64,000 nt of DNA from Candidatus Hermodarchaeota archaeon (GCA_048885925.1 JBHLLG010000003.1:32001-96000); one strand, 5' to 3'. Counted from the stretch's first letter, positions 1 through 64,000 are shown. Notes: generated by a model not told the origin, from the letters alone. Numbers and translations are program-made.

Positions 1-2
1 CA

Positions 3-3000
3 ACTCTAGTTGGCATAAATTTCATTTATCTTGGAGTTATTTTTGATTTCAATATGTTTTTGTTAAACATATTAAATTTTTCAATCTATATATTCTATTT
101 ATTCCTTTTAATCATCAGCAGCTTATTAAAAAAATTCAAAATTAAAGAAAATTTCATCTTAATTGTTAATCAAGTACATATTATATTCTTATTTATAATA
201 TCTATTACAACAGTTTTCTTTTATCCTTTTCTAGTGTTATTAGAATCTTATTATGGCATAATTTTGCCACTAATTGCATTACTTTTTTCATGGTTCTTCC
301 TTTTTTATTATTCTTATAAAAAAGAGTACTTTAATTTAGAGAGGGTCAAGAAATTGACAATATATAATTTTATTATCTTTTCTTGTTTAATTATTTCTTT
401 ACCTACAATTGTAAGTTTGGAATTTATTAGAATTGGATTAGAAGTAAATTTAATATTTATATTAACTAGCTCTCTATTCCTACTATTTGTTTTTCTAAAG
501 ATTTCTGAGAGTTTAAGTGTAAAAATTAAATTAAAAGAGAAATTTATCAAAAATTTTAAGTTATTTGCATTTATTTCTTGGTTTTCGTTTACTTTACTAA
601 TATCTTATTATATTGCATCGACATTTATAGCTGAAATAGAGTTAACTCCAATAACTTTATTAATATTGAGTTGTAGCTTTTTTACATTTTTTACATTAAG
701 TATTTACAGTTTATTTCTATTTTCTAGCTATTCAGCGGGATTATCGTATTTAAAATATTTCCAGGATCTTATCATTTATGGGATTATAATTTCAATATCA
801 TTTATATTCTTTTTTTTAATACTCTCAGTAGAGTTTTTCGTATTTCTTTTTATAGGTCCACTGCTATTTAATGTATCAATTTTAATTGGTTCTTTTTTTA
901 CAATTTTTCTTTTAATTCTAATAATAATTGATAAAATAATAGAAATAAGATTATCTCAATTAAAAATTATAATTGAGCTAATATCATGGCTAATTATAAA
1001 GATATTAATATGTTTATCAACCTTTTCTCTATTTGATTTTTTTACATATCAGTTCTTTGCATATCAGTTCTTTATGATTAATAAGATACTTTTATTTTCA
1101 CTAATATTTTTGTTTCTTACTCCAATAAGTCTGTTTATTTTAAAGAGTTTAAAATATTTAACTACTGAAAATCAATTTTTAATAAAAAAGATCGCTGTTA
1201 TAATCTTTATCATTTCAATATTAAGTATTTATTCTGAAATTTTGTTTAATACTATGAATTTATTACCTATCTTTTATCAGAATTTCCTATTTCATATAAC
1301 AGTCTTTATGGTAAATTTAATTTTATTTGGTTATTATTTTATTTTGATTTTTAATATAACCGTTGAAGAACGTTCTGTTTTAAAATTATTTAGATTTTAC
1401 ATTTTATCATTTATATTATTTATAAGTCTTCTTTATTTTGGTACAATTTTATCAATTTTTCTTTTATTAATATCCTTTGTTATAATTCTCTCTCAGAGGA
1501 GTTCTATTCCAATTTTTCGATTTTTCTCATATTTCCTACTAAGTTTTTTTACCTTTATTGAAACTATTGTTATTCTAAATACTTATGCTATTATACCCGG
1601 ATTTGATATACTAATGATGAATATTTTTATTATTCTTTATCTATTATCCATCAGTGGAGTTTTAGTATTTTCTATTTTATTAAATATAAAAAGAAATAAT
1701 AATCTGGAGAAAATTTCACTATATTCTCTCATTTCACTATTATCTTTTGTCTATCTTAATTCATTTACTAAAATATTAATTCTTTACAACATAACAATTT
1801 CAGCTTTTATTTTATTGTTATTTATTGGAATTAACTTGTATCGCCAAAAAGATGAACGATATAAATGGTTTATTAACCCGTGTGTACTTTTATTTATTTT
1901 TGATTTTATTAGCTTTTTATCATATTCATGGTTCTTTAATAATCCAATTTTTAAATTGTATAATCCGATTTTAACTTTTACATTAACTTTAAGTATGACT
2001 GGATTTGGATTTATCCTTTTGTATAATAAAGCGCCAGCTAGATTTAGGAAGAAGTCTTTTCTTTATGTAATTCTTCCATCAATAGTTTTTTCTTTTCCAA
2101 CCTTTTTATATTTTCTTATCATCGCTGCTTTATCTATGCCATTATGGTCTGTAGTCCCTTTTATCGTCGCAATTAATTTTGGAGTTTTTCTTTTTTATTT
2201 TTCAATTGGAATTTATCAATGGAGGATCTCATGGACAATTTGGAAATCTGGGTGGTATGCTTGGAATATTCTACCTTTTGTTAATTTCTATATAATTTAT
2301 CAAAATTTTACAGGAATAGATGTATTAACCAATTCATTACAATTTGGAATGTTTTCCGTTGAAGGATCATTAATTATATCGATAATAATTTGTTCTTTAT
2401 TTTTTTTACCAGTTGTATACTCTAAAATTAAGAAATACTTTTCTCAAATTTTTTTTATTATTTGGGGTGAAAGTCTATTTTTACTCTATTGGATTAGTCA
2501 AAATTTGTTTGTTGATGATATATTACTGAGAAATTTATCTTTCGTTTTATTCTCTGCGATTTTATTGATGCCTATTTTAGTAGGTTTAAAATTTTGGAAA
2601 ATTTTGTCAATACTTTGGGTATTTCCTCTAACATTTATTAACATATGGTTTATATCATCTTATTTGATATCTATAGGAATATCTTTTGAACTTGCATTTT
2701 CAATTGATGTTTTGGTTATAGGGTTGTTATTAATAGTATATTCATTTTTTCCAAATATTAGATCAGTAGTTGTTGTTTTAATAACTGCGTATTTCATAAC
2801 TTTATTAGGTATTTTCTTAACAATTTATTTTGTTCTATATTCTCTAATATTGAACCCATATTTTGCTATAAATATGAGTTTTATTACGGTTGGTTTTAGT
2901 CTTTTTTCCTCAAAATATGTAAAGTTATCCAAAAGAATTATTGATATATGTCTTTCTTGGATTCTAATAATAAATTTTGCATGGTTAACTTTTAATACAT

Positions 3001-6000
3001 TAAGTTTAATTCCAGGCTTAATAATGGTTGCTTTTTCATTAGCATTAACTGTTTTAGGTTTTTCCTTCTTCATATTTAATCGTTATAAAATGAAAATTCC
3101 TATCAATAAAGCGATTCCATATTTAATTTTGACAATTGGAGCGTCATTATCAGCCTCATCTTTAATTTCTATTATCTTTAAAGCATCTCCAGGTATTCTG
3201 ATTTCTGTCTCTTTTTCAGTATTCATTCTATTTTTATATTTTTTAATTACGGAATATAGGTTCATTATTTGGCTTCTTATTCCAATTCCTATAACTTCAC
3301 CAATACTTGAGCAAATAATGAGAATAAATTTTATTAAACCATTTTGGCTTTTAACGTGGTCGATGTTATATCTTATATCTTTTCAGGTATTGATAAATTT
3401 ATTTAAAAATTTGGTAACGGAAGAAAAACCGGAAATAAAAAATAGTATTTTAAAAATTTTCACGGATAAAAATCAAGTGAAACAGCTTAACTTTACCTGT
3501 TTTCTATTAAACTCAATAAGTATATCTCTATTTATCGCAATTTTTTTACCAAATTTATTGAAACAAATCATATTTACTGAATTACTATTAATTTACCAGA
3601 TTTGCGATTTTCTAATAATTTGGTCGTTCTCATTTTTAATTTGTATGAAATATGTTGAAAAATCAGAATTGAATATAAGAATAAAAAATCTAATGCATTA
3701 TTTCGCAAAAATTAGTTTCATTTTATATCTTTTAATACCCTTTGCACTAGGAATTAATCTTTATTTATATCTGGTATTTATGAAAGCAGAATTTTTGATA
3801 TCTCTTTATCTAGTTTTATTATTATTCAGTGCAGTAATGTTTATAGAAAATTTCTTCTTAGATAAAAATTATTTTTATCTTCTTTTCAATTCAACAAGAA
3901 ATCAATTTACTTTAGGTTCATGGCTAATTTTTAGTAATATTTTGGCTCTATTCTTATATTTATTTCATTTAAACGTTTTTCTTTTAATTTTAACTATTTC
4001 ACTATTGAATATCGTATCTATTTACTTTTTATCTCATTTAGATATTTCAAAAACCAAAATTTCTACTTCTTATTTAATTCTTATTTATAATTCATTTATT
4101 TGGAGTTCTTTTTATATTGCATCGTTAATTTCTGATGGGTTGGTTTTTATATTTGAAGAATTAAGGGGTTTTACTTATTACTCATTATTATTTCAAAATG
4201 CATTTTTACTATTATTCGTTTTTAGTTATTTTTTCATTAAATTTGAAAAGAATTTAAAAAATTGGATTGAATTCATTTTTTTCATCATATTTCAAGGATT
4301 ATTAGTAGTAAATTTGATTTTAATACTTGTGATTTATAATTATTTAAATGTACTTACAATTAACATAATTATTTTGATTGAGACTTGTTTGTCATTTAAA
4401 CCAATTAATAGTGTTAATATTATATTACCTGAACAAAAATATCCAAACTTCTTAACAAAAATCTCTTCAATTTTAGTATTGTTATTATATATTGAAGTAA
4501 GTATGACGATTTATGGATTATTAATTGGATTCATAGGAATGCTTGAGAGTATTCTAATTTCTCTATCATTATTATTCTTCCTAACTTTTGCAGATATTTA
4601 TTCTATCAAAAAAGTAAGAAAAAGTTATGCTTCACTTGTTCATAGTGTTAGTTTCTTTACGATTTCATTTATGTTGTTTTTAATTATAAATCGGTTGGTA
4701 TCTCAATATCCACTCTTACTTAGTGTAGAAATTTTTATCTTTTTAATAATGCAATTTTACACTAATTATTCTTTATTTGCCTCTTTAAAGAATTTTAGTC
4801 CAAATAAAAAAGAGGATCTTAAAAAAGTTCAATTATATATTCAACATCTTCTAGGTATAGGTTTCTATCTCACTCTATGTAGTTTTATATTACAGTCTTT
4901 AATCTTACAAAGGTTTGAATTGCAATTAATTCTTTTAATCCTAAGCGTTGTAGTCCATGCTTTAATGATTATAGACAATTTTCTTTTGAAATTTATAGGC
5001 AAAACGTCTAATTACATTAAAGTCATTTCCTGGATATTTATTATGACGTTTACGGCTACATACTTAATCTGGCTTTATAGTACTTATTTTATTACCTCCT
5101 TTTTTACTGTTATACCAATTATTATAATTATTCTTATCCTCGAAGTAGCTTATCTCTTCAGATTATTGATTTTTTGGCCAATAATTATTTCGAAAAAAGA
5201 AAAAATTCGTTTTTTTCTAATTAATTTAACCTATCTTAATTTTATTACATGGCCTTTGTATTTTGCGAGATTAAATGCTTTTCTTATGCTAAATTTAATA
5301 CTATTTTCCTTTCTAATTACTGTTATAATTACTTATATTGATGAAACTATAGGAGTTTTAAGAGAAAAAACAAGAAAATCCTTGAAGTCTTATTCATTCT
5401 TGATTTTTGGTAGCTTATTAACTATTGACGTTTTCATTCTCTTAGGATTTATTCCCCATTTCGATATTCTATTAAATGTTAGTATTTCTTCTTTATTATT
5501 TATTACATTTATTGTAATCAAAGTGAAGCCATTTAAAGAACATTCATTTATAGCTTTCGGTTTTTGGATGGCCATTTTTTTATTATTAAGCTTATTTATA
5601 TATCGGATTTCATTATCTTGGATTTTTGGAGTAGTAGTTTTGGGTTTAACTATTTTAATTTATCCATTCGTATTCCTTTTAGAAGAATTAAGAGAATTAT
5701 TTAACAGATTTATTGATAATTTAATAAATTTATTTAGAATGATAAAAACTATTGTTAGGAATTTAGTTATTAATATCGTCAATTTCATAAAGCTATATTT
5801 CAAATCAATTTTGATTATTGTTAATATGTTTCTTTCAATATTTCTTGGTATTCTTCTATCACCCGCAATATTGAATATATTAAATTGGATTCATTCAATA
5901 CTCCTAATATTTCCATTTTTTGGATTACTCTATTCATTCATCCCCACTAAAAAATCAAAAGATGTGGATATAACTTTTAAACGTCATATGTATCGTCTAA

Positions 6001-6248
6001 TTATCAGTTGGGGTAGTATTATTGTGGTTTTGTTTGCGTTTATAACACCTATTTGGTATATATTCACTATTTGGATATCAATTTGGATTGTTGGAGCAAT
6101 TTTATTACCTTATATAAGTTTTAAAGAAAAAAGTGAGAATATATCAATTAAGTGGAGATTTTATACACTAATACTTTTAATAATTTTGCTTATTTTATTT
6201 GGAATATTATTTGGTACTCAGATTTATATGAATTTTTTTCTAAATTAA
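3..6248 (+). CDS. Giant polytopic membrane protein (>2080 aa, dozens of TM helices), 5'-truncated by window
   Basis: ORF 54..6248 is almost entirely hydrophobic helices. The frame stays open upstream of ATG54 to the window edge (TLVGINFIYLGVIFDFN-M), so the true start probably lies outside the window. Confidence 0.85.
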   Translation, partial: TLVGINFIYLGVIFDFNMFLLNILNFSIYIFYLFLLIISSLLKKFKIKENFILIVNQVHIIFLFIISITTVFFYPFLVLLESYYGIILPLIALLFSWFFLFYYSYKKEYFNLERVKKLTIYNFIIFSCLIISLPTIVSLEFIRIGLEVNLIFILTSSLFLLFVFLKISESLSVKIKLKEKFIKNFKLFAFISWFSFTLLISYYIASTFIAEIELTPITLLILSCSFFTFFTLSIYSLFLFSSYSAGLSYLKYFQDLIIYGIIISISFIFFFLILSVEFFVFLFIGPLLFNVSILIGSFFTIFLLILIIIDKIIEIRLSQLKIIIELISWLIIKILICLSTFSLFDFFTYQFFAYQFFMINKILLFSLIFLFLTPISLFILKSLKYLTTENQFLIKKIAVIIFIISILSIYSEILFNTMNLLPIFYQNFLFHITVFMVNLILFGYYFILIFNITVEERSVLKLFRFYILSFILFISLLYFGTILSIFLLLISFVIILSQRSSIPIFRFFSYFLLSFFTFIETIVILNTYAIIPGFDILMMNIFIILYLLSISGVLVFSILLNIKRNNNLEKISLYSLISLLSFVYLNSFTKILILYNITISAFILLLFIGINLYRQKDERYKWFINPCVLLFIFDFISFLSYSWFFNNPIFKLYNPILTFTLTLSMTGFGFILLYNKAPARFRKKSFLYVILPSIVFSFPTFLYFLIIAALSMPLWSVVPFIVAINFGVFLFYFSIGIYQWRISWTIWKSGWYAWNILPFVNFYIIYQNFTGIDVLTNSLQFGMFSVEGSLIISIIICSLFFLPVVYSKIKKYFSQIFFIIWGESLFLLYWISQNLFVDDILLRNLSFVLFSAILLMPILVGLKFWKILSILWVFPLTFINIWFISSYLISIGISFELAFSIDVLVIGLLLIVYSFFPNIRSVVVVLITAYFITLLGIFLTIYFVLYSLILNPYFAINMSFITVGFSLFSSKYVKLSKRIIDICLSWILIINFAWLTFNTLSLIPGLIMVAFSLALTVLGFSFFIFNRYKMKIPINKAIPYLILTIGASLSASSLISIIFKASPGILISVSFSVFILFLYFLITEYRFIIWLLIPIPITSPILEQIMRINFIKPFWLLTWSMLYLISFQVLINLFKNLVTEEKPEIKNSILKIFTDKNQVKQLNFTCFLLNSISISLFIAIFLPNLLKQIIFTELLLIYQICDFLIIWSFSFLICMKYVEKSELNIRIKNLMHYFAKISFILYLLIPFALGINLYLYLVFMKAEFLISLYLVLLLFSAVMFIENFFLDKNYFYLLFNSTRNQFTLGSWLIFSNILALFLYLFHLNVFLLILTISLLNIVSIYFLSHLDISKTKISTSYLILIYNSFIWSSFYIASLISDGLVFIFEELRGFTYYSLLFQNAFLLLFVFSYFFIKFEKNLKNWIEFIFFIIFQGLLVVNLILILVIYNYLNVLTINIIILIETCLSFKPINSVNIILPEQKYPNFLTKISSILVLLLYIEVSMTIYGLLIGFIGMLESILISLSLLFFLTFADIYSIKKVRKSYASLVHSVSFFTISFMLFLIINRLVSQYPLLLSVEIFIFLIMQFYTNYSLFASLKNFSPNKKEDLKKVQLYIQHLLGIGFYLTLCSFILQSLILQRFELQLILLILSVVVHALMIIDNFLLKFIGKTSNYIKVISWIFIMTFTATYLIWLYSTYFITSFFTVIPIIIIILILEVAYLFRLLIFWPIIISKKEKIRFFLINLTYLNFITWPLYFARLNAFLMLNLILFSFLITVIITYIDETIGVLREKTRKSLKSYSFLIFGSLLTIDVFILLGFIPHFDILLNVSISSLLFITFIVIKVKPFKEHSFIAFGFWMAIFLLLSLFIYRISLSWIFGVVVLGLTILIYPFVFLLEELRELFNRFIDNLINLFRMIKTIVRNLVINIVNFIKLYFKSILIIVNMFLSIFLGILLSPAILNILNWIHSILLIFPFFGLLYSFIPTKKSKDVDITFKRHMYRLIISWGSIIVVLFAFITPIWYIFTIWISIWIVGAILLPYISFKEKSENISIKWRFYTLILLIILLILFGILFGTQIYMNFFLN

Positions 6249-6458
6249 TGATGAAATTTTAAATTTGATAATTTTTAAAATCAGTAATTTTTGAAATCAA
6301 TAATTATTATATTTGTTTTTATAGAGTACTATAGTAATTTTATAAACATGTGTATAAAAAGTTGAAAACTTTAAATATATGTTAAAATGAACTATTATTT
6401 GAAAATCTAAAATAAAATATAAAAGTTTAAAAAAATAAATTAAGAAGTGATCAAAAAT

Positions 6459-7937
6459 ATGGAAGCACTAACTAAAAGAATTATAGCTATTGTCCTTATT
6501 GTTGCCATTGGAGCAGGTGTTGGCGTGACCGCATGGATTTTTCTTGCGGCACCAGGCGCTGGTGAATATTCTTGGGGTGCAAAAGATTGTCCAGGCTTAC
6601 CTGAAGGAGCTACTGTTACTTCAGAGAATATAATCAAGTTCGGAGTGGCCGGTGATGTTGGTGAAATAACAGGTGATGGCGCTTGGGAAGGTACAAGGTT
6701 CGCGGCAAAAGAAATAAATGCAGCAGGTGGTATTGTAATTAACGGTACTACATATTATATTGGGGTCACAAAAGAAGATACAGATGAGGCAAATCCTAAT
6801 TTAGTAACATCAAGAGGTGTTAATGCCGCAGAAAGGTTGGTGTATAATAAAAAGGTTCATTTTGGAATTGGTGGATTCAGATCAGAGGCATTGTTAGCAT
6901 ACCGAGAAGTATTTATGGAAAACGAGATTATATTTATTGATACTGGAGCCGCTACAGATGTATTTTGTGCATCAGTCGGATCATGGTATACTAGATATAA
7001 ATATTTCTGGAGATCCATGCCAATAAACTCATCTTCATTAGGCGCTCAAATCTTTGGCTATCTCTTCTATATGGTAGGTTTGTTAAATTACACCTATCAT
7101 CCTGCTACAAGTCCAATTGGAGGAACTGAACCAATTGATAAAATTGGAATAATTTATGAAGATTTAACTTGGACAAAGGATTTAGTAAATGGCGTGAAGA
7201 CATATTTCGGAACTCCAGGAATCCCTGTTCCTCCCTATAATAAATACGCAGGAATGCTTGTAGAAGATATCCCATATGATGTTACCTTAACCTCGGCAGA
7301 TATGCTCACTCATGTAAATGCATTAATAGCTGCTGGATGTGATATTGTTATCCCTGTAATATCTGCTCAAGGTGGAGTATTCTTAACACAACATTATGCT
7401 GATCTTACGCCAAATTTCATTTTAATAGGAATAGATGTTCAATCACAGTTGGACACATATTGGACTCAAACTGGCGGAGATTGTGTGTACGAGACTATAA
7501 TGCAAAGTATACATTATACCAATAAAACTGCAACCACAAAATCATTTTGGACAGATTTTCGCACAGAATATGGTCATGATCCACTTTATACTGCATCGGG
7601 TAGCTACGATGCTGTAAACTTCCTTGTGTGGGCAATCGAAGAGACTCAATCATTAGATCCAGATGTTATAACAGTTCAAATGGAGACAGCTACAAAATCC
7701 AATGTAATAAATAATCCTGGGGATTTCCCTTCTAGTGTTGGTGGACTTGGAGCCTACAATAGTAATCACGATCTGATTGCAGGTTATCCATTTGGATATA
7801 CTTTGTGGTGCCAGTGGCAAGCTAACGCAACGAAAATAATTTGTCCAACCGGAGGTTATGTATACCCTGACACCGCTCTTGAGAATATTGGAACGTATCA
7901 AGTGTCACCTTGGGTTCATACAGCATGGACAACTTAA
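6459..7937 (+). CDS. livK: ABC transporter substrate-binding protein, Liv/HAAT (periplasmic binding protein type 1) family, N-terminal membrane anchor
   Basis: N-terminal TM, 'AAKEINAAGGI' motif, 'YDAV' near the C-terminus, first gene of the livHMGF cluster. ATG6459 follows SD-like GAAGTGA (the ORF track start is GTG6447). Confidence 0.85.
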   Translation: MEALTKRIIAIVLIVAIGAGVGVTAWIFLAAPGAGEYSWGAKDCPGLPEGATVTSENIIKFGVAGDVGEITGDGAWEGTRFAAKEINAAGGIVINGTTYYIGVTKEDTDEANPNLVTSRGVNAAERLVYNKKVHFGIGGFRSEALLAYREVFMENEIIFIDTGAATDVFCASVGSWYTRYKYFWRSMPINSSSLGAQIFGYLFYMVGLLNYTYHPATSPIGGTEPIDKIGIIYEDLTWTKDLVNGVKTYFGTPGIPVPPYNKYAGMLVEDIPYDVTLTSADMLTHVNALIAAGCDIVIPVISAQGGVFLTQHYADLTPNFILIGIDVQSQLDTYWTQTGGDCVYETIMQSIHYTNKTATTKSFWTDFRTEYGHDPLYTASGSYDAVNFLVWAIEETQSLDPDVITVQMETATKSNVINNPGDFPSSVGGLGAYNSNHDLIAGYPFGYTLWCQWQANATKIICPTGGYVYPDTALENIGTYQVSPWVHTAWTT

Positions 7938-7998
7938 AACAACTAAGAAGATTGACTAGAAAATTAAATTGAATTAACTATTTAATAAATACAAATAA

Positions 7999-8014
7999 TT
8001 TTTTTTTTTTTTTT
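7999..8014 (+). terminator. Oligo-T archaeal terminator after the substrate-binding gene
   Basis: A run of 16 T about 60 nt after the stop at 7937, before the permease genes. Confidence 0.55.
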
Positions 8015-8171
8015 AAGAAATATAACGTAGTAGAGAATAGATTTATAATTTTATAAAGTAGGTTGTTATTGTATTATTTTGTCAAAAAATAATTGAAAGA
8101 TTAGCTTTATAAAAGATGGGATAAAAGTATAATATAAGTATTTTAATAAAAACACCTAGGAACAATTAAAA

Positions 8172-9062
8172 ATGATTGAAGATATAATAAATTTCATATT
8201 CAATGGTACTTTAAATGGTGCTGTATATGCTCTAGTTGCTATGGGATACTCCTTAACTTATGGAGTAGGAGGAATTATGAATCTATCTCATGGAGCATAT
8301 TTTATGTTAACAGGTTATTTAATGTTATGGTTGGTTGGATCTCCTTTTTTTGAAGGGCTCGAGTGGTTAACTGTAGTCCTTGCATTGCTTATTATAACGA
8401 TAATAGGAGGACTTACGTATATCTTACTTATTAATCCTTTACAAGAGTCTCATGTTGCCGTTGTCCTAATAACCTTCGGATTAGCGTTCTTTTTAGAACA
8501 AGTAGTATTAATATCTCCTTCTGGTACTGAATCCTGGTCTATTAGTAATTTGAGATTAGTTCAGGGTGCTACACAATTTCTAGGATATAGTATTATTAAT
8601 CAATTTTTAGCACTCATAATTATATCTTTGATAATTGTTTCTTTATTCGCACTTTTTATCAGCAAATCCAAGCTTGGAAAATCTATTCGAGCAGTCTCCC
8701 AAGACAGAGAAGCAGCTATGTTAATGGGGATAAATGCTGATAAAATTCTCCTATACACTGTCATGATTTCAGCATTTTTAGCAGCCGTGGCAGCATTTCT
8801 ATATCTGCCGGGAGCTGCCTTAAGTGGTCCCTCTATGGGATGGGAATTTTTAACGAATTCATTTGCTATCGTAATTCTTGGAGGGATGGGAAGTCTTGTA
8901 GGAAGTGTAGTTGGGGCTTACATTGTGGGATATACTATCCAATTTACAAATATTTTTATTCCTAATGGTCCATCTTGGGCGCATTTAGTTCCTATAATAG
9001 TTATTGTTATAATGCTCTTAATTAGACCTCAGGGATTGTTTGGAAAAAAAGAACTAAAATAA
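8172..9062 (+). CDS. livH: Branched-chain amino acid-type ABC permease
   Basis: 'YALVAMGYSLTYGVGGIMNLSHG', 'GKSIRAVSQDREAAMLMGIN', 'RPQGLFG'. Confidence 0.92.
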   Translation: MIEDIINFIFNGTLNGAVYALVAMGYSLTYGVGGIMNLSHGAYFMLTGYLMLWLVGSPFFEGLEWLTVVLALLIITIIGGLTYILLINPLQESHVAVVLITFGLAFFLEQVVLISPSGTESWSISNLRLVQGATQFLGYSIINQFLALIIISLIIVSLFALFISKSKLGKSIRAVSQDREAAMLMGINADKILLYTVMISAFLAAVAAFLYLPGAALSGPSMGWEFLTNSFAIVILGGMGSLVGSVVGAYIVGYTIQFTNIFIPNGPSWAHLVPIIVIVIMLLIRPQGLFGKKELK

Positions 9063-9082
9063 TAAATTGAGGAATTTAAAAT

Positions 9083-10117
9083 ATGTTTACAAAAAGAGTT
9101 CAGGAAAAAGTATCCGATTTTCCAAGTTATTTTAAGACATGGGCTAAAACATTTAGTGGAGGCTTAACCCTTTTTTGCGTACTTAGTCTTGCATTGCTTC
9201 CTTTTCTTTCACAAAATGTGAATTTTACATATTTATTCTTACGCCAATTCACACTTGCTATGATTTTTTCAATCTTTGCTGCAAGTTGGGATCTTTTAAC
9301 TGGAATTGCCGGACAAATTAGTTTTGGGCACGCTATTTTTTTTGGAATATCAAGTTATGTTTGTGCTTACCTTATTAAATACCAAAGCTTCAATGTTTTC
9401 TTAGCAATGTTATGTGGCGCAATTGCAGCAGTTTTATTTGGCTTAACCATTGGAATACCATGCTTAAGACTGAGAGGCCCGTATTTAGCATTAGGAACTC
9501 TTGCATTAAGCTTAATTTTATTAAAATTATTTTTAATGGGTTCACTTGCTGATATATTCTTTGGTTCAGAAGGAATATTCGGTCTTAAAGGATTGTATCC
9601 TGCACTTTCTAGAAACCCTGTTTTAGAATATTTTATAATATTCATTTCAATGGTAATAGTATTTATAATTATAATTCAAATTACTAAATCTAGATTTGGA
9701 ACTATTTTGAAATCAATTCGTGATGACGAGTTGGGAGCAGATGCTTCAGGAATTAATACAACAAGATATAAAATTTATGCATTTATGTTAAGTGCTCTAT
9801 TTGCTGGAATTGCTGGTTCCTTTTATACCATGTATATCGGAGCTGTAAACCCTACTGGGAACTTTGGTACGGTTATTTCATTTTTTGCTATTCTCATGGC
9901 CTCTTTAGGGGGAATTGCCACAATTTCAGGATCAGCATTAGGAGCTTTTTTCTTCATTTTTCTTGAATATGCTCTTATACAAGCAGGGGTTGAAATTTAC
10001 GTTCATTTGATTTTTGCCATTACGTTAATTATCGTTGTTCGATTTGCAGAACACGGTATTTTAAGACCTTTAGTTGAGCGTTTAAAAGATTTATGGGATG
10101 TTTTATTAGGAAGATAA
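9083..10117 (+). CDS. livM: Branched-chain amino acid-type ABC permease
   Basis: 'WDLLTGIAGQISFGHA', 'LRLRGPYLALGTL', 'SIRDDELGA..SGIN'. Confidence 0.92.
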   Translation: MFTKRVQEKVSDFPSYFKTWAKTFSGGLTLFCVLSLALLPFLSQNVNFTYLFLRQFTLAMIFSIFAASWDLLTGIAGQISFGHAIFFGISSYVCAYLIKYQSFNVFLAMLCGAIAAVLFGLTIGIPCLRLRGPYLALGTLALSLILLKLFLMGSLADIFFGSEGIFGLKGLYPALSRNPVLEYFIIFISMVIVFIIIIQITKSRFGTILKSIRDDELGADASGINTTRYKIYAFMLSALFAGIAGSFYTMYIGAVNPTGNFGTVISFFAILMASLGGIATISGSALGAFFFIFLEYALIQAGVEIYVHLIFAITLIIVVRFAEHGILRPLVERLKDLWDVLLGR

Positions 10118-10158
10118 AAATTAATATTTTAATGAATTAAATTAAGGTGAATTAAATA

Positions 10159-10899
10159 ATGGGAGTTCTTTTAGAAGTTAAAAATTTAACAAAAAAGTTT
10201 GGTGGATTAACAGCAGTTAATGATTTTAGTTTTGAAATCATGCAAGGAGAATTTGTTGGTTTAATTGGACCAAATGGCGCAGGTAAAACTACTGTGTTTA
10301 ATCTAATATCTGGGTTTGAAAAACCTACATCAGGAAAAATTCGGTTTGATGGAATTGATATTATTGGAATGCGACCATATAAAATTGTAAATTTAGGACT
10401 TGCGAGAACCTTTCAGTTGGTAAGATCTTTTAAATTTCTCAGTCTTCTTGATAATGTGACTGTCGCTTGTTTATCGCATAGAGGAAAGCAAGTTTCAAAA
10501 GATATAGGCACGGATGAATATGCAAGTTCAATTCTTGCTGCTGTAGGTCTTGTGGATAAAGCAAGAATACCACCTATTATAGTACCTCATGGTGATTTGA
10601 GAAAATTACAAATTGGAAAAGCGATTGCTACCAATCCAAAATTACTTCTTCTTGATGAACCATTTAGTGGCCTTAGTTTTGAGGAAACAGTAGGTATTAT
10701 TGATTTAATAAAGAAGTTACATAGCGATGGAGTTACTATTTTGATGACGGGTCATGTATTACGTGAACTTATGGCTTTAGTACCAAGAGTAATTGCGATG
10801 CATCAAGGTAAATTCATTATGGAGGGGACTCCTAAAGAAGTTGCGAATAATAAAATTGTGCTTGAAGCATATTTAGGAAGAGGTGAAGGTTATGCTTGA
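10159..10899 (+). CDS. livG: ABC ATP-binding protein LivG
   Basis: Walker A GPNGAGKT, 'GLARTFQ', Walker B LLLLDEP, C-terminal 'AYLG'; SD AGGTGA upstream. Confidence 0.92.
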   Translation: MGVLLEVKNLTKKFGGLTAVNDFSFEIMQGEFVGLIGPNGAGKTTVFNLISGFEKPTSGKIRFDGIDIIGMRPYKIVNLGLARTFQLVRSFKFLSLLDNVTVACLSHRGKQVSKDIGTDEYASSILAAVGLVDKARIPPIIVPHGDLRKLQIGKAIATNPKLLLLDEPFSGLSFEETVGIIDLIKKLHSDGVTILMTGHVLRELMALVPRVIAMHQGKFIMEGTPKEVANNKIVLEAYLGRGEGYA

Positions 10900-11596
10900 A
10901 ATAAAGAAATTATATCATTATTATGGGAAAGCAAGAGCTCTTGAAGAAATCAATTTAAAAATTGAAGAGAAAGTTTTAGATGCTGTTATTGGTCCAAATG
11001 GAGCGGGAAAATCTACTCTTCTCAGAGTAATATCTGGTTTAGAAGAACCAGATAGAGGAAAAATTGAATTCTTAGGAGAGAGAATAGATGAGTTAAAAGC
11101 TCATAAAATAGCCAAAAAAGGAATTTCTCATTGTCCAGAACGTCGAAGGTTGTTTCCTGACATGAATGTTGCCGATAATCTCAAAATGGGAGCATTCTTA
11201 AATAAAGATAAAGAAAAATACAAAATATTAAGAGATTTTGTTTTTGAAATTTTTCCACGTCTTAAAGAAAGAAGAAAGCAACGGGCAGGGACATTAAGTG
11301 GAGGAGAACAACAAATGCTTGCTATTGCACGTTCTCTTATGGCTAACCCAAAATTGCTTTTATTAGATGAACCATCATTAGGTTTAGCTCCAAAAGTTAA
11401 GAAAAAAATTTTTGAAGCAATTGAAATGATCAAAAAAGAAGGTACAACTACATTATTAGTTGAACAAGATGCCGCATTAGCTATGGATGTATCTGAATAT
11501 CTCCATGTTTTAGAGGAAGGAAAAATTGAAATGCGTGGTACAAGCGAAGAATTAAAGAGAGAACCTCGAATTAAAAAAATATATTTAGGTATATAG
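10892..11596 (+). CDS. livF: ABC ATP-binding protein LivF
   Basis: GPNGAGKS, 'AGTLSGGEQQMLAIARSLM', 'DEPSLGLAP', 'LVEQ'. ATG10892 follows the AGGTGA SD and overlaps the livG stop. Confidence 0.92.
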   Translation: MLEIKKLYHYYGKARALEEINLKIEEKVLDAVIGPNGAGKSTLLRVISGLEEPDRGKIEFLGERIDELKAHKIAKKGISHCPERRRLFPDMNVADNLKMGAFLNKDKEKYKILRDFVFEIFPRLKERRKQRAGTLSGGEQQMLAIARSLMANPKLLLLDEPSLGLAPKVKKKIFEAIEMIKKEGTTTLLVEQDAALAMDVSEYLHVLEEGKIEMRGTSEELKREPRIKKIYLGI

Positions 11597-11607
11597 GGTG
11601 ATTTTGA

Positions 11608-13068
11608 ATGTCAGCTCCTTTAGAAATATTATTGAGAGATGCTCGAATTGATCTCGTTTTAGCTCGAATCGAGAAAGATGAATCTATTATAAATGAGATA
11701 ATAAACCATATAGATAACAATATTAGATCGATTAAATTCAATGCGATTCATGTATTAGGAGAATTAGGCCAAAAATCTAAAAACAGTATCTCAAAATTGA
11801 GGAAATGTTTAGAAGATGATGATTGGAGTATTAGACGTGAAGCTGTTAGATCCTTAGGAAAGATTGGAGAAATTGCTAAAGATACAATTCCACAGGTATC
11901 GATAATGCTAAAAGATAAAGAAGAATCTATTAGAAGTGAAGCAGCAATTTCACTTGGTAAGATTAAGAATCCGACTAATGAAGCAATTTCAAGTTTAATT
12001 GAAGTATTAAATGATAATTCTGAAATTGTCCGAACTGAAGTTGCTAAAGCTCTCGGTGAAATAGGGGCAGATGCATATGAAGCAATTCCATTTCTTATGA
12101 AAAGCCTTAAAGATGTAAGTTGGACTGTTAGAACTTCCTCAGCTCAATCAATTAGTCAGATTGGGAAAGGATCTACCAAAGCCATACCAAGTTTAATAAA
12201 AGCACTTGAAGATAAAGATTGGAGAGTAAGATTCAGAGTCTCGAATACTTTAGCAGAATTAGGAAAGGAAGTAATTCCAAATCTTGTATCTATATTACAC
12301 CATAAAGATAAATTTGTAAGAAAGTGCGTAGTAGATATATTGGGAGAAATGAAACTAACAGATCAAAATATAATGGACAATATCTCAAAACTATTACATG
12401 ATAAAGCCGAAATCGTTAGAGGGAAAGCTGCTGATGCTCTTAGGAGTATTGGCAAAGACGCTGTTCCCATTTTAAATAGAGAAATTGAATCAGCATCTTT
12501 AAAAATGAAAAAAATCATAATTTCTGCACTTGGAGGTATTGGTACAGACGCTAAAGAAGCGATTCCAACTCTTATCAGTTTATTAAAAGTGCCTGAACAA
12601 TTATATATTGAACATATGCTTGGAATGGGTTTATGGAAGGTTATTTCTTATAAGTCTAAACATTCAATTTTAACTTTTATAAACGATCCCTTTAGAAGAA
12701 ATGTATCAGTTAGAGTAGAAGTAGCAAGAGCATTAGGAAAAATTGGAGTAGATTCAGAAGATGCTATCCGTGCTCTTGAATTTGCTTTGTATGATCCCAG
12801 AAGTATTGTACGACGTGAAGCTGCACTTTCTTTAGGAAAATTAGGATTATTAGCAAAAAATGCAGTTCCCAGTTTAATTAAAAGTTTACAAGATAAAAAT
12901 CCAGATGTAAGATGGAGATCATCTGAAGCATTGGGAGTATTAGGCGTTAATACCGAAGAAGTTATATCAAGTTTGAATGAATTAATCCATGATGAATGTG
13001 ATTTCGTATGTGAATCTGCTATTAATGCATTAGATGCATTAACCGAAGAAGAACAAAAATATTATTAG
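11608..13068 (+). CDS. HEAT/PBS-lyase repeat protein
   Basis: About 12 repeats of 'L.D....VR..AA.ALG.IG'; SD GGGGTGA directly after livF. Confidence 0.9.
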   Translation: MSAPLEILLRDARIDLVLARIEKDESIINEIINHIDNNIRSIKFNAIHVLGELGQKSKNSISKLRKCLEDDDWSIRREAVRSLGKIGEIAKDTIPQVSIMLKDKEESIRSEAAISLGKIKNPTNEAISSLIEVLNDNSEIVRTEVAKALGEIGADAYEAIPFLMKSLKDVSWTVRTSSAQSISQIGKGSTKAIPSLIKALEDKDWRVRFRVSNTLAELGKEVIPNLVSILHHKDKFVRKCVVDILGEMKLTDQNIMDNISKLLHDKAEIVRGKAADALRSIGKDAVPILNREIESASLKMKKIIISALGGIGTDAKEAIPTLISLLKVPEQLYIEHMLGMGLWKVISYKSKHSILTFINDPFRRNVSVRVEVARALGKIGVDSEDAIRALEFALYDPRSIVRREAALSLGKLGLLAKNAVPSLIKSLQDKNPDVRWRSSEALGVLGVNTEEVISSLNELIHDECDFVCESAINALDALTEEEQKYY

Positions 13069-13157
13069 AGATCCATATTTTTCTTAATAATGATCTATAT
13101 TTTTCTTAATAATAATTATTATAAAAGGAAGTATTTTAAAAAGGAGGAAGTTAAAAA

Positions 13158-14855
13158 TTGAGTGATAATCCGTATGCAGCAAAACCATGGTTACAACATT
13201 ATGATGATGGTGTTGCAGCCGAAGTAAATATCCCTGAAATGAATATTTCAGAGTTTCTTGACAATTCAACTAAGGAATTTGGGAGTAGAACTGCTATTTG
13301 GTTCCTAAAAAACAAAATATCGTATAAAAAGTTCAAGGATGTAGCTGATAGGCTTGCTACTGCTCTTGTTGATTTAGGTGTGAAAAAAGGTGATGTCGTG
13401 GCAATCATGTTGCCAAATATGCCTCAATTTATGTTTAGTTTTTATGGTATCTTGAAGGCAGGGGGCATTGTAACCGCAAATAGTATACTCCACACAGAAC
13501 ATGAGCTAGCTTATCAATTAAATGACTCTGGTGCAGAAATAATAATTGCATGGGACAATCAGTTAGAAAAAATTATGAATATTAAGGATAGAACACGTCT
13601 TAGACACATAATTATTACTAATGTATTTGATTATGCTCCGATGGCTGATCAATTAAGGGTAAGAGAACCTCCAGAAATAGCGGGAACGATTCAATTTCTA
13701 AATTTAATTAATAAAACAAAACCTAATCCTCCTAAATTTGAGACTAACGCAAAAGAGGATGTAGCAGTCCTACAATATACAGGAGGAACAACAGGTTTAC
13801 CTAAAGGAGCAATGCTGACTCATTATGGTTTAGTTGCCAATTGTGTTCAGATGCATGAATGGACAAAATCCTTAGTACAGAGAGGGAAACAGACTGCGCT
13901 TACAACATTACCTTTATTTCATATCTACGGAATGCAAGTGTGTATGAATAGTTTCATATATAGTGGAACAACTATCGCTCTACATCCTGATCCTCGAGAT
14001 CAAAAAGGTTTATTTGAGGTGATTAAAGCAACTCATCCTGCAATGTTTCCTGGTGTACCAACGATGTACATGCGCCTATTAGAGCGTGATGATCTCGAAG
14101 ATTATGCTAAAGATCTCAGGTCAATCAAGGTTTGTAATAGTGGTGCTGCTCCAATGCCACCTGAAGTTCTAAAAGAATTTGAGGAAAGAACGGGGGCTGT
14201 AATAATCGAAGGATATGGAATGACAGAATGTGGACCCGCAACTCATGTTAATCCATTAAACGGAACAAGAAAAATTGGTTCTGTAGGATTGGCAATATCA
14301 AGTACTGAATTTAAAATCGTTGATATTGAAGATTATACTAAAATTGTTCCCCAAGGTGAAGCAGGAGAAATAATGGTTAAAGGGCCTCAAGTTATGAGAG
14401 GATATTGGAATAAACCAGAAGAAACAGCAAATCAATTGAAAGGCGATTGGTTATTAACTGGAGATATTGGAAGAATGGATGAAGATGGGTATTTATATAT
14501 AGTCGATAGGAAAAAAGATATGATAAATATCAGCGGGTTTAAAGTGTACCCAAGAGAAGTTGAAGATGTATTATTTGAACATGAGGCTATTGAAAATGCA
14601 TCAATAATAGGAGTGCCTGATCCTAATGTTCCTGGTAATGAATATGTTAAAGCATTCATAGTACTAAAAGATGGATATAGAGAAACTGAGGAAATTAAAG
14701 CAGACATTAAAGAGTTCTTAAGGAAAAATGTTGCTCCTTATAAAGTTCCAAAAGAAATGGAGTTCAGAAAGGAATTGCCTGAAACTTTTGTCGGAAAAGT
14801 GCTCCGTAAAGATCTAAAGGAAATAGAAGCCAAAAGACGCGGAGAAGAAGTATAG
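13158..14855 (+). CDS. fadD: Long-chain fatty acid--CoA ligase (ANL adenylating family)
   Basis: 'YTGGTTGLPKG', 'EGYGMTE', 'TGDIG', 'DRKKDMI', 'LPETFVGK'; TTG start after AGGAGG. Confidence 0.9.
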   Translation: MSDNPYAAKPWLQHYDDGVAAEVNIPEMNISEFLDNSTKEFGSRTAIWFLKNKISYKKFKDVADRLATALVDLGVKKGDVVAIMLPNMPQFMFSFYGILKAGGIVTANSILHTEHELAYQLNDSGAEIIIAWDNQLEKIMNIKDRTRLRHIIITNVFDYAPMADQLRVREPPEIAGTIQFLNLINKTKPNPPKFETNAKEDVAVLQYTGGTTGLPKGAMLTHYGLVANCVQMHEWTKSLVQRGKQTALTTLPLFHIYGMQVCMNSFIYSGTTIALHPDPRDQKGLFEVIKATHPAMFPGVPTMYMRLLERDDLEDYAKDLRSIKVCNSGAAPMPPEVLKEFEERTGAVIIEGYGMTECGPATHVNPLNGTRKIGSVGLAISSTEFKIVDIEDYTKIVPQGEAGEIMVKGPQVMRGYWNKPEETANQLKGDWLLTGDIGRMDEDGYLYIVDRKKDMINISGFKVYPREVEDVLFEHEAIENASIIGVPDPNVPGNEYVKAFIVLKDGYRETEEIKADIKEFLRKNVAPYKVPKEMEFRKELPETFVGKVLRKDLKEIEAKRRGEEV

Positions 14856-15259
14856 TTTAAAACTTTTTTATTTTAAATTTTCCTTTTTCCATTTTTTCAT
14901 AAAATCTGTAAAATCATAACTAGAGATTCCGAGAGAATTAAAATTTTTTTTTTTTATTTTTTTATCAGATTCAGATTTATCTCTTAAAGACTCCTGCCAA
15001 TCATAATAACTTATAGCTTTTGACATGATCTTATAACCATAATTATAATAAATAAACTAATACAGAGTACCAGTTTTCTAATAGTCAAAGAAATAATACA
15101 AATTTGTCTATTTAGATTTAAGCATTATATTCCATAATACGTACCAAAAGAACAAAAAATTGAAATTAGTAAATAAATTTAAGGGAAAACTTTCATAGGT
15201 TATTTAGAAGGGAGATATACGACAAAAATATTCAGATTTTACATTTTTCAAAATATATT

Positions 15260-16264
15260 TTATTCACTTATAATAGAATATACGTGTTTAGGTCGTCCTG
15301 CTTTTTCGCGTTTAATTATTTCCTCTTTTATTACCCGTTCTTTGACTAAAAATTCAAGGATCTCTCTTAACTTTGCACCAGATATTTTAGATTTAATAAC
15401 CAATTCACGAGTTTTAACTTTTTCTTGGTTTTTAATGATGTCTAAAATGTTCTGAATAGGATCTGGATTAATCTCAATTGATTTAATACAAGTTTTTGCA
15501 TCAAACATTTTTCTCACACTAATTGCCATATTCGGCATATAGAATCCGTTAAAATGAAAATATGAATCATCAATGAATAAAACCGAATTAAAGTAATAAT
15601 CTATTAGAATTACTCCCTCATTGACGATTAAATCATTGAATCTTACTAATCGACATGCTTTTTCATTTGTTTCAATGATTTCTACTTTAATATTTTTTAA
15701 AATATCTGTTATATATCCAAAATAGTTATCAATTGATTCAAAATCTAATTTTGAATAATAAAGTTTAATTTTAATTCCGTTCAAAAAAGCTCTGTTTAAT
15801 CCTCGCTCTAACTTTTTCAAAAGGGATGGTGGAAGAGAAGAAAGGATGATCTCACTTTCTGCTTTATCAATTAATTCATATATATATTCAAGACCAATAT
15901 TTATATCAGAATGATGATAGAACGTGATATTTCGGGTACAAATCCCTTTTACACTTTCTAATGCTTGAATACCTTCCTCAAGTTTATGTATTCTTTCCAG
16001 AATAGTATTATTTTTCTTCTTTAATATTTCTGTTAATATGATTTTTGGGTTACTTCTAAAATACATTTTTGGTTTTCCATCTGAAGCAGTTATGAATCCA
16101 TTATTTTCTAGATATCTTAAATTATCCCTTACCACAGCATAGGAATAGTCTAAATCATTTTTGATTTGACCAATACTTCCAAAATGATTATTTAACAAAT
16201 AATCATAAATTTTAATTTGTATATCAGATAATCCAAATTCATTAAGAAAGTCTAAATTATGCAT
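15260..16264 (-). CDS. TrmB-family transcriptional regulator (N-terminal wHTH, effector domain, C-terminal HTH)
   Basis: 'FGLSDIQIKIYDYLL...L..LENNGFI....GKPKMY...NP', 'IDKAESEI', C-terminal 'GRPKHVY'. Confidence 0.8.
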   Translation of the reverse strand: MHNLDFLNEFGLSDIQIKIYDYLLNNHFGSIGQIKNDLDYSYAVVRDNLRYLENNGFITASDGKPKMYFRSNPKIILTEILKKKNNTILERIHKLEEGIQALESVKGICTRNITFYHHSDINIGLEYIYELIDKAESEIILSSLPPSLLKKLERGLNRAFLNGIKIKLYYSKLDFESIDNYFGYITDILKNIKVEIIETNEKACRLVRFNDLIVNEGVILIDYYFNSVLFIDDSYFHFNGFYMPNMAISVRKMFDAKTCIKSIEINPDPIQNILDIIKNQEKVKTRELVIKSKISGAKLREILEFLVKERVIKEEIIKREKAGRPKHVYSIISE

Positions 16265-16297
16265 ATTTATTATTTCCTCTAATATTATATTAGAATG

Positions 16298-16355
16298 ATT
16301 TGTGACAGTTTATATTCGTATTGAAGGAAATCATCATTTATATAAACTCACAAAT
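16298..16355. promoter_or_regulatory. Back-to-back TATA boxes, each followed by TCACAAAT (candidate TrmB operator)
   Basis: The minus strand reads ATATAAACTGTCACAAAT (16315-16298) and the plus strand reads ATATAAACTCACAAAT (16340-16355), in the divergent intergenic region. Confidence 0.5.
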
Positions 16356-16412
16356 AATTATAAATCGTAATGATTAATAAATTTAAATTAAATAAAAAAT
16401 GGAGTGATTAAT

Positions 16413-16544
16413 ATGGCTCAATGTAAAGACTGTAAATTTTATAAACCAATTGATGAAACCAAAGGAGATTGCTTTGGACATGAAGTTCCGGCAACTTTAA
16501 ACGTGGAACAATGTCCTGCTAATGCATTTCAACCTAGGGAATGA
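16413..16544 (+). CDS. 43-aa Cys4 microprotein resembling one HpdC/BssC (glycyl-radical enzyme small subunit) [4Fe-4S] module; not in the ORF track
   Basis: Translates MAQCKDCKFYKPIDETKGDCFGHEVPATLNVEQCPANAFQPRE*, with SD GGAGTGA at 16401-16407 and CxxC-x12-C-x13-C spacing. Confidence 0.75.
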   Translation: MAQCKDCKFYKPIDETKGDCFGHEVPATLNVEQCPANAFQPRE

Positions 16545-16572
16545 ATTTAAACTTTTATTTTGGTGGTATAAA

Positions 16573-17196
16573 GTGCAAGCAAAAGTTGATTTTAAAAAAT
16601 CAATGAATGATTTTTACCAACCCAATTCGAAAGAAGTAGTAGTCATTAATGTTCCAGAAATGCAATTCTTGATGATTGATGGAATTGGATCTCCTGGAGA
16701 CTCTGAAGAATATTTAGACGCTCTTGCTGTACTATATCCTGTGGCTTTTAAAATAAAGTTTTTGAGCAAAACAAAAGGTAAAGATTATGTTGTTCCTCCA
16801 TTGGAAGGTCTTTGGTGGGCTGATAAAATGGAAGATTTTATAGAAGGAAATAGAGATAAATGGAAGTGGACAATGATGATTATGCAACCAGATTGGATTA
16901 CTCTAGATATGATTAATGAAGCTATTGAAATTTCAAAAGAAAAAAAACCAGAGCTGAAAGATAAATTATCTAAACTTCGTCTTGAAAAATATAAAGAAGG
17001 AAAAGCTGCACAAATAATGCATATAGGTCCTTATTCTGAAGAAGGTCCAACGATTGAAAAAATACATAATTTTATCAAATATAATGGTGGAAGTTTTAAC
17101 GGATGCAAACAAAAGCATCATGAAATATATTTAAGTGATCCAAGAAAAGCAAATCCAGCTACCATGAAAACGGTTATAAGGCAGCCCTTTATCTAA
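16573..17196 (+). CDS. GyrI-like small-molecule-binding domain protein
   Basis: 'FLMIDG.G.P', 'PPLEGLWW', 'W.WTMMIMQPD', 'HIGPYSEE', 'HHEIYLSDPRK'. GTG16573 after GGTGG is more plausible than ATG16522, which overlaps the upstream microprotein. Confidence 0.85.
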   Translation: MQAKVDFKKSMNDFYQPNSKEVVVINVPEMQFLMIDGIGSPGDSEEYLDALAVLYPVAFKIKFLSKTKGKDYVVPPLEGLWWADKMEDFIEGNRDKWKWTMMIMQPDWITLDMINEAIEISKEKKPELKDKLSKLRLEKYKEGKAAQIMHIGPYSEEGPTIEKIHNFIKYNGGSFNGCKQKHHEIYLSDPRKANPATMKTVIRQPFI

Positions 17197-17302
17197 ATGT
17201 TTTTCTAAATTTCATTTAAATATAATGAGTGCTTTTTTTTATAAAATGGATTTTAGAATGTTAGCTAAACTTCTTTTATTTAATTATATTTAAATTAATA
17301 TC

Positions 17303-19891
17303 ATGTTTATCTATTTAGAGAATTTACACTTATCAGAAGATAAAGAAAAGGGTATATTTTTAATTCCTCAACCATACTATCTAAAAGTTAAAAATTTGAA
17401 AAAGTTGAAGATAACAGAACAATCTCGACTATTTTCAGATATAAAAAAGGATTATTTATTTATAATTGAAGATTTTCAAAAAAAATTGGTAGATTTTGGA
17501 TTAAAAAAAAAGTTAGAAATTCATGATATTAACAATAGCAACAAATTTCCAAAAGTTAAATCAATTTTAAAAATTGGTAAAAATAGTTTTCCAGAAAACC
17601 TTTATGATAATATTGTAAAACAAAATAATTATATTGAACAGGGATATATTTTAGTTTCAGAAGATTCTTCAATAGTAATTGAAGCTTCTTCATTTCGAGG
17701 GTTATTTTATGGAATTCAAACACTGATTCAATTGTTAAATTCAAGTAATAATAAGTTATCTATTAATGAATTGAGAATAATAGATTATCCTACATTAGAA
17801 ATCAGAGGTGTATCAGACAATATATCAAGGGGACAAGCACCTACCATTGAAAATTTAAAGAAATTTATCAAAGAATTGAGTCATTATAAAATAAATCAAT
17901 ATTATCTGGTGCATATACATGACATATTTAATTTTTCTAATCATCCAGAAATTGGAAAAGAGAGAGGGGCATATTTAAAAGAAGAATTAGTAGAATTGCG
18001 AGATTTCGCAAAAAAATATTTTGTAGATTTAATTCCAATTTTTCAAACTATAGGCCATTGGGAGAATATTTTAATTAATCCTAAATACTGGGAAAATGGA
18101 GAATTCCCTGGTTCAAATAGTTTAAATATTGCTAATCAAAACATTTATATGCTTTTAGATGAAATGATTGGTGAATTAAGACAAGTTTTTAATTCCGATT
18201 ATTTTCATATTGGAGCAGATGAAAGTTGGGATGTTGGAAAAGTAACATCAAAAAACTATGTAGAAAATATTGGTCTCGGAAAAGCTTATCTGAACCATTA
18301 CAAACGCGTGTATCAAATTGTAAAAAAGCATGGGTTTAAGAAACTTATAATTTATCATGACATTCTCCATAATTATAAAGAAGTACTAGAAAATTTACCT
18401 AAAGATATAATAATAATGTACTGGAAGTATAGTGTACAAAAGAATCATCCTATTTTAAAGAAAATCAAAAGCTATGGCTTTCCATTAATTGTAAGTCCAT
18501 CTATTATGGATTTTAATCGTATTTTTCCCTCATTTGATAAATATGAAAAAAATATTGTTAATTTAATCAAATTTGGATATGAAAATGGAATTCTTGGAGA
18601 AATTACATCAAGTTGGGGAGATTATAGAAATAGAGAGCTCAGAGAAAATCGAATTTATGGTTTTATCTTTTCTGCTATGATTGGATGGAATCCAATAAAA
18701 GAGGTTAACGTTTTATATTTTTGGAAGAGTTTATTTATACATTTCTTCGGAATAATAAATCCTAAATTAATTCAAATTTTTAGTACTCTTAGATCGATCC
18801 AAGATAAAAGATTATTGCATATAAGATCTTCAGCTTACTATAATCATTTCTTTGCTCACCCATATTCTAATAATACCAAAAGGTATAGAAAAAATATAAG
18901 GACCTCTGGATTTGCTAAATTAACACTAAGGTTAAATGAAATCATTAAAATTTGCAAAGAATTAGAAAATGAGGTAATTAGGAATAGAATAAATATAAGA
19001 AATCTTGCTTTTGTCGCAAAACATATTAACTTTTTCTGCAAAAAAAAATTAAACTCAAAATCTTTAGTACAAATTACGCTTATCAATGAAAAATATAGGA
19101 ATCAAAAAATTCAGGAGATTAGAGATTTAATAGAAGAATTAATCCATCTATTAGATGAATATGAATTTCTATGGTTAAAGTGTGCAAAGAAAGAAGGTTT
19201 TAATGCAATAAAAAATCAATATTGGTGGTTAATTAGGTTTTATAATGATAAAATTGAACAATTGCAAAATAATATAAGATGGGAAAACCCTAATATCCCT
19301 AGTGAGCTAATATATTTAGATAAGGAAGCCCTACATACTTACCATACAACTTTTTATAAAAAGGTAATAAACTTTGAAGGAGAAATAGAAAATGCATACT
19401 TACAGGTTATTGCGGGTACTTTTGCTAAAATTTTTATTAATGATTCGTATATAGGTTATACAATTACAAGACATTCACTTGAATTTAATATCTTAGAAAA
19501 TAATATTCAAATTTTTAATATAAAAAAATATTTAAAACAAGAAGAAAATGTAATTAAGATTGAAAATAATGATTTTATTGGAGGGATAAGCCCCATAAGC
19601 GTTTATGGCGAAATAGATATACTTCCTAAAAAGCAAATTCTAATAAAAACAGATAGAACATGGGAAGCAACAAGAGAATTTAATAAAAATTGGAGAAATG
19701 TTAAAAGTTTTGGAAGTCCTCCTAAAGCAACAGGAGGATTGTATTATCCTGACTTCAAAAATGCTCTACATTCGAAAGAAACTGATTTACTAGCATTCTT
19801 AAATACTATTATTAGTAGAAAATCTACAAGATCTTTTTGGTTTTTAAAGTTAATATTCAAGCTTTTTTACCGACTTAATATTTTAGAATAA
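17303..19891 (+). CDS. Glycoside hydrolase family 20 (beta-N-acetylhexosaminidase-like) with C-terminal beta-sandwich
   Basis: '[12 protein letters not shown]', 'IIDYP....RG', 'GH', catalytic 'HIGADE', 'WGD'. Confidence 0.85.
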
Positions 19892-20042
19892 ATACAATAT
19901 TTTACTTTAGTTATTTCTATTTCAAGAGTTTTTTGGTTATTATCTTTTTAAAAGGATTTAACCCACTTAAGAATAACATTAAAATTTATATATTCTGACC
20001 TTATAGTTATTTTAATAAATTTGTAATTTACAGGTTTAGAAA

Positions 20043-20594
20043 ATGAGTAATGAAGAACTTAATCAAACTAAAAAAATAAACGTAAGAGATTGGATCGTAC
20101 TTAGTACGGTTATGATTGGTGCGGTTCTCACGATCCTTGCTCTAATTTGGCAGGTTCCACCTCCTAATGGGATAGTTACCGCAACATTTTCACTAATGAT
20201 ATCTTTTATTTTTTTTGTTAATTCTGTCTCTGCTAATTCTAAAGCTCAATTCGAAGCTAATCTAGGGAAAGTATCTGAAGAAAGAATTAACCGATTTGTA
20301 ACTTTTGCAGAATATTCATTTGGATTTGGATTTACATTAGTCATCACTGGATTTACAATACTAGGTTATGAATATTTATTAGGTTATGTTGGTCGGGAAT
20401 TAATTAGTCTATTGCTCCCAATTACTTTTTTATTTACTGCGTGGGTAATTATCTTCATATATAATATAATAAACTATTTTGGGAAACCTCTAGGAGCCTT
20501 AAGAAACTTAAAACGTAACCTCTGGATATTTTTAGAACTAATCTGCCTGGTAATAATCATATTCGATTTTTTCGAGATATTATCTATTCCCTAA
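20043..20594 (+). CDS. Hypothetical membrane protein (about 5 TM)
   Basis: 183-aa ORF with hydrophobic helices, preceded by a TTTATATA TATA-like box. Confidence 0.7.
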   Translation: MSNEELNQTKKINVRDWIVLSTVMIGAVLTILALIWQVPPPNGIVTATFSLMISFIFFVNSVSANSKAQFEANLGKVSEERINRFVTFAEYSFGFGFTLVITGFTILGYEYLLGYVGRELISLLLPITFLFTAWVIIFIYNIINYFGKPLGALRNLKRNLWIFLELICLVIIIFDFFEILSIP

Positions 20595-20606
20595 ATTTTT
20601 TTTTCT

Positions 20607-23015
20607 TTAAATGAAGCATGATAAATCTGTTTGAAGCGATTTCTTATTATAATCTAAAGTTAATAATTCTTCAAGCTCAGGGAACTTAAAAGGAAAGATG
20701 TTTTCAAAAGCTCTTTTTAGAAGTTCAATGTACTTTCTTTTATCATACTGGTGCTTTTTTGGATTATACAAATCTGAAAGGATAACTTTCTTTTCAGGAA
20801 AATTCGGATCCGCATCAGCGTTAAGAATAATATATCTCACATTCTTTCCAGCAGACGCTACAATACCTGAGCGTTCTAACTGTCTTGCGGCTACAGCTTG
20901 ATAAGAATTTACTTTGTATGCTGATGGCTTTCGGGATATTTTTTGACGGATAGAAAGTTCATCTCTGGATACTTTCCCCGAACAAATTCGTTCTACATAT
21001 TCATAGAGCTTTTCCATTGCTTGTGGAATTCTTTCTATAAATTCATTGACGGTTTTTGCACCTTGAAAGACATCAATAAAGGCATATTGAGCATCTTTTA
21101 CAATTTTGGGTATATCTCTGCGTCTCACTTCAATACCTCTCACCTTGACCTCGCCATTGCTTTTTATCCCCCAGTAATGACTAAGGGCTGGTACCTCTGG
21201 TTCTGCTCGAGAAGGCAAGAAAACGATAACATTGAATCTTCCCTCCCAACTCATAGGAATACTTGTGCTTTTAGATATTTCTTCAGCAATTTTTCTTGTT
21301 AATTTCTCAAATTCTTCTGGATTTCTTCCTTTTTTGTCTTGGATCCACATGGAATCAACAATTCCATGGACAATTTTACAATCATAATTTTTAGCAATCT
21401 CGACGGATCTCAATAAAAATTCACGAGCGAAGGCACAAACTGTTTGATGAGCCTCAATTTTTCCAAAACGGGCGTTTTTAAATCCTAAATATCCAAAACT
21501 TACAACAAGTACCCATTTTAATGCAATATCGGTAAATTTGTATCGAAGATCGTCATGAGTCTTATTATATGCTTTACACTCTAAACGCTTTCTTAATGGT
21601 AAACTAATTGATTTCGAAATAATCCCCTCTCTTTTCGAACAAATATGAAAATCTAGACCAGGTACTTTAATCCCTGTACCATCATCTTTACAGCATTTGC
21701 AATTAATCGTTTCTGAAGAAATATTAAAGTTAGCCATTAGGGAGGGATACATTGAGGAAAAGTCTAACTCTATCACTTGATCAAAAACACCTATTAATGG
21801 TTCAAATATATGCCCACCTCGGTCATTTTTGATCAAATCCATTCCACTTCGAAAACCTTCTGGGCTCTTCTTGAAAGGTGGGATAAGGTGATTTAGTTTA
21901 TAGGCATTATAGTATTGTATCGATTGAAGAGCGCCCCCGATTGTTACTCTACATAATCTTTGCAATGGAACTCGAGATACTCTTGCAACCTCAATAACAC
22001 CTGGTATATTTCCCTCGCTAAAGTGTAAGCTACCGTAAGTTGTTGTGTCTAAATGAAAGCGTCCTGTAAAATAAACTTGTGTTTTGGAACGTCGCATTAT
22101 TATTCCGTAAGACATATAATGATCAGAGTTTCCTGAAAGATTGAAGATACACTTTCCGAGTGGCGTTTTTGTGCGAGAAAAATAGAGATCGCTTGATACA
22201 CGATTCACTGATGCTCGAGCTGCCAAGTAAGGAAACACAAATTCATCTCCTCCATGTGTTAAAATAATGTCTGGATCTAAACGCTCAATCACTTTACTAA
22301 TTGATTTGATGGTTTCTGCTTCATCAGCTTTGTCAATTAGAACTTTTCTTTTTCTCTGTCCATCAGCTCTCGGTATGTTGGCTTTTTCGTCTTTTTCAAC
22401 AATACTAACTTCCGCACATATCAGCGGGTCGTTGAAATATGATCTCATTCCATGTTGCTGTATTTTAATATCCAGCCACACAGCTTTTAAAGGTGGTAAC
22501 TCGTAAAACAATTCTTCGTTGTTGTCTTTTAGCTCTAATGAAATTAAACGCATTAATTGCCCGTCACCCTTTTTATTCTTTTCAGAATTAACCTTGAAAC
22601 AACATAAAGACATTGGAAATAAATCATTTACATAGAAATACATTTGCGAGATTGGAAGATCCGTATTATATAGAGTAAAAAGACCGATTTCATCTATTTC
22701 CTTAATTGTTTTCTTAAATACAGAAGGTTTTACTACAGAAACTCCTAATATTTTTACTTTTTCATGATCCTCTAACTTCACATATTTTTCACAGATTCGG
22801 ACATCCTTTACATTGGGGTGTGATTTGAGAATTTGTCTTAATCTCTTGAAATCGTTACCCGTATGTCTTTTTGGTACTGCAAAAAATTCTGGACAGAATT
22901 CATGAAAGATTTTTAAAACCTTTTGTTCCTTTAAAGTTTTTACCCAAAGGATAACTCCCTTATGATAAGTTGAAACATCTAAAAGCCAGCCATCAAATTG
23001 ATCTTGATAATCCAA
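20607..23015 (-). CDS. polB2: Family B DNA polymerase, PolB2 (Dpo2-like) group
   Basis: Motif A 'ELDFSSMYPS', motif B 'KWVLVVSFGYLGFKNARFG', altered motif C 'HGIVDSMW' (vs YGDTDS), degenerate exonuclease motifs, 'VRGIEVRRRD'; C-terminal QTDLSCFI. Confidence 0.9.
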   Translation of the reverse strand: MDYQDQFDGWLLDVSTYHKGVILWVKTLKEQKVLKIFHEFCPEFFAVPKRHTGNDFKRLRQILKSHPNVKDVRICEKYVKLEDHEKVKILGVSVVKPSVFKKTIKEIDEIGLFTLYNTDLPISQMYFYVNDLFPMSLCCFKVNSEKNKKGDGQLMRLISLELKDNNEELFYELPPLKAVWLDIKIQQHGMRSYFNDPLICAEVSIVEKDEKANIPRADGQRKRKVLIDKADEAETIKSISKVIERLDPDIILTHGGDEFVFPYLAARASVNRVSSDLYFSRTKTPLGKCIFNLSGNSDHYMSYGIIMRRSKTQVYFTGRFHLDTTTYGSLHFSEGNIPGVIEVARVSRVPLQRLCRVTIGGALQSIQYYNAYKLNHLIPPFKKSPEGFRSGMDLIKNDRGGHIFEPLIGVFDQVIELDFSSMYPSLMANFNISSETINCKCCKDDGTGIKVPGLDFHICSKREGIISKSISLPLRKRLECKAYNKTHDDLRYKFTDIALKWVLVVSFGYLGFKNARFGKIEAHQTVCAFAREFLLRSVEIAKNYDCKIVHGIVDSMWIQDKKGRNPEEFEKLTRKIAEEISKSTSIPMSWEGRFNVIVFLPSRAEPEVPALSHYWGIKSNGEVKVRGIEVRRRDIPKIVKDAQYAFIDVFQGAKTVNEFIERIPQAMEKLYEYVERICSGKVSRDELSIRQKISRKPSAYKVNSYQAVAARQLERSGIVASAGKNVRYIILNADADPNFPEKKVILSDLYNPKKHQYDKRKYIELLKRAFENIFPFKFPELEELLTLDYNKKSLQTDLSCFI

Positions 23016-23018
23016 TCT

Positions 23019-23291
23019 CTAACCTTTTTCTTCTATCAATTCTTCTAACTTTTTTACCTTCTCCTCTAACTCCTCAATTCTTTTTTCTTGTTCAACTGCA
23101 AAGGAGATAAATAAGACTTCTGACAGCACCGGACGGGCACTCATACTACCTGCATCAGCATGAATTCGAGCGAAGTTCATTAATTTATCAAAAATTTTCT
23201 GTTCTTCAGGGCGTAGAGCTCTTTTGAAGTCTTTCCAGCTTTCGATCTCATGCTCCAAGGCAGGTCGAAAAGAGGGTACCGTTCTTCCCAT
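23019..23291 (-). CDS. Small helical PolB2-associated protein (arCOG07300-like)
   Basis: 'MGRTVPSFR..LE.E...W..F.RALR.E....FD.L' as seen in proteins encoded next to polB2; stop is 3 nt upstream of the polB2 start. Confidence 0.8.
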   Translation of the reverse strand: MGRTVPSFRPALEHEIESWKDFKRALRPEEQKIFDKLMNFARIHADAGSMSARPVLSEVLFISFAVEQEKRIEELEEKVKKLEELIEEKG

Positions 23292-23414
23292 ATCTTTCAC
23301 TTTAATTTAAGGTAAAATCCAAAAAAGAGAGTATTGCAGTAAATTAAAAAAAAAATACAATACCAGTTTTCTGATTTTTAAATCTAATCATCGTTTAATA
23401 GATGATTTTAAAGA

Positions 23415-23555
23415 TTAATTTTCTTTTCCTTGGCATTCCGGACAAACAATCTCATCAAAATCTTCTAAATCACTTCTCCAGAAAAAAACTTTGCCTTTCC
23501 CTTTGCAAATTTTACATTTTTCCACATCTCCTTTTGGATATGCGAAATAGCTCAA
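23415..23555 (-). CDS. 46-aa zinc-finger microprotein (CxxCxGxG...CPECxG); not in the ORF track
   Basis: TTG start after SD AGGTGA; MSYFAYPKGDVEKCKICKGKGKVFFWRSDLEDFDEIVCPECQGKEN*. Confidence 0.7.
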   Translation of the reverse strand: MSYFAYPKGDVEKCKICKGKGKVFFWRSDLEDFDEIVCPECQGKEN

Positions 23556-23624
23556 GTTTTAAATTCACCTTCTAAGGGTAATTATTGGAAAAGATTAATT
23601 CCAACAAAATATGGTTAATCTACC

Positions 23625-23654
23625 TATTTAAATGTTTTCATAAAATATGAAACT
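23625..23654 (-). promoter_or_regulatory. Putative promoter of the Zn-finger/arCOG07300/polB2 unit with inverted repeat TTTCAT-N5-ATGAAA
   Basis: The minus strand reads AGTTTCATATTTTATGAAAACA-TTTAAATA (TATA-like box at 23632-23625). Confidence 0.45.
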
Positions 23655-23732
23655 TGGAAAAATAAATAGAAAGGTTAATAATATCTAAAAATAATACATT
23701 AATACTAAAAGAATGAAGAATAGAGAACAATT

Positions 23733-24143
23733 ATGAGTAAAGATTTGAAAAAATGGCATGCACCCTGTGGAATTTTCTGCAAAAGATGTCCGGGAGTAAA
23801 ATCTTTTGGATGTAGGGGATGCAGAGAGCAAGAAGGTCAAATACGTAAGTTTCCAGTTTGTAAAACCTATAAATGTTGTATAAATAATAGATATGAATTT
23901 TGCTATGAATGTGAAGATTTTCCATGTGAAATGTTAGAACCTATTGTAAATTTTGAAATTTTCACACCACATAATTCCAAAGTATATAATTTGATTATGA
24001 TAGAAAAGTTAGGGTTAGAAGAATGGAATAAAATATGTGATGCCAAAACTAATCTTTACTATAATGGTCGCAAGATTCAATACGGTGGAGATCAATTAAC
24101 TTTAGAAGAAAAAGATCCGAATATGTATAAAAAAAAGAATTAA
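23733..24143 (+). CDS. Cys-rich DUF3795-like protein
   Basis: 'APCGIFCKRC', 'CRGCR', 'CKTYKCC', 'FCYECEDFPC' pattern. Confidence 0.75.
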   Translation: MSKDLKKWHAPCGIFCKRCPGVKSFGCRGCREQEGQIRKFPVCKTYKCCINNRYEFCYECEDFPCEMLEPIVNFEIFTPHNSKVYNLIMIEKLGLEEWNKICDAKTNLYYNGRKIQYGGDQLTLEEKDPNMYKKKN

Positions 24144-24469
24144 TAACTGAAATACTGAGTGAACGATAAATATTTTGATTTCTATACTTAAGATAGTTCT
24201 TTAAATTTAGGAATAAATTAGAAATTAAGTTAAGAATTTTTAAAAAATAAAGTCTATTTTAAAATTTCGTTATTTCTTTAGATTGGTTAGAACTTATCGA
24301 ACAAAAATTCTTCTTAGTTCTTGTTATTATGCCCAAAGAATCCTTATGATAGTTGTTCTCTCACTCTTAAGGAAAAGATCCTAAATTTGTGCAAAAAAGA
24401 AGAAGATTAAGTGTATTATGTTCCTTTCAATAAAATTTTATATGGATAGATTTTCATATATAATATATT

Positions 24470-25207
24470 ATGGTAGCACCTATTACTTTTCTAAATTTTA
24501 TAGGTATGGTCTTCGAGATCTTCATAATAATCATTGCTGCGGTTTTACTAATACTCATTCTAAAAAAATACTTAATTAAACGCCATAAACTTACTCGATT
24601 GCTTTTATTTATTTTTATAAATTATTTTATTGCAATTGTTTTTTCTTGGATCTCAAAAGTTTTTGTAGTTTTTCAGATAAATATAACTCAAGATGGCTCT
24701 ATAACTGCTTCGATATATAATTTAATATCAGATTTTAGATTAAGTGAATTTTTTGTTGTAATTGCCATCTTTCTATCGTATATATTAAAGGTAAATGTTT
24801 TTGAAAAGGGATATATTAAGTTACAAAAATATATCGTGATAATTTATGGGATATTTAGTTGCGCTTACGTATTATTCATCTATGAAGACGGTAATACATT
24901 ATTAGACATTATTGCCTTCTTGATTGTCTTTATATACATGGTTATGGTATATGCCCCTTTTCTACGAAGATCAATAGAATCTTATCGTGCTGTGGAGGAG
25001 AAAACTTATAAACAAGCATTTTTATCCTTAGCAATCATGTCAGTCAGCTTTATGTTGATATTTCTTAATTTTGCTGTCGATCGATTATTAATCTTTTTAG
25101 GAAGCCTTGGATTTACCGTCTTTTATTTTCTAGCGTGGAGTTTTGCTATTGTAGGTATTTTTGGATCATACTATGGTTATGTTAGACCAAAGGCTAGTAA
25201 GGAGTAA
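24470..25207 (+). CDS. About 7-TM membrane protein (receptor-like, unknown family)
   Basis: 245 aa with about seven hydrophobic segments separated by short basic loops. Confidence 0.7.
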   Translation: MVAPITFLNFIGMVFEIFIIIIAAVLLILILKKYLIKRHKLTRLLLFIFINYFIAIVFSWISKVFVVFQINITQDGSITASIYNLISDFRLSEFFVVIAIFLSYILKVNVFEKGYIKLQKYIVIIYGIFSCAYVLFIYEDGNTLLDIIAFLIVFIYMVMVYAPFLRRSIESYRAVEEKTYKQAFLSLAIMSVSFMLIFLNFAVDRLLIFLGSLGFTVFYFLAWSFAIVGIFGSYYGYVRPKASKE

Positions 25208-25299
25208 TCATTAAATTTTTAAAAACTAAACATTAAATATTTTATAAATATTTTTATTTATTCACTAGAACATTAGAAATATGTTAAGCTGTGATTTAG

Positions 25300-25713
25300 A
25301 TGGAAAAGATAATACAAGATATATGGATACTAAATGATGCTGGTGCGGTTCTATTTAACCGTGTTTTTGAAAAAAAAATTGATGAACAATTAATTGGAGC
25401 TTTGATGTCAGCATTGAATCTATTAGCAGAAGAATTAGAAAGAGGAGGCTTATCTAATTTTCAGCTTAAAGAAAAAAAATATTTTATTATGAAACAACAT
25501 GGAATATCTTTTATAGTTAATTCCTCAAAAAAGACTAAAGAGAAAAAAGTTAATGAAGAATTGAAAAGTATAGTAAATAAGTTCTTCAATTTATATCCAA
25601 AAGAGATGCTTAATACTTGGGACAATGATATAAGTATATTTTCTGATTTCGAAAAGCATATTGAAGATAGTTTACAAGATACTATAGATAAATTTGAAAA
25701 AGCTTTTTGGTAA
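25300..25713 (+). CDS. Stand-alone longin-like domain protein (Asgard type)
   Basis: 'IWILNDAGAVLF.R', 'DEQLIGALMSAL..LA', 'L..I..KF...Y', 'F.DF' pattern typical of longin/sigma-adaptin-like folds. Confidence 0.7.
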   Translation: MEKIIQDIWILNDAGAVLFNRVFEKKIDEQLIGALMSALNLLAEELERGGLSNFQLKEKKYFIMKQHGISFIVNSSKKTKEKKVNEELKSIVNKFFNLYPKEMLNTWDNDISIFSDFEKHIEDSLQDTIDKFEKAFW

Positions 25714-25717
25714 TATT

Positions 25718-26467
25718 TTAAAACCACACGTCAAGAGTCATATTTCGTAAGGGTACCTTTTTCTTAGGTTTACGAAGTTTCCACTTTTTCAGCCTATTTT
25801 CTGGTAAGTAAGGATGTTGAACAAGCGTATATTCGACATATCTCTCATCATCATTTATCATTACCAGCACATTTCCAAAATGAGAAAGAATTTTACCTCC
25901 TTTTGGTCTGAAGAGGGAATGTTCATGTAAGGGTGCCGTTATTATAATGAGAGGTTTTGTTTTCCAGAGCATCTGTTTAATTCCATCTATCGCCCTTAGC
26001 AATTCTTCGAAAGTTTGCTTTTCATAGCCTTCAAATAGAGTTGTAATCCCAGAGATAAGTACAACTTTCACATCTTCAAGCATTGAAAGCTTATTCTCCA
26101 GAATCTCAATTATTTGGTCAAAAGTAAAGGCTCGTGAAATAAGGATGTTTTCTAACGCCATACGAGGGGACAGGTTTTGAGTGACTGCAAATTTGCTTAC
26201 GTTGTAAGGGTTAAAATGATTATTTCCATCGATAAAGGCAACTCTAATACCCTCTCCAAGTCCTCCATTGTCAAACGCTTTTTGAACGATAACTGCCGTT
26301 GTTAATAAGATATTAGTTGTTAATTTCTTATCTCCATAAAGTAAATAGACTAAATCTCTGTGGAATCCGCCAGAAAGCAACTTATTGAGAGTCTTATCTC
26401 CGCTAGAAATGAGGTGCGAATGATTGTTTCTTTCATGTACCGTGAATCCAGAATCAAACGTCATCAT
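25718..26467 (-). CDS. Inactive RadA/Rad51-like paralog (PolB2-associated type)
   Basis: 'ISSGDKTLNKLLSGG', degenerate Walker A 'LLYGDKKLTT', 'VAFIDGNNHFNPY', 'LENILISRAFT..Q'; no N-terminal HhH; C-terminal NMTLDVWF. Confidence 0.85.
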   Translation of the reverse strand: MMTFDSGFTVHERNNHSHLISSGDKTLNKLLSGGFHRDLVYLLYGDKKLTTNILLTTAVIVQKAFDNGGLGEGIRVAFIDGNNHFNPYNVSKFAVTQNLSPRMALENILISRAFTFDQIIEILENKLSMLEDVKVVLISGITTLFEGYEKQTFEELLRAIDGIKQMLWKTKPLIIITAPLHEHSLFRPKGGKILSHFGNVLVMINDDERYVEYTLVQHPYLPENRLKKWKLRKPKKKVPLRNMTLDVWF

Positions 26468-26548
26468 ATGAAGTAACTATTCTTCAAAATAAAACAAAGA
26501 TACACCGACAATTTTCTGAAATAAATCCAATTTCTCCATAAGACAATT

Positions 26549-26603
26549 AGATAGTTTCATTTTTCAAGAATAAATGTTCTTTTAAAAGTAAGATAGTTTC
26601 ATT
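26549..26603. repeat. Perfect 13-bp direct repeat AGATAGTTTCATT (42-bp period) upstream of the RadA paralog
   Basis: Copies at 26549-26561 and 26591-26603 flank a TTTTAAAA box. Confidence 0.7.
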
Positions 26604-26802
26604 GAGACAGAGAGGTAATTGAAAGTAAAAATGAAGAAGAAAAAGATTCAGTTAAGAATGAATTAACTTTAAAAATGATATTACTTTTGATTTAAAATTA
26701 TTCAACATGGTTTATAAGCAAAATTAAACTTTATAATAAATCGCACCTAATAAAGTATAATCATCTTGAAAATTTAATCAAATAATAAACCAATGCGAGA
26801 AA

Positions 26803-28518
26803 ATGTCAAAACGATATAAAGAAAGGTTCTGGAAAGCAAAGTATGATCCAGGAATAGGTGATTTGGATCCGAAAGAGTTTGAAACTTCTTTTACTGAAAC
26901 TATAAGAAAAACTTTCAATGAGCTTCCTGAAAAATTAGCTCTTGGATTTTACGGAACAGAAATTCCATATGGAGAATTAGACAAGTTATCAAACGAATTT
27001 TCCCATATGTTGATAGAAAATGGATTTAAAAAAGGAGATGTATTAGGAATAGCATTGGTAAATATTCCTGAATACGTGATCGGATTTCTAGGAGCAATGA
27101 AGGCTGGAGTCATCGTTTCAGGAGTTTCCCCACTTCTTTCAGCTGTGCAACTTGAATATCAGTTGAATGATTTAGGAACTGGTGGAAAACAAGTTGCACT
27201 TCTTACTTTAGATGCAGTCTTTGCGGGTCATATTACCAAAATTTATACGAAAATTCCATCATTAAAGCTTGTTATAACAACCTCGGTTGGTGGATTCATG
27301 CCGAAGATGTTAGCAAAACTGGGAAAATTGGCTGGAAAAATACCAAAAGGGAAGGTTACTCCATTAGAAGGTATTACCGTACTTGAATATCATAAGCATA
27401 TTAAAGGAAAATATTCTGATAAATTACCTGATGTTAAAATAGATCCGAAGGATATAGCATTTATTCAATATACTGGTGGTACAACGGGTCCTCCAAAAGG
27501 AGCAATGCTGAGTCATCGAAATTTCGTTGCAGATATAAAAATATTTCAACATTGGCTTAGTTGGGAGTTTGGAACGGGTTTTGGATTATCAGGATTTCCA
27601 TTTTTTCATATAGCAGGATTATTTACATGTTCAAATGTTATAATGCTAGGGTGGAGTCAAGTTTTAATCCCAAATCCAAGAGATACAGGTCATATAATTA
27701 AAGAAATGTTAAAATATAGACCAACAGTTTTAGCAAACGTTCCCACATTGTATCAAATGATAATTAAGGATCCAAAATTCAAAAAAATTGATAAAGATAT
27801 GATAGATTATGCCATTTCTGCAGCAGCTCCTTTCCCAAAAGAATCACAGGAAATTTTTGAAGGAGTCATCGGTAAAGGAAAAATAATTGAGCTCTACGGG
27901 ATGACTGAAACTTCTCCATTAACAGTTGGCAATCCATCAAGAGGAAAGAAAAAATTAGGACATGTTGGTTTACCATTCCCTAATGTAGAGTTCAAATTAG
28001 TAGAACCTGACAGTGGTAAAACAGTAGATTTAGGTGAACCAGGAGAAATCTGTGTGAAAGGTCCGATGGTTATGGTAGGTTATCATAATAAACCAGAAGA
28101 AACGAAAAAAGCAATTGATTCTGATGGATTTATGCATACTGGAGATATTGGAATAATGGATGAAGAAGGGTATGTAAGAATCGCAGATCGAACCAAAGAT
28201 ATGATTATTGTAGGAGGTTATAAAGTATTCTCAACAAAAGTAGAAGATACATTGACTAAACATCCTGCAATTGGAATGGTTGCAATAATCGGGTTACCAA
28301 ATCCTGAAAGACCAGGATCTGAACTTGTCAAAGCTGTCATACAACTTGATCCAGATTATCAATATGATGGAAATGAAGAAGCATTAAAGGAAGATATAAC
28401 CGCGTTTGCTAAAAAAGAATGTGCCCCATATGAAGTACCAAAGATTATAGAAATAGCGGCCGAGTTGCCACTTACAACAGTAGGTAAAGTAGATAAGAAG
28501 CTCTTGAGGGATCGTTAA
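26803..28518 (+). CDS. fadD: Long-chain fatty acid--CoA ligase
   Basis: 'QYTGGTTGPPKG', 'ELYGMTETSP', 'HTGDIG', 'LPLTTVGK'. Confidence 0.9.
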   Translation: MSKRYKERFWKAKYDPGIGDLDPKEFETSFTETIRKTFNELPEKLALGFYGTEIPYGELDKLSNEFSHMLIENGFKKGDVLGIALVNIPEYVIGFLGAMKAGVIVSGVSPLLSAVQLEYQLNDLGTGGKQVALLTLDAVFAGHITKIYTKIPSLKLVITTSVGGFMPKMLAKLGKLAGKIPKGKVTPLEGITVLEYHKHIKGKYSDKLPDVKIDPKDIAFIQYTGGTTGPPKGAMLSHRNFVADIKIFQHWLSWEFGTGFGLSGFPFFHIAGLFTCSNVIMLGWSQVLIPNPRDTGHIIKEMLKYRPTVLANVPTLYQMIIKDPKFKKIDKDMIDYAISAAAPFPKESQEIFEGVIGKGKIIELYGMTETSPLTVGNPSRGKKKLGHVGLPFPNVEFKLVEPDSGKTVDLGEPGEICVKGPMVMVGYHNKPEETKKAIDSDGFMHTGDIGIMDEEGYVRIADRTKDMIIVGGYKVFSTKVEDTLTKHPAIGMVAIIGLPNPERPGSELVKAVIQLDPDYQYDGNEEALKEDITAFAKKECAPYEVPKIIEIAAELPLTTVGKVDKKLLRDR

Positions 28519-28632
28519 ATAAATCAGTCCGAAATATTTATAAACTTGAAAAGAGAAAAGGTCAAATAAATTTATTAAAATTTAATCTCTTATTATTTTT
28601 TTTTATTTATATAATAATGTATAGTTTATTCT

Positions 28633-29094
28633 TTAACTTAATTTTACAACTTCAATATTGGAACTTTTTAAAAGATCTACTTTTACGATATTTTCCATGT
28701 CGTATCCTTCCTTGTAAATTAAACGCTTAATTTTAGCATTAATAATTAGTTTTAAACAACTCATACAGGGAAATGTTGTAGTATAAAGGGAAGTATTACC
28801 ATCTATTGCTGTTCCGTGAAGTGCTGCTTGAATAACGCAATTAATTTCTGCATGGACACCTCTACATAATTCTGGTTTGTCACCAGGCTTAAGATGCTTC
28901 CGAACACAAGTATCTAAAGTACAATGAGATATACCCGATGGAGCACCATTGTATCCCGTTGATAAAATATGATTATCTTTAACAAGTACAGCTCCAACAT
29001 TCCTTCTAATGCAAGTTGATCTCATGGAGATCACTTCTGCTATTTTCATAAAGTAATCATCCTTTGAAATTCTTTTTCTCATAGATTTACCCAT
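28633..29094 (-). CDS. dCMP deaminase (ComEB/cytidine deaminase family)
   Basis: 'RSTCIRRNVGAVLV', 'TGYNG', 'HAE', 'PCMSC'. Confidence 0.9.
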   Translation of the reverse strand: MGKSMRKRISKDDYFMKIAEVISMRSTCIRRNVGAVLVKDNHILSTGYNGAPSGISHCTLDTCVRKHLKPGDKPELCRGVHAEINCVIQAALHGTAIDGNTSLYTTTFPCMSCLKLIINAKIKRLIYKEGYDMENIVKVDLLKSSNIEVVKLS

Positions 29095-29135
29095 TTCTAA
29101 TAATCACTCTATATAAGTTAAAAGATTTTAGAATA

Positions 29136-29912
29136 TTAACTTCTTTTTATTTTCTCTTCCACAATAGTGACTACCCTTGGAAATACATCTCCTATTTTTT
29201 CATGAATAATAACTTCAGCCATCAAATCCATATCAGTTTCCTGAATATTTATAATTGCTAATTTCGCTCCAATTGCTAAAGCTTTTTGGGGATAAAACGC
29301 AACGGGATAAACCACAAGGGAAGATCCAAGCACCAATAACAAATCACAAGTGGAGATCATATCATCTGCGGCTTCGAGTGTCTTAGATTCGAGAGGTTCA
29401 CCGAAAAAGATCGCATTCGGTTTCAATAAACCTCTACAACTTTCACAGGAAGGGCTAAAATTTCCCTTCAGTACTTGATTTACCATAGTACTGATTTGAT
29501 ATATTTGCCCACAGGTCATGCATTTAGCTTCATACGCATTTCCATGGAACTCAACGATATTTTTGGTCTTAGCTTTATGATGCAATCTGTCTATATTTTG
29601 AGTAAGAATTCCTTTCAATTTTCCAAGTTTTTGGAGCTTAGTTAGGGCTTTGTGTCCTTTATTTGGCCTTGCTTTAAAAATTTGCAAACCTGTTTCTAAC
29701 ATGAATTCTAAATTCTTTCCTTTATTCGCCACATAAGAATTTATTGAAGCAAATTCATACGGATCTACTTTTTCCCATAATCCAGTACCCGGTGACCGGA
29801 AATCAGCAATTCCGCTTTCAGTAGACATCCCTGCACCTGTTAATGCTACTATGTTTTTTGAATCAAGGATTAAGTTAGCTAATTTTTCAACTTTTTGTTC
29901 TAACAACTTCAT
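29136..29912 (-). CDS. cobB: NAD-dependent protein deacylase (Sir2/sirtuin)
   Basis: 'TGAGMSTESGIADFRSP..GLW', 'TQNID.LH', 'FHG', CxxC...CxxC, 'GSSLVVYP', 'IN'. Confidence 0.92.
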   Translation of the reverse strand: MKLLEQKVEKLANLILDSKNIVALTGAGMSTESGIADFRSPGTGLWEKVDPYEFASINSYVANKGKNLEFMLETGLQIFKARPNKGHKALTKLQKLGKLKGILTQNIDRLHHKAKTKNIVEFHGNAYEAKCMTCGQIYQISTMVNQVLKGNFSPSCESCRGLLKPNAIFFGEPLESKTLEAADDMISTCDLLLVLGSSLVVYPVAFYPQKALAIGAKLAIINIQETDMDLMAEVIIHEKIGDVFPRVVTIVEEKIKRS

Positions 29913-30003
29913 TTATTTATAATTTTAATTTTATCAGATAAAAAGTAATAATAATTATATTGCCTTATAAAATGTTTTATAGTTTTATGATTTTATTGTA
30001 TTA

Positions 30004-30825
30004 ATGAATATAGAAGAATTTAAACAGATTAAATATAAAAAAGAAGAGAATGGAATTTTAACCGTTACCTTAAACTGGCCTGAAAAGAAAAATGCACTTT
30101 CACCATTAGGACTCCTAGAACTCTACTATGCTGTAGATCATGCTGAAAAAGATGATCAAGTAAAAGTTATGATACTGACTGGATGTGAGGAAGCAGGAGC
30201 TTTTTCTTCAGGAGGTTACTTTTCAAATGAAATGTTAAAGGAAGTACCAGAGAAGTATAGGAATGAAATTAATTTAAGAGATATGGCATCAAAAAGGCTG
30301 TGTCTTAAGTTTTGGGATTTACCAAAACCTGTAATATCAGTAATTAATGGTTTTGCAGTGGGTGGTGGATTTACACTTCCTGTAATTTGTTCAGATTTAA
30401 TTTATATGGCGGAAGATGCATGGTGGGCACTATTTTTTGTAAAAAGAGCGGTAATGCCTGATTTTGCCACTAGCATTCTTTTACCTTTCATGATAGGATT
30501 TCATAAAGCTAAAGAACTGTTTTATTTTGGGGATCGGATGACAGCACAAGACGCGGAGAGATTAGGACTTGTCAATAAGATATTAGCTAAAGATAAATTA
30601 ATGTCTTATGCAAGAAACCAAGCCTTAAGACTTATTCCTCCTAAGGGTCCCTCTCTTTCAATCAAATTAATGAAAAAGACCATTCATACGTATTTTAGGG
30701 AAATTATAGAAACCCAATTAAATTTAGAAAATAAGATGTGGACTAAAGCTATTCAAAGTAAGGATTTTTCAGAATCTTTAAAAGCTTTGAAGGAGAAAAA
30801 AGATCCTTCCTTTATTGGAAAGTAA
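30004..30825 (+). CDS. Enoyl-CoA hydratase/isomerase (crotonase) family protein
   Basis: 'LNWPEKKNAL', 'FSSGG', 'PKPVISVINGFAVGGG', 'AERLGLVN'. Confidence 0.88.
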   Translation: MNIEEFKQIKYKKEENGILTVTLNWPEKKNALSPLGLLELYYAVDHAEKDDQVKVMILTGCEEAGAFSSGGYFSNEMLKEVPEKYRNEINLRDMASKRLCLKFWDLPKPVISVINGFAVGGGFTLPVICSDLIYMAEDAWWALFFVKRAVMPDFATSILLPFMIGFHKAKELFYFGDRMTAQDAERLGLVNKILAKDKLMSYARNQALRLIPPKGPSLSIKLMKKTIHTYFREIIETQLNLENKMWTKAIQSKDFSESLKALKEKKDPSFIGK

Positions 30826-31113
30826 CTTCATACTTATTTAAAGTGCAAAGGAACTATCAGTATTGATTTTTGATTTTGGATTAAGTCTATAAAAATTTTG
30901 ATTTTTTGATCTAAGTTTTTTATTAAGTGAATAATCTCTGATAAATGAAATAAAAAAAATTAATAACGATTATTATTATTTATTGAATATTATATAATAA
31001 TAATTAATAATTCTTAAATAAGTCATCATTCTTAGCTAAGTTTAAACATTAGAAATGATGGATGATTGTTAATATTGGGGAAAATCCTTTAACCAAAATG
31101 GTGGGATGGTAAA

Positions 31114-31668
31114 ATTACGGAGAAAGTTACTAAATCATTTATTTATAAAGTTTGTATAGTAGGAGACGGTGGAGTAGGTAAAACCAGTATGGTTTTGAGA
31201 TATTGTGAGAACACCTTTAAAGAAAATTATATAATGACTATTGGTTCTAATTTTTCGACAAAACAAATAGAATTAGAAGATTATCCAAACTATCTCATTC
31301 GCCTACAATTATGGGATCTTGCTGGACAAAAACATTTCAGCTTTGTTCGCCCACCATTTTATCGTGGTGCTAGTGCGATTGTATATACATTTGACATTAC
31401 GCGAAGAAGTTCATTTCAGAATATTTTAAACTGGAAGAGTGAAGTGGAAAAAGTAATCGGTGATGGTAAACCAAGTATTTTAGTTGGAAATAAATTCGAT
31501 TTAGCAGAAAAGGGGAATAGGGAAGTAGGAGAAGGAGATGGAGAAGCATTGAAGGATGAGATTAATGCTTTAGCTTATTTTGAAACTAGTGCCAAGGATG
31601 ATATTAAAGTTGAGCCTGTATTTAAAACAATCACAATGGCAATTTTAGAACACACCAAAAAAATATAG
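31114..31668 (+). CDS. Rab-like small GTPase (Ras superfamily); start codon non-canonical (ATT) or obscured by an indel
   Basis: The in-frame sequence upstream of ATG31189 encodes 'FIYKVCIVGDGGVGKTS' (G1), followed by 'TIG' (G2), 'WDLAGQ' (G3), 'GNKFD' (G4), 'ETSAK' (G5). There is an in-frame TAA at 31090 and no ATG/GTG/TTG before G1. Confidence 0.85.
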   Translation: MTEKVTKSFIYKVCIVGDGGVGKTSMVLRYCENTFKENYIMTIGSNFSTKQIELEDYPNYLIRLQLWDLAGQKHFSFVRPPFYRGASAIVYTFDITRRSSFQNILNWKSEVEKVIGDGKPSILVGNKFDLAEKGNREVGEGDGEALKDEINALAYFETSAKDDIKVEPVFKTITMAILEHTKKI

Positions 31669-31749
31669 CTTTTTATTTGTTATAAACAATAAATTAAAAT
31701 TTATTTGTATATTTTAAACTATAAAATCAAATAATAATAGGTAAATCAA

Positions 31750-32469
31750 ATGTTTGGAACAGCAGGTAGGGCTTATGATCGGGCACTTACTGTTTTTAGT
31801 CCCGAAGGTCGCCTTTTTCAAGTAGAATATGCATTGGAAGCAGTAAGGCGTGGAACACTTGCGGTTGCTGTAAAATCTGAGCAGGATGTATGTTTAGCAG
31901 CTCAAATCAAAATACCTTCCATTTTAATGGATTCTGATTCAATTGATAAAATTTTTCAAATAGATGAGCATATTGGAGTAGCAATTTCTGGATTACATGC
32001 TGACTCACGTGCTTTAATTAATTATGCAAGAGTTCAAGCCCAATCATTCAGATTGACATATGATGAGCCTGTTCGTTTGAATATGCTAACCAAGGCAATT
32101 GCAGATTTAAAGCAGATGTATACACAGTATGGTGGTATCCGTCCTTGGGGTTGTGCGCTTTTTTTCATCGGAATAGATGCAAGTGGTACACAAATTTATA
32201 CAACCTCCCCCAGTGGAATCTATAGGTCATTCAAAGCTTATGCTCTCGGTAGCGGTGAAGCAACTGCGCGAGAGTATTTAATAGAACATTATAAAGAAGA
32301 TATGACTTTTGATGAGTTAATTAATTTATCTTTACAGGCATTAAAGGAATCTATTGATGAAGAGGCAACGAAGGAAAATATTCGCCTAGCGTATATTAAA
32401 GGTGACATCAAAAAATTTTATGTATGTAATAAACAAGAAATTGAAGGCTTTTTAGCCAAATTAACATAA
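31750..32469 (+). CDS. psmA: 20S proteasome alpha subunit
   Basis: 'YDRALTVFSPEGRLFQVEYALEAV', 'SGLHAD.R.L', 'YTQYGGIRPWG'. Confidence 0.95.
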   Translation: MFGTAGRAYDRALTVFSPEGRLFQVEYALEAVRRGTLAVAVKSEQDVCLAAQIKIPSILMDSDSIDKIFQIDEHIGVAISGLHADSRALINYARVQAQSFRLTYDEPVRLNMLTKAIADLKQMYTQYGGIRPWGCALFFIGIDASGTQIYTTSPSGIYRSFKAYALGSGEATAREYLIEHYKEDMTFDELINLSLQALKESIDEEATKENIRLAYIKGDIKKFYVCNKQEIEGFLAKLT

Positions 32470-32578
32470 TTCTTATTTTTATACTTATTGTAAAATATTT
32501 TATTCTCTTAATCTATATAATAGATATTAATATAATATCTAGAATTTTTCTTATATGATTAAATAATAGGCAATTTAT

Positions 32579-32974
32579 ATGGGGAAAAAGAAAAAGATTA
32601 GAGAGGACTTTGACGAGCTATTTAAAAAAGGCGATGAAAAGGGGATAAAAAAGATGTTAGATAAAAATCCGTGGTTACTCAATGAAGTTTCAACTACTTT
32701 AAATACAGGTATGGCTGAACAAAATGAAGTAATAGCAGCTTTAGGTGTAATGGAAGACGAGCTTGGAGGTCCTGTCCCAATTGATGAGATAGCATTTAGT
32801 TTAAGAGTTGATTTCAATATTCGTAAAAGTGATGATGAGATACATCAAATTCTTATGGGTATAGAAAAGTTAAATCTTGTAAAAAGAGATGCTAATGGAT
32901 GGAGTTTGACTTATGAGGGGGGTAGAATTTGCGATGATTATCTTAACAAAAGTCTTGGAAAATTTGATTTATAA
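32579..32974 (+). CDS. Hypothetical protein with probable C-terminal winged helix
   Basis: 131 aa; 'IDEIAFSL...EIHQIL..IEKLNLVKR...GWSLTYEG' resembles a wHTH. Confidence 0.65.
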   Translation: MGKKKKIREDFDELFKKGDEKGIKKMLDKNPWLLNEVSTTLNTGMAEQNEVIAALGVMEDELGGPVPIDEIAFSLRVDFNIRKSDDEIHQILMGIEKLNLVKRDANGWSLTYEGGRICDDYLNKSLGKFDL

Positions 32975-33099
32975 TTGATTAAATATTTATTTTCAGTTAA
33001 TGATTTTTAAAATAAAACTAAAATATTATATTAAATTTAAATTGAGAATAAAAAATATTAAATTCATTCTTAATTCTATTTAAAAAAGTGTTGAGGCTA

Positions 33100-36000
33100 A
33101 TGGAAGAGAGAAGGGAAGAAAATTTCGATAAAGAATTTGATGAGGATGAGTTCGATCCAACAAAGGAAGCATTCTTTTCGGATATGATAGAAATGGAAGA
33201 AGAAATTGCTTCTGAAGCATATGAATTAGTTGAGCATGCTATCAATCTAATAGAATCACAATATTACAACGATAGTATTGAAATTTTACGTCAAGCAATT
33301 GGATTATATACTCAAATTAACAGAGAAGAAGAGATTAAAGCTATAAATGATAAAATAGCAGAAATATATGTACTTAAAGAAAAAGCATTCAGAGAAGTTG
33401 AAATTGAATCTGAAAAAGCTGCTGAACCCGTAGAAGTACCTGAAGTAATTGATAAAAGTTCAATATTTGAAAAACAAGAGGTAATGAAAGAGTTTGAAGC
33501 AACTGAAGAGTCTAAAGCAATTGAAGAACATAAAGTGTTAAAAGATGCCATAAAGATTGCTGATTTAATGATCAATGCGGAAAATTTGTTAAAAGAAGCT
33601 CAAGAGTTAATTAACAACAATTATTTCGAAGAAGCGCTCAGTAAATATGATGAAGTGGAAACAATTTATACAGAATTAGGAAAATCAAGTGAGATAGATA
33701 ATTTATACAAATTAATTGAAGATTGTTATAACCGAAAGGCTAAATTCTTACGAAGTATTAAAAAAGAAGAAATTAGAGAAGAAATAGACACGAGTGTAAA
33801 AGTGGAAGCACAATCAACAGAAGATCTTTTAAAGGAAAAAAGATTAAAGGAATATTTTGAAAATAAAAAGAGAGAAGAGGAGATCTCCTCTAAAGCTTAC
33901 CAATTACTTGATAAAGCAGCTGAATTAACCACACAGCACAAATATGACAAAGCTTTAGAATTTTATGAAAAAGGAGCTAATTTATTTGGAGAATTAAATT
34001 GGACATATGAAGTTAGAAAAGTTCAAGATACGATTTTTCAATTAAAAATAGAAAAAGCAAGATATATACAAAGGCTAGAAGAGGAAAGAATGAAACCAGA
34101 GAAAGTGGTTGAAACTAAAGAAGAAATTACTGCGCAACAGGTAACAGAAATTGAGGAGCAGGATAGAATTGCTCAAATAGAAAAGTTAAGAGAAATAGAA
34201 TTTCAAAAAATGGAACAAGAATTTTTTAAAGCTCAAATTGATAATATGGCCACTGAAGCTGCTAGAATGGCACGTGAATATGAATTAGCTATGCAAAAAG
34301 CGATTAAGAAAGGAGAACTAGAAGAAGAATGTATTTACCCAAAAGTCATTGAAATTTATAAAAAAATAAGGGAATTACTTGTTGATAAGGGATGGAATAA
34401 AGAAGCAACGATCTATGATGATACGATAGATATCTATATTCAAAAGTTTGAACAAGATAAAAGAATTAGGCAAATAGAAGCTGAAAAAATCAAAAAGCAA
34501 CACGAAGCTGAAAAGATGCTGAAACTAAAAAAAGAGGACATTGAAATTCACCTCAGCGAAGAACAAATAAAAGCTAAAGAGATGCAACAACAAAAAGAGA
34601 TAGAAATACAAAATGTTCGAAATCAATTAAATGATATGTCAAAAAGAGCTGATCGGTTAGCAAGAGAGTATGAGCTTGCATTAAGAAAAGGTAAATTTGA
34701 GTTAAAATGTCCTTATCCTCAGATAATTAATATATATAAGAAAGCTAAATATATGGCACAAGAGAGAGGATGGGATACAGATATAGCAATTTTTTCAAGT
34801 CAAATTTTTACATATAAAGAAAAGTTAGAAAAAGATAAAAAGTTAAGAGAAATAGAAGCGGAAAAAGCACGGAAACAAGAAGAAGTTGAGAAGGCTTTTA
34901 AAGTTAAAAGAGAAGAACCAAAAGTTTCTTTAGATATCGAGAAGTTAAAATTATTAGAAGAACAAAGAAAATTAGAAGAAGAAAAAGAAGATTTTGAGGA
35001 TATGGTAAATGCAATGATAAATCGAGCAGAAAAAATTGCTCGAGAATATGATACAGATATGAAAAAAGCCATAAAGAAAGGTAGATTGGCACAAAATCCT
35101 CCATTCTTAAAGATCATAAATATTTATGAGAAAGTAAAACAAATGTTCCTTGAAAGGGGTAGAAATGAAGAAGCAATTGCTTATGGGAATCAAATAAATT
35201 TTTATTCTCAAAAATTAGAACAAGATAATAAATTACGAGAAGTGGAAGCCAAAAAAGCTGAAAGGGAAAAAGCACTAGAAGAAATGCATAAAGTTGATAG
35301 AAAAGTTGAAATAGATGACCAAAGATTAAAAGCTTCAGAGAAAAAAAAGGAAGAAGAAGAATTTGAGAAATTTATTTCTGAAAATGTCAATATGGCAGAA
35401 AAGATGGTACGAGATTTTGAAATTGCTATGCGAAAAGCTTATAGAAAAGGGGAAATATTGGAAACTACACCATATTCTAAAGTTATCGACATTTATAAAA
35501 ATCTTCAAGAGAAAGTCTATGCTAGGGGTTGGAGAGAGCAATCTGAAGTATACATAAATCAAATTAAAATTTATCAAGATAAATTAGAAAAACATGAAAA
35601 ATTGTTAGAAGTTGAAGTTCAAAAAGCTCAAAAGGAAAAAGGATTAGAAGAAATGCATAAAGTAGAAAAGGAGAGTGAAGCTGATACAAAAAGATTGAGT
35701 AAAATTGAAAGAAAAAAAGAAGAAAAAGAATTTGAGAAAAATATTGCTGAAAATGTCAGTATAGCAGAAAAAATGGTGAGAGATCATGAAATTGCTATGA
35801 GAAAATCATATCGAGAAGGAAAAATTCTAGAAAGCACACCATATCCAAAAGTTATTGAAATATATAAAGAAATTAGAGAAAAAATTTATGCTAAAGGTTG
35901 GAAAGAACAAGCAAAAGTATTTGCAAATCAAATAAAAATTTATCAGGAGAAGTTAGATAAACATAAAAATCTCCTTGAAATCGAAGCTCAGAAAGCACAA

Positions 36001-38439
36001 AAACAAAAAGAACTAGAAGAAATGCATAAAGTAGAAAAGAAGAGTGAAGCTGATACAAAAAAATTGAGCATTATTGAAGAAAAAAAAAAAGAAGAAAAAG
36101 AATTTGAAAAGCATATTTTAGAACTGGTTAATAAAGCAGAAAAACTAGAACGAGAATTTGATTCATCTCTGAAAAAAGCGATAAAAAAAGGTAAGGTAAT
36201 TGAGTTAACACCATATCCAGAAATAATTGAGATATATAAACAAATTAAAGATGAATTGGATGAGAAGGGCTGGGTAGATCAATCGCAAATTTATTTAAAC
36301 CAAATAAAAATCTATCAGGAGAAATTAGACAAGCATAAAATTTTGCTTGATAAAGAATCAGAAAAAGCAGAAAAAGTAAAAGAACTTGAAGAACTGAAGA
36401 AGGCAGGTAAAAAAGAAGTTAAACCATTCAAACCAGAAAGAATTAAAGAACTTGAAGCTGAAAAAGAGGAGGACATATTATTAGACAAAGCGATGAGTCT
36501 TATTGATGAGACAGAAAAAGAAGTTAAAAGTTATGAATTAAGCATAAGGAAAGACATTTTGATGTATGTAAGTCCTTATGAGAAAGCAATCTTTAATTAT
36601 GAAGAAGCAAGAAAATTATTCCAAAAAATTGGATGGATTGATGAGGCTAATCGATTAATTAAAACTATCAAATTTTACAAGGATAAGAAAGAAAAAGATG
36701 ATAAATTAAGAGAGATTGAACAAAAGAAGTTAGAGAAACCAGAAGTTGAATTAGAAGCTGTAAAGATAGAACTTGATAAGGATTTTCTTGAAAGTCAGAA
36801 AAGATTAAGAGAATTTGAAAAAAAAGAAAAAGAAGCCGATGAAAAAGCAGTTAAAGTATTGTCTTTAATTCAAAATGCTGAAAAGATGGCTCAAGAATAT
36901 GAATTAAAACTAAAATCGGGAATATTTGATTATGAAGCACCATATGAAAAAATTATTGAGATTTATCGTGTTGCTCGCAAAAAATTTGAAGAAATAAATT
37001 GGAAAGAAGAATCAGCGAAATTAATAGATACAATAAATTTTTATAAAGAAAAATTAGAGCAAGATAAGAAGATACGAGCTTTGGAGCTTGAAAAAGTAAA
37101 AAAGCGGGAAAAAGAATTACTCCTTCAACAAAAATTATTAGAACAGGCACGCCAAGAACAGGAAAGATTACTGCAAAAGCGAAAAGAATCTTTACAAGTA
37201 AAAAAAGAACGTATTGCACAATTTGAGACGGAGAAAGATAAAGCATTTCGTTTAATGGATCAAGCTAAACGTGAATTAAGACTTAATAATTTTGATGAAG
37301 CTATTGATATTTATAAGGAAAGTGAAAAAATGTTTATAGATATGAAGTGGGAAGAAGGAATTATGATGGTTAGAGATTCAATTACAATGATTATTAATAA
37401 GAAAAAAGCTTATGAGCTTGAACAAAAAGCAGTAGAAGAAAGAAAAGTTGAAGAGCTTGAGTTTGAAGAAAAATTAGAAGAGAAATTAGCTGAAGCGCGC
37501 GAAGTAAGAAAAAAGCAACAAGAAGAGAAACGAAGAGAATTTTTAAAAGTTCAGAGGGAAAAAGAGCGAGAAGAAAAAATCTCAGATGAGGCATATCAAC
37601 TTTTAGAAGAAGGTACAAATTTTATGGACCGTAAAAAATTCTCTGAAGCATTCGAGAAATATATGGCAGCAAGAGACTTATTTGAAGAAATAGGGTGGCA
37701 AAGAGAGGTTTCAAGAATTAATAACGAGCTCCTATTTAAACTTAAAAGAGAAGAAAAACAAGCTGAGATTCTAGAAGAAATAAAGTTGAAAAAAATTGAA
37801 GAGGAGAAAGAATTAGAATTAATAAAAGAAGAAACGAAAAAAGAACATGAAGAAATGGAAAAGAAGAGAAAAGAAGAAAAAAGAAAGCTTGTAAAGGAAG
37901 AATATGACAGAAAAATAGCTGTTCAACTCAATAAAGCAGAAAAATTAATAGAAAGTTATAGGTATAATGAAGGGATTGTAATAATCAAAGAAGAAATCCA
38001 AAAATTAAATATACCAGAAAAGGAATCTGAAATTAAAGAACTTCATGAAAAAATTGAAAATTTAGGAACCCTTTCTCATATTCCATTAATTACTATTGAA
38101 ATATCAGGTGAAGAAATTCAAAATGCGAATTTTAAAGCAGCTTATACTGCATTAGATGAAGCTCAAATATCTATAATCAATAAAAATTACAAGAAAGCTA
38201 TATCTGAGTTAAACGAAGCAAAATATAATCTTGAAAAGGTTAAAATTGGTAAAAGATTTGTAAAAGAGATTGACGAAAAAATTGATCAATACAGAGAAAA
38301 ACTTGGAAGAAAACCAAAAGAACCAGAAATTGAAGTACTCACTGACGAAGAAACTCAAAAGATTAAAGCAAGAATCATTGCTAGAAGGGAATTGAGGAGA
38401 AATAAGGTTTTAGATCTTTTAAAAAAAAGTTCAAAATAA
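33100..38439 (+). CDS. Giant Glu/Lys-rich protein made of repeated three-helix (MIT/TPR-like) units joined by charged helices
   Basis: About 1780 aa. Eight long repeats 'AE...RE.E....K...PY..II.IY........GW......Y..QI..Y.EKL' plus several shorter 'AY.L...A......Y..A...Y..A...F....W' units. ATG33100 follows GAGG. Confidence 0.85.
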   Translation: MEERREENFDKEFDEDEFDPTKEAFFSDMIEMEEEIASEAYELVEHAINLIESQYYNDSIEILRQAIGLYTQINREEEIKAINDKIAEIYVLKEKAFREVEIESEKAAEPVEVPEVIDKSSIFEKQEVMKEFEATEESKAIEEHKVLKDAIKIADLMINAENLLKEAQELINNNYFEEALSKYDEVETIYTELGKSSEIDNLYKLIEDCYNRKAKFLRSIKKEEIREEIDTSVKVEAQSTEDLLKEKRLKEYFENKKREEEISSKAYQLLDKAAELTTQHKYDKALEFYEKGANLFGELNWTYEVRKVQDTIFQLKIEKARYIQRLEEERMKPEKVVETKEEITAQQVTEIEEQDRIAQIEKLREIEFQKMEQEFFKAQIDNMATEAARMAREYELAMQKAIKKGELEEECIYPKVIEIYKKIRELLVDKGWNKEATIYDDTIDIYIQKFEQDKRIRQIEAEKIKKQHEAEKMLKLKKEDIEIHLSEEQIKAKEMQQQKEIEIQNVRNQLNDMSKRADRLAREYELALRKGKFELKCPYPQIINIYKKAKYMAQERGWDTDIAIFSSQIFTYKEKLEKDKKLREIEAEKARKQEEVEKAFKVKREEPKVSLDIEKLKLLEEQRKLEEEKEDFEDMVNAMINRAEKIAREYDTDMKKAIKKGRLAQNPPFLKIINIYEKVKQMFLERGRNEEAIAYGNQINFYSQKLEQDNKLREVEAKKAEREKALEEMHKVDRKVEIDDQRLKASEKKKEEEEFEKFISENVNMAEKMVRDFEIAMRKAYRKGEILETTPYSKVIDIYKNLQEKVYARGWREQSEVYINQIKIYQDKLEKHEKLLEVEVQKAQKEKGLEEMHKVEKESEADTKRLSKIERKKEEKEFEKNIAENVSIAEKMVRDHEIAMRKSYREGKILESTPYPKVIEIYKEIREKIYAKGWKEQAKVFANQIKIYQEKLDKHKNLLEIEAQKAQKQKELEEMHKVEKKSEADTKKLSIIEEKKKEEKEFEKHILELVNKAEKLEREFDSSLKKAIKKGKVIELTPYPEIIEIYKQIKDELDEKGWVDQSQIYLNQIKIYQEKLDKHKILLDKESEKAEKVKELEELKKAGKKEVKPFKPERIKELEAEKEEDILLDKAMSLIDETEKEVKSYELSIRKDILMYVSPYEKAIFNYEEARKLFQKIGWIDEANRLIKTIKFYKDKKEKDDKLREIEQKKLEKPEVELEAVKIELDKDFLESQKRLREFEKKEKEADEKAVKVLSLIQNAEKMAQEYELKLKSGIFDYEAPYEKIIEIYRVARKKFEEINWKEESAKLIDTINFYKEKLEQDKKIRALELEKVKKREKELLLQQKLLEQARQEQERLLQKRKESLQVKKERIAQFETEKDKAFRLMDQAKRELRLNNFDEAIDIYKESEKMFIDMKWEEGIMMVRDSITMIINKKKAYELEQKAVEERKVEELEFEEKLEEKLAEAREVRKKQQEEKRREFLKVQREKEREEKISDEAYQLLEEGTNFMDRKKFSEAFEKYMAARDLFEEIGWQREVSRINNELLFKLKREEKQAEILEEIKLKKIEEEKELELIKEETKKEHEEMEKKRKEEKRKLVKEEYDRKIAVQLNKAEKLIESYRYNEGIVIIKEEIQKLNIPEKESEIKELHEKIENLGTLSHIPLITIEISGEEIQNANFKAAYTALDEAQISIINKNYKKAISELNEAKYNLEKVKIGKRFVKEIDEKIDQYREKLGRKPKEPEIEVLTDEETQKIKARIIARRELRRNKVLDLLKKSSK
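35270..36380 (+). repeat. 369-bp-period intragenic tandem repeats
   Basis: 'tagaagaaatgcataaagt' recurs at about 35275, 35644 and 36013; the last two continue almost identically with 'agagtgaagctgatacaaaa'. Confidence 0.75.
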
Positions 38440-38486
38440 GATTCTAATTTTTGAGTTAGATTTACTTTTCAAAATAAAAAAAAGTT

Positions 38487-38708
38487 TTATATTAATAGAT
38501 TTTCTTGAAGTTCACTTTCTACTTCCGATTCTATTGCGCTGGGGGCAAGATTCCGGTTTACTGATTCCTCTATCAAATATTCTGTTTTAATTAGATCTCT
38601 TATTGCTACGCGAATAGCTTCTGACCTATTAGGGAATTTTCCGTCAACTACAAGTAATTCTAAGACTTTTAAATAAGACTCAGGTAAGTTTACTGATATT
38701 AATTTCAT
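38487..38708 (-). CDS. Ribbon-helix-helix transcription factor, CdrS-like (CopG/Arc/MetJ)
   Basis: 'MKLISVNLPESYLKVLELLVVDGKFPNRSEAIRVAIRDL'. ATG38708 is preferred over the ORF-track start at 38804. Confidence 0.85.
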   Translation of the reverse strand: MKLISVNLPESYLKVLELLVVDGKFPNRSEAIRVAIRDLIKTEYLIEESVNRNLAPSAIESEVESELQENLLI

Positions 38709-38934
38709 TAAAATCATGAATTTATTTGATTTATTGATGAATATACATATCACCTTAGTAATATTTAAAGATTTAGTGGAAAAAGACCCCAAGAAATCCG
38801 ACAAAATGTTAAAATGCCTTTATATTTTAATCTAGGGTGATTCTTCACAATTATTTAGATAAAAAGTCTTGTTTTTAAACATTTAATAGATTATTGTATT
38901 TTTATTCAATCCAAAAATTTTTATATATGCCTTA

Positions 38935-38952
38935 GATGTAACACGTAACATC
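38935..38952 (+). promoter_or_regulatory. Candidate operator GATGTAACACGTAACATC just downstream of a TATA box
   Basis: Tandem GTAACA with 7-bp period, also GATGT-N8-ACATC inverted; follows CAAAAA-TTTTTATATA (38912-38927). Confidence 0.4.
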
Positions 38953-39016
38953 GACTAAAAATAATATAATCAAAAATAAATTCATAAAAATTAAATATAT
39001 GTAGCGAGGAATGAAT

Positions 39017-39334
39017 ATGTCTAGTATTGATACCCAATTAAAAGAACATCTAAAGAGTGGGGGTGATTGGGAAAAAATGGAGACTCCCGTTCCGGGTGTT
39101 TTCGTAGTTAAAGTCCCTGCAACAAAAACAAAGCCAGCACTACTATTTCTAGAGATTAATCCTTTAAAAGATGATGGTAAACCACTAAAAAAGAGAGGGT
39201 TATTTGTTGGCTCTAAAGAAATGTTATTGAAATTTAGTGAAGCATTGAATGATGACAAGACTTTTCAGTTGATTGGAGAACTAGAGAAAATTAATCCTGA
39301 AATTAAAACAAGAGCTAAAAAATTGAAAATGTAA
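39017..39334 (+). CDS. Conserved-looking archaeal hypothetical protein (possibly PC4-like)
   Basis: 'DWEKMETPVPGVFVVKVP...LEINP...G.P.KKRGL'; SD GAGGA upstream; ATG39011 is an alternative start. Confidence 0.7.
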   Translation: MSSIDTQLKEHLKSGGDWEKMETPVPGVFVVKVPATKTKPALLFLEINPLKDDGKPLKKRGLFVGSKEMLLKFSEALNDDKTFQLIGELEKINPEIKTRAKKLKM

Positions 39335-39541
39335 GGAAGAAATAAATTTTGTTATTTCTTTAAGCTATTATTTGTTTTATGATTAGTTTTCACTTATAAG
39401 AAAATATTTAATTTCTAATTTTATTATTTATTTAATATTACTACTAAGTAAAAGTATAAAATTCAAATAGATTAAACCAATATTATAATAAAAGTTATAG
39501 AATTAAAAAAAAGTAATAAATTTAAGAGCTGAATTAGAGAA

Positions 39542-39826
39542 ATGTCTGAAGAGGATGGAGTTCATTGCATTGTTTGTGGAAAAGATCAGTTCTCTTTAGC
39601 CCACGATGAATGGATGAGAAGAGCTTTTCCTTTTGTAGAACAAGGACAACTAAAAATGTGTTCTGGTTGCGGAGCCAAATATCTTATATGTGAGAGTTGC
39701 GGAGGTCTATACTGCCGTATACACCCTGCTCTTGAAAGTTGGGAGCTTCCAGACAAATGTCCTAAGTGTGGATGGTTAAATGAAAGCGTTAGAGCTTGGG
39801 ATGGAACCTCTGCTCGCCATTTTTAA
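39542..39826 (+). CDS. Multi-CxxC zinc-finger protein
   Basis: CIVC, CSGC, CESC, C..H and CPKC within 94 aa. Confidence 0.75.
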   Translation: MSEEDGVHCIVCGKDQFSLAHDEWMRRAFPFVEQGQLKMCSGCGAKYLICESCGGLYCRIHPALESWELPDKCPKCGWLNESVRAWDGTSARHF

Positions 39827-40008
39827 TACTTATGTTTATAAATGCTTATTTAATTTTAATTTTTTTAAAATACTATTATTTTAATTGAAAGTAGTATTAA
39901 TTAACATCTCATTTGTAATTTTATAAATTTAAGGTCAAGAAAATTTAAATTTTAAAATAGCAATAATTATTTTAATAAAAAAGTATATGAAATTGACGAT
40001 GGTTTTAT

Positions 40009-40476
40009 ATGAGTTCAAATATTAAAGTCGAAGTTGCAAATCCTGAACATATAGAAAGCTTAAGAGATTTAACTAAAGAATTGGTTGAAGGATTGGGGCA
40101 AGAATTTGATCAAAAGCGATTTGACTGGGGAATTCGACGTCGTCTTTACGATCCGCTTCAACGGCATGGTATTTTAATAGCTCTTGACGAAGATTCTAAT
40201 GAAGTGATTGGAATGATTATTGCAGAACTACGGATTGATCCATTCGGCTCATCTGAAGGATATATTAAACAATTTTTTCTGAAAGAGCCATATCGTAAAC
40301 AAGGTGTAGGGAGTTCTTTATTAGAAAAAGCATTAGAGCATTTGAAAAAGATAAAAGTAGAAAAAGTGAAAGTTAATATTAAAGAAAAAGCGTTAGAAGC
40401 AACTAAACTCTATGAAAAAATGAATTTCAAGAAGGTGTATGAGGTTCTAGAATTAGATTTAACAGATAAGAGCTAA
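40009..40476 (+). CDS. GNAT-family N-acetyltransferase
   Basis: Motif A 'YRKQGVGSSLL', 'A..LYEKMNF'. Confidence 0.88.
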   Translation: MSSNIKVEVANPEHIESLRDLTKELVEGLGQEFDQKRFDWGIRRRLYDPLQRHGILIALDEDSNEVIGMIIAELRIDPFGSSEGYIKQFFLKEPYRKQGVGSSLLEKALEHLKKIKVEKVKVNIKEKALEATKLYEKMNFKKVYEVLELDLTDKS

Positions 40477-40500
40477 AAGAATTAAAAGTAATTTGAAAAA

Positions 40501-41472
40501 ATGAGTTTAGAAACACCTTGGGTTGAAAAATATCGGCCTGAAACATTTGATGATATTGTAAGTCAGAGTATTGCGATTAATAACCTAAAAGAATTTGTAA
40601 AAACTACGGATATACCTCATCTGATTTTTACGGGTCCTGCAGGAACTGGAAAAACTAGTACCGCCTTAATAATCGCAAAAAGTTTTCTTAATGAAGAAGA
40701 ATTTGATACAAACCTACTAGAATTGAATGCTTCTGACACCGTACGGATAGATTTTGTAAGAAATGTTCTTAAGAGTTTTGTAAATCAACATTTAGTTAAA
40801 AATGGGTCTTTAAAGTTTGTGATTTTAGATGAAGCTGATAATATTCCTTCACAAGTTCAGCAAGCTCTTAGGAGAATTATTGAAAAAGCATCAACTAATA
40901 TAAAGTTCATACTTTTATGTAATTATATTAATAGGATTATAGATCCAATAGTATCTCGATGCGCTGTATTTAGATTTGTAACTTTACCTAAAGAAAAAAT
41001 AGTAGAAAGATTAAGATATATAGCAAAAAAGGAGAAATTAAAAATACCGTCTAATCAATCAGAAGAATTCTTCAGTCAATTATATTTCATTTCTGGAGGA
41101 GATTTAAGGAAAGCAATCAATAGTCTCCAAATGGCTGTTGCACTTGAACTTTTAGATAATTTAGACATTAACGAGATATTAAGAATTTCTGGATTCTTAG
41201 ACAAAGAAACATTGAAAAGTTTAATTTTTTCTCTTAAGAGCAAAGATTATAGGAAATCAAGAGAAATTCTTAGTTCGATTGAAACTTTTGATAGTCGAAA
41301 TTTCATAAGACAAATATCAGAGTACATACCTTCATTAAATATTTCACCTGAAAATATTATTAGTTTAAAAGCCTTTATTGGAGATATAGATTATCGAATA
41401 AGCCAAGGTGCTGATGAACAGGTTCAGATTTCAGCTCTGTTATCGGCAATCATTGAGAATATTCAATCTTGA
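40501..41472 (+). CDS. rfcS: Replication factor C small subunit 1
   Basis: 'PWVEKYRP', 'GPAGTGKT', 'LELNASD', 'LDEAD', 'SRC', 'GDLRKAIN'. Confidence 0.95.
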   Translation: MSLETPWVEKYRPETFDDIVSQSIAINNLKEFVKTTDIPHLIFTGPAGTGKTSTALIIAKSFLNEEEFDTNLLELNASDTVRIDFVRNVLKSFVNQHLVKNGSLKFVILDEADNIPSQVQQALRRIIEKASTNIKFILLCNYINRIIDPIVSRCAVFRFVTLPKEKIVERLRYIAKKEKLKIPSNQSEEFFSQLYFISGGDLRKAINSLQMAVALELLDNLDINEILRISGFLDKETLKSLIFSLKSKDYRKSREILSSIETFDSRNFIRQISEYIPSLNISPENIISLKAFIGDIDYRISQGADEQVQISALLSAIIENIQS

Positions 41473-41514
41473 TTATTTATTAGAAAATTTAAAGAGAGAA
41501 AGAGATAGTTAAAT

Positions 41515-42561
41515 ATGATTGAACAAATTCCGATTTGGCGAATTAAGTATCATCCAAAAAGTTTAGACGAAGTTTGCGGCAGAGATGAGGTAAAAGAGAC
41601 TTTAAAACGTATGATTCACCAAAGAAACTTTCCACATTTATTATTTATTGGTTCAAAAGGTATAGGAAAAACTTCAATTGCTCAATTATTCTCAAAGGAG
41701 TTTCTTGGTAATAATTATAATGCAAATTTTAAATTAGTTTATGCTGATGTTCCTTTAAGCGAAGAAGAGAGAACTGAAGCAAGATCTGATGCATATGTTT
41801 CTACAAGTAAAATTGGAAGTATAGCAGGAAAAAGGATAACAACACCCGCGTTTATTCAGGCTAGAGTTAAACCCTTTGTACAATTGAAAGTGTTAGGAGA
41901 TGCCCCATTTAAAATTCTAATTGTAAAAAATTTTGAAGCTTTAGGTGGGGATCAACAAGGCTTTAGAAGACTAATGGAAAAGTATGGCACAAATTGCAGA
42001 ATGATATTGATTAGCACGAAAATTTCAAGTATCATTGATCCTATTGTTAGTAGATGCCAAATTTTCTTAATTTCTAGAATTAAGTTTAACAATTTCAACG
42101 AATTAATTAAAAAAATCGCTAAAAAGGAATCTTTAGAAATTTCTAATGAGGTAAGTGAAATTTTGTACAAAATATCTGATGGAAAAATATCTCGAGCAAT
42201 TGATATTTTACAATTATGTAGTATTTCAGAAAACAAAATAGATTCTGAAAAGATTTATGAAACATCTCAATTTTTTCATAATGAACTTATACAAAGTCTT
42301 TTAATGATTGCTTTCAAAGGAGATTTCCCTAAAGCTCGAGAATTATCACGCAAAATCCTTTCTAATTATAAATTTGATCTGAGCGAGTTCTTTAAACTTT
42401 TAATCAATGAATTAAACAAATTGCCTTTAAGTAAATTTGCACGGATTAAATTAATAAATTTTATTGCAGATTCTGATTTTAGAGCAATTGATGGGAGAGA
42501 TAATGATATTCAAATATCTGGTCTTTTATCAAAAATATGTTTATTTTCGGATTATATGTGA
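41515..42561 (+). CDS. rfcS2: Replication factor C small subunit 2 (divergent, Walker B degenerate)
   Basis: 'WRIKYHPKSLDE', 'GSKGIGKT', Walker B replaced by 'IVKNFEAL', 'FRRLMEKY', arginine finger 'SRC' retained. Confidence 0.85.
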   Translation: MIEQIPIWRIKYHPKSLDEVCGRDEVKETLKRMIHQRNFPHLLFIGSKGIGKTSIAQLFSKEFLGNNYNANFKLVYADVPLSEEERTEARSDAYVSTSKIGSIAGKRITTPAFIQARVKPFVQLKVLGDAPFKILIVKNFEALGGDQQGFRRLMEKYGTNCRMILISTKISSIIDPIVSRCQIFLISRIKFNNFNELIKKIAKKESLEISNEVSEILYKISDGKISRAIDILQLCSISENKIDSEKIYETSQFFHNELIQSLLMIAFKGDFPKARELSRKILSNYKFDLSEFFKLLINELNKLPLSKFARIKLINFIADSDFRAIDGRDNDIQISGLLSKICLFSDYM

Positions 42562-42572
42562 GGATTTAAATC

Positions 42573-43928
42573 ATGTCAAAAAAGAAAGTTGAGATTCCGT
42601 GGGTGGAGAAATATCGTCCAAAAAGTATAAAAGACATGGCTTTACCTTCAGCACGGATGGGTGGTCAAAGGGTTAAATTAGCTGAGCAATTAATGAACTT
42701 TATTGAAAACTTTTTCCTAGAAAGAAGAAGAATTAATAAAGAAAACAGAGAGATTCGCGAATTTAATAGAACCGTTATTGAAAAAGACCAAAAAGAAGAA
42801 TTGAAAATTCCCTCTGAAAAAGCAGCAATTTTATTAGAAGGACCTCCCGGGATTGGAAAAACTTCTATTGTTTATGCTCTTGCGAATGACTTAAATATGG
42901 AAGTAATAGAAACTAACGCATCAGATACGCGAACAAGAGCTACTTTAGAAAGAAGGTTGAAAGAAACTGTTAAATCTCGTGGAATTATGGATTATATAAC
43001 AGAATCAAAAGAGAAACTTATACTTATTGATGAAATTGATGGGATATATGGTGTTCAAGACAGAGGTGCTATTCCTACCGTAATCGATTTAATTGAGAAT
43101 ACTCAGTTTCCTATTATAATGTGTTCAAATGAATATAAAACAAATCTACAACCACTCTATAATAAAATATTGAGATATGAAGTTCATCCTTTAGCTAAGA
43201 AAGAAGTAATTAAAATTACACAAAACATTCTCAAGAAAGAAAAAATCACAAATCTGAAAGATGATGATTTGGAATTAATAATTGAAAAGAATAATGGAGA
43301 TTTGAGAGGAGTGATAAATGATGTTCAAGGAATATGTCAAGGCGGAATAGAAGAAGATACTAAGGAATTGATTCTGAGTCTCCACCGTGATAATATTGAA
43401 GAAATTTTCTCATTAATTAGAGATTTGTTTAAAATATCCACATTAAGGGAAGCTCGAAACTTAACTGATAAATCTGATGTTGATTATAACTTTCTATACA
43501 AATGGATAAATGAAAATCTAGTTTTATTCATGAAATCTAACAGAGAACTTTCTGATGCTTTTGAAAATCTTTCATTAGCAGATGAAATATTTGGAAGAAT
43601 TCGTATTAACCAATATTGGGGATTATTACCTTATTTTTTTGACCTTTTTGCAGGAGGTGTTGCATTATCACGAAAAGAGACACCTATTGCCAAGGGATTT
43701 CAAAGAGTTGTTTTTCCTCGATATTCTTCTGGAACTTATTTTTCTTTAAGTAATAATGAAAAAGAATTTATTGGGAAACTCAAAAGAAAATTTGAAATTT
43801 CTCAAGTTGATTTTATTCAAGAATTCCTTCCATTTTTAAAAATTTTATGTGGAGCTTCGCGAAAACAATTAAAATCTGTGAGTGATTGGTTAGATTTAGA
43901 TGCAAAAGAAAAGAAAATATTGAAATAA
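42573..43928 (+). CDS. rfcL: Replication factor C large subunit
   Basis: 'PWVEKYRP', 'GPPGIGKT', 'ETNASD.R', 'IDEIDG', 'GDLRGVIND', 'WINEN', 'QYWGLL.Y'. Confidence 0.92.
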   Translation: MSKKKVEIPWVEKYRPKSIKDMALPSARMGGQRVKLAEQLMNFIENFFLERRRINKENREIREFNRTVIEKDQKEELKIPSEKAAILLEGPPGIGKTSIVYALANDLNMEVIETNASDTRTRATLERRLKETVKSRGIMDYITESKEKLILIDEIDGIYGVQDRGAIPTVIDLIENTQFPIIMCSNEYKTNLQPLYNKILRYEVHPLAKKEVIKITQNILKKEKITNLKDDDLELIIEKNNGDLRGVINDVQGICQGGIEEDTKELILSLHRDNIEEIFSLIRDLFKISTLREARNLTDKSDVDYNFLYKWINENLVLFMKSNRELSDAFENLSLADEIFGRIRINQYWGLLPYFFDLFAGGVALSRKETPIAKGFQRVVFPRYSSGTYFSLSNNEKEFIGKLKRKFEISQVDFIQEFLPFLKILCGASRKQLKSVSDWLDLDAKEKKILK

Positions 43929-44170
43929 ATTTAGATCTCCAAAAGTGAGTTGATCCATAATTCAAAATAGTAATGAGATATTTAGAATGTATTAAAAAAA
44001 ATTATTAGAATAATGAAATACTCAATTATTCTTACCAATTTTCAATTATCTCTAAAAGTTTTTATTTATAGCTTTTTGTTTAATTCAATTTTGTGGATTA
44101 TATTTTACCCAAAATTTTAAATTCTAACTAATTAAGAAATAAATTAAAAAACAAAATCTAAAAAACAAAA

Positions 44171-44788
44171 ATGTCTGATACAGAAGTTGTTAAAGAAGTT
44201 GAAAGTGTTTTATCAAAAAATATCCAATTAACAATACAAATTGTTGGAGCTGCTATTTTTGGAGCCTTATCTTTAGTTTTATCATTATATGTAGTACCGT
44301 ACTTACCTAGAACTCCAGAAGGTTTTGCTTATTTTGATCCTGTCTCAATAATTTGGGTTACTTGTTTTTTAATATTCGGTCCTTTAGCAGGGATTTTATG
44401 TTGTATAATTGGAATGGTGGTATTATTTCCATTTGATCCTTTTGCACCAATCGGTCCTCTAATGAAATTTTCTGCTACTTTTTCTTTAATAATTGTTCCT
44501 ATATTATTGTTATATTTGCTTAAACGCAAAGAAGGTAAGAGAATGAGCCAACAATTAAAAGAGCTTAAAACTTATGTTTTATACGGAGTATTAGGAATAG
44601 GCTTTAGAATTGTAATAATGGTAATTTTAAATATTTTAGTTTATTTGTATTACTACGGTTCAGAAGGATTGGAATATTGGGTAATTTTAGTTATTTTGCT
44701 TAATACTCTAACAAGTTTATGGGATTTATTATTTCCATACTTGTTAGTTTTTACAACTAAGCTGGACGAAAAATTTGAAATTTGGTAA
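44171..44788 (+). CDS. ECF transporter S-component-like membrane protein
   Basis: About 205 aa, about 6 TM; 'AAIFGALS.VL', 'FDPVSI.....LIFGPLAG'. Confidence 0.7.
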   Translation: MSDTEVVKEVESVLSKNIQLTIQIVGAAIFGALSLVLSLYVVPYLPRTPEGFAYFDPVSIIWVTCFLIFGPLAGILCCIIGMVVLFPFDPFAPIGPLMKFSATFSLIIVPILLLYLLKRKEGKRMSQQLKELKTYVLYGVLGIGFRIVIMVILNILVYLYYYGSEGLEYWVILVILLNTLTSLWDLLFPYLLVFTTKLDEKFEIW

Positions 44789-44903
44789 TTAAGCTAAATT
44801 TCTTAATTTTTTTTATATTTTTAAACAGATAATAAGATTTTTTTTGAGTAATTTATGTATTAAATTACAGTAAATTTTTAATATCAAGTTAAATAAAGAG
44901 CAG

Positions 44904-45707
44904 ATGATTATTTTGAAGAGAGAATATGAATTTATTTTATTTGATGTTAATAATGGGATTAGTACTATTTCTTTAAACAGACCTGAAAAGTTTAATGCTC
45001 TGCAATATCCATTATTGATGGAAATTGTGAAAGTATTAGAATCAATCAAGAAAGATAAATCAATTCGGGTAATAGTATTTGAAGGTCGTGGAAAGAATTT
45101 TTGTTCTGGCGACGACATGACTAGTATGGGTTCAGAAGGGGTAAAATTCACACCATTAGAAGATGGTTCAAGAATGCCACACCATAAAGTAGTGCGATTA
45201 ATACGAGAAATTCAAAAGCCTGTTATAGCATTGCTTCATGGATATTGTCTAGGAGCAGGATTTGATCTTGCACTTGCCTGTGATTTCAGATTAGCGGCAG
45301 ATAATCTAAAAATGGGAGATCATCGTACTACTAGAGCTCATTGCATACTAAGTGGAACAAGTTGGTTTCTCCCAAGAATCGTGGGTTTTGGAAGAGCAAC
45401 TGAAATAATTATGACAGGGAGGCATCTTGATGCAAAGGAAGCGCTAAAGATTGGTTTAGTAAATGATGTTTACCCACTTGATAACTTTAAGCAAAAATCT
45501 TTAGAATTTATAGAAAAGATAGCGAATATGCCAACAAAATGTCTAGGGTATAATAAATCTATGTTGAATTTTTCACAATTTAATGAATTATTTCCATCAT
45601 TACAGCATGAATTTCGATTATATTGCAAAAATATAAGAACTTATGATTTTGGAGAAGGAATGAAATCGTTTAGAAAGAAACGAGATCCCAAATTTAAAGG
45701 ACGATAG
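44904..45707 (+). CDS. Enoyl-CoA hydratase/isomerase family protein
   Basis: 'LNRPEKFNAL', 'FCSGDD', 'KPVIALLHGYCLGAGFDLALACDFR'. Confidence 0.88.
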   Translation: MIILKREYEFILFDVNNGISTISLNRPEKFNALQYPLLMEIVKVLESIKKDKSIRVIVFEGRGKNFCSGDDMTSMGSEGVKFTPLEDGSRMPHHKVVRLIREIQKPVIALLHGYCLGAGFDLALACDFRLAADNLKMGDHRTTRAHCILSGTSWFLPRIVGFGRATEIIMTGRHLDAKEALKIGLVNDVYPLDNFKQKSLEFIEKIANMPTKCLGYNKSMLNFSQFNELFPSLQHEFRLYCKNIRTYDFGEGMKSFRKKRDPKFKGR

Positions 45708-45747
45708 ATCTTTTTTATAATTCAAATATGAATAATAATTGATTGAG

Positions 45748-47013
45748 ATGAATTTATCAAAGGAAATTCAGGAATTTTTATTAAATGATGCTTTAGAACG
45801 TTTTTTAAGATATGTAACGGTTTGGACGACTTCTAGCATAGAATCTGATACAATTCCCTCAACTAAAAATCAACTTGAGTTAGCTAAAATCTTAACTAAA
45901 GAACTGAAGGAGCTAGAATTAAAAGATGTCGTTCAAGATGAGTTGGGTTTTGTTTATGGGTATTTACCACCTAGTAAAGGAAACGAAAAAACAAGACCAA
46001 TTGGTTTTATGGCACATTTAGATACATCAGAATCTGTTAGTGGAAAAGATGTAAAACCTGTAATTCATAAGAATTATGATGGACGTAAAATAAAGTATTC
46101 TCAAAATAAGGATTTAACGTTATCTATTGAAGATTCTCCCAATTTAGAACAATACATTGGTCTGGATATTATTACTTCACAAGGAGATACTCTATTAGGA
46201 TCTGATGATAAGGCAGGCATTGCTGAAATTATGACTGCTTTAGCAGCATGGAAGATATATCCTCAATTAAAACATGGTCCAATTTTTGTTTGTTTTACCC
46301 CTGATGAAGAAACTGGAAAAGGAGTAATAAATAAAGTTGATAAGAAGAAACTTCCAAAAGTATGTTATACTTTAGATGGTGGAGAAATAGGTGAGTTAGA
46401 AGTTGAATGTTTTGATGCATGGCGTGTAGATATAAATTTTAAGGGTTTAAATGTACATACAGGATATGCAAAAAATTTGTTGATTAATGCAGGACATATT
46501 GCCTGTAGATTCTTAAGTGAATTACCTGAAGCAGAGTCTCCAGAACATACAGAAGAAAGGGAAGGTTTCTTTCATTTAACTAAGTTAAAAGGAACAACAG
46601 AAGAAGCTTATGTTCGACTTTTAATAAGAGATTATGAAGTAAAAAATAATGAAAAGCGAATGGAATATATTAAAAAGTTAAAAGATTTGTATGAATTTCA
46701 TTATCCAGGATTACAAATTGAATTAAATTTTCATAATCAATACAAAAATATGCTTAATTATATTGAGAAAGATAAAGTTATAATTGATTTAGCCAAAAAA
46801 GCAATAGAACAAGCGGGATTAGAGTTAAAAATAAAATCTATTAGAGGAGGTACTGATGGGTCACAGCTCAGTGAAATCGGGATTCCTACTCCAAATCTTT
46901 TTACTGGAGGATTATTATTTCACTCCAGGAAAGAGTATATCCCTACGCTAGCTTTACAAAAAGCAGCTGAAGTTTTAATATATTTAGCTCACCTATGGAC
47001 TCAACAAGAATAG
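45748..47013 (+). CDS. pepT: Peptidase T (M20B tripeptidase)
   Basis: 'ERFLRYV', 'AHLDT', 'LLGSDDKAG', 'PDEE', 'LDGG', 'IRGGTDG', 'FHS..E'. Confidence 0.92.
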   Translation: MNLSKEIQEFLLNDALERFLRYVTVWTTSSIESDTIPSTKNQLELAKILTKELKELELKDVVQDELGFVYGYLPPSKGNEKTRPIGFMAHLDTSESVSGKDVKPVIHKNYDGRKIKYSQNKDLTLSIEDSPNLEQYIGLDIITSQGDTLLGSDDKAGIAEIMTALAAWKIYPQLKHGPIFVCFTPDEETGKGVINKVDKKKLPKVCYTLDGGEIGELEVECFDAWRVDINFKGLNVHTGYAKNLLINAGHIACRFLSELPEAESPEHTEEREGFFHLTKLKGTTEEAYVRLLIRDYEVKNNEKRMEYIKKLKDLYEFHYPGLQIELNFHNQYKNMLNYIEKDKVIIDLAKKAIEQAGLELKIKSIRGGTDGSQLSEIGIPTPNLFTGGLLFHSRKEYIPTLALQKAAEVLIYLAHLWTQQE

Positions 47014-47027
47014 CATCTTAATATAAT

Positions 47028-47816
47028 TTATAATATATTTAATCTTGACAATGCAGCTAAAGCAATTTCACCCTCCAGACTTACACATTCTTTATATTCT
47101 TCTTCCCTCCAAGGAATTTTCCATCTATTAAGAGGATTATAATAGCTATAGAAAAAAGCGCCAAAATTTACATTATTTTGCTTACAAATTGTTCCTAAGA
47201 CATTAAGCTCCCCATTTTCCATCGAAATACAACCTTTTTTCTGCAATTCATATATTTCTTGTCTTTTAATTTGATAAAATGCTTCTTTACAATAATTCTT
47301 CCCAATGTGATAATCAACAGTCCTTTTTTTTGTTTCTTCTATAAATATATTAATAACTTGTTTATCTAATTCAATTTCTTCATCCTGTTTTCTTCCATAA
47401 TGTATAGATGTTCCATCTATCCCCAAACCATGCGTAGGAATAAGATAATCAAGTAATTTTACGTTTTCACCCATTCCCCAAGACCCGCAAACTAAGAAAA
47501 TAGTTTTAGCTCCACAAAAGATCAAATCTTCTGCAATTGATGCTATTGGCGATGCACCCATAGGTGGTATCAAAACTGTGATAGGTATTTCTTTAAATTT
47601 CCCTCGATATATATAATCTGGTGCAATGTAGGGGTGAAATGGCATCAACCATTCTACTTGTTCTATTTTAACTTTATCTTTTAAAAAATTCAAAAGAAAT
47701 CTAGAAAAAATGATCATAACATTTGAATCAACATTGAAATCTTTTTCATCTTTATTTGAAGATTCTATCGCTGCTTGAATTACATCTTTTGAGGTACAGC
47801 ATAACTCATCTTTCAT
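47028..47816 (-). CDS. Nucleoside phosphorylase family (PNP/UDP-1) protein, divergent
   Basis: 'PMGASP.A...EDLI.CG', 'DGTS.HY', 'GCISMENGE'. Confidence 0.7.
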   Translation of the reverse strand: MKDELCCTSKDVIQAAIESSNKDEKDFNVDSNVMIIFSRFLLNFLKDKVKIEQVEWLMPFHPYIAPDYIYRGKFKEIPITVLIPPMGASPIASIAEDLIFCGAKTIFLVCGSWGMGENVKLLDYLIPTHGLGIDGTSIHYGRKQDEEIELDKQVINIFIEETKKRTVDYHIGKNYCKEAFYQIKRQEIYELQKKGCISMENGELNVLGTICKQNNVNFGAFFYSYYNPLNRWKIPWREEEYKECVSLEGEIALAALSRLNIL

Positions 47817-47878
47817 TTTTTGAATTAACCCAAAATATTAAATATTAATAAATCTGAAATTGATGTTATTTAAAAGAA

Positions 47879-49102
47879 TTATTCCTTTTTTTGAATTATT
47901 TTTGAAAAATCAGTCACCGAGAATATTAGGATACAAATGAGTAATAGAATTGAAGTATAAATAAATGCCCAGGTATATGAAAATAAATCATATATTAAGC
48001 CAAAAATTAATGATTCTCCCATGGATATAAGCCCCACTGACAAGTAATAGTAGCCATAAGCCCGACCTCTTTTTCTTTTACCTGCTAAATCAGCGATATA
48101 AGCCCGTGATATTGGATCAACAGATGCCAAATAAAAGCCATACATTATAAAAATAATTATTATTAAAACAAAAGAAAATATTGAAATATTAATAGGAAAT
48201 GATAAAAGAATACAGGAAACTAAAAGAACTAATAATCCAATATCTATTATTATTTTTCTTCCAAATTTATCAGACATGCTTCCAGTAATAGGCGAAAATA
48301 ATGTGTATACAATATTACTTACCATGTAGAAGATTGGGATAAAATAAATTAACTCAACGTAATCTCCCGCCCTGATTTGAAGAAAAGCAATATCCAAACT
48401 AGCAAATTCGATAACTCCCAAAATAATTATTAATTTTATGAAATTTTTATCTAATTTTTTATATATTGGTTTTTCTTCTTGAAATCCTAATTTATCATCA
48501 ATCTTATTTGGATCTACATCTTTAATTGTTAAAATTAAAATTATAGCAATAAAACCAGGAAAAATTGAGAAAAAGATTATCTGTGAGTACGTCCAAGTTA
48601 AAAATAGGAATAAAAAAGCTAGTAATGAACCAATAACCGCACCGAATGTATCCATCGCTCTATGTAGTCCAAAAGCTTTTCCCTTTTCAGTGGCATAATA
48701 AGATATAAGAGTATCTCTTGAGGAAGTTCTTAATCCTTTACCAAAGCGATCAATACTTTTCATTCCTAATATATATTCCCAAGAAGGACTAAATGCCATA
48801 AATGGTTTAGAAAGATTTGATAGAGCATAACCTCCTACTACAAATGGCTTCCTTTTATTTATTCTATCACTCATCCAACCAGAGATACCTTTTAAAATAT
48901 TCGCAATGGCAGTTGTCAATCCTGTAATTAATCCTAAAATTAATCCGGTTCCGCCTACTTCAAAAATGAAATAAGGTAATATACTTTGTATCATTTCGCT
49001 TGATATATCAGTAAAGAAAGAAACTAATCCCATTATGAAGATTGGAACGGAGACTCCAAAGATGAATTTAACTCTCCTTGCTTTTTTTTCTTTTTTATCC
49101 AT
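47879..49102 (-). CDS. MFS transporter
   Basis: 'SFFTDISSEM', 'GWMSDRINKRK', 'DRFGKGLRTSSRD', 'G.MSDKFGRK'; about 12 TM. Confidence 0.92.
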   Translation of the reverse strand: MDKKEKKARRVKFIFGVSVPIFIMGLVSFFTDISSEMIQSILPYFIFEVGGTGLILGLITGLTTAIANILKGISGWMSDRINKRKPFVVGGYALSNLSKPFMAFSPSWEYILGMKSIDRFGKGLRTSSRDTLISYYATEKGKAFGLHRAMDTFGAVIGSLLAFLFLFLTWTYSQIIFFSIFPGFIAIILILTIKDVDPNKIDDKLGFQEEKPIYKKLDKNFIKLIIILGVIEFASLDIAFLQIRAGDYVELIYFIPIFYMVSNIVYTLFSPITGSMSDKFGRKIIIDIGLLVLLVSCILLSFPINISIFSFVLIIIIFIMYGFYLASVDPISRAYIADLAGKRKRGRAYGYYYLSVGLISMGESLIFGLIYDLFSYTWAFIYTSILLLICILIFSVTDFSKIIQKKE

Positions 49103-49313
49103 AATTATTAGAGAATTCTTAGAATGTTATATAAAAGGTAAATTTATAAATAAGGATAATCAAATTCAAATTTATTAAAATTATTTTATACCAAAATCAT
49201 AGATTAATAAAATTGCTATTCAATACTCTGTATATTTTCCATGACTTTTATGAAACTTTATAAATCTCGAATAAATTTTTATTATTATATAAATCGTTTT
49301 TAAAGTAATTCCA

Positions 49314-50000
49314 ATGTCAGATGAAAAAAAGACTTTAAATGTTATTGATGAAACTATTCAAGCAGCAGAGTCAAGTTTTAAAGAATTCATTGATGTATTA
49401 GAAACATCCAGAACTGCATTATTAAAACTTGAAAATGATAAAATAGAGCTAAGTAATGTTAAAGAACAACTTGAAACAGAAAAAATACAACTAGAAGAGG
49501 AAAAAAATAAGCTGGAAAACGTAAAACGACAATTAGAGGCTGATAAGAAAAAATTAGAAGAAGAAACTAGAAAACTTGAAATTGAAAAACAAGAACGAGA
49601 CCAAAAGATAGGTTCTTTGACAGAAGAACAAATGAAACTATTAGATGAATATAGAAAAGTAAAAGTGGAATTAGAGAAATTTATGAAAGCTGCTGAGGAA
49701 GCTGAAGAAGCAGAATATAATTTTGAGAGAGTTCGTGCTCTATTATCGATTTATACAGTCTTAGTTTCTGAGATTTGGCAAGGCCAACCTCATTATAGAA
49801 TTCTCATGACTCTTCATGGTGAAACTGACGAAATGTCAAGAGATCAAATAAAGAATACAACTGGAATAGGTGGTGCATTTGTCTTACATTCAGTACAAGA
49901 ATTAGCGAAAGTTGGGCTTGTAGACTATGATATGGATACGGGTATGGTGAAATTGAAAAAACGTCTATTTCCTAAAAAAGCATTAGAAGAAAAGAAATAA
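49314..50000 (+). CDS. Coiled-coil protein with heptad repeats and a probable C-terminal winged helix
   Basis: KEQLETE/KIQLEEE/KNKLENV/KRQLEAD/KKKLEEE/TRKLEIE heptads, then 'MSRDQIKNTTGIG...V...VQELAKVGLV.YD'. Confidence 0.75.
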   Translation: MSDEKKTLNVIDETIQAAESSFKEFIDVLETSRTALLKLENDKIELSNVKEQLETEKIQLEEEKNKLENVKRQLEADKKKLEEETRKLEIEKQERDQKIGSLTEEQMKLLDEYRKVKVELEKFMKAAEEAEEAEYNFERVRALLSIYTVLVSEIWQGQPHYRILMTLHGETDEMSRDQIKNTTGIGGAFVLHSVQELAKVGLVDYDMDTGMVKLKKRLFPKKALEEKK

Positions 50001-50012
50001 ATCTTTTAATTA

Positions 50013-50996
50013 TTATTTTTTTGGTTTTAGAACTTCAGGATCTTTAATTTCTAAACCAGCGTTTATACCTAAATCATCAATGATCAAAATCTCTTTCCTT
50101 TTATCAAATAGTTTTAATCTAATTTTTGAGTTAATACTTTCAGCAATATGACCTGACATAACTCCAACTTTTGGAGCTTTTAAAAGACCAGAACCAATCC
50201 CTTTTTTAGCCACCTGAAAATCAAGAGTATATTTTTTATCCTCAACAATAACATGAAGAATATCAGGTAAAATATCTAAAGATTTAATTTTTGCACTAGT
50301 ATAGGTTGCAAATTTATAGAAATCTCCTTCATACCAAAGTGCACTTAAAAATCCATTAAATTTCATTCCTAAGAAAGGAATTTTTGCAATTGAGAACATA
50401 AATGAGAGATTAGGATTCGAAAAATGATTTGATTGTGTCCAAACCCATGCACTTGGAAAGGATTTACCCCAATCTTTTTCAATATATCCTTTTCCATTAT
50501 CAAAATTGATAAATTCTCCGTCAATTGTGAGAGTACCTCGAATTTCATGATTCATACTCACCATTCCATGGTAAGTTTCCATAAATGGCACATAAGAAAA
50601 CCAACCCATCACCCCCGGCTGTAAGAATTTTTTAGGCCAAAGAATTGGATTTATATATTCAAGATCTCCTTTAATTTTATGGTTTTGTTGATCTATATCA
50701 ATATGTATTCGCTCTAAGGAAAAATAATTTTTCCCAATTTGAATTTTATATTTCTTATTTGAGAGATTTTCGAAATCTTCTAAACGATATTTAAAGTATT
50801 CAACAGATGCGTTAATTCCATCCAAATATTGTATAAATGCATGCGAAGTTTTTTCCTTTTTATTCAATGCTATAGTTGGAATAATAGCATATATATGATT
50901 TGCCGATGAATCTACAATTTTATTATACCAACCTTCGAAATAAAATTTCTTTTTTAAACTACCCTGAAATACATTAGGTCTACTTCTTTTTCCCAT
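50013..50996 (-). CDS. Tocopherol cyclase-like (AttH/CrtC fold) protein
   Basis: 'YFEGWY.K', 'MGWFSYVPFME.YH...SM.H', 'GYIEKDWG.SFPS.W.W.QSNHF'. Confidence 0.85.
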   Translation of the reverse strand: MGKRSRPNVFQGSLKKKFYFEGWYNKIVDSSANHIYAIIPTIALNKKEKTSHAFIQYLDGINASVEYFKYRLEDFENLSNKKYKIQIGKNYFSLERIHIDIDQQNHKIKGDLEYINPILWPKKFLQPGVMGWFSYVPFMETYHGMVSMNHEIRGTLTIDGEFINFDNGKGYIEKDWGKSFPSAWVWTQSNHFSNPNLSFMFSIAKIPFLGMKFNGFLSALWYEGDFYKFATYTSAKIKSLDILPDILHVIVEDKKYTLDFQVAKKGIGSGLLKAPKVGVMSGHIAESINSKIRLKLFDKRKEILIIDDLGINAGLEIKDPEVLKPKK

Positions 50997-51061
50997 AATA
51001 TCCCTAAATAATTATTCAATTCCAATTTATTTATTGTTTATCGCTAAAATAATAAAAATAA

Positions 51062-51475
51062 TTAAGTTTCTTCTGTTAAAAATTTAAACATTTTCAATAA
51101 AAGGAGTAATTTCCTTATCCCTCGCATTTTTATTTTTCTTTTAAGCCACATTTTAGCAACTCCAAGCATTGACAATCGACTCATAGCGATCGCAAGGAAA
51201 GTTTGTGTATCCATCTCTAAAAATGCGTGCCACCCTACTTTTTTCTTATTTAAGTTTGTTTTAGGTTTATTAGGAATACTCTTAACTTTCACAGATCCAT
51301 GATCAATTACTATTAATGCAGCGTATTTTAAATTAGAAGCATTCAAGAGAATTTTAGCATCAATATTTTTAAATTTATCTTGAAATGCCTTATTTTCATT
51401 TAAAGGAAGGAGAATACTATTAATTAAAGCAGCAAAACCCCTTATTTTGTTCTCATCTTTGTTTGTATCTATCAT
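51062..51475 (-). CDS. SCP2 sterol/lipid-carrier-like protein
   Basis: 'LEMDTQTFLAIA..RLS....A..WLKRKIKMRG..KLLLL' matches the SCP2 C-terminal pattern. Confidence 0.65.
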   Translation of the reverse strand: MIDTNKDENKIRGFAALINSILLPLNENKAFQDKFKNIDAKILLNASNLKYAALIVIDHGSVKVKSIPNKPKTNLNKKKVGWHAFLEMDTQTFLAIAMSRLSMLGVAKMWLKRKIKMRGIRKLLLLLKMFKFLTEET

Positions 51476-51484
51476 GACAATAAT

Positions 51485-53068
51485 TCATATATCTTGTTTT
51501 AATCTATTATTTGGTGAAATATAAAATCCGGAATCAGAAATATCATTTGGATCAAATGCTTCTTTTATCTTTCTTAACCAGATATGATAATTCGACATAT
51601 GAGGTCCAAAGAGATCATGCAAACGATTTCCTTCTACAAAAAATGGAGCACCAAGATGTTTAAGTAAGTCTAATTGAAAACTTTTCCCTATATAGTCAGC
51701 CATTCCAGTGATGCTGTTTTTATCTGTTTGATCGAAAAAAGTTAGGGCTTCTAAATGAAAATAATGTCCTGATTCATAGGAACTCATCCATGCACCTTCT
51801 CCAAAATCATTGACAATTACACCTTTTTTAATATATTTTTTTTTTAATGGAATATTCACTGACGCACTGCGAAGGCATACTAATGCTGTATCGGCTCCTC
51901 CTTCTGCTGACTGCATACTTCCAGTTGCTAAAAAACCATGTAATCCTAAGTTAGATCGAAGTGCTTCGGCATAAAAAATTGGATTTGGAATATATAAAGT
52001 CCCTATTATATTTTTTAAATTTAATTTCTTCAATAAGAAATCCATTACTTTTTGTTTGTAATCAAATTCTCGCTTGGTTCTAGCAGCTATTAATACAACT
52101 AAAGGAGCTTGCATCCTTCCTAATGCTACTTTATCCAATAAACTTTCCGTTGAATTAGAAAATATAGCCATCACAGCATAATTACATAAATAACTACACA
52201 TAAATGAGATTTCTTCCTCTTCTACTCTCAAGATAGCAGATTCAAGTTTTTTAAAATTTCCACAATCCATTATATATAATTTCATGAATTTGGGAATAAT
52301 AAAATCATAATTAGGAGAAAATCCTTTAATATTATAATCACTACTACAAGGAAAAGGAAATAATTTTACAGCAACTTTTGTAAAAACACCTAGACCTGAT
52401 TTTGTACCTGAATAACCTCTCATTATTCCTCTTAGACTAGGACCTGGGCCATCTCCGTGATACCAATCAGGAGTGTTCTTTAATCCGTAAGATCCTAATT
52501 TCATTATTTCTCCATCAGGTAATACCCATTCAACACCTAGTACATTCCTAGCACTATAACCTGTAGAAGGAGACGTAAAGCCAGGACCATTCATTGATGT
52601 AGAGCTAGCAAGAGGAGAAACTTGAGGACCAGCACCAGGCATATGGCAATTGAGTCCATATTTCATAACTTCAACTTGTAATTGAGCTCCACTCACATAT
52701 GGTTCAATTACAGCATAAAGATTTTTTTCATCAATTTTTACGATTTTATTCATTCTACGCATATCAAAAATAATGCAGTTATCAGTAGATGGTTGATTCC
52801 ATGGTCCAAGACCAGTGGACTGAGCTTTAAATTGGAGTCCATATTTGTTACATAATTTTATAAGTTTTTGAACTTCTTCTGTTGTTGATGGTAATACAAC
52901 TGCTCTAGGAACGGGAGAAAAAGGAATTGGTTCTTTACCTTCCATATAGTTAAAAATTTCTGTACACCAATTGTAAGCATAGACATTTGTAATTACATCA
53001 CCATCATCTATATTTCCTACGCCAACTACTTTTTCAAATTCTCTAAAAATGTTTTTTTCCAAGGTCAT
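51485..53068 (-). CDS. FAD-binding oxidoreductase, VAO/PCMH (GlcD/AGPS-like) family
   Basis: 'PRAVVLPSTTEEVQ', 'DMRRMNKI', 'IEPYV', 'VLGVEWVLPDG', 'KIKEAFDPN'. Confidence 0.85.
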   Translation of the reverse strand: MTLEKNIFREFEKVVGVGNIDDGDVITNVYAYNWCTEIFNYMEGKEPIPFSPVPRAVVLPSTTEEVQKLIKLCNKYGLQFKAQSTGLGPWNQPSTDNCIIFDMRRMNKIVKIDEKNLYAVIEPYVSGAQLQVEVMKYGLNCHMPGAGPQVSPLASSTSMNGPGFTSPSTGYSARNVLGVEWVLPDGEIMKLGSYGLKNTPDWYHGDGPGPSLRGIMRGYSGTKSGLGVFTKVAVKLFPFPCSSDYNIKGFSPNYDFIIPKFMKLYIMDCGNFKKLESAILRVEEEEISFMCSYLCNYAVMAIFSNSTESLLDKVALGRMQAPLVVLIAARTKREFDYKQKVMDFLLKKLNLKNIIGTLYIPNPIFYAEALRSNLGLHGFLATGSMQSAEGGADTALVCLRSASVNIPLKKKYIKKGVIVNDFGEGAWMSSYESGHYFHLEALTFFDQTDKNSITGMADYIGKSFQLDLLKHLGAPFFVEGNRLHDLFGPHMSNYHIWLRKIKEAFDPNDISDSGFYISPNNRLKQDI

Positions 53069-54373
53069 TTAAGTTACCTCCACAGACGATTTTTTACCGA
53101 ATTTATTTTGTGAATCGAGCGTTAATAAAATTAACTCACTTATATCATAGAATCTCAAATTAGAACCTTTATCGTCAATTCCATCTTTTAAATTAGTAGA
53201 ACAAAAAGGACATGCAGAGGAGATTATTTCTGCTCCTGTATCTTCAGCTTCCTCGATCCTAGATTTAGCAGTTTTGAGAGCAAATTCTGGAAATGCGGAT
53301 TTCACACCACCTCCCGCGCCACAACAATATGCATATTCTTTAATCCTTTCCATCTCAATAAAATTAAGTCCTGGTATTTTTTCAAGTAATTTTCTTGGAG
53401 CTTCATAGATTCCATATGTACCACATCTCTTTGGTCTTTCAGGTATATTAATTGATACAAGTGGCATCATTTGTAGTTCATCACCATCCCAATCTTCATA
53501 AAGTTCAGAATTACGCCCCAAATGGCAAGGATCGTGGTAGGTTACATTATAGGGGACTTCTCTAGTCAATTCTAATTTTGAATCCTCAATTAACTCATTA
53601 AACAATTGTGTTGTGTGAAGAACCTTAAAATTATAATCTTTTTCTAAGACATAGTCAACTTTAAATGTATCATAACATCCAGCACAGCTAAAAACAACAG
53701 TTTCAATACCCTCTTTTTCAATAATATCAATATTTTTATGTACCTGATCCAAAAATGATTTTGTATCTCCGGTTCTTAGGATGGGACTTCCACAACAAAA
53801 TTCATTCTCAGTAAGAATTCTAAACGAGTAGTTTGCTGCATTCATTATACGAGCAGTAGAAATTGCTATTTCTTTTCTCCTGTAAGATGAGGTGCATCCA
53901 ACAAAATATAAAACCTTTGCATTAGGATCTATCTTGATATCATGAGGTAGCCAATCCATCCTCTTTTCATGAGCTTCATTATATGGATTATTCATATTTT
54001 TTATGGATTGAATATAGCGTTGTTGCTCTGACATTGGTCCATATCCTAAAGAAACCAGTTTTTCTCTGAGTTTTACAATGATTTCAAGTGGCTCTAGAGT
54101 ATTTAAAAATTTACAAGCAATAGCACATCCTCCACATTCAGTACATTTGTATACGATTTCAGTTAATTCTTCAGATGGTTTCAATCTTCCCATTTCTAGT
54201 GCTAAGGCTATTATTATTCGACCACCTCCACTATATGCATGAAAGTTATAAATATCTATTGAAGGACAAATTGTAGCATATTTTTGACTTTTTATTTGTA
54301 ACTGTGGTATCCATTTACATATGGAGCATCGGAGACAGCTTTGAATCATTTGTTTATATTCTTGATCATTCAA
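53069..54373 (-). CDS. Fe-S oxidoreductase with CCG domains (GlcF/HdrD-like)
   Basis: 'CLRCSIC', 'CTECGGCAIAC', 'YFVGC', 'CCGSP', 'YHDPCHLGR', 'CCGAGGG', 'ACPFC'; TTG start. Confidence 0.88.
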   Translation of the reverse strand: MNDQEYKQMIQSCLRCSICKWIPQLQIKSQKYATICPSIDIYNFHAYSGGGRIIIALALEMGRLKPSEELTEIVYKCTECGGCAIACKFLNTLEPLEIIVKLREKLVSLGYGPMSEQQRYIQSIKNMNNPYNEAHEKRMDWLPHDIKIDPNAKVLYFVGCTSSYRRKEIAISTARIMNAANYSFRILTENEFCCGSPILRTGDTKSFLDQVHKNIDIIEKEGIETVVFSCAGCYDTFKVDYVLEKDYNFKVLHTTQLFNELIEDSKLELTREVPYNVTYHDPCHLGRNSELYEDWDGDELQMMPLVSINIPERPKRCGTYGIYEAPRKLLEKIPGLNFIEMERIKEYAYCCGAGGGVKSAFPEFALKTAKSRIEEAEDTGAEIISSACPFCSTNLKDGIDDKGSNLRFYDISELILLTLDSQNKFGKKSSVEVT

Positions 54374-54537
54374 TAATCTGATAAATCCCCTTTTTATTTG
54401 ATTTAAAGAAATTGATCTTGACAGTGAAATAAATTAATTTTTAATCAAATAAAACGATAACTATTAAGAAATCTCTGGTTATTCGTTAAATTCTAAATAA
54501 TTTTCTAAAAACAAGAATTTAAGTGAACTGTAAAAAT

Positions 54538-55422
54538 TCACTTAATTTGTGAGAGTTTTTCCCAATATTCCTTTATATTCCATTCTTTTTTCGTTTTAAT
54601 TTTAAAAGCGATTTTTGTAAGAATATCTCTAATTCTTTTAGAATTTAGATAATGGAAATTTGGTGTTATTGCACATAACATAAAAGTTCCTCTTCCACTT
54701 TGAGCTACTACTTCTGTATTGTCATCTATTTTATCTATTAAAGCATAAGCATCTATTAAATCTTTTACAACTCTCATAGTAAATTGATTCTTATTAAAAA
54801 TTTTTTCAAATTCATAAACCTTTATGAGAATGGAATATAATTGAGTTGTAAGTTCTTTAAGATTAAGTGAAGGAATTAAATTTTTAGGGAAATAATTCGA
54901 TATTACAGGTCCAGAAGTTTCATTCCAAATCATATAAAAGATGTAGTTGAAATCAACTTTACTAAGCTTTTTAAGAGAGGGTTCTTCAAACTTTAAGATA
55001 TCCTTAAGTTTTTCTTCAAAAATTTGTGCTTTTTCTCTAATTTCTCTACTTTCGTTAATTTTTTCTTCAATTTTTTCTAATAGTTCTTTTGGACTAAAAG
55101 GTTTTGTAATGTAATCATCAACACCAAGCATTTTACCAAATCTTACATCATCAGGTTCTGTTTTTCCCGATAAAAAAAAGAATGGAATTCTTGACCACTC
55201 TGAATTTTCCGAAACCTTCATATAAAAATCATACCCATCCATTTCTGGCATTAAAATATCACTGATTATAATATCGGGGGGATATTGGAGATTTGAGAGA
55301 ACATCTAGAGCTTCTTTTCCATTTAAAGCGGATATTAAATTATGGTTATTCATTTCTAAGAATACTTTGAAATTTTCAACTAAAACTACATCATCTTCAA
55401 CCAAAAAAACATGAAGTTTCAT
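54538..55422 (-). CDS. Response regulator: receiver domain fused to a putative longin/uDENN (NPR2-like) domain
   Basis: 'VEDD', 'SDILMPEMDG', 'FLSGK', 'DDYITKPF'; C-terminal 'IFYMIWNETSGPVISNYFP'. Confidence 0.8.
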   Translation of the reverse strand: MKLHVFLVEDDVVLVENFKVFLEMNNHNLISALNGKEALDVLSNLQYPPDIIISDILMPEMDGYDFYMKVSENSEWSRIPFFFLSGKTEPDDVRFGKMLGVDDYITKPFSPKELLEKIEEKINESREIREKAQIFEEKLKDILKFEEPSLKKLSKVDFNYIFYMIWNETSGPVISNYFPKNLIPSLNLKELTTQLYSILIKVYEFEKIFNKNQFTMRVVKDLIDAYALIDKIDDNTEVVAQSGRGTFMLCAITPNFHYLNSKRIRDILTKIAFKIKTKKEWNIKEYWEKLSQIK

Positions 55423-55590
55423 GATTAATATTTAAAATGCTTGGGAAAGTTATATTAATTCTCACTTATAATAAAAAAAGAAATATTTAACGTTTATGAA
55501 AACGAAATAATGGTTAATTTCATTTAAAAAATCTTATGATAAAAAATATGTAATTTAAATTCAGTAATTTATAAAATAAATTTTAATCAT

Positions 55591-57054
55591 TTAACCATCA
55601 AAGCACAATACACCTGGATTTAAAATATTATTTGGATCAAAAATTCTTTTCACTTTTTTTAAAGCTAGTTGGGTTGAATCTGCGTGTCTTTTATATACTT
55701 CTTTAGCCCAAAGCCCATAAGGTCGATTAAAGAAGGCACCTAAATCCATTAAATTAATACTAGTATTCATAAACTTTTCTTTTACATTTAGATTGTGTTC
55801 TTTATCATTTGGATCATAATAAATATCAAATTCACAATGATATGACGTTCCTTGATTTATTGGTTGAATATATACACCTAAATTATTTGAGATTTGTTGT
55901 TCTACAAATAAAATAAATTCTGGAATTCTTTCATAATTTGATATGAAAAAAATATCTTGATATCCTCCATACAATCTTAATCTCCAGCAATTATAATCAG
56001 GTTGAGTCAAAAATCTTAAGATGTCATTATCATTGATATTAAATTTATTCTTTGGCAGTTCAATATTTTTTTCTTTTAGAATATCTTGAATATCTCCTTC
56101 GAGATATGAGATTTTATCTCCTGCTAGTTCACCTTTTCCAGAAATGACAAATATTAAATTCCATTTATCTAATTTTTTAGCTAATTCTAAAATCTCATTT
56201 GGTATTTCTTTAACCAAACAAGCTAAATTAAGATTATTTAGGAGTATTAACTCGTCACATAAACGATACTTTAAAAGTTCATGTTGAAAATCTAACAGTT
56301 CAATGATATTTTCTGATTGAATATGATAGACTTTTTGAATAGAAGGTAATAATTCTAATTTAATTGTTGCCCAAGTAACAATTCCAATGCTTCCTTGAGC
56401 TCCTTGAATTACTCTAAATGGACTGAATTGAGTTGGGCCCATAGGATTTACTTGAGCTTGTCCAGATTTTTTTTGTTGTTTAATACTTCCTGGACCTGCT
56501 GCTGAGCCAGTTTTGAATTGTTCACCATTCCCAAAATACACCTCAGTACATAATAATGGATCAGAAGTATCCCACATATAACGGGGAATTGTAATAGGGT
56601 CACGTTCGAGAGCTGCCGTAAGAACAGATTTTGAAGCTCTTGGGTGTAAAGGAGTTAAAATTTTTAATCCTCTTTTTGAGAGTTGGGGTATTAATTCACC
56701 AAAAGTGACTCCCGGTTCAATCATTATGACTCTATTTTTCCTGTCTATCACAATAATTTTATCAAATTTAGAGAGATTTAGTATTATTGAATTGTCATTT
56801 CGTGAAATAGTATCTCCATGGTGTCTGGGTCCTGAAGGTGAACTAACAGGAATAATAGAAAATTTCAAAGAATTTGCCAATTTTAAAATTTTTTGAATTT
56901 GATCTCGATTTCTTGGCCAAATTACATATTTAGGTTCATTACGAGGAAAAAAGCTTAAATCTTCTGAAAATTCTTTAAGTATCTTTGGATCATTTGAAAT
57001 AGCTTTTAAACCACAAATTTTGACTAATTCTTTATAAAGTTGCGCTTCACTCAT
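55591..57054 (-). CDS. FAD-binding oxidoreductase, VAO/PCMH family
   Basis: 'PKYVIWP', 'IEPGVTF.EL', 'EVYFGNG', 'GAQGSIGIVT', 'KVKRIFDPNNILNPG'. Confidence 0.85.
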   Translation of the reverse strand: MSEAQLYKELVKICGLKAISNDPKILKEFSEDLSFFPRNEPKYVIWPRNRDQIQKILKLANSLKFSIIPVSSPSGPRHHGDTISRNDNSIILNLSKFDKIIVIDRKNRVIMIEPGVTFGELIPQLSKRGLKILTPLHPRASKSVLTAALERDPITIPRYMWDTSDPLLCTEVYFGNGEQFKTGSAAGPGSIKQQKKSGQAQVNPMGPTQFSPFRVIQGAQGSIGIVTWATIKLELLPSIQKVYHIQSENIIELLDFQHELLKYRLCDELILLNNLNLACLVKEIPNEILELAKKLDKWNLIFVISGKGELAGDKISYLEGDIQDILKEKNIELPKNKFNINDNDILRFLTQPDYNCWRLRLYGGYQDIFFISNYERIPEFILFVEQQISNNLGVYIQPINQGTSYHCEFDIYYDPNDKEHNLNVKEKFMNTSINLMDLGAFFNRPYGLWAKEVYKRHADSTQLALKKVKRIFDPNNILNPGVLCFDG

Positions 57055-57202
57055 ATTATTTAAAATTAGAAAGAAATTTCTTTGTTCTTAAAATATTTCC
57101 ATCTATTAAGATATTTTCATTTAAAAAAATAAACTTTTAAATAATTCATAAGTACTATTTTACAATTATATTTTCTAAAAGAAATTCTAAAAGGAAATTC
57201 AA

Positions 57203-58603
57203 ATGAAATATTATGATTTAATAATTGTTGGTGCAGGGCCAGGAGGATCTATTGCAGCAAAAACTGCTGCTGAAAAGGGATTAAAAACAATTTTTTTTGA
57301 ACGTGGTCGCAAACCAGGTGAAAAAAATTCTTCTGGATGTGGATTAGGACCGCGTATGTTTAGAGATTTTCCAGAAATGATGAAACAGTTGACTCCTGAA
57401 GATTGTCCGTCTATGAGAGCTGGAACTGCTGCACGTAATTATTTTGTAAACAAGGATGATGTTGTAGCGGGTTATATTATGGCACGCCCTACAGAATCTG
57501 TGTCATATGAACCAGCAAAATCATGGATTACTATGAATGTTTATAGAAGTGAATTTGATCCTTGGATTGCAGAATTTGCTACAAATGCTGGAGCTGAACT
57601 AAAAGCGTCAACTTTAATTGTAGATTTATACAAGGAAAATGGTAAAGTTCATGGAGTAATTGATGAAAAAGGAGAAAAATACGGATCACCGATTGTTATA
57701 GGTGCAGATGGAGTAATATCAACAGTAGCACAAAAATCAGGATTAAGAAATAAATGGGCTCAAAATCAAGTCACTTTAGTACCTCAATATGATTTTCAAG
57801 CAACTCCAGAAAAAATAAATGATATTATGGGTGATGAGGCATTAGCTGTTTGGTGGGGTTCAACTTTTCCATCATCATATCAGGTTTTTTTTAATGATGG
57901 TTTTCATCAAGGTTTAGGAAATTGGATGAATTGGTGGGATAAAAATCCATTATATTATCTAAATAGAGTTATAAATCTAAAATATTATCAAAGATTGTTG
58001 AAAATTCTTAATGCTAAACCTCGTGAGTTTCAATCTCACTTACTTCCATGGTTAGATTATCCTTTTAATACTCATACTGATGGAGTAATTTTAATTGGTG
58101 ATGCTGGTGGTTTTCCTTGTCCTCTTGAAGCGGAAGGAATATATCCTGCAATGGTAACAGGAAATATTGCTGCTGAAGTAGCAGTAGAAGCAATATCATC
58201 AGGGGATGTATCAAAACTTGCACTAAAAAAATTTGATGAGCAATGGCGAAAAACAAGTGTAGGAGAAGAATTTGAAGCAGGACGTGAATTATGGAATATT
58301 TGGAAAGAATTACCTTTTAATCCAAAAGAAACGATGTCTTGGTTTGTTCCTATGATTATGGAAATTCTAGGTGGAATATTCGATTGGTCTCAACCACATG
58401 CTAAAAGAGTACGTCAAATTGTAAGACATGTTAAATCATATATGCCAAAAGCAACTCCATTTATAATGGCATATGTATTTCCTTTAGTCACTAAGATTTT
58501 TGAAAAAGATTTAGATAAAATCTTAGATCCAAAAAAAATTATGAAAATAATACCCAAGCTCCTTGATATGCTTCCAGAGAAAAAGAAAAAAAGAGGTAAT
58601 TGA
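57203..58603 (+). CDS. FAD-dependent oxidoreductase, geranylgeranyl reductase/FixC family
   Basis: 'IIVGAGPGGS.AA', 'ERGRKPGEKN', 'RSEFDPW', 'GADG', 'LIGDAGG....EGI'. Confidence 0.85.
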   Translation: MKYYDLIIVGAGPGGSIAAKTAAEKGLKTIFFERGRKPGEKNSSGCGLGPRMFRDFPEMMKQLTPEDCPSMRAGTAARNYFVNKDDVVAGYIMARPTESVSYEPAKSWITMNVYRSEFDPWIAEFATNAGAELKASTLIVDLYKENGKVHGVIDEKGEKYGSPIVIGADGVISTVAQKSGLRNKWAQNQVTLVPQYDFQATPEKINDIMGDEALAVWWGSTFPSSYQVFFNDGFHQGLGNWMNWWDKNPLYYLNRVINLKYYQRLLKILNAKPREFQSHLLPWLDYPFNTHTDGVILIGDAGGFPCPLEAEGIYPAMVTGNIAAEVAVEAISSGDVSKLALKKFDEQWRKTSVGEEFEAGRELWNIWKELPFNPKETMSWFVPMIMEILGGIFDWSQPHAKRVRQIVRHVKSYMPKATPFIMAYVFPLVTKIFEKDLDKILDPKKIMKIIPKLLDMLPEKKKKRGN

Positions 58604-58607
58604 AAAA

Positions 58608-58877
58608 ATGAAGATTGAAATAGATGGTTTAAACAAAAGAATACCAGGCACAGGAGATTTCATTTCAATAGATTATAATAAATGCAATAACTGTGAACGA
58701 TGTTTGATTTTATGTGTAATGAATTTATGGAGAAAAAAAGACGGGAAAATATATTTACTTGATGAATACAAATCGAAATGTCTAGAATGTGCAGCTTGCT
58801 TTCAAGTTTGTGAAACAGGTGCTATAGAATTTAAATATCCTATTGGTGGAACTGGAATAGTTTTTGAACAAGGATAG
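58608..58877 (+). CDS. Ferredoxin-like protein (FixX type)
   Basis: 'CNNCERCLILC', 'CLECAAC..VC', C-terminal 'YPIGGTGIVFEQG'. ATG58608 follows GAGGT, 4 nt after the upstream stop. Confidence 0.85.
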   Translation: MKIEIDGLNKRIPGTGDFISIDYNKCNNCERCLILCVMNLWRKKDGKIYLLDEYKSKCLECAACFQVCETGAIEFKYPIGGTGIVFEQG

Positions 58878-58901
58878 ATTTAGCAATTTAACACTAAAAT
58901 G

Positions 58902-59882
58902 TTAAATGTATTTTGCTTGACCTGATGAGCCTAATACATCTTCATTTCTTTGTTTTATCATCTTTATTAATTCTTGACGGGATAAACCTAAATATTTTCT
59001 TGGCTCAATCTGATCAGGATTTTCTATTAAAAATTTACGAATTATTGCGGTAAAGACTATTCTACTATCTGTTGCAATATTTATTTTGCACACTCCAAAT
59101 TGAGTTGCTTTTTTTAGTTGATATTCGGGAATTCCGAATGCTTTTTTTAATGAACCACCCTTCTCATTAATTATGTTAACATATTTTTGTGGTATAGACG
59201 ATGAACCATGTAAAACTATTGGATACTTTCCTAAACGCTTTCTAACTTCTTGGAGAATATCGAATCGCAATTCAGGAATATCTTCTTCACTTTTTACATT
59301 AAATTTGTATGCACCGTGAGATGTTCCAATAGCAATTGCGAGAGAATCACATCCAGTTTGGTTTACAAAATCTTCTACTCGTTCTGGGTTAGTATAATAA
59401 TGTTTACTTGCTTGTAAACGATCTTCAATACCCGCGATGACTCCCAATTCTGCTTCTACACTCACATCATTTTTATGGGCGAAATTAACTATATTTTTTG
59501 TAATATCTACATTTTTTTTGTAATCTAAGTGGCTTCCGTCAAACATTACACTTGAAAAGCCATTATTTATACAAGATTTTGCTAATTCAAATGAATCTCC
59601 ATGATCTAAATGTAATGCTATAGGAATATTATAACCTAAATCTTTCGCCATCGCAACTGCTCCTTCTGCTAAATATCTAATCATTGTTCGATTTGCATAT
59701 TCTCCAGCAGCTGGACTATTTTGAAGAACAACAGGGGAATTAGTTTCTCCACAACCAATAATTATTGCTTGTAATTGCTCTAAATTGCTAAAATTGTATC
59801 CTGGTATGGCGAATTTCCTTTCTAAAGCAATTTCAAACATTCTTTTTGTATTAGATAATCCTAATTTTTTAAAAGATACCAT
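58902..59882 (-). CDS. fba: Fructose-1,6-bisphosphate aldolase class II
   Basis: 'ALHLDHG', 'SVMFDGS', 'VEAELG', 'LAIAIGTSHGAYK', 'VLHGSS', 'KINIATD'. Confidence 0.93.
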   Translation of the reverse strand: MVSFKKLGLSNTKRMFEIALERKFAIPGYNFSNLEQLQAIIIGCGETNSPVVLQNSPAAGEYANRTMIRYLAEGAVAMAKDLGYNIPIALHLDHGDSFELAKSCINNGFSSVMFDGSHLDYKKNVDITKNIVNFAHKNDVSVEAELGVIAGIEDRLQASKHYYTNPERVEDFVNQTGCDSLAIAIGTSHGAYKFNVKSEEDIPELRFDILQEVRKRLGKYPIVLHGSSSIPQKYVNIINEKGGSLKKAFGIPEYQLKKATQFGVCKINIATDSRIVFTAIIRKFLIENPDQIEPRKYLGLSRQELIKMIKQRNEDVLGSSGQAKYI

Positions 59883-60025
59883 AATTAAAATTGAGAATTT
59901 AGTTTATTCTTGATATCACAATATTAGCATAGTAAATAAAGGTGACAAAAATTAAAGATATTTTAATCTAGATAAAAAAGAAAAGTGAAAACCTATTTGA
60001 AATATGAAATAAAATAAATGAAGGT

Positions 60026-60922
60026 TTAGTAAATAGGGATGTTAATATTTAGTTTCTTTTTTAATTCTTTGTATCGTGAGCGAAGAGTTACTTCTGTGAC
60101 TCCAACTGATTCAACGATTTGTTGTTGAGTAACTTCATTCTTTTTAATTTTGCAGGCTAAATATAATGCTCCAGCACATAATCCTTTTGGATCTTTTCCA
60201 CTAATAGTAAATCTTGAACGATAAACTTTCAAAATCTTAATTGCTAAGCGTTCAATTTCCGAATCTAAACCTAATTCGGTGATATATCTTGGAATAAGAG
60301 ACGTTGGATCTGTAGTTGGAGGCTTTAAATTCATTTCTTTCATTAATATTGAATAGCATCTTCTAACATCTTTAGCATTTACTGATGCTTCACTAATAAT
60401 TTCTTGAAGGGTTCTTGGAAGTTTTTTTCTTCTGCAGGCAAGGTATAAACAAGCAGCAACCATAGCATTAATAGATCTTCCTCTTAATAACTTTTTCTTG
60501 AAAGCTTCAATATAAAGACGCATTGCATCTTCTTTTATGTAATTGGGTAAGTCTAAATTGGTGCTAATTCTTTTTAATTCAGTGGATGCTATTAATAAAT
60601 TCCTTTTTTGCCATGTAATACGGGTATTCCATTTAGCAGCTCTCTTTAAATCGGGATTATTTATTTTATTTCTGTCGATAACCGTACTTAATCCCATATC
60701 TGGCAATAAAATTGATATTGGAGCTCCGATTTGTTCTCGATTTGTTTTTTCTAAATTTGTATACGCTCTCCTACCCTTATGTGAAAAATCTACACTTTTC
60801 TCATTAATTACTAATCCACATTGATTGCAAACAACATCTCCAGTATTTATTAATGAAATTATTGAACCCCCACATTCAGGACATACATTTAAAGAAACAT
60901 TATTTTTTGTATTTATATCCAT
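60026..60922 (-). CDS. tfb: Transcription initiation factor IIB (divergent B-reader)
   Basis: Zn ribbon 'CPECGG...VVCNQCGLV', 'RGRSI....AACLY.ACR....PRTL.EI', 'GKDPKGL.A.ALY.A', 'VTEVTLRSRYKEL'. Confidence 0.92.
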   Translation of the reverse strand: MDINTKNNVSLNVCPECGGSIISLINTGDVVCNQCGLVINEKSVDFSHKGRRAYTNLEKTNREQIGAPISILLPDMGLSTVIDRNKINNPDLKRAAKWNTRITWQKRNLLIASTELKRISTNLDLPNYIKEDAMRLYIEAFKKKLLRGRSINAMVAACLYLACRRKKLPRTLQEIISEASVNAKDVRRCYSILMKEMNLKPPTTDPTSLIPRYITELGLDSEIERLAIKILKVYRSRFTISGKDPKGLCAGALYLACKIKKNEVTQQQIVESVGVTEVTLRSRYKELKKKLNINIPIY

Positions 60923-61008
60923 TTTATTAACCTATTTATCTTAATTTTTTTTGAAATAATAAAACATTTGTAGACCAATTATTGATTCATCATTTTTTGG
61001 AATCACTT

Positions 61009-62031
61009 CTACAATCCGGATTTTTTTAATTTTTCTAATAATTCTCTTTGAGGTTTATCCAATTTCGTTGGAACAGCTATACTAATTTTAACCAATTCGT
61101 ATCCTCTTTGTTCTGAACCTGTAACATAGAAACCTTGATTTTTTAATCTTAGGATTGATCCATCTGAGGTTCCAGGGGGTACAGTAACAGTTAAATTTTT
61201 ATCAATTCCTGGAACTTGAATTTTTCCACCAAGTACCGCAGTGGTAAAAGGGATTTCTTTCTCAACGTAGATATCAGCTCCATCTAACTTAAATATAGGA
61301 TGAGGTTTTATATTTACATTGATATATAAATCTCCTGATGGACCTCCATTTATCCCAGGCATACCTTTCCCTTTGAGACGTAATTTTTGTTGATCTTTAA
61401 TTCCTTTTGGAATTTTAACTTTTAATGTAGTCTGTTGATTTGTTGTTGGATCTTTATATGATATTCTTTTTTCTCCTCCATTAAAGGCTTCCATGAAATC
61501 GATTTCCATATCGTATCTTAAATCATCACCTTCAACGGGTCTACTTCCAAAGTTAGATGAATTAACTCGTGAGCTTCTTCCAGTTTTTGAAAATACATCA
61601 AAAATGTCCCCGAGATCATTAAAAAAGTCAAATCCTCCAACTCGACGAGAACCTCCATTACCTCTTGATCTTCCAAAATTATTGAAAATGTCATTAAAAT
61701 TGAAATCTCCAGGAGAATTAGATGTTGAATAATAATAGGTTGTACCATCTGGACTTTGATATGCTCTTGAACCTCCAGGTATTCCACCCCAACCTTGGTA
61801 TGTTGAATGGTCTCCTTCCACTACTCCGAATCTGTCGTACGTTTCTCTCTTTTTATCATCACTTAAAATACTATATGCTTCATTTATTTCTTTAAACTTT
61901 TCACCTGTTTTAGGTTCATCTGGATTTACATCTGGATGATATTTCCTAGCCATTTTACGAAACGCTCTTTTTATTTCATCCTTTGATGCTCCTTTTTCAA
62001 TATCTAATATTTTATAATAATCTTTTACCAA
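61009..62031 (-). CDS. dnaJ: DnaJ chaperone, type II (no zinc finger)
   Basis: J-domain with HPD, G/F-rich region, C-terminal peptide-binding domains; no CxxCxGxG repeats; TTG start. Confidence 0.92.
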
Positions 62032-62117
62032 ATTTTACAACCTCTTCTTAATAATGGTGAATAATAAATTTATTAATTTGAAAGTAAAAAAAATAAAAAA
62101 ATTGTAAAAAAATATTT

Positions 62118-64000
62118 TTATTCATACTCAGCGTCAACTACATCATCTTGACCAGCTGCTTTCCTAAATTTTTCTTGTTCAATTTCATCTTGAGTTTTAT
62201 TTTGATATCCATAGTTAGCTCCGGGTGGTACTCCACCCATTCCTCCAGGTGGAGCTCCTTGATAAGCATCTTGATATTGTCCTTGCTGTTTTCCATAAAT
62301 ACGAGATGATACTTCATGTAAAGATTTCTGTAATACTTCCATCGCTTTGTTAATTTTCTTTACGTCTTCGGATTCCACTGCTCTTCTTAAATCAGATATT
62401 TTATCAAGTATCCTAGATTTCAAATCTCCTATGACAGCCTCATTTTCATTCAATAACTTTTCAGTTTGATAAATTAATGCCTCTGCATGATTTTTAGCTT
62501 CAGTCAATTCTTTAAATTTTTTATCTTCCTCAGCATATCGCTCAGCTTCTCGGACTTTTTGTTTAATTTCCTCTTCGGGCATCTTAGTAGAGGCAGTAAT
62601 AGTGATTGATTGGCTTCTTCCAGTTCCTTTATCCTTTGCTGAAACATTAAGGATTCCATTTTGATCTATATCAAAAGTGACTTCGATCTGTGGCATTCCT
62701 CTAGGAGCTGGAGGAATCCCTGTCAAATGAAACCTTCCTAAGGTTATATTATCAGCTGCTCTTGGTCTCTCTCCCTGTAATACATGAATTTCAACCGCTG
62801 GTTGATTGTCAGCTGCAGTTGAGAAAATTTCAGCCTTTTTAGTTGGAATTGTTGTATTTCTTTCAATTAATTTCGTAAAAACGCCACCTAAAGTTTCAAC
62901 TCCTAATGAAAGAGGGGTTACATCTAACAATAATAAATCTTCAACTTCACCAGTTAATACTCCACCTTGAACAGCCGCTCCCATAGCAACACATTCCATT
63001 GGATCAATGCTACGCTCAGGGCTCTTTCCTAATAAATCTTCGAATTTCTTTTGAACACTTGGCATCCTTGTAGGTCCTCCAACTAAAATAATCTTATCTA
63101 TTTCTCCTCTAGCTATACCAGCATCTTGTAAAGCTTTCAAGATTGAAGTATCCAATTTCTTTAATATGGGGTCAATTAGCTGTTCTAATTTAGCTCTAGA
63201 TAGTGTCATATTAAGATGTCTAGGCCCTTCTTTTGTCGCAGTTATATAAGGTAAATTAATGTCAGTTGTTATTGAGGTAGATAATTCAATTTTAGCTTTT
63301 TCAGCGGCTTCGCGAACTCTTTGCATTGCCATAGAATCTCCTCTTAAATCTACACTTTGATCTTTCTTAAATTCTGAAACTATATAGTCAACAAGAATTT
63401 TATCCATATCAGTACCACCTAGCTGGGTATCTCCTGCTGTGGAAATTACTTCAAAGACTTGATTATCCATTTCCATTATAGTAACATCAAAAGTTCCACC
63501 ACCAAGATCCAATACTGCGATTTTTAACCTAGCATCTTTCTTATCCAATCCATAAGCTACGGCTGCGGCAGTGGGTTCGTTGATTAAACGTTTCACATTT
63601 AATCCCGCGATCCTTCCCGCATCCTTAGTAGCTTGTCTTTGATTATCGTTAAAGTAAGCAGGTACAGTAATTATTGCATCAGTGACTTCTTCACCTAAAT
63701 AGGCACTAGCATCTTCTTTAATTTTCCTAAGAAGCATTGCAGAAATTTCTTGAGGAGTGTAATCCTTACTATCAATTTTTACGGTATATGAAGTACCCAT
63801 TTTTCTTTTTATCGCTGTAATTGTACGATCTGGATTGGAGATTGCTTGTCTCCTCGCTGGTTCCCCAACTAATCTTTGACCATCCTTTGTAAATGCAATC
63901 ACAGAAGGAAATGCTTTACCACCTAAGGTTAATCCCTCAGCACTTGGAATAATCGTTGGTTTGCCACCAATTAATACAGCTGCCGCTGAGTTTGACGTTC
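62118..64000 (-). CDS. dnaK: DnaK/Hsp70, 5' end beyond window
   Basis: '[17 protein letters not shown]', 'DLGGGTFD', '[12 protein letters not shown]'; the frame continues past 63902 to the edge (…[22 protein letters not shown]…FPSV). Confidence 0.96.

Follow-up and report, generated by a model that had tools for sequence, protein, structure and literature searches.

The region between positions 20607 and 26467 of the window, a stretch of 64,000 nt from Candidatus Hermodarchaeota archaeon, raises the question whether a B-family DNA polymerase and an inactive recombinase encoded close to each other could both be tethered to the sliding clamp by their C-termini. The initial annotation had proposed that they form a mutasome tethered to the clamp and analogous to ImuA-ImuB-DnaE2, in which the dead recombinase acts as a second PCNA adaptor.

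The polymerase gene polB2 (20607..23015, minus strand) starts with TTG, 3 nt behind the stop codon of the gene for the small protein PPB2, and encodes a family-B polymerase of 802 aa. Pfam detected the domains DNA_pol_B and exo1, and NCBIfam identified both PolB2 and the RadA paralog. In the alignment to Pfu PolB (4ahc), PolB2 has GGDEFV in Exo II where the Pfu enzyme has NGDSFD, and HGIVDS in motif C where the latter has YIDTDG, so that the first Asp is replaced; the Asp of motif A is retained. The HGIVDS motif and the degenerate exonuclease noted initially are confirmed. The small ORF spans positions 23019..23300 (minus strand), and the ATG at 23291 is most likely its true start, giving a protein of 90 aa (23019..23291) which begins with MGRTVPSFRP. 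Its orthologs start with MGRT in 42 of 52 cases and with MCGRT in the remaining 10, and M1, G2, R3, T4, F8 and R9 are invariant in an alignment across four families. In the AF2 model (pLDDT 74), the protein folds into four helices, and its arm is disordered. By its N-terminal MGRT arm, the predicted all-helical fold and its adjacency to polB2, we assign the gene to the PPB2/arCOG07300 type, an assignment to the type and not to the arCOG number itself. In this sense, the arCOG07300-like gene noted beside polB2 is present.

The third gene (25718..26467, minus strand) encodes iRadA, an inactive RadA/Rad51 paralog of 249 aa (Pfam Rad51, E 2.9e-15) comprising the ATPase core only. According to the alignment to Pfu RadA (4a6p), the N-terminal HhH domain is absent from iRadA, and its Walker A region reads YGDK-KLTT in place of GEFGSGKTQ; GxxxxGK[ST] was found in none of 35 aligned family members. 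The gene is located on the same strand as the other two, with 2.4 kb between it and the small ORF downstream. Thus, coordinates and alignment agree with the description of a Walker-A-dead RadA paralog at this distance. That it belongs to the PolB2-linked family is evident from the 42 species-level loci in which iRadA and PolB2 are both complete, since each of them has PolB2 downstream of iRadA in the same orientation.

The studied enzyme of the PolB2 system is Dpo2 of Sulfolobus islandicus. A PolB2-PPB2-iRadA "mutasome" was described by Timinskas, Timinskas and Venclovas (Timinskas et al. 2025, PMC11791011), who modelled PolB2 together with a PPB2 trimer and iRadA. In this modelled heteropentamer, a PolB2 loop with a beta-alpha motif and D[KR] docks on iRadA; a DK dipeptide is present in the PolB2 sequence studied here (VLIDKADE). 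According to the same paper, PCNA motifs occur on iRadA or PolB2, predominantly on the former and "rarely in both"; in bacterial family members, their place is taken by beta-clamp motifs. The features of our genes match the descriptions in PMC11791011 and PMC4104785: the same three gene families, the loss of the first Asp of motif C, the dead exonuclease, the MGRT arm on a helical protein of approximately 90 aa, and the Walker-A-dead RadA core. In the system of PMC11791011, clamp-type motifs are likewise found at the C-termini of one or both of iRadA and PolB2. The locus is a real, ordinary member of this known system in an Asgard archaeon; the words Asgard, Loki and Heimdall are absent from the main text of PMC11791011. 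That a dead recombinase serves as PCNA adaptor in a mutasome tethered to the clamp gains support here from conserved tails and gene linkage, but with PMC11791011 the concept is not new.

PolB2 ends with QTDLSCFI (20610..20633, minus strand) and iRadA with NMTLDVWF (25721..25744, minus strand) behind a basic linker (KKWKLRKPKKKVPLR), in each case the last 8 codons and as initially annotated. Both tails are located at the extreme C-terminus, on variable basic linkers past the last aligned domain residue, and fit the PIP-box Q-x-x-[LIVM]-x-x-[FWY]-[FWY] with one deviation each, which is fixed in the family: Ile at position 8 in PolB2, and N instead of the canonical Q at position 1 in iRadA. Position 8 is I or L also in bona fide clamp clients of this genome, namely FEN1 (..DDFIK) and Nre (..DLFL). 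Conservation of the tails in orthologs had been set beforehand as a test, and both tails are kept. The pattern N-x-x-h-[DE]-x-a-a is found within the last 12 aa of 119 out of 120 close iRadA homologs, and Q-x-x-h-x-x-a-a within the last 14 aa of 111 out of 120 close PolB2 homologs, with the core Q-x-x-h-x-x-a kept in 119. The family consensus sequences, each on a lysine-rich linker, are NxT[LI]DxW[FIV] for iRadA and QxD[LMI]SCF[ILF] for PolB2. In both tails the motif columns hardly vary, in contrast to the free variation at the x positions and in the linkers. For example, the Q column has zero entropy in 40 PolB2 family sequences, with up to 2.5 bits in the linker columns, and L245 of iRadA is at least 90% conserved (35-sequence alignment).

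Both strict motifs are present in 30 of the 42 loci. One of them is missing in the other 12, which have the iRadA motif only (7 loci, mostly PolB2 near-misses such as QKDLLCFTE), the iRadA core and the PolB2 motif (4 loci), or the iRadA motif and the PolB2 core (1 locus). Two genomes of the same order with a contiguous operon (L074 and L075) also have both motifs. Judged from these sequences, the double motif is fixed throughout this Lokiarchaeia-type family, which is an addition of the present work and differs from the picture in PMC11791011, where this state is called rare. With a short motif and an AT-rich genome, whose proteins contain many F, I, L, N and K residues, tails without function could resemble PIP boxes by chance. 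However, among the 3203 crude ORFs with a length of 100 aa or more in the genome, only 12 (0.37%), these two included, end exactly in [QN]xx[LIVM]xx[FWY][FWYLIVM], and both tails are conserved over dozens of species whose proteins are 65-90% identical, while the x positions vary. Chance resemblance is effectively refuted by these conservation data, and we regard its probability as negligible.

If the tails are functional, are they directed to the clamp? The genome harbors one PCNA gene, and the same tail pattern is found on its known clamp clients FEN1 (QVSLDDFIK), PolD-DP2 (QHKLSDFF) and Nre (QKTIDLFL). The previously suggested co-modelling was carried out for PCNA with residues 205-249 of iRadA, thus covering the iRadA tail alone, and gave weak support: an ipSAE of 0.55, compared to 0.01 for the best of three controls. 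Of 157 solved complexes, 116 passed the mark applied, as did 2 of 215 mismatched pairs; those passing it with scores of 0.60 or lower were 18 of the 157 solved complexes and both of these mismatches. The model runs share at least 78% of the contacts, and the pLDDT of the partner is at least 48. Since PIP-PCNA complexes have already been solved, mere likeness to them may account for the pass. The promiscuity of short hydrophobic C-terminal peptides, together with the N in place of Q in iRadA and the weak support from the model, would fit tails that are merely PIP-like and dock to another shared partner or make contacts within the mutasome. We consider this quite improbable, because in this genome the pattern is concentrated in clamp-dependent replication and repair proteins and because the tails, like PIP boxes, form the very end of the protein behind a disordered basic linker. 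In addition, the beta-clamp motifs of the bacterial family members (PMC11791011) argue for the clamp as the target. Thus, motif conservation and one weakly supportive iRadA model suggest that the tails bind PCNA.

A separate question is whether both tails would be used at once. The core h-x-x-a-a is present in the last 30 aa of 56 out of 75 diverse Walker-A-less representatives, compared to 13% of interior windows, so the iRadA tail is near-universal in its family. In contrast, among the genomes sampled the PolB2 tail motif is confined to the order of the window; the PolB2 samples of three other Asgard families (f15, f23 and f9) have no such tail, although iRadA there keeps one, and hence one tail is evidently enough. 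These data and the distribution reported in PMC11791011 would be compatible with a single working clamp anchor, most likely the iRadA tail, while QxDLSCFI of PolB2 would be an inherited C-terminus kept for folding, for a contact within the complex or for a different partner. Against this speaks that the Q, the aliphatic residue at position 4 and the aromatic residue at position 7 are kept in 119 of 120 PolB2 homologs while their linker neighbours vary, and that pattern and position correspond to the C-terminal PCNA motif of PolB (3a2f, the Pfu PolB-PCNA entry). We therefore find a single anchor unlikely, albeit the most serious of the alternatives, and favor PCNA tails on both subunits.

The arrangement of the genes deviates from that in PMC11791011, which states that they are "only rarely interspersed". 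Gene order and strand are the same in 42 of 42 loci, with gaps of 128 to 6961 bp, and in all of them opposite-strand genes separate iRadA from PPB2-PolB2; hence, the three genes do not form a single operon here. In the window, the region 23733..25713 on the plus strand harbors a DUF3795 gene (23733-24143) and genes for a membrane protein of 245 aa (24470-25207) and a longin-like protein of 137 aa (25300-25713). In the related loci, the gap is occupied by one or another combination of these genes, with DUF3795 in 33 of 42. This split operon is also an addition of the present work. Between the DUF3795 gene and the PPB2 promoter, a minus-strand ORF with a TTG start (23415..23555) encodes a CxxC..CxxC zinc-ribbon protein of 46 aa, which is found at the same place in approximately 18 loci (55-69% identity, tblastn). 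It shows a weak match to DnaJ_CXXCXGXG under the Pfam cut-off.

The separated units share a promoter box of the form T[CT]AGAAAAYT..GTAT, located 23 nt ahead of a TATA-like element. Upstream of iRadA it reads TTCAGAAAATTGTCGGTGTATCTTTGTTTTATTTTG (26485..26520, minus strand), starts approximately 51 nt before the ATG and includes the TATA-like TTTTATTT; upstream of PPB2-PolB2 it reads ATCAGAAAACTGGTATTGTATTTTTTTTTTAATTTA (23340..23375, minus strand), approximately 83 nt before the ATG. A third copy, TTAGAAAACTGGTACTCTGTATTAGTTTATTTATT (15047..15081, minus strand), precedes by approximately 55 nt the ATG of a 52-aa ORF (MSKAISYYDW...KKWKKENLK; 14868..15026), which is located on the same strand 5.6 kb downstream of PolB2. 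When the whole genome (3.9 Mb) was scanned with a PWM, the iRadA box was the top hit with 48.1 bits and the PPB2 box the second with 33.7, the next site reaching 15.3. A relaxed pattern has 6 matches in the genome, 3 of which are the promoters of iRadA, PPB2-PolB2 and the 52-aa ORF. In 1.44 Mb of loci, box matches were found 57 times upstream of iRadA and 48 times upstream of PPB2, and the other 5 were all upstream of homologs of the 52-aa ORF. The specificity lies in the full architecture and not in the short core alone, since AGAAAAYT-N6-GTAT occurs 8 times in the genome, with about 7 expected. The 52-aa ORF is present in 58 of 67 genomes of the family of the window, and the 232 other genomes of the phylum sample all lack it. 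Its AF2 model shows two helices (pLDDT 74.8). Box and ORF go beyond the system as described in PMC11791011 and represent a modest new regulatory detail.

Damage induction, suggested here by the damage-inducible dpo2 of Sulfolobus (PMC6061795), is conferred on dpo2 and other genes of Sulfolobales by an element with ANTTTC within AATAGTTTCRGWDTACTCWS, which is bound by Orc1-2 23-55 nt upstream of the ATG (PMC6061795). Our box is similarly promoter-proximal, at 51-83 nt before the ATGs of the PolB2 system. However, it differs in sequence (AGAAAAYT..GTAT), only the third promoter loosely resembling TAG-N8-TAC(T/A)C, and it marks three promoters and no global regulon. The three Orc1/Cdc6 genes of the genome are all on other contigs.

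Altogether, we consider it fairly probable that the locus encodes a PolB2-PPB2-iRadA translesion mutasome with predicted PCNA tails on iRadA and PolB2, its genes residing in separate, probably co-switched units. PolB2, with its dead exonuclease and non-canonical motif C, would be the catalytic subunit, PPB2 would reach into the complex with its MGRT arm, and the ATPase-dead iRadA would be docked on PolB2. Most likely, the tails would enter the hydrophobic pocket of PCNA, a homotrimer and the only clamp of its kind here, so that the complex could hold the clamp by one or two of the three sites at a stalled primer end. Since iRadA, PPB2-PolB2 and the lineage-specific 52-aa gene, separate transcription units on the same strand, each have the same box directly preceding a TATA-like element, a single factor is probably responsible for their joint activation, for which DNA damage is a plausible trigger.

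In ImuA'-ImuB-DnaE2 of mycobacteria, a catalytically dead paralog is the clamp adaptor for a damage-induced mutagenic polymerase, and a RecA-like protein also participates. The proteins are unrelated to the PolB2 set: a dead Y-family polymerase serves as adaptor there and catalysis lies with a C-family subunit, whereas here the dead recombinase itself is the putative adaptor and a motif is found on the catalytic subunit as well. Clamp contacts from more than one subunit would be shared with the eukaryotic multi-subunit polymerases Pol zeta and Pol delta, of which the accessory subunit Pol32 carries a PIP; the accessory subunits have an unrelated fold, with no evidence of direct descent. Further likenesses are the B-family extender, the dead exonuclease and the presence of accessory subunits (for the comparison to Pol zeta see PMC11791011). 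PMC11791011 likens the PolB2 mutasome not to ImuA-ImuB-DnaE2 but to E. coli Pol V (UmuD'2C-RecA-ATP), in which an error-prone polymerase and a RecA-family protein also act on a sliding clamp and the small subunit has its N-terminal arm near the active site. However, Pol V is a Y-family enzyme, its RecA is an active recombinase without a clamp motif, and its clamp is beta and not PCNA.

Finally, with slightly less than an even chance in our estimation, the sequence data may point to a mutasome that is a bivalent PCNA client in this Lokiarchaeia-type family, with motifs fixed on the polymerase and the dead recombinase and with genes dispersed into units held together only by a private box, which would also recruit the family-specific two-helix protein of 52 aa. 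If this is true, the family would possess a dedicated mini-regulon of three promoters, probably damage-responsive, with a regulator and a fourth component.

The polymerase gene of the locus (20607-23015, minus strand) encodes a family-B enzyme of 802 aa with DNA_pol_B and exonuclease domains according to Pfam and NCBIfam. It is preceded on the same strand by a small ORF, listed as 23019-23300, whose stop codon lies 3 nt ahead of the polymerase start; an ATG at 23291 gives its product the N-terminus MGRTVPSFRP. A RadA paralog of 249 aa (Rad51/RadA in Pfam and NCBIfam; 25718-26467, minus strand) is located 2.4 kb upstream of the small ORF. In the alignment with Pyrococcus PolB, Exo II is changed from NGDSFD to GGDEFV and motif C from YIDTDG to HGIVDS, while the Asp of motif A is retained. 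When aligned with Pyrococcus RadA, the paralog has YGDK-KLTT at the position of Walker A (GEFGSGKTQ) and is devoid of the N-terminal HhH domain. In the AF2 model (pLDDT 74), the small protein consists entirely of helices apart from a disordered arm at its N-terminus, and its M-G-R-T start, F8 and R9 do not vary in an alignment over four families of the phylum. Since these features match the definitions of PolB2, iRadA (the inactive RadA) and PPB2 (arCOG07300) in the main texts of Makarova et al. 2014 (PMC4104785) and Timinskas et al. 2025 (PMC11791011), the three genes are assigned accordingly, and the locus joins the known PolB2 mutasomes as a new member.

PPB2 and iRadA are separated by three plus-strand genes, which encode a DUF3795 protein, a 245-aa membrane protein and a longin-like protein. 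The DUF3795 gene (23733-24143) is divergent from PPB2 and could be either a stably retained passenger or a partner that has gone unrecognised. The longin-like gene (25300-25713, 137 aa) is oriented opposite to iRadA, whose stop codon it adjoins. The longin-like protein shows 73-87% identity in relatives; its similarity to the first longin domain of FUZ/MON1/HPS1 is below the threshold (24.3 bits, cut-off 26.1). Between DUF3795 and the PPB2 promoter, a zinc-ribbon ORF of 46 aa (CxxC..CxxC, TTG start; 23415-23555, minus strand) was found, which occupies the same position in approximately 18 loci with 55-69% identity.

The initial annotation had pointed out that PolB2 ends with QTDLSCFI (20610-20633) and iRadA with NMTLDVWF (25721-25744), and that both ends resemble the PCNA-interacting peptide (PIP). 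Both ends were confirmed from the sequence, and alignment of the C-termini revealed that they are conserved: N-x-x-h-[DE]-x-a-a is present within the last 12 residues of iRadA in 119 of 120 close homologs, and Q-x-x-h-x-x-a-a within the last 14 residues of PolB2 in 111 of 120 (core Q-x-x-h-x-x-a in 119). A chance resemblance was considered using the pattern [QN]xx[LIVM]xx[FWY][FWYLIVM] and 3203 crude ORFs (100 aa or longer) from the window's genome. The pattern is the exact end of 12 ORFs and lies within the last 12 residues of 40. Its bearers include FEN1 (QVSLDDFIK), PolD-DP2 (QHKLSDFF), Nre (QKTIDLFL), two DUF72 proteins and a radical-SAM/HhH protein, and thus the pattern is a marker for the clamp clients of this organism.

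A scan of species-representative genomes with a nine-sequence iRadA alignment as query, which retrieved mainly the window's own family, yielded 72 loci, with a complete iRadA in 62 and both iRadA and PolB2 complete in 42. Both tail motifs are present in 30 of these 42 loci. Seven have the iRadA motif alone, with PolB2 tails that are mostly near-misses such as QKDLLCFTE; the iRadA core is combined with the PolB2 motif in four, and the iRadA motif with the PolB2 core in one. Among rows chosen by the pattern (58/62 for iRadA, 40/42 for PolB2), the column entropy is 0.0 bits for N, 0.3 for T, 0.1 for D and 0.2 for W in the iRadA tail and 0.0 bits for Q in the PolB2 tail, compared to 1-2.5 bits for x and linker positions. 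In the wider iRadA family, 75 of the 150 matches listed (50%-identity representatives) are 215-320 aa long and without Walker A. The h-x-x-a-a core occurs within the last 30 residues of 56 of these 75 listed representatives and in 13% of interior windows, and 47 of the 56 core-bearing tails have D or E at position 5. Thus, the iRadA tail is a family-wide trait, in agreement with the main text of PMC11791011. Altogether, the observation on the tails is confirmed and chance resemblance is excluded.

The two DUF72 proteins of the window's genome end with ..GQVGLDKFLK (L097, G000:C24:39197-40069) and ..VQKNLIDYI (L098, G000:C46:3165-3965). As DUF72 is also described in the main text of PMC11791011 as enriched near polB2 elsewhere, it could be a further clamp client. 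The radical-SAM/HhH protein (435 aa; L099, G000:C20:23977-25284) ends with QTTLHDFVKII and is a candidate PCNA client.

There is one PCNA gene in the window's genome. The part of the proposed clamp assembly that was co-folded, PCNA with iRadA residues 205-249 only, reached a score of 0.55 ('weak support'), while the best of three controls scored 0.01. Of 157 solved complexes 116 attain the mark for support, as do 2 of 215 mismatches; those that attain it with a score of 0.60 or lower are just 18 of the 157 solved complexes plus both passing mismatches. At least 78% of the contacts agree between runs, and the pLDDT of the partner is at least 48. Since structures of PIPs with PCNA already exist, this result speaks for likeness, not for binding. 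PCNA binding by either tail is predicted, and both tails could be used on PCNA simultaneously. The PCNA encoded at L001:1072-1875 (minus strand, 267 aa) has a strongly acidic C-terminal tail (EEAEFEDEDDMDEF); together with the lysine-rich linkers ahead of both PIP-like tails, this makes an electrostatic share in the predicted binding possible.

In the main text of PMC11791011, a PolB2-(PPB2)3-iRadA heteropentamer was modelled, and C-terminal PCNA motifs were described for iRadA (more often) or PolB2, 'rarely in both'. It was proposed there that the clamp motif 'shuttles' between the two proteins, and the first clamp motif in a recombinase homolog was claimed. Thus, the clamp-tethered mutasome with a dead recombinase as PCNA adaptor, as put forward in the initial annotation, is backed by the sequence evidence and is not new. 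Asgard archaea are not mentioned in the main text of that paper, and our search for iRadA or PPB2 with Asgard, Lokiarchaeota or PCNA retrieved no other relevant paper. Because the core idea is already published, the locus confirms and extends it and opens no new field. The additions are modest: a lineage-wide double clamp motif, a split operon, a private promoter box and an associated 52-aa gene.

In a sample of 300 genomes from the phylum, iRadA was detected in the window's family (59/67), in its order-mates (6/7) and in families f9 (63/76), f15 (3/3), f23 (1/3), f3 and f4; with the same query it was not found in the remaining families searched in this sample. Two order-mates (L074, L075) harbour a contiguous iRadA-(PPB2)-PolB2 operon and both motifs. 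Four loci of f15 and f23 are also contiguous, with the motif on iRadA only. In f9 and in one genus of f2, a family of the window's order, iRadA and PolB2 are unlinked and separated by 230 kb to 1.2 Mb of the same contig (G239:C1, G075:C1, G244:C1, G210:C1); PPB2 adjacency was confirmed for G239 and G075, the two f9 genomes checked (L106, L107). Apart from a single PIP-like example in f2, the tails of these unlinked PolB2 proteins do not show the motif, and the f9 iRadA tails read TLPLSHFL. Since the PolB2 tails of f15, f23 and f9 lack the motif, the double motif seems, in this sample, to be restricted to the window's order. The unlinked genes in f9 and f2 also mean that the 'tight operon' has come apart repeatedly among Asgard archaea.

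PolB2 is located downstream of iRadA on the same strand in each of the 42 complete loci, at a distance of 128-6961 bp. The gap contains varying opposite-strand genes, with DUF3795 in 33 of the 42 loci and no recognised insert in four. In some relatives, the iRadA-PPB2 gap contains an incomplete additional copy of the 3' end of iRadA, with the tail VPLKNATIDYWF (L013:12048-12457, plus strand; G177:C29:23598-23798). These copies look like leftovers from a duplication or from the operon-splitting rearrangement.

A strongly conserved element with equal internal spacing is present separately upstream of iRadA (T[CT]AGAAAATT-N6-GTAT-N5-TTTTATTT) and of PPB2 (..AGAAAA[CT]T-N6-GTAT-N5-TTTTAAT). With a weight matrix built from orthologous sites, the window excluded, these two sites scored 48.1 and 33.7 bits, respectively, in the 3.9-Mb genome, and everything else 15.3 bits at most. 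In 1.44 Mb of related loci, 57 matches were ahead of iRadA and 48 ahead of PPB2, and each of the 5 others was upstream of a conserved ORF of 52-57 aa. In the window this is a syntenic ORF of 52 aa (MSKAISYYDW..KKWKKENLK; 14868-15026, minus strand) downstream of PolB2. Its box (TTAGAAAACTGGTACTCTGTATTAGTTTATTT; 15047-15081, minus strand) lies 55 nt before the ATG, and the distance from box to TATA is that of the iRadA and PPB2 promoters. A relaxed pattern of box, GTAT and TATA-like element has six matches in the genome, three of which are these promoters; the 12-base core by itself occurs about as often as expected by chance (8 sites, approximately 7 expected).

In the phylum sample, the 52-aa family was found in the window's family (58/67 genomes) and nowhere else (0/232), with up to four paralogs in some genomes. 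M1, S2, K3, S6, D9, W10, G33, W46 and N50 are invariant and two helices are predicted; no PIP-like motif and no Pfam family was detected in the protein. A TrmB-family regulator (Pfam TrmB and Regulator_TrmB; 15260-16264, minus strand) is encoded directly upstream of the ORF and is syntenic in at least 12 related loci. As a candidate for the box factor it was rejected: it is preceded by an inverted repeat, TTTGTGAC..GTCACAAA, which differs from the AGAAAAYT box and looks like an autoregulatory operator, and no link to the box was found.

From the shared box we infer that the iRadA, PPB2-PolB2 and 52-aa units are co-regulated by one factor. In Sulfolobus, damage induction of dpo2 depends on Orc1-2 via a promoter-proximal element, as described in the text of PMC6061795, and by analogy the three units may be damage-inducible. 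A likeness of the box to the Sulfolobus ANTTTC element was not adopted, since it amounts to a loose TAG-N8-TAC(T/A)C resemblance limited to one class of promoter. An Orc1/Cdc6 gene beside polB2, as reported in other archaea, was also looked for; all three paralogs are on other contigs. In f9, with its unlinked genes, the iRadA promoters contain ordinary TATA elements only, and the PPB2-start pattern matched nothing.

The shared box is a concrete handle on the co-regulation of a dispersed repair module in an Asgard archaeon; we know of no such regulator in these archaea. The PolB2 system is reportedly the main source of damage-induced mutations in the sole archaeon studied for it, and to our knowledge the PolB2 holoenzyme is known from models alone. 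Asgard archaea are the closest relatives of eukaryotes, which possess multi-subunit, multi-PIP polymerases. A lineage with the clamp motif on both PolB2 and iRadA is a natural test ground for whether one or two PCNA sites are used, a question which recalls these eukaryotic polymerases.
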